DNA from: a phage
Sequence record: M65239.1
Strand: one strand, 5' to 3'
Length of the DNA stretch: 1,285 nucleotides
In this document: one piece after another, positions 1 through 1,285 of the stretch
Numbering within the stretch: the first letter of the stretch is position 1
Layout of the letters: each line of letters starts with the position of its first letter
Notes under the pieces: generated by a model
What the model saw: the letters and a program-made list of their open reading frames with translations, nothing else
What the model was told of the DNA's origin: nothing
Database searches by the model: none
Translations under genes and position numbers: made by a program

Positions 1-6
1 GAATTC
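1..6. other. EcoRI recognition site (GAATTC) at the exact 5' end of the window
   Basis: Literal GAATTC at 1-6. Its position at the terminus suggests a cloning boundary. Confidence 0.6.
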
Positions 7-86
7 AATTCATCAGTGATAGTTACGTTACGCTGCGCCTTCTTTTTTTCCCTTCCAATATAAGAACTACGCAATCCGTTACTGGC

Positions 87-91
87 GGAGG
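87..91 (+). promoter_or_regulatory. Shine-Dalgarno (GGAGG) for the S gene dual starts
   Basis: GGAGG at 87-91 is 7 nt upstream of ATG 99 and 16 nt upstream of ATG 108. Confidence 0.5.
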
Positions 92-98
92 CGTTGCT

Positions 99-314
99 AT
101 GAAATCAATGGACAAAATCTCAACTGGCATTGCCTACGGAACATCTGCTGGTAGTGCGGGATACTGGTTTTTGCAGTGGTTGGATCAGGTCAGTCCGTCA
201 CAGTGGGCTGCGATTGGAGTGCTTGGAAGCCTTGTGTTGGGTTTTCTCACTTATCTGACAAATCTGTATTTCAAAATCAGAGAAGACAGACGAAAGGCTG
301 CGAGAGGTGAATAA
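99..314 (+). CDS. S: Class II holin (pinholin), phage 21 S-type; 71 aa with dual-start motif Met1-Lys2-Ser3-Met4 (long form antiholin, form starting at Met4 holin)
   Basis: ORF 99..314 (71 codons, stop TAA 312-314). The protein has two predicted transmembrane segments, a weakly hydrophobic Gly/Ala/Ser-rich TMD1 ([22 protein letters not shown]) and a more hydrophobic TMD2 ([23 protein letters not shown]), followed by a highly charged C-terminal tail ([13 protein letters not shown]). Two in-frame ATGs at 99 and 108 are separated by a Lys codon. GGAGG at 87-91 lies 7 nt upstream of the first ATG. The sequence matches my recollection of phage 21 S21; this was not verified by alignment. Confidence 0.9.
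304..307 (+). promoter_or_regulatory. Shine-Dalgarno (GAGG) for R, located within the 3' end of S
   Basis: GAGG at 304-307 is 6 nt upstream of the R ATG at 314. Together with the overlapping stop/start this suggests translational coupling. Confidence 0.4.
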
Positions 315-811
315 TGCCTCCATCATTACGAAAAGCCGTTGCTGCTGCTATTGGTGGCGGAGCAATTGCTATAGCATCAGTGTTAATCACTGGCCCAAGT
401 GGTAACGATGGTCTGGAAGGTGTCAGCTACATACCATACAAAGATATTGTTGGTGTATGGACTGTATGTCACGGGCATACAGGAAAAGACATCATGCTCG
501 GTAAAACGTATACCAAAGCAGAATGCAAAGCCCTCCTGAATAAAGACCTTGCCACGGTCGCCAGACAAATTAACCCGTACATCAAAGTCGATATACCGGA
601 AACAATGCGCGGCGCTCTTTACTCATTGCTTTACAACGTGGGTGCTGGCAATTTCAGAACATCGACGCTTCTTCGTAAAATAAACCAGGGCGATATCAAA
701 GGCGCATGTGATCAGCTACGTCGCTGGACATATGCTGGCGGTAAGCAATGGAAAGGTCTCATGACTCGTCGTGAGATTGAGCGTGAAATCTGTTTGTGGG
801 GTCAGCAATGA
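314..811 (+). CDS. R: SAR (signal-anchor-release) endolysin, T4-lysozyme-like muramidase family (phage 21 R21-type); 165 aa
   Basis: ORF 314..811 (stop TGA 809-811). The N-terminus has a short basic stretch (LRK) followed by a Gly/Ala-rich weakly hydrophobic segment ([20 protein letters not shown]) typical of a SAR domain. A lysozyme-type catalytic motif is present, with Glu35 (416-418), Asp44 (443-445) and Thr50 (461-463) in GLEG...[13 protein letters not shown]. The start ATG overlaps the S stop (TAATG, 312-316), and a GAGG at 304-307 is a plausible Shine-Dalgarno. Confidence 0.9.
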
Positions 812-1269
812 ACAGAGTAACCGCGATTATCTCCGCTCTGGTTATCTGCATCATCGTCTGCCTGTCATGGGCTGTTAATCATTACCGTGATAACGCCATT
901 ACCTACAAAGCCCAGCGCGACAAAAATGCCAGAGAACTGACGCTGGCGAACCGGGTAATTACTGACATACAGATGCGTCAGCGTGATGTTGCTGCGCTCG
1001 ATGCAAAATACACGAAGGAGTTAGCTGATGCGAAAGCTGAAAATGATGCTCTGCGTGATGATGTTGCCGCTGGTCGTCGTCGGTTGCACATCAAAGCAGT
1101 CTGTCAGTCAGTGCGTGAAGCCACGACTGCCTCCGGCGTGGATAATGCAGCCTCCCCCCGACTGGCAGACACCGCTGAACGGGATTATTTCACCCTCAGA
1201 GAGAGGCTGATCACTATGCAAAAACAACTGGAAGGAACCCAGAAGTATATTAATGAGCAGTGCAGATAG
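808..1269 (+). CDS. Rz: Rz, inner-membrane spanin (i-spanin) subunit; 153 aa
   Basis: ATG at 808 overlaps the R stop (ATGA, 808-811). The N-terminus [23 protein letters not shown] is a type II signal-anchor TMD. The remainder is charged and rich in Ala/Arg/Asp/Glu/Gln, as expected for a periplasmic coiled-coil, with Cys residues in HIKAVCQSV and near the C-terminus (NEQCR). It closely resembles lambda Rz from memory. The ORF track extends the frame to a GTG at 796, but the ATG at 808 is preferred. Confidence 0.85.
1015..1020 (+). promoter_or_regulatory. Shine-Dalgarno (AAGGAG) for embedded Rz1, inside the Rz coding sequence
   Basis: AAGGAG at 1015-1020 is 7 nt upstream of the Rz1 ATG at 1028. 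Confidence 0.55.
1028..1210 (+). CDS. Rz1: Rz1, outer-membrane lipoprotein spanin (o-spanin) subunit; 60 aa precursor, encoded entirely within Rz in the +1 frame
   Basis: ORF 1028..1210 is in frame +1 relative to Rz. The N-terminal signal peptide [20 protein letters not shown] ends in a lipobox (VVGC), with the lipid-modified Cys20 at 1085-1087. The mature 40-residue part is proline-rich (8 Pro) and contains one further Cys. A strong Shine-Dalgarno AAGGAG at 1015-1020 lies 7 nt upstream of the ATG. Confidence 0.85.
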
Positions 1270-1279
1270 AGCTGCCCAT

Positions 1280-1285
1280 ATCGAT
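1280..1285. other. ClaI recognition site (ATCGAT) at the exact 3' end of the window
   Basis: Literal ATCGAT at 1280-1285, preceded by GCCCAT, which could be the left arm of a palindrome centred on the site. Confidence 0.6.

Follow-up and report, generated by a model that had tools for sequence, protein, structure and literature searches.

The question raised by this locus is whether its four closely packed genes form a novel lysis system or one that is already known and, in the latter case, from which phage or prophage they came. The window (i.e., the whole stretch of 1285 nt that was analyzed) opens with GAATTC (EcoRI) and closes with ATCGAT (ClaI), and there is very little doubt that it is an EcoRI-ClaI fragment of the lambdoid coliphage 21 that carries the lysis cassette of the late operon, S21-R21-Rz-Rz1. 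In all likelihood, the window is the entry in which these genes were first deposited, presumably GenBank M65239, and was sequenced by hand. The cassette is already known and fully described as the type example of pinholin/SAR-endolysin/spanin lysis, and the initial annotation of this DNA, which was made from the letters alone, was right not to regard it as a novel system, as the cassette is the textbook phage 21 example.

The mechanical ORF list places S, R, Rz, and Rz1 all on the plus strand, where together they cover positions 99-1269, and it contains no minus-strand ORF of more than 61 amino acids in the window. A four-gene module with a single direction and overlapping gene boundaries had been proposed for exactly this interval, and the ORF list bears out both its composition and its limits. 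The features of the window are as follows.

1-6, no strand: EcoRI site GAATTC, with which the cloned fragment begins on the left; its homologue in λ is the EcoRI site at 44972.
7-48, plus strand: 3' arm of a hairpin followed by a T-tract, a putative terminator-like element (lambdoid "boundary sequence") whose 5' arm lies just beyond the window.
86-91, plus strand: Shine-Dalgarno-like GGAGG, 5' of the dual starts of S; the 20 nt upstream of S read TTACTGGCGGAGGCGTTGCT.
99-314, plus strand: S21-71, antiholin (antipinholin), 71 amino acids, start at Met1, identical to HOLIN_BPP21 and to the copy in the phage 21 genome.
108-314, plus strand: S21-68, pinholin (class II holin), 68 amino acids, start at Met4 (the second in-frame ATG, at 108).
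314-811, plus strand: R21, SAR endolysin (T4-type/GH24 lysozyme), 165 amino acids, with matches in Pfam, PHROG, PDB, and UniProt.
808-1269, plus strand: Rz, i-spanin, 153 amino acids from the ATG at 808, with matches in Pfam, PHROG, and UniProt.
1028-1210, plus strand: Rz1, o-spanin lipoprotein, 60 amino acids, in the +1 frame within Rz; QBC41022.1, "Rz1 [Escherichia phage 21]".
1280-1285, no strand: ClaI site ATCGAT, the right end of the cloned fragment.

The stop codon of S overlaps the start codon of R by 1 base (TAATG), and the stop codon of R overlaps the start codon of Rz by 4 bases (ATGA). In the mechanical ORF list, the Rz frame opens at an upstream GTG at 796, as opposed to the ATG at 808. 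The Rz1 gene is entirely embedded in the Rz gene and out of frame (+1) with it, which is the embedded spanin architecture.

The holin, lysozyme, and spanin families to which the genes had been provisionally assigned are recovered strongly for all four ORFs in both Pfam and PHROG. S matches PF04971 (Bacteriophage P21 holin S; E 8.6e-36, 122 bits vs. a cutoff of 26), R matches PF00959 (phage lysozyme; E 1.3e-44), Rz matches PF03245 (E 3.9e-53), and Rz1 matches PF06085 (E 1e-18), and all four Pfam scores far exceed the curated cut-offs. Given these E-values, the cassette lies far beyond chance. In PHROG, S falls into the holin family, R into the endolysin family, and the two spanin genes into Rz-like spanin.

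The sequence ATG AAA TCA ATG at 99-110 encodes the dual-start motif M1-K2-S3-M4 of S, 7 nt 3' of GGAGG. Residues 7-28 of S are uncharged and weakly hydrophobic (mean KD 0.52; 55% Gly/Ala/Ser/Thr), residues 30-58 are uncharged and more strongly hydrophobic (KD 1.72 in the best 19-residue window), and the C-terminal tail has a net charge of +3 over the last 15 residues. Judged by hydropathy, S is predicted to have the make-up of a class II holin, with two transmembrane segments, of which the first is SAR-like, and a short charged tail; a small holin with two TMDs and a charged tail had been pointed out in the initial annotation. Its reading of S as a holin stands, with the refinement that the gene encodes two proteins, the antiholin S21-71 and the pinholin S21-68. 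This dual start, with an antiholin that has an extra N-terminal positive charge, was described previously (PMC9636201). A protein identical to S forms small, depolarizing heptameric channels of ~2 nm that retain soluble endolysin (PMC9636201, PMC9239132). At the RNA level, the fold at the dual start (window 60-140) is unexceptional (z -0.56, with 57 of 200 shuffles scoring equally well or better), and we therefore claim no regulatory stem-loop at the start of S.

The endolysin gene is equally well anchored. Over its full length, R is identical at 163 of 165 residues to the R21 structure PDB 3HDE (E 7.3e-111), with mismatches solely at residues 105 and 106, and it also matches the R21 structure 3HDF (residues 27-165). 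An uncharged, Gly/Ala-rich segment of the SAR type (62% Gly/Ala/Ser/Thr) occupies residues 8-31 and is directly preceded by R6-K7, so that the N-terminal SAR domain ascribed earlier to the endolysin is visible in the R sequence. The catalytic triad E35-X8-D44-X5-T50, read from the translation, is present and follows the E-X8-D-X5-T motif as defined previously (PMC9239132). Sec-dependent export of R21, its tethering to the membrane, and its release upon depolarization or by the pinholin have also been reported (PMC12642591, PMC9239132). The combination of a SAR domain with a T4-type lysozyme that has the E-X8-D-X5-T motif is shared with P1 Lyz and other SAR endolysins (e.g., Mu gp22 and N4 gp61; PMC9239132). 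P1 Lyz and these other enzymes are, however, distant from R in sequence. PDB 1XJT and 1XJU are weak matches (E 3e-8 to 1e-7). Activation involves disulfide isomerization in P1 Lyz and refolding of the catalytic domain in R21.

For the spanins, the N-terminal TMD of Rz lies approximately at residues 4-26 (KD 2.63). The periplasmic Cys99 and Cys152 of Rz and Cys29 of Rz1 are all present; in λ, Rz C99 and C152 and Rz1 C29 serve intermolecular disulfides (PMC6139136). The Rz1 lipobox, VVGC, fits the consensus [LVI][ASTVI][GAS]C (PMC6139136), with the lipidation-type cysteine position at Cys20 and Thr-Ser, i.e., no Asp, at +2/+3, as predicted for an o-spanin that escapes retention in the inner membrane. 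In λ Rz/Rz1, these residues and the periplasmic cysteines have been shown to be important (PMC6139136). The penta-proline stretch of Rz1 (P32-P36) is interrupted, as the window reads P-R-L-P-P vs. P-P-P-P-P in both the resequenced phage 21 and λ. In λ Rz1, this stretch is mutationally sensitive, and P34 is the sole position reported to be permissive (PMC6139136). Despite the broken penta-proline, the membership of Rz1 in its spanin family is, on alignment, not in doubt, because 57 of its 60 residues are identical to those of λ Rz1.

The origin of the fragment is shown by its closest relatives. In a megablast search of the phage collection, the top DNA match is Escherichia phage 21 (OL657228.1), with 98.6% identity across window 7-1285, and the runner-up lambdoid phages are ~94-95% identical. 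The genes, their order, their overlaps, and the dual start are identical in the two phage 21 sequences, and positions 39866-41036 of OL657228.1 are annotated as antiholin S21-71, holin class II S21-68, SAR endolysin, i-spanin, and o-spanin, with a ribosome-binding site annotated at the place equivalent to the GGAGG of the window. At the protein level, identity with the resequenced phage 21 is 100% for S, 163/165 for R, 152/153 for Rz, and 58/60 for Rz1. An exact-sequence look-up returned UniProt P27359 (ENLYS_BPP21) for R and P27358 for Rz, letter for letter, and found these two exact sequences on 0 assembled contigs; S is HOLIN_BPP21, which is present on >1000 contigs. Together with the R21 crystal structures, the DNA match and the exact UniProt phage P21 proteins substantiate the earlier suggestion that this DNA is from phage 21 or a very close relative. 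The genomic context, which had been singled out for inspection, is also in agreement. In OL657228.1, Q21, pR', the Q-binding element, tR', tRNA-Asn, and tRNA-Thr are found upstream of the cassette, with the two tRNAs just upstream of the window, and bor (on the minus strand) is found downstream, ~16 nt past the ClaI site, with cosQ at the end of the linear record.

The window and the 2021-era record OL657228.1 differ by 11 substitutions and by indels that lie within the first 54 nt. These first 54 nt, which are untranslated, contain two 5-nt duplications (AATTC at 2-6 and GTTAC at 22-26) and three single-base deletions; where the window begins, the phage 21 genome reads CATGAATTCATCAG, and the window has the additional AATTC at 2-6. 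In the coding region, four synonymous changes in R (at 361, 364, 370, and 379) are common to the window and the copy in E. coli Origami2-DE3. Given that they are shared, these four changes are, by sequence comparison, real lineage polymorphism. The differences beyond these four are absent from the phage 21 genome as well as from the copy in the DE3 strain. They include an adjacent GC/CG swap at 628/629, which results in R F105L/V106L, a synonymous change at 676 that is private to the window, a second adjacent GC/CG swap at 952/953, which results in Rz A49R, and changes at 1125 and 1128, which are silent in Rz and result in Rz1 P33R and P34L.

Two readings of these private differences were weighed. 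They could belong to a genuine variant allele from a laboratory stock or a λ-21 hybrid, in which case the amino-acid changes in R, Rz, and Rz1 would be real. The four synonymous R variants, which indicate that the source lineage truly differs from the resequenced phage, are consistent with such an allele, and so is Rz1 P34L. The T at 1128 occurs naturally in a prophage of E. coli strain ECO20, and the proline that it replaces is the only one of the five for which permissiveness has been reported (PMC6139136); this T is the sole partial exception among the private differences. Set against this are the results of a search with 62-mers centered on the three coding-change sites in 5,426 complete E. 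coli genomes, in which 2,178, 694, and 4,039 E. coli records were matched, 0 of them perfectly. The 628/629 swap, the 952/953 swap, and the P33R base were thus found in none of the 5,426 genomes. The crystallized R21 protein (PDB 3HDE) likewise carries F105/V106 and not L105/L106. Furthermore, the pattern of the differences resembles that of errors: it includes two adjacent GC/CG transpositions, and in the leader single bases are missing from homopolymer or GC runs. Adjacent swaps and single-base losses in such runs are typical of manual gel-reading errors. We therefore regard the variant-allele reading as improbable, and consider it marginally less probable still that R F105L/V106L, Rz A49R, and Rz1 P33R are real alleles of the laboratory phage 21 lineage. 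If the changes in R, Rz, and Rz1 were real, this lineage would tolerate an interruption of the Rz1 penta-proline that is sensitive in λ genetics, or the spanin of this allele might be impaired. The window-private differences instead look like errors of an early, manually read sequence, and Rz1 P33R probably entered the deposited sequence by mistake.

That the window comes from an E. coli prophage, cryptic or resident, with the essD-rrrD-rzpD cassette of DLP12 or another cassette of the RrrD type as examples, is very improbable. Homologous cassettes annotated as essD/rrrD/rzpD are very common, occurring in 5,159 of the 5,426 complete E. coli genomes, and RrrD (PDB 4ZPU), which aligns with R across all 165 residues (E 9.1e-110), is almost as near to R as 3HDE. 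The DLP12-type cassette of E. coli K-12 has the family and architecture found in the window. This resident or cryptic prophage copy is, however, more divergent than phage 21, as its DNA is typically 94-96% identical and its proteins are not exact matches. Except for one DE3 strain (98.8%), the copies in E. coli genomes are at most 96.7% identical to the window, vs. 98.6% for the phage 21 genome, and the exact window sequence with its 628/629 and 952/953 variants is in none of the 5,426 genomes. R and Rz, moreover, are the exact UniProt phage P21 entries that were seen on no assembled contig, and the window has an EcoRI site at one end and a ClaI site at the other, as a cloned fragment would. 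A prophage origin of the DLP12/RrrD type is rejected on these grounds of identity.

Comparison with λ places the phage 21 cassette in a mosaic. The S-R-Rz-Rz1 cassette of λ has the same gene order and the same position in the late operon, and λ shares the upstream hairpin block and the EcoRI site with the window. Window 7-41 is homologous to λ 44946-45004, and this homology ends directly after GGCCTT, at approximately position 41; it resumes exactly at the Rz ATG (808) and continues to the end of the window, where 467 of 478 nt (97.7%) are identical. λ Rz and Rz1 are identical to those of the window at 148/153 and 57/60 residues, respectively. Between these limits, the S and R of the window are not meaningfully similar to their λ namesakes, as the best local alignments cover 10 and 15 columns. 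As λ homology ends at ~41 and restarts at 808, the module specific to phage 21 is, by alignment, a mosaic insert of roughly window 42-807 (leader, S21, and R21) with λ-like sequence on both sides. The initial reading of the locus as an S21/R21 cassette is correct overall, with the refinement that its phage 21-specific genes are limited to S and R, Rz and Rz1 being essentially those of λ. λ S is a canonical large-hole holin with three TMDs, and λ R, a soluble transglycosylase, has no SAR domain (PMC9636201). That the window encodes a canonical λ-type pair, i.e., a large-hole holin and a soluble cytoplasmic endolysin, has a negligible probability despite the λ-like gene order, the λ-like dual-start motif of S, and the nearly identical Rz and Rz1, and it is refuted by the lack of S/R similarity to λ together with the Gly/Ala-rich, uncharged SAR segment of R that λ R lacks, as well as by the place of S in the P21 class II holin family and the reported inability of S21-68 to replace λ S105 (PMC9636201).

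A separate observation concerns the leader. Window 7-48 consists of the 3' arm of a conserved hairpin and the T-tract that follows it; the hairpin is without annotation in OL657228.1. Its stem is ~20 bp long in the phage 21 genome, with CUUCUUUUUUU directly after it, and its fold stands out from shuffled sequences (z -3.37, with 0 of 200 shuffles as good). The hairpin block is kept in 79 phage records, including λ, and may act as a further terminator of the late operon or mark the boundary of a module. A scan of the plus strand of the window for consensus promoters and terminators gave nothing above shuffle expectation, although the same scan misses the annotated tR' and the bulged hairpin at the phage 21 locus. 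Rfam (E up to 1) and tRNA scans of the window gave no matches.

With the window identified as the phage 21 lysis cassette, a mechanism can be proposed for it. The arrangement of the genes, the families to which they belong, and the identity of their products with characterized proteins are read directly from the window; because S, R, and the spanins are experimentally characterized proteins, we infer the biochemical steps from the literature on them (PMC9636201, PMC9239132, PMC12642591 and, for the spanins, PMC6139136). Late transcription from pR', antiterminated by Q21, would yield a single mRNA, on which initiation at the two starts of S would give the pinholin S21-68 (Met4) and the antiholin S21-71 (Met1). 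The extra Lys2 of S21-71 would restrain the weakly hydrophobic TMD1 and thereby delay triggering. Meanwhile, R21 would be exported by the host Sec system and be tethered in the inner membrane via its SAR domain in an enzymatically inactive form. S21-68 would accumulate in the inner membrane until, at a moment that depends on the S allele, its heptameric channels of ~2 nm collapse the proton-motive force. The SAR domain would then exit the bilayer, and R21 would refold to an active lysozyme that degrades the murein. Finally, a complex of Rz in the inner membrane and the lipoprotein Rz1 in the outer membrane would fuse both membranes and complete lysis. The mechanism outlined in the initial annotation agrees with this published pinholin/SAR-endolysin pathway (PMC9636201, PMC12642591).

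The private differences have consequences for the use of this sequence. P27359, P27358, and the deposited Rz1 inherit R L105/L106, Rz R49, and Rz1 R33, which are supported neither by the resequenced phage, nor by the crystallized R21 (for the R residues), nor by the 5,426 E. coli genomes. As a reference, OL657228.1 or PDB 3HDE is therefore preferable to P27359/P27358. The window is itself the reference sequence that underlies the pinholin/SAR-endolysin paradigm.

Comparison with related sequences revealed three coding differences that were private to the window:

628-629, adjacent GC/CG transposition, resulting in F105L/V106L in R
952-953, adjacent GC/CG transposition, resulting in A49R in Rz
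1125, C-to-G change, resulting in P33R in Rz1

These variants were found neither in the resequenced phage 21 genome (OL657228.1) nor in the DE3-strain copy, and none occurred in the matching records among 5,426 E. coli genomes. They were also absent from the R21 crystal structure entry (PDB 3HDE). The three variants are probably errors, which have been carried on into the UniProt entries for R (P27359) and Rz (P27358). Next to the private Rz1 substitution, a P34L change (window 1128, codon 34) is a natural variant carried by an E. coli ECO20 prophage (L004 701-762), at the position reported to be the only one in the λ Rz1 penta-proline stretch that tolerates mutation (PMC6139136). The UniProt entry for the phage P21 o-spanin (P0DOK7) differs in length, being 62 aa with an additional 'FT' following Asp45, which is encoded neither in the window (Rz1 at 1028-1210, protein P0047) nor in the phage 21 genome.

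R departs from OL657228.1 at four synonymous sites clustered in its SAR-domain codons (window 361-379), and the copy in E. coli Origami2-DE3 has the same four changes. These shared differences suggest a common phage 21 source, distinct from the resequenced isolate, for the cloned fragment and the phage lineage of the DE3 laboratory strains. In the Origami2-DE3 assembly (L002 1-7600, NZ_CP084529.1), the NinB-Q21-tRNA-S21-R21-Rz-bor block directly adjoins F-plasmid leading-region genes (psiB, a ParB-family gene and ssb), and this junction could reflect F' integration or a join introduced during assembly.

Two hairpins were recognized, one upstream of S21 and one inside R:

7-48 (L001, the phage 21 genome locus, 3979-4040), bulged hairpin of ~20 bp followed by CTTCTTTTTTT; the window begins at its apex
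525-552, minus strand, terminator-like hairpin with an 11-pair stem and, after it, a T-rich tail, within R

A scan of the window for terminator-like sites returned three in total versus 1.0 ± 1.1 in shuffles, which is not clearly more than expected by chance. In the phage 21 genome, the upstream hairpin and CTTCTTTTTTT are placed between tRNA-Thr and S21, where they look like an intrinsic terminator; the predicted 129-nt RNA fold had an energy of -37 kcal/mol (z = -3.37; 0/200 shuffles). This hairpin is without annotation in OL657228.1. The hairpin block in phage CUS-3 is annotated as 'bsq3; boundary sequence'. The block is kept in 79 phage records, including that of λ (44946-45004), whose EcoRI site at 44972 is the homologue of the EcoRI site that opens the window (1-6). 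Homology to λ stops right past GGCCTT (~window 41) and restarts exactly at the Rz ATG (808). Thus, the leader-S21-R21 block constitutes a cleanly bounded mosaic module with λ-like flanks.

Follow-up and report, generated by a model that had tools for sequence, protein, structure and literature searches.

Dual start of the pinholin gene S21 of coliphage 21, its predicted leader hairpin and its conservation among relatives

The two in-frame ATG codons at the head of the holin gene of coliphage 21 were read as a dual start from which the antiholin S2171 and the pinholin S2168 are made. A probability of about 95 % is given to this reading, with the opposing functions of the products taken from later papers that cite the primary work and from the annotation of record OL657228. 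The dual start of S21 is already known and experimentally characterised, belongs to textbook knowledge and is one of two model cases of a lysis clock made from a one-gene holin/antiholin. It is a real, functional translational motif that can be recognised from sequence alone, as was done in a first-pass annotation of this DNA, and it opens no new question. The additions made here are small and incremental: counts across the family, the recurrence of a hairpin that sequesters the Shine–Dalgarno (SD) sequence, and the lack of a second SD-like element for Met4 in phage 21.

The window (the whole stretch of DNA analysed, 1285 bases) starts with GAATTC and ends with ATCGAT. Its best megablast match in the phage collection was Escherichia phage 21 (OL657228; 98.6 % identity over bases 7–1285), and the endolysin R21 matched PDB 3HDE over its full length (E 7e-111). 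Both matches identify the S-R-Rz/Rz1 cassette of phage 21, and by sequence comparison the window is the EcoRI–ClaI lysis cassette of this coliphage (S21, SAR endolysin R21, Rz and Rz1). S21 is the first cassette gene and lies directly upstream of the endolysin (order: holin, SAR endolysin, Rz, Rz1). The features, with the evidence for each, were as follows:

69..94, plus strand: leader RNA hairpin predicted to sequester the Shine–Dalgarno sequence; 69–72 pair with 91–94 and 75–80 with 84–89, loop 81–83
87..91, plus strand: Shine–Dalgarno sequence GGAGG, 7 nt upstream of Met1 and 16 nt upstream of Met4; marked as ribosome binding site by OL657228
99..314, plus strand: S21, class II holin, 71 codons; PF04971, hydropathy
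99..101, plus strand: ATG, Met1, start of S21-71 (antiholin); sequence, ORF list, OL657228 annotation
102..104, plus strand: AAA, Lys2, extra positive charge distinguishing antiholin from holin; sequence, literature, family conservation
108..110, plus strand: ATG, Met4, start of S21-68 (pinholin); sequence, OL657228 annotation, invariant in protein alignment
314..811, plus strand: R21 SAR endolysin, lysozyme of 165 codons; PF00959, PDB 3HDE match, OL657228 annotation
808..1269, plus strand: Rz i-spanin; PF03245, OL657228 annotation
1028..1210, plus strand: Rz1 o-spanin lipoprotein, lying entirely within Rz (+1 frame); PF06085, OL657228 annotation

Bases 55–330, which hold the leader, both starts and the whole S21 gene, were identical to OL657228. 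The window differed from this record at 18 places, none of them inside S21: indels at 28–54 (a T/C-rich run), GC/CG inversions at 628/629 and 952/953, and point differences at 361, 364, 370, 379, 676, 1125 and 1128. They have the look of early sequencing mistakes or of differences between stocks, GC/CG inversions being typical of old gel reads. Four third-codon-position changes cluster in the SAR-domain codons of R21, and the inversion at 628/629 alters two R21 residues (Leu-Leu against Phe-Val). The cassette is tightly coupled, TAATG forming the S21 stop and R21 start (312–316) and ATGA the R21 stop and Rz start (808–811). An NCBIfam search gave no match for S21, Rz or Rz1, and a promoter/terminator scan gave nothing relevant close to the start region.

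S21 matched PF04971 (Phage_holin_2_1, "Bacteriophage P21 holin S") with 122.2 bits (cut-off 26, E 8.6e-36, residues 5–67), and 99–314 was assigned as S21 of the lambdoid coliphage 21, the prototype class II holin (pinholin). Hydropathy calculation gave a mean Kyte–Doolittle value of 0.52 for TMD1 (about residues 7–28; 55 % Gly/Ala/Ser/Thr, no charged residues) and of 1.50 for the hydrophobic TMD2 (about residues 36–58). The C-terminal tail (59–71) is highly charged, with six Lys/Arg and three Asp/Glu. A weakly hydrophobic TMD1 is consistent with its published exit from the membrane. R21 carries an N-terminal SAR-like segment (residues 8–27, 65 % Gly/Ala/Ser/Thr), and OL657228 annotates it as a SAR endolysin.

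The open reading frame 99..314 encodes 71 amino acids from Met1 (MKSMDKIST...), so that initiation at Met4 (MDK...) gives 68. The in-frame ATG codons at 99 and 108 with 71- and 68-residue products, as described in the first-pass annotation, were borne out by the sequence and the ORF list. Its heading gave the motif correctly and Lys does lie between the ATGs, but they are separated by two codons (Lys-Ser, with TCA at 105–107 in frame between Lys2 and Met4) and not by the Lys codon alone. OL657228 annotates 99–314 as "antiholin, S21-71 product of dual start, PMID:2019562" and 108–314 as "holin class II, S21-68 product of dual start"; its ribosome binding site is GGAGG at 87–91, the sole plus-strand copy in the window, and the record marks no further site for S21-68.

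A start of S21 further upstream, as in gene-caller versions of 86–124 aa, was rejected; position 99 is the first start codon past the upstream stop, and the extensions read through the leader. Automatic callers often extend the ORF in this way (proteins P0001–P0004, P0007, P0009, P0047 and P0048), and the resulting "holins" of 86–124 aa translate the hairpin and SD region, which masks the dual start in protein databases.

The spacing ATG-N6-ATG was counted twice in the window, against 1.49 ± 1.39 expected from shuffles, and its mere occurrence has no significance; the dual-start motif matters because it stands at the head of the holin ORF, is conserved in relatives and is backed by published experiments. 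That the motif is about as frequent by chance as observed would suit a gene in which a single start is used in vivo, with Met4 as no more than an internal methionine or Met1 as an upstream ATG that stays silent, and in which no antiholin is made. Met4 lacks its own SD sequence, with GGAGG 16 nt away, and judged by sequence it would be expected to initiate poorly. However, both products and their opposing functions are reported in several papers and annotated in OL657228, Met4 is invariant in the protein alignment, and both ATGs are kept across the family while the intervening codons change. Use of one start only is therefore regarded as extremely improbable.

The antiholin mechanism was established between 1999 and 2010. 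Bonovich and Young are said to have altered the Met1 and Met4 codons in 1991 and to have seen earlier lysis without Met1. We take theirs to be the 1991 paper cited in OL657228, and its content is presumably the start-codon mutagenesis that had been proposed in the first-pass annotation. As stated in later papers, the dual-start motif of S21 yields the antiholin S2171 and the holin S2168 (citing Barenboim et al. 1999, Mol Microbiol 32:715; Park et al. 2006, PNAS 103:19713). S2168 is described there as the lysis effector, whose TMD1 exits the membrane, whereupon TMD2 forms heptameric pinholes of ∼2 nm (also citing Pang et al. 2009/2010). In S2171 the extra N-terminal Lys is stated to impede TMD1 externalisation; up to the moment of triggering, S2168 is kept in inactive dimers by S2171, which then turns active itself, and the S2171:S2168 ratio sets lysis timing. 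Both the 71-aa and the 68-aa species are reported in the cited literature, as are different lysis phenotypes for Met1 and Met4 start mutants and a delay of S2168-dependent triggering in trans by co-expressed S2171.

Applied to the window, the dual start would work as follows. Ribosomes would start at Met1 (99) to give S2171 (MKSMDK...) or at Met4 (108) to give S2168 (MDK...), and each product would insert with two transmembrane domains. The weakly hydrophobic TMD1 of S2168 would leave the bilayer and free TMD2 to assemble small heptameric pinholes; these would depolarise the membrane, upon which the membrane-tethered SAR endolysin R21 would be released and activated. In S2171, Lys2 would add a cytoplasmic positive charge and slow the exit of TMD1, so that S2168 would be trapped in inactive dimers and triggering delayed. 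After depolarisation of the membrane, S2171 would become active too. The earlier proposal that the longer form is the antiholin by virtue of its extra positive charge, and the shorter form the holin, is supported by the OL657228 annotation and by the literature. As a refinement, S21 is a pinholin with a SAR endolysin and not a large-hole holin of the lambda type.

The family sample was drawn from viral contigs (80 loci) and from bacterial contigs limited to one genome per species (80 loci); 161 loci were collapsed to 83 distinct 5′ contexts. In 80 of the 83 contexts two ATGs with one or two codons between them were present, and in 75 of these 80 Lys or Arg lies between both Met residues. The most frequent starts among the 80 were MKSM (26), MYRM (24), MRM (9), MLRM (7) and MKM (5), the remainder being MYQM (4), MHRM (3), MIRM (1) and MDQM (1). 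The basic residue varies in position and codon (K2 in MKSM; R3 in MYRM, MLRM and MHRM), and Met4 is an invariant column in a protein alignment of 25 sequences (A2). In a divergent branch (L133, L136 and L139–L141; 56–68 % identity), Leu or Ile replaces Met4 (about 385–410), and a new ATG-(AGG/AGA/CGA/AAA)-ATG pair with Arg/Lys between lies two codons upstream. This pattern of two ATGs and a basic residue, including the new pair of the divergent branch, argues for selection on two starts with a charge difference.

A sub-clade with MYQM, MDQM, MSQM, MFQM or MNQM has both ATGs three codons apart with no basic residue between them, so the charge rule does not hold throughout the family. The longer product of the MYQM type gains no positive charge, and the charge-based logic of the antiholin would not extend to these members. 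Alleles of the MYQM or MDQM type occur, for example, in E. albertii or Stx-prophage relatives. Members of this sub-clade are the loci L062, L072, L078, L106, L107 and L146 (start region at about 390–415 of each locus) and the proteins P0016, P0091 (a cluster of 985 members), P0114 and P0115; the MDQM start adds a negative charge to the longer product.

For the choice between the two starts of phage 21, the anti-SD duplex energy was −9.5 kcal/mol in the Met1 window and +0.4 kcal/mol in the Met4 window, which confirms the first-pass statement that the spacing of the single GGAGG favours the first ATG. Among the relatives, the Met1-placed element was strong in all (median −9.9 kcal/mol) and the Met4-placed element weak (median −2.7 kcal/mol), that of phage 21 being the weakest of the 80. 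With a strong Met1 element and the weakest Met4 element, the description of a "single GGAGG" was thus accurate. An SD sequence of its own for Met4, as found in many relatives, was rejected for phage 21 on the energy of +0.4. In most relatives a further run of purines (GAGAG, GGAG, GAGG or GGGG) follows the main SD, ahead of Met1 and ∼10 nt before Met4; in phage 21 bases 92–98 read GCGTTGCT in its place, where TGAGAGC is typical of the family.

Local mRNA structure had been suspected in the first-pass annotation, and the folding check was run: one predicted hairpin covers GGAGG and a competing fold covers Met1. The hairpin at 69–94 (−11.3 kcal/mol, z −2.0; 7 of 200 shuffles folded equally well) pairs four of the five GGAGG bases, leaving out G90, and was retained in fold contexts of 71–121 nt. 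The competing fold pairs 89–102 with 120–135 (−12.3 kcal/mol) and would occlude Met1 while leaving Met4 in a loop; longer folds favour the hairpin at 69–94.

An equivalent hairpin was predicted nearly everywhere in the 83 contexts (mean −11.3 kcal/mol, SD pairing probability 0.77), with inner-stem variants CCGTT/GCGG, CCGA/TCGG, CCGC/GCG, CGGC/GCCG, CAC/GTG and CCCC/GGGG. In an unbiased MAFFT alignment of 42 leaders, 86 % of the named helix was paired, against 32–58 % with the partner slid, and CG↔GC swaps occurred at two helix pairs (13–14 and 10 sequences). Double-change cells numbered 24, against 14.4 ± 2.1 in shuffles, and the observed score was reached by none of 500 shuffles, in a test whose helix was derived from the same sequences and is favoured by this. 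When the upstream arm alone was shuffled, −8.8 instead of −11.3 kcal/mol was obtained (pairing 0.61 against 0.77, mean z −1.1); since the SD still pairs fairly well, the C-rich/G-rich composition explains part of the signal. RNAalifold returned no consensus structure for the 42-leader MAFFT alignment, in which loop lengths vary and the 5′ arm is out of register. These doubts touch the RNA-structure step only, and none stands against the identity of the gene or the dual-start reading.

Start choice in phage 21 would be set by one strong GGAGG that is optimally placed for Met1 yet locked in the hairpin at 69–94. From the predicted folds we infer that this hairpin would throttle initiation at Met1, as in the leader of lambda S. 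Met4, which lies in an A-rich AAATCA stretch, would be reached from the same GGAGG at long spacing or with little help from the SD. A literature search linking Barenboim's S21 work to a stem-loop or Shine–Dalgarno sequence gave no match, and Barenboim 1999 may already have settled the question of hairpin and start choice.

Nothing within S21 differs from the published phage 21 gene (Barenboim et al. 1999; Park et al. 2006), the locus being the same. The closest analogue is lambda S (S107 antiholin/S105 holin), which has the same translational logic and leader hairpin in a different protein. It shares two in-frame ATGs with Lys between them (ATG AAG ATG), and its longer form is annotated as holin/anti-holin. 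The lambda leader (TCCCCTTATTGGGGGTAAGAC ATG AAG ATG) folds into a hairpin of −9.7 kcal/mol with the same layout as in S21, the G-rich 3′ arm being the ribosome binding site and ending a few nt before Met1; the stem-loop with this site reportedly fixes the S105:S107 ratio at about 2:1. The starts are spaced as Met1/Met3 in lambda S and Met1/Met4 in S21. The lambda protein is unrelated (class I, three TMDs, large holes, soluble endolysin), whereas S21 has two TMDs, pinholes and a SAR endolysin. The leader of the divergent branch, CCCC(N3-4)GGGGGT(A/G)AGGC (L133, L136 and L139–L141), closely resembles that of lambda S (TCCCCTTATTGGGGGTAAGAC), an indication that a translational leader module is common to, or passed between, unrelated holin genes.

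Such likeness could also mean that both starts are used, with the longer product only a slightly slower holin and the motif kept as an exchanged module of the late-operon leader rather than as a selected antiholin. Hairpin and dual start are alike in lambda S and in the divergent class II branch (CCCC..GGGGGTAAGGC ATG CGA ATG), in two unrelated holin genes, which fits modular exchange among lambdoid phages; the MYQM, MDQM or MSQM sub-clade keeps its starts without an added positive charge, and by published accounts S2171 becomes an active holin once triggering occurs. The literature gives S2171 a dominant inhibitory role, however, and Lys or Arg is retained between the Met residues in 75 of 80 contexts at differing positions and codons, which points to selection on the charge itself. 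A slower holin on a borrowed leader is thus considered very unlikely, and the dual start is read as a source of antiholin and pinholin.

A wider proposal, that in the PF04971 family the SD-sequestering hairpin co-varies with the dual start as a conserved translational module resembling that of lambda S, is put forward as an unlikely, tentative one. If it were true, phage 21 would be an outlier of its family, having lost the second purine tract before Met4, and the MYQM/MDQM sub-clade, which keeps two starts with no charge difference, would point to a charge-independent use of the dual start.

Dual-start pinholins with two TMDs, in which an upstream in-frame start adds positive charge, have also been proposed for Lactococcus phage TP712 (Hol88/Hol74) and Shewanella LambdaSo (S); they have been interpreted by analogy with S2171/S2168. 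By the published descriptions, the extension of the TP712 protein is longer than that of S21 (14 residues, seven positive charges), and LambdaSo S has a longer extension with up to three starts.

Homologues of S21 of the enterobacterial type (73–100 % identical) were also found on contigs labelled Segatella copri, Nanosynbacter, Bacillota, Veillonella parvula, Geobacteraceae, Xanthomonas pisi and Alkalicoccobacillus (MAGs or genomes; loci L082, L085, L088, L091, L096, L110, L138 and L152). These oddly labelled contigs are mostly short and are most likely mis-binned or contaminant.

What the first reader, a model, noticed from the sequence alone, without database searches (positions are those of the whole stretch)
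314..463. SAR domain and Glu-Asp-Thr catalytic triad in the endolysin
The N-terminal segment (residues about 8-26, [20 protein letters not shown]) is very Gly/Ala-rich and weakly hydrophobic, characteristic of a signal-anchor-release domain that is exported by Sec, stays membrane-tethered and inactive, and is released on membrane depolarisation. Immediately downstream lie Glu35, Asp44 and Thr50 in a T4-lysozyme-like arrangement. In R21 the SAR domain is reported to refold into the enzyme body after release to complete the active site.
Basis: partly seen in the sequence, partly recalled or inferred. Interest (0 to 1): 0.45.

Follow-up and report, generated by a model that had tools for sequence, protein, structure and literature searches.

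The report
Phage 21 SAR endolysin R21
The stretch encodes the first 50 residues of the well-studied phage 21 lysozyme R21, namely its membrane-anchor-and-release segment and its Glu35/Asp44/Thr50 active-site residues, so the reading is correct but entirely textbook.

Summary
Window 314-463 is codons 1-50 of a 165-codon ORF (314-811). Its product is 163/165 identical to PDB 3HDE, the full-length endolysin R21 of phage 21. The whole window is the phage 21 S-R-Rz/Rz1 lysis cassette, 98.6% identical to OL657228, where this gene is annotated "SAR endolysin glycosyl hydrolase".

Residues 8-27 ([20 protein letters not shown]) are uncharged, 55% Gly+Ala, and less hydrophobic than the Rz transmembrane helix in the same window. 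Glu35-X8-Asp44-X5-Thr50 aligns column for column with T4 lysozyme E11/D20/T26 and P1 Lyz E42/C51/T57. The triad is kept in 119-121 of 121 homologues. The protein matches Pfam PF00959 at E = 1.3e-44.

An AlphaFold2 model superposes on full-length 3HDE over all 165 residues (TM 0.88), SAR helices included. Sec export without cleavage, tethering in an inactive state, release on pinholin-driven depolarisation and SAR-dependent refolding are taken from the literature. None of these was tested here.

Nothing is new. The only oddities are probable sequencing errors elsewhere in the window, for example L105-L106 where all relatives have F105-V106.

The parts
314..811 (+). R21 gene: SAR endolysin, a GH24 T4-type lysozyme of 165 aa. 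Its ATG overlaps the S21 stop codon by 1 nt (TAATG), and its stop overlaps the Rz ATG (ATGA).
   Evidence: ORF list. PDB 3HDE E = 7e-111 with 163/165 identity. PF00959 E = 1.3e-44 over residues 34-156. Annotated 'SAR endolysin glycosyl hydrolase' in OL657228. Gene junctions read.
314..334 (+). Short N-terminal cytoplasmic tail MPPSLRK (residues 1-7), carrying the only positive charges before the SAR segment (R6, K7).
   Evidence: Charge list. L5 and R6 are at least 90% conserved. The cytoplasmic location is inferred from the positive-inside rule and from the SAR literature.
335..394 (+). SAR (signal-anchor-release) domain, residues 8-27, [20 protein letters not shown].
   Evidence: The best 19-residue hydropathy window in the protein is 8-26 (KD 2.11). 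The segment is 55% Gly+Ala and uncharged. It is less hydrophobic than the Rz TMD (1.99 vs 2.71). G16, A17, I20, L24 and G27 are invariant in 54 homologues. It aligns with the P1 Lyz SAR segment, sharing GGGAI...IT. It forms helices 3-15 and 17-26 with pLDDT 85-90 in the AF2 model. The SAR helices superpose on 3HDE.
416..418 (+). Glu35, the catalytic glutamate, equivalent to T4 lysozyme E11.
   Evidence: Aligned with T4L E11 and P1 Lyz E42. Kept in 119 of 121 sequences. Named as the catalytic Glu35 of R21 in PMC6024848.
443..445 (+). Asp44, second triad residue, equivalent to T4 lysozyme D20 and P1 Lyz C51.
   Evidence: Alignment. Kept in 121 of 121 sequences.
461..463 (+). Thr50, third triad residue, equivalent to T4 lysozyme T26.
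   Evidence: Alignment. Kept in 121 of 121 sequences.
99..314 (+). S21 gene: pinholin S21-68 and antiholin S21-71, with a dual start at Met1 and Met4. It is the functional partner that depolarises the membrane and so releases R21.
   Evidence: PF04971 'Bacteriophage P21 holin S' E = 8.6e-36. 100% identical to the OL657228 antiholin / holin class II. Its role is taken from the literature.
808..1269 (+). Rz21 i-spanin, 153 aa. It is context only: the third step of lysis.
   Evidence: PF03245 E = 3.9e-53. Annotated i-spanin.
1028..1210 (+). Rz1 o-spanin lipoprotein, 60 aa, embedded in the +1 frame of Rz. Context only.
   Evidence: PF06085 E = 1e-18. Annotated o-spanin.

Best explanation
Window 314-463 encodes the N-terminal 50 residues of R21, the signal-anchor-release (SAR) endolysin of lambdoid coliphage 21.

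The mechanism runs as follows, with shown and inferred steps marked.

1. The short positively charged tail (R6, K7) and the weakly hydrophobic, Gly/Ala-rich helix 8-27 act as an uncleaved Sec signal anchor. The catalytic domain is placed in the periplasm, tethered to the inner membrane. This comes from the literature. The sequence features that fit it were shown here.
2. While tethered, the enzyme is inactive (literature).
3. The pinholin S21-68, encoded immediately upstream in the same window, triggers and collapses the proton-motive force. The SAR helix then leaves the bilayer (literature).
4. The freed SAR segment packs onto the GH24 body as two helices, and Glu35 takes up its catalytic position alongside Asp44 and Thr50. 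The result is an active T4-type muramidase that degrades the murein. The Rz/Rz1 spanins then disrupt the outer membrane. The packing of the SAR helices on the body is supported here by the match of the AF2 model to the full-length crystal structure 3HDE. The Glu35 repositioning is from Sun et al. 2009, known to me from memory of its abstract and from secondary sources; I could not read the primary paper.
For: [quoted passage not shown] The window is 98.6% identical to the phage 21 genome, with the gene order antiholin/holin - SAR endolysin - i-spanin/o-spanin.
- **Fold and triad.** PF00959 at E = 1.3e-44. E35/D44/T50 align with T4L E11/D20/T26 and P1 Lyz E42/C51/T57 and are conserved in 119-121 of 121 sequences.
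- **SAR features.** The segment is uncharged, 55% Gly+Ala, with KD 1.99 against 2.71 for the Rz TMD. It is conserved among homologues and resembles the P1 Lyz SAR segment.
- **Structure.** The AF2 full-length model has TM 0.88 and rmsd 2.8 A over 165 columns to 3HDE_A. Against truncated 3HDF the scores are TMq 0.59 / TMt 0.71 and rmsd 4.6 A.
- **Literature.** PMC6116005 covers the lack of cleavage, the inactive anchored state, release on PMF dissipation and SAR involvement in the activating refolding. [quoted passage not shown] PMC9239132 describes the SAR definition and release by the phage 21 pinholin. bioRxiv 10.1101/2025.11.12.688109 uses R21 as the reference SAR endolysin in complementation.
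Against: Nothing contradicts the identification. There are four limits.

- Export, tethering, release and activation were not and cannot be tested computationally here. They rest on papers, and the primary ones (Xu 2004, Park 2007, Sun 2009) are not held in the library.
- Ala-X-Ala motifs at residues 17-19 and 19-21 satisfy a naive signal-peptidase (-3,-1) rule. Sequence alone therefore does not exclude cleavage.
- PMC6024848 reports that Glu35 in 3HDE lies far from the equivalent Glu of homologues because of backbone distortion. The title of 4ZPU speaks of both active and inactive conformations in a full-length homologue. My AF2 model has pLDDT below 50 for residues 36-49. The geometry of the Glu35 loop is thus plastic and is not settled by my data.
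- The window's product differs from the crystallised protein at residues 105-106 (LL vs FV). This is most likely a sequence error.
Confidence: 0.97

Rival explanations
1. The N-terminal segment is an ordinary cleavable Sec signal peptide. Signal peptidase I would cut after Ala19 or Ala21 and release a soluble, constitutively active periplasmic lysozyme with no membrane-tethered stage.
For: The layout is n-region (R6, K7) followed by a hydrophobic stretch. Ala-X-Ala occurs at 17-19 and 19-21, and small residues satisfy the (-3,-1) rule at several positions.
Against: The Ala-X-Ala motifs sit inside the hydrophobic core, not in a polar c-region after it, and the hydrophobic run continues to residue 26. 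PMC6116005 states that the R21 and Lyz signals are not removed by signal peptidase. The full-length protein, residues 1-165, was crystallised with the N-terminal helices packed on the body (3HDE), and the AF2 model reproduces this. Residues 8-27 are strongly conserved, including G16, A17, I20, L24 and G27, which is more constraint than cleaved signal peptides usually show.
Confidence: 0.02
2. The segment is a permanent type II signal-anchor transmembrane helix. The enzyme would act while still anchored, or after holin-mediated hole formation, without leaving the membrane.
For: A 19-20-residue uncharged helix with KD of about 2.0 would pass most TM predictors.
Against: It is markedly less hydrophobic than the bona fide TMD of Rz in the same window: 35% vs 60% strongly hydrophobic residues, and KD 1.99 vs 2.71. 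The soluble full-length crystal structure has the segment folded on the protein body. The literature describes release from the membrane on depolarisation by a pinholin whose channels are too small to pass proteins.
Confidence: 0.01

Closest known systems
R21, endolysin of coliphage 21 (PDB 3HDE full-length, 3HDF residues 27-165; gene CPT_21_68 in OL657228)
   Same: It is the same protein and gene. Residues 1-104 and 107-165 are identical, and so is the gene context S21-R21-Rz/Rz1. Residues 1-50, the finding itself, are 100% identical at the protein level.
   Different: The window reads L105-L106 where the crystal structures, the OL657228 genome and all 81 related loci read F105-V106. The cause is a GC/CG swap at nt 628-629, almost certainly an error in the deposited sequence. 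There are four silent differences from OL657228 inside the SAR-coding stretch.
RrrD, endolysin of the E. coli K-12 defective prophage DLP12 (PDB 4ZPU)
   Same: About 98% identical over 165 aa, with the same SAR segment and triad. rrrD-like genes at 80% identity or more are found in 3934 of 5426 complete E. coli genomes.
   Different: A few substitutions (M98T, I159V, plus the 105-106 issue). It is prophage-borne. The title of its crystal entry reports both likely active and likely inactive conformations.
P1 Lyz (PDB 1XJT active, 1XJU inactive), the founding SAR endolysin
   Same: GH24 fold, an N-terminal Gly/Ala-rich SAR segment with a shared GGGAI...IT core, and a triad at the same spacing (fold match TMq 0.69). 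It is exported by Sec and released on depolarisation.
   Different: Only 32% identical overall in that alignment. The middle triad residue is Cys51, and regulation is by disulfide isomerisation involving a SAR-domain Cys. R21 has Asp44 and no Cys in its SAR segment, so it is regulated by steric or conformational repositioning instead.
T4 lysozyme (gene e) and P22 gp19, soluble GH24 endolysins
   Same: The same catalytic fold and the same E-X8-D-X5-T triad.
   Different: They have no N-terminal hydrophobic extension. The catalytic Glu is at residue 11 (T4) against 35 (R21). They are cytoplasmic and need a large-hole holin to reach the wall.

Membership tests
GH24 / Pfam PF00959 phage (T4-type) lysozyme | Significant match to the family profile above the curated cut-off | tested here: met
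   151.9 bits against a cut-off of 22.3, E = 1.3e-44. Residues 34-156 cover profile positions 3-125 of 125.
GH24 / Pfam PF00959 phage (T4-type) lysozyme | Glu-X8-Asp/Cys-X5-Thr catalytic triad aligned with T4L E11/D20/T26 | tested here: met
   E35/D44/T50 align with T4L E11/D20/T26 and P1 Lyz E42/C51/T57. They are conserved in 119-121 of 121 sequences. The motif definition is from PMC9239132 and PMC3556154.
GH24 / Pfam PF00959 phage (T4-type) lysozyme | T4-lysozyme-like three-dimensional fold | tested here: met
   The sequence is 163/165 identical to solved structures 3HDE and 3HDF. The AF2 model matches 3HDE at TM 0.88, and also matches P22, P1 and T4 lysozyme chains.
GH24 / Pfam PF00959 phage (T4-type) lysozyme | Muramidase activity dependent on the catalytic Glu | not testable with these tools
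   This needs an enzyme assay or E35 mutagenesis. Muralytic activity of R21 is reported in the literature.
SAR (signal-anchor-release) endolysins | N-terminal, uncharged, weakly hydrophobic segment of about 20 residues, rich in Gly/Ala/Ser/Thr, preceded by a short positively charged tail | tested here: met
   Residues 8-27 hold 11 Gly+Ala of 20 and 13 G/A/S/T of 20, with no charge between K7 and D32. R6 and K7 lie upstream. KD is 1.99 against 2.71 for the Rz TMD. The criterion is as worded in PMC9239132.
SAR (signal-anchor-release) endolysins | Signal segment not cleaved by signal peptidase I | not testable with these tools
   Sequence alone is ambiguous, because Ala-X-Ala occurs at 17-19 and 19-21. 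PMC6116005 states that it is not removed. Full-length residues 1-165 are present in crystal structure 3HDE.
SAR (signal-anchor-release) endolysins | Release from the inner membrane and activation on depolarisation or by a pinholin (called 'the definitive test' in PMC9239132) | not testable with these tools
   This is experimental. It is reported for R21 with S21-68. The cognate pinholin gene lies immediately upstream in the window.
SAR (signal-anchor-release) endolysins | In the soluble form, the SAR segment folds onto the catalytic body | tested here: met
   The AF2 model aligns with full-length 3HDE over all 165 columns (TM 0.88). The fit to SAR-deleted 3HDF is poorer (rmsd 4.6 A over 132 columns). 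This rests on a prediction plus existing crystal structures, not on a new experiment.
Disulfide-regulated SAR endolysins (P1 Lyz type) | Cys in the catalytic triad and a Cys in the SAR domain for disulfide isomerisation or caging | tested here: not met
   R21 has Asp44 at the middle triad position and no Cys in residues 1-51, whereas P1 Lyz has C13 and C51. R21 therefore belongs to the non-disulfide class, regulated by steric or conformational change.

The most novel reading that the evidence does not exclude
The least ordinary reading not excluded is that the Glu35-Asp44 loop switches between active and inactive geometries on its own, partly independently of SAR docking. Three observations point that way: AF2 pLDDT below 50 for residues 36-49, the 4ZPU title reporting both conformations in a full-length protein, and PMC6024848's remark that Glu35 is displaced in 3HDE. 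On this reading, SAR release would be necessary for activation but not sufficient. Even so, it would refine a published mechanism for a published protein, and the DLP12 structure entry already hints at it.
Probability: 0.15. Interest if true: 0.25.

Novelty: already known. Interest (0 to 1): 0.05.

Why it matters
It matters only as a correct annotation. R21 is the reference example of an endolysin controlled by membrane topology rather than by passage through a holin hole, and the window holds the complete pinholin/SAR-endolysin/spanin cassette. Nothing here opens a new question. The practical points are two. First, this deposited sequence probably carries errors, so residues 105-106 of R21, residue 49 of Rz and residues 33-34 of Rz1 should be taken from the modern genome or the PDB entries. 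Second, signal-peptide predictors may mislabel SAR domains as cleavable.

Tried and rejected
- **Primary papers.** I tried to read Sun et al. 2009 (PMID 19881499 / PMC3075974), Xu et al. 2004 (PMC404059), Park et al. 2007 (PMC2168629), Young 2014 (PMC4012431), Kuty et al. 2010 (PMC2953681) and Cahill & Young 2019 (PMC6733033). None is held. The mechanistic statements therefore rest on secondary open-access papers and PDB entry titles.
- **Cleavable signal peptide.** Considered because Ala-X-Ala motifs exist. Rejected because of their position inside the hydrophobic core, the literature and the full-length crystal structure.
- **Permanent TM anchor.** Considered and rejected (see rival explanations).
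- **Overlapping ORFs.** Mechanical ORFs overlap 314-463 on both strands: 277-390 (-), 307-405 (+), 383-568 (-) and 399-539 (+). I did not examine them further, because the R21 frame accounts for the stretch.
- **Rfam.** A scan of the whole window at E up to 1 found nothing.
- **Hairpin by the S21 Shine-Dalgarno.** The RNA hairpin at 75-89 is not distinguishable from shuffles (z = -1.05).
- **Second AF2 job.** I did not run a SAR-deleted form, because the truncated crystal structure 3HDF already exists and the tool returns no coordinates from which Glu35 geometry could be measured.
- **Homologue depth.** The homologue search returned only close relatives among its best 120 (76% identity or more). 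Conservation statistics therefore cover the R21/RrrD clade, not all GH24 enzymes.

Full report
**What is in the window.** The 1285-base window starts with GAATTC and ends with ATCGAT. It carries four genes on the + strand:

| Gene | Coordinates | Length | Note |
|---|---|---|---|
| S21 | 99-314 | 71 aa | |
| R21 | 314-811 | 165 aa | |
| Rz | 808-1269 | 153 aa | counted from the ATG |
| Rz1 | 1028-1210 | 60 aa | embedded in the +1 frame of Rz |

Pfam assigns them to PF04971 'Bacteriophage P21 holin S' (E = 8.6e-36), PF00959 'Phage lysozyme' (1.3e-44), PF03245 'Rz lysis protein' (3.9e-53) and PF06085 'Rz1' (1e-18). Megablast against phage genomes puts the window at 98.6% identity on Escherichia phage 21 (OL657228). 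There the same genes are annotated antiholin S21-71 / holin class II S21-68, 'SAR endolysin glycosyl hydrolase', i-spanin and o-spanin. The window is therefore the phage 21 lysis cassette.

**Check of the observation.** Coordinates 314-463 are exactly codons 1-50 of the endolysin ORF. The quoted peptide [20 protein letters not shown] is present. It is 20 residues long, so it spans 8-27 rather than '8-26', which is a trivial slip. It holds 7 Ala and 4 Gly (55%), and 65% Gly/Ala/Ser/Thr. It has no charged residue between K7 and D32, and R6-K7 lie just upstream.

- The most hydrophobic 19-residue window of the protein is 8-26 (Kyte-Doolittle 2.11).
- The segment is clearly less hydrophobic than the Rz transmembrane helix in the same window: mean KD 1.99 vs 2.71, and 35% vs 60% strongly hydrophobic residues.
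- Glu35, Asp44 and Thr50 are present with the spacing E-X8-D-X5-T. This is the motif quoted for canonical T4-type lysozymes in PMC9239132 and PMC3556154.
- In a three-way alignment with sequences taken from annotated records, E35/D44/T50 fall in the same columns as T4 lysozyme E11/D20/T26 and P1 Lyz E42/C51/T57.
- Among 120 homologues of 76-99% identity plus the query, E35 is kept in 119 of 121 sequences and D44 and T50 in all 121.
- The SAR segment itself is strongly conserved. G16, A17, I20, L24 and G27 are invariant in a 54-sequence alignment.

[quoted passage not shown] It is equally close to 3HDF (truncated, residues 27-165) and about 98% identical to 4ZPU (DLP12 RrrD). Residues 1-50, the finding itself, are identical to the crystallised protein. 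An AlphaFold2 model built from the 54-sequence alignment has mean pLDDT 75.8. It predicts helices at 3-15 and 17-26 with pLDDT 85-90. It superposes on 3HDE_A over all 165 columns (TM 0.88, rmsd 2.8 A), so the SAR helices are packed on the enzyme body as in the soluble full-length crystal form. The fit to truncated 3HDF is worse (TMq 0.59 / TMt 0.71, rmsd 4.6 A). More distant fold matches are other GH24 muramidases, P1 Lyz, P22 lysozyme and T4 lysozyme.

**How it works.** The steps below are from the literature and were not tested here.

- The same review states that the TMD keeps the endolysin anchored to the energised membrane in an inactive state.
- It states that release is potentiated by the PMF-dissipating action of the cognate holin.
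- It also reports that the S21 pinholin forms channels of about 2 nm or less, too small to pass an endolysin.
- PMC9239132 gives the operational definition of a SAR domain and names release by a pinholin as the definitive test.
- bioRxiv 10.1101/418723 refers to 3HDE as the active conformation of the SAR endolysin R21.
- A recent preprint uses R21 as the reference SAR endolysin in complementation assays.

The statement that SAR refolding repositions one triad residue (Glu35) is what I recall of the abstract of Sun et al. 2009. I could not read that paper. R21 lacks the Cys residues that P1 Lyz uses for disulfide control: it has Asp44 in place of Cys51 and no Cys in residues 1-51. It therefore belongs to the non-disulfide class of SAR endolysins.

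**Caveats.**
1. A naive (-3,-1) rule finds Ala-X-Ala at 17-19 and 19-21. These motifs lie inside the hydrophobic core, not after it.
2. The catalytic loop 36-49 has pLDDT below 50 in my model. The 4ZPU entry title speaks of 'likely active and inactive conformations'. PMC6024848 remarks that Glu35 of 3HDE lies far from the equivalent Glu in homologues. The loop is evidently plastic, and I cannot measure its geometry with these tools.

**Comparison and novelty.** This is not a relative of R21. It is R21, a protein whose genetics, biochemistry and crystal structures were published between 1991 and 2009. Closely related genes (rrrD and others) occur in 3934 of 5426 complete E. coli genomes. GH24 homologues occur in 3638 phage records. 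The finding is correct and already known, so interest is low.

**Noticed in passing.** The window differs from OL657228 at 11 substituted positions plus small indels in bases 22-55. Seven of those positions carry bases found in none of the 64-81 related loci:

| Position | Window vs relatives | Effect |
|---|---|---|
| 628-629 | GC vs CG | R21 L105-L106 instead of F105-V106 |
| 676 | T vs C | silent |
| 952-953 | CG vs GC | Rz R49 instead of A49 |
| 1125 and 1128 | G and T vs C and C | Rz1 R33-L34 instead of P33-P34 |

Adjacent-base swaps of this kind are typical read errors in old sequences. The PDB sequences and the homologue consensus also read F105-V106. By contrast, the four silent differences inside the SAR-coding stretch (361, 364, 370, 379) are positions where the window carries the common allele, found in 77 of 81 loci, and OL657228 carries a unique one. 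Rfam finds nothing in the window. A small hairpin next to the S21 Shine-Dalgarno is not significant.

Noticed in passing
window 628-629 (R21 codons 105-106); also 676: The window reads GC where phage 21 genome OL657228 and all 80 related viral loci read CG. This gives L105-L106 instead of the F105-V106 found in PDB 3HDE, 3HDF and 4ZPU and in the homologue consensus. T676 (silent) is likewise unique to the window. An adjacent-base swap suggests an error in the deposited sequence rather than a real variant.
   Followed up: yes
window 952-953 (Rz codon 49) and 1125/1128 (Rz1 codons 33-34): There is a CG vs GC swap (Rz R49 vs A49), and G/T vs C/C at 1125/1128 (Rz1 R33-L34 vs P33-P34, which breaks a PPPP run). 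The window's bases occur in none of 64 collinear related loci. These are probably further sequence errors.
   Followed up: yes
window 22-55: There are several 1-5-base indels relative to OL657228 in the T/C-rich stretch upstream of S21. The window has 5 extra bases at 22-26, and the genome has single extra bases at three places.
   Followed up: partly
window 361, 364, 370, 379 (third positions of codons 16, 17, 19, 22 in the SAR segment): Four silent differences from OL657228 cluster within 19 bases. The window haplotype (A,A,T,A) is in 77 of 81 related loci, and OL657228's (G,T,C,T) is unique. This suggests a small mosaic patch or stock difference in the sequenced phage 21 isolate, with no protein change.
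   Followed up: partly
window 314-811 versus E. coli genomes: Genes at 80% identity or more to R21 (annotated rrrD, with essD and rzpD neighbours) occur in 3934 of 5426 complete E. coli genomes, with up to 6 places per genome. 32 of the places are on plasmids.
   Followed up: partly
window 335-394 versus L082:178-732 (P1 lysA/Lyz): The SAR segments of R21 ([15 protein letters not shown]) and P1 Lyz (AAGGGAICAIAVMIT) align with a shared GGGAI...IT core, although the proteins are only about 32% identical overall. This suggests common ancestry of the SAR domain rather than independent acquisition.
   Followed up: no
window 419-460 (R21 residues 36-49): The AF2 model has pLDDT below 50 exactly over the loop and hairpin between Glu35 and Thr50, while the SAR helices and C-terminal lobe are confident. 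The 4ZPU title mentions active and inactive conformations, and PMC6024848 says Glu35 of 3HDE is displaced relative to homologues. The low confidence may also reflect the shallow alignment of close relatives.
   Followed up: partly
window 99-110 and 75-91: S21 has the dual-start arrangement (Met1 ... Met4) that gives antiholin S21-71 and pinholin S21-68. A small hairpin (75-89) abuts the GGAGG Shine-Dalgarno, but the fold energy of the 60-135 stretch is not different from shuffles (z = -1.05).
   Followed up: partly
window 99-314, S21 residues 9-30: TMD1 of the pinholin ([22 protein letters not shown]) is even less hydrophobic (mean KD 0.04, 50% G/A/S/T) than the R21 SAR segment.
   Followed up: no
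L083:507-998 (- strand; T4 gene e in NC_000866): The T4 reference genome translation reads ERLRL at residues 11-15, whereas I recall EGLRL (Gly12) from the T4 lysozyme structural literature. I saw this only while aligning and it is irrelevant to the finding.
   Followed up: no

Follow-up and report, generated by a model that had tools for sequence, protein, structure and literature searches.

The DNA analysed here, a window of 1,285 nucleotides (i.e. the whole stretch, record M65239.1), almost certainly carries the spanin pair of coliphage 21, namely Rz and Rz1, which belongs to the lambda-type embedded two-component class. The identity of the locus, its open reading frames and their signals were observed directly, as were the retention of the embedded frame among homologues and the dual-coding pattern of substitution. 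The pair was known beforehand and is curated, in Swiss-Prot as well as in the complete phage genome, and the analysis adds no new biology to it: Rz/Rz1 is the textbook case both of complete gene embedding and of the third step of phage lysis, the one directed at the outer membrane. Its sole useful by-product is a flag on residues that are probably erroneous in the protein records derived from this old fragment.

The lysis cassette and its nested spanin genes

The top megablast match of the window among phage records was the complete genome of Escherichia phage 21 (OL657228; 98.6% DNA identity over 7-1285), which at the matching coordinates features an antiholin/holin with a dual start, a SAR endolysin, an i-spanin (808-1269), a ribosome-binding site (1016-1020) and an o-spanin (1028-1210), the locus tags for Rz and Rz1 being CPT_21_69 and CPT_21_70. 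An earlier note, made from the letters of the window, had placed Rz at 808-1269 and a fully embedded Rz1 at 1028-1210 in its +1 frame, and the annotated i- and o-spanin lie exactly there. Four co-directional open reading frames of 71, 165, 153 and 60 aa were found on the + strand, the 60-aa frame being located within the 153-aa one. S21 and R21 directly precede Rz on the same strand, which is the placement of a lysis cassette, and the PHROGs labels across it read holin, endolysin and then 'Rz-like spanin' for both Rz and Rz1. At the protein level, R21 of the window corresponds to Swiss-Prot P27359 and Rz matches Swiss-Prot P27358 exactly. Rz1 matches GenBank QBC41022.1 ('Rz1 [Escherichia phage 21]') exactly and falls in the same cluster as Swiss-Prot P0DOK7, which differs in that it has 62 aa and includes an additional 'FT' that is absent from the Rz1 encoded in the window. 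The features, in window coordinates, are the following.

99-314, + strand: S21 pinholin/antiholin, dual start, 71 aa (Pfam PF04971 Phage_holin_2_1 'Bacteriophage P21 holin S', 8.6e-36; OL657228 annotation)
314-811, + strand: R21 SAR endolysin, 165 aa (Pfam PF00959 Phage_lysozyme, 1.3e-44; PDB 3HDE, 7e-111; OL657228 annotation)
808-811, + strand: ATGA, Rz start codon overlapping the R21 stop codon (read from the sequence; same layout in OL657228)
808-1269, + strand: Rz i-spanin, 153 aa plus stop (Pfam PF03245, 3.9e-53; PHROG 13 'Rz-like spanin', 1.3e-77; i-spanin in OL657228)
817-873, + strand: Rz transmembrane domain (TMD), residues 4-22 (highest 19-residue Kyte-Doolittle window, mean 2.63)
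1015-1020, + strand: Shine-Dalgarno sequence AAGGAG for Rz1, inside Rz codons K70-E71 and 7 nt before the Rz1 ATG (ribosome-binding site at the counterpart of 1016-1020 in OL657228)
1028-1210, + strand: Rz1 o-spanin, 60 aa plus stop, wholly within Rz in the +1 frame (Pfam PF06085 'Lipoprotein Rz1 precursor', 1e-18; PHROG 3198, 3e-28; o-spanin in OL657228)
1028-1084, + strand: Rz1 signal peptide, residues 1-19 (PROSITE PS00013-type rule; the lambda Rz1 signal also spans 1-19, PMC5295617)
1076-1087, + strand: lipobox V-V-G-C, with the lipid-modified Cys20 at 1085-1087 (PROSITE PS00013-type rule)
1102-1104, + strand: Rz Cys99 codon (homotypic intermolecular disulfide in lambda; PMC6139136, PMC5295617)
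1112-1114, + strand: Rz1 Cys29 codon (homotypic intermolecular disulfide in lambda; PMC5295617)
1121-1135, + strand: Rz1 residues 32-36, PRLPP in the window (G1125 and T1128, both silent in Rz at T106 and T107) where lambda and OL657228 have the penta-proline (P5) fusion motif
1132-1158, + strand: modelled linker between the two Rz helices, residues 109-117, on DNA shared with the Rz1 proline-rich region (AlphaFold2 break, pLDDT about 52-65)
1261-1263, + strand: Rz Cys152 codon (homotypic intermolecular disulfide in lambda; PMC5295617)

The ATGA overlap suggests that translation of Rz is coupled to that of R21. The ends of the window, GAATTC at its start and ATCGAT at its finish, are compatible with a restriction fragment that had been cloned. 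With respect to annotation in general, the Rz1 coding sequence is missing from many phage and prophage records, and Rz is named 'endopeptidase' there.

The earlier note had described Rz as a protein with a type II signal anchor and a coiled-coil-like periplasmic domain, and both descriptions are borne out. Residues 4-22 form the one strongly hydrophobic stretch of the protein, and for lambda Rz, whose TMD comprises residues 1-24, the N-in/C-out topology is documented (PMC5295617). In a single-sequence AlphaFold2 model (mean pLDDT 82.6) helices run from residue 2 to 108 and from 118 to 152 with a break at 109-117, and these two long helices and their break match the TMD-CC1-linker-CC2 layout of lambda Rz, a protein that is 96.7% identical and for which COILS and Paircoil2 coiled-coil predictions exist (PMC5295617). 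The i-spanin architecture, i.e. an N-terminal TMD followed by a helical or coiled-coil periplasmic domain, is therefore found in Rz on the basis of hydrophobicity, modelled helices and the PF03245 match. Cys residues occur in Rz at 14, 18, 99 and 152 and in Rz1 at 9, 20 and 29, all at positions identical in lambda, and they include those that form the homotypic disulfides described for lambda (Rz C99 and C152, Rz1 C29), as the earlier note had indicated.

The many GenBank and RefSeq entries called 'endopeptidase Rz' or 'prophage endopeptidase RzpD' favour a different function, in which Rz would cleave peptidoglycan or Lpp links as a periplasmic endopeptidase and not serve as a membrane-fusion subunit. 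We consider this very improbable, as no protease or peptidase domain was found in Rz, its sole significant Pfam match being the Rz lysis family, and as the AlphaFold2 model consists of a single TMD and two long helices. The only sequence similarity to proteins in the PDB is weak and concerns ATP synthase subunit b, likewise a protein with one TMD and a long helix, and the function established in lambda is that of a periplasm-spanning Rz-Rz1 complex engaged in membrane fusion (PMC6139136, PMC5295617). ATP synthase subunit b was itself considered as an Rz homologue (PDB sequence search, E ~4e-4) and rejected, the match being taken as compositional similarity between long helices; the same search found no solved Rz structure, and a scan of NCBIfam gave no model match for Rz or Rz1.

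For Rz1, the earlier note had pointed to a signal peptide with lipobox VVGC, a proline-rich mature region and a strong AAGGAG site of its own inside Rz, and each of these was recovered. The lipoprotein signal is present: residues 10-20 satisfy the PROSITE PS00013 rule, with K/R within the first 7 residues, and the n-region, MRKLK, is followed by a hydrophobic core and then by VVGC; the signal peptide would be cut off by signal peptidase II. Residues +2 and +3 are Thr-Ser, without the Asp that acts as inner-membrane retention signal, so that Rz1 combines the lipobox Cys with the lack of Asp at +2 that characterize an o-spanin lipoprotein. Consistently, Rz1 was called an o-spanin in the annotation of OL657228, for which LipoP and SignalP were used (phage 21 genome paper). 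In lambda, Rz1 G19C and every C20 substitution are lysis-defective (PMC5295617). The mature protein of 41 aa contains 8 Pro.

The embedded frame among related loci

The length of the Rz1 frame was dropped as evidence, because open frames of that size are frequent in shuffled Rz sequences: among 20,000 shuffles of synonymous codons a +1 open reading frame of at least 60 aa was present in 32% (and in 2% when a loose lipobox match was required in addition), and among shuffles of codon order in 15%. Taken by themselves the synonymous shuffles would be compatible with Rz1 being a chance open frame in the +1 register ((1028-808) mod 3 = 1) that is not expressed. To this we assign a negligible probability, for reasons that follow from comparison with related loci.

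The comparison set consisted of 98 related loci, of which 80 came from IMG/VR and the others from phage and E. coli records, with Rz identities from 99% to ~51%. The diverged relatives were drawn from a blastn spread, as a search for related loci with the single Rz protein gave only those with at least 93% identity. A +1 open reading frame with a lipobox Cys is located at the same place in all 61 distinct Rz DNA sequences, down to an Rz identity of ~51%, and it is kept even where the Rz1 sequence is very different, as in HK97, phi80 and the Klebsiella and Edwardsiella phages. The embedded frame, the conservation of which the earlier note had made decisive, is hence retained throughout the homologues compared. 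In the same 61 sequences a +2 open reading frame of at least 35 aa inside Rz was found in none. A purine-rich Shine-Dalgarno sequence precedes Rz1 at the same spacing in most diverged homologues.

The pattern of substitution likewise bears out the claim that dual coding constrains evolution. Nucleotide diversity of Rz at codon positions 1, 2 and 3 was 0.104, 0.092 and 0.189 before the overlap with Rz1, 0.136, 0.105 and 0.142 within it, and 0.153, 0.131 and 0.268 after it, i.e. the usual third-position excess is present outside the overlap and gone inside. This loss is what is expected, since the third positions of Rz are the second positions of Rz1. In the Stx-phage clade, DNA divergence was 0.16-0.22 in the overlap versus 0.33-0.40 upstream, about half, a difference that is confounded by mosaic recombination. 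Mosaic recombination among the relatives is apparent from two loci with 0.00 divergence after the overlap, and it confounds comparisons of divergence region by region.

The conservation in 61 of 61 sequences, the profile matches (for Pfam Rz1 with an E-value of 1e-18) and the codon-position pattern together place the Rz1 frame beyond chance. The Shine-Dalgarno site is conserved in addition, and both missense and nonsense alleles of lambda Rz1 in a disembedded gene are lysis-defective (PMC5295617). A chance frame is thereby ruled out, by conservation, codon-position pattern and lambda genetics, in favour of Rz1 as a genuine embedded gene.

How the two frames share their DNA is best seen in lambda, where mutagenesis of the disembedded genes revealed that silent parts of one protein overlie sensitive parts of the other (PMC5295617). 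The lambda Rz linker, residues 100-115, can be swapped for (Gly-Ser)8 with function kept, and this replaceable segment shares DNA with the highly sensitive proline-rich region of Rz1 (PMC5295617). The layout in the window is alike in that the P5 codons of Rz1 (1121-1135) overlie Rz residues 105-110 (ATTASG), which lie in or adjoin the modelled Rz linker.

Private bases and the PRLPP stretch of Rz1

Between the window and OL657228 there are 11 substitutions and, at 22-55, small indels; the Rz DNA of the two is 99.1% identical, with the same annotated coordinates and four base differences. Four synonymous differences at 361-379 represent a natural haplotype that is present in 44-47 of 61 related loci. 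The remaining differences (628-629, 676, 952-953, 1125 and 1128) set the window apart from all its close relatives, the bases in question being absent from 60-89 related loci. Two of them are swaps of neighbouring bases, namely GC instead of CG at 628-629, which changes FV of R21 to LL (L105/L106), and CG instead of GC at 952-953, which changes Rz A49 to R; a G at 953 occurs in none of the related loci. The sequence of the R21 crystal structure (PDB 3HDE) reads FV rather than LL at this place.

The two other private bases in Rz affect Rz1 alone: G1125 and T1128, in place of C and C in OL657228, are silent in Rz and turn the PPPPP of Rz1 into PRLPP. Both positions are C in OL657228, lambda and ~89 relatives. 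Elsewhere, two loci with Rz identities of 59-74% were the only ones with G1125, and the ECO20 prophage of E. coli was the only one with T1128. The combination was found neither in ~90 related loci nor in the 5,426 E. coli genomes nor in IMG/VR. A 61-mer with the PRLPP bases has no identical copy in the 5,426 complete E. coli genomes (best match 98.4%), and a 27-mer of the RL variant gave zero exact matches in IMG/VR. The counterparts of the motif in relatives read PPAPP, PPDPP or PEPAAW. The penta-proline is a functional motif within the lambda subfamily and does not characterize spanins as a whole.

PRLPP is most likely a read error of the original, 1991-era sequencing. This reading follows from the private nature of the bases, the GC/CG swaps in the same record, the FV of the 3HDE sequence, the correction of errors in the complete-genome paper and the defect of P33L in lambda. 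The genome paper corrects single-base errors of earlier fragments, M65239 included; its Illumina and dideoxy assemblies are identical, and its authors include the laboratory behind the phage 21 lysis-gene studies. In lambda Rz1, lysis is defective with P32Q, P33L, P35H or P36Q/L, and Ala is accepted at position 34 (PMC5295617).

The opposing view would hold that P33R/P34L is a real allele, which arose by mutation in the cloned EcoRI-ClaI fragment or in the phage stock of 1991. Both changes are silent in Rz, as expected of changes that survive selection on Rz, and P34L occurs naturally in the prophages of E. coli ECO20 and ECO21. Moreover, the four differences at 361-379 are genuine natural polymorphisms, which means that errors do not account for everything that sets the clone apart from the modern genome. 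In laboratory culture a spanin defect shows no phenotype without supplementary divalent cations, and a defective Rz1 allele could therefore have persisted unnoticed. We nevertheless regard a real allele as improbable, since G1125 and T1128 together were encountered in none of the related loci and collections searched, since the record contains other private changes, including GC/CG swaps of which one is contradicted by the R21 crystal-structure sequence, since the genome authors state that single-base errors of earlier fragments were corrected and obtained the same assembly by Illumina and dideoxy sequencing, and since lambda P33L is lysis-defective (PMC5295617). If the Arg33 base were real, the Rz1 allele of the window might be impaired, judging from the loss of lysis caused by P33L in lambda. 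Were P33R/P34L real and functional, the 'essential' penta-proline fusion motif would tolerate Arg at position 33, and were it real and impaired, it would constitute a spanin-null allele that is silent in Rz and goes unnoticed without added divalent cations.

Preferring the read error has a practical consequence. Read errors are probably present in the old sequence of the phage 21 lysis region and in the protein entries based on it, at Rz R49, Rz1 R33/L34 and R21 L105/L106, and because one of these would affect a functionally critical Rz1 motif the old records are unfit for inferring tolerated substitutions. The earlier note had named the KPRLPPAW stretch as an example for mapping where substitutions are tolerated in both frames; as such an example it has to be given up, as the stretch is private to the record and probably a sequencing error, with PPPPP in OL657228, lambda and ~89 relatives.

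Spanin function and comparison with known systems

Spanins as a function class connect the inner membrane to the outer one across the periplasm, a link that is needed for disruption of the outer membrane (PMC6139136). In lambda, Rz is a type II inner-membrane protein and Rz1 an outer-membrane lipoprotein (PMC5295617, PMC6139136). Their periplasmic domains bind to each other, and the complex is a heterotetramer with three homotypic disulfides, at Rz C99, Rz C152 and Rz1 C29 (PMC5295617, PMC6139136). The pair is required for outer-membrane disruption, most likely via fusion of both membranes (PMC5295617, PMC6139136). The literature searched yielded no experiments on the Rz/Rz1 pair of phage 21 itself, and topology, lipoylation, disulfides, complex formation and fusion are carried over to it from lambda on the strength of ~95-97% identity.

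By this analogy, Rz would be translated from the ATG that overlaps the endolysin stop codon and would insert in the inner membrane by its N-terminal TMD, N-in/C-out, exposing a periplasmic domain of two helical or coiled-coil segments with a flexible linker. Rz1 would be translated independently, from its own AAGGAG site and in the +1 frame inside Rz. The two proteins would bind via their C-terminal parts into a complex that crosses the periplasm and in which homotypic disulfides at Rz C99, Rz C152 and Rz1 C29 provide covalent stability. Removal of the peptidoglycan meshwork by the pinholin and the SAR endolysin would be followed by collapse of the complex, and this collapse would fuse the inner and outer membranes as the final step of lysis.

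The relationship to lambda, which the earlier note had correctly recognized in calling the pair a lambda-type two-component spanin, is evident from the Pfam and PHROGs families and the OL657228 annotation as well as from the identity over the full length, namely 96.7% for Rz and 95% for Rz1, with 10 DNA differences in 462 nt. The two phages share the lengths of 153 and 60 aa, the +1 embedding at Rz nt 221, the AAGGAG Shine-Dalgarno sequence, the lipobox VVGC with Cys20, and the Cys residues at Rz 99 and 152 and Rz1 29. They differ in Rz (window residue first) by N2S, T45K, R49A, V50A and I54M, and in Rz1 by R2L, R33P and L34P, of which the latter two are probably record errors. The upstream partners, in contrast, are unrelated: phage 21 has the pinholin S21 and the SAR endolysin R21, whereas lambda has the S105 holin and the R transglycosylase.

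The same family, with the same embedded architecture, includes rzpD/rzoD of the DLP12/Qin-type prophages and Rz/Rz1 of the Stx phages, and Rz family members were found in 4,034 of 5,426 complete E. coli genomes. The Stx-phage versions have an Rz that is 66-74% identical and an embedded Rz1 of 61 aa. Rz1 of both the DLP12/Qin-type and the Stx-phage loci has other lipobox residues (VSAC, TAAC) and PPAPP versus PPPPP. Prophage copies of Rz/Rz1 are often cryptic. At a wider scale, the embedded architecture was recorded in 182 of 528 surveyed two-component spanin systems (PMC6139136). P2 lysB/lysC (overlapped), T4 pseT.3/pseT.2 (separated) and T1 gp11 (unimolecular) belong to the same function class as the phage 21 spanin (PMC6139136) but differ from it in gene architecture and are unrelated in sequence.

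An apparent polymorphic patch and other differences from the modern phage 21 genome

Comparison of the window with the complete modern genome of Escherichia phage 21 (OL657228) yields several differences, among them those at 361-379, within the region that encodes the SAR domain. Four synonymous differences occur here in 19 bases, and the bases of the window are those of the majority haplotype of the related prophages (44-47 of the 61 loci), which is not the case for the other differences of the window. Because of this match with the majority haplotype, the old clone and the modern genome seem to be separated at this place by a real polymorphic patch.

Other differences change the encoded proteins. 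In the SAR endolysin R21 (314-811), an adjacent GC/CG swap at 628-629, which is shared by no related locus, is the cause of a residue difference: the modern genome and the sequence of the crystal structure (3HDE) both read YSFVYNVGAG, whereas the window encodes an LL version that is also found in Swiss-Prot entry P27359. Likewise, residue 49 of Rz is Arg in the window versus Ala in the modern genome and in lambda as a result of an adjacent CG/GC swap at 952-953, and the G at 953 is absent from all related loci.

The window opens with an EcoRI site (GAATTC) and closes with a ClaI site (ATCGAT, 1280-1285). Its first 6 bases have no match in OL657228, and positions 22-55 differ from that genome by four small indels, namely an insertion of GTTAC and three single-base deletions. 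The window looks like a cloned fragment in which a pyrimidine-rich tract was misread on the gels of the time.

Rz1 variants and spanin annotation

The o-spanin of phage P21 in Swiss-Prot (P0DOK7) has 62 amino acids and, in comparison with Rz1 of the window (1028-1210), an extra 'FT' (PPPDFTWQ) for which there are no codons in the window or in the related loci; R33 and L34 of the window protein are present in this entry too. The Rz1 of an E. coli ECO20 prophage (NZ_CP139891.1, about 1132-1314) carries a natural P34L substitution (KPPLPPAW) together with V16A. In lambda Rz1, position 34 is the sole position of the P5 stretch (residues 32-36) that has been reported to be tolerant (PMC5295617).

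In Salmonella phage 22 (KR296686.1, 867-1250) Rz comprises just 127 amino acids, and the embedded Rz1 frame diverges from its relatives past the PPPVQS motif and stops early (...SHDRSQRHGRWRKPKTYSRC). A deletion or a frameshift in KR296686.1 is the probable cause of the short Rz and the altered Rz1 frame.

In many records of phages and prophages (e.g. lambda PV340536.1), an 'endopeptidase Rz' is listed alone, without a CDS for Rz1. In AP005154, two 'hypothetical proteins' are additionally annotated on the minus strand across the Rz/Rz1 overlap, and these look spurious.

Gene borders and the downstream neighbour

Two further features concern the surroundings of the endolysin and spanin genes:

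99-314 of the window, plus strand: S21 pinholin, with dual-start motif MKSM (Met1 and Met4)
2793-3086 of the phage 21 locus L001, strand opposite to the spanin genes: bor/iss-like outer-membrane lipoprotein gene, downstream of the window's end

The annotation of OL657228 lists two S21 products, the antiholin S21-71 and the holin S21-68, and the stop codon of S overlaps the start codon of R in the sequence TAATG (312-316). The bor/iss-like gene falls outside the window since the latter ends 16 bases past the Rz stop codon. Both phage 21 and lambda carry such a bor/iss-like gene after the spanin genes, on the opposite strand.
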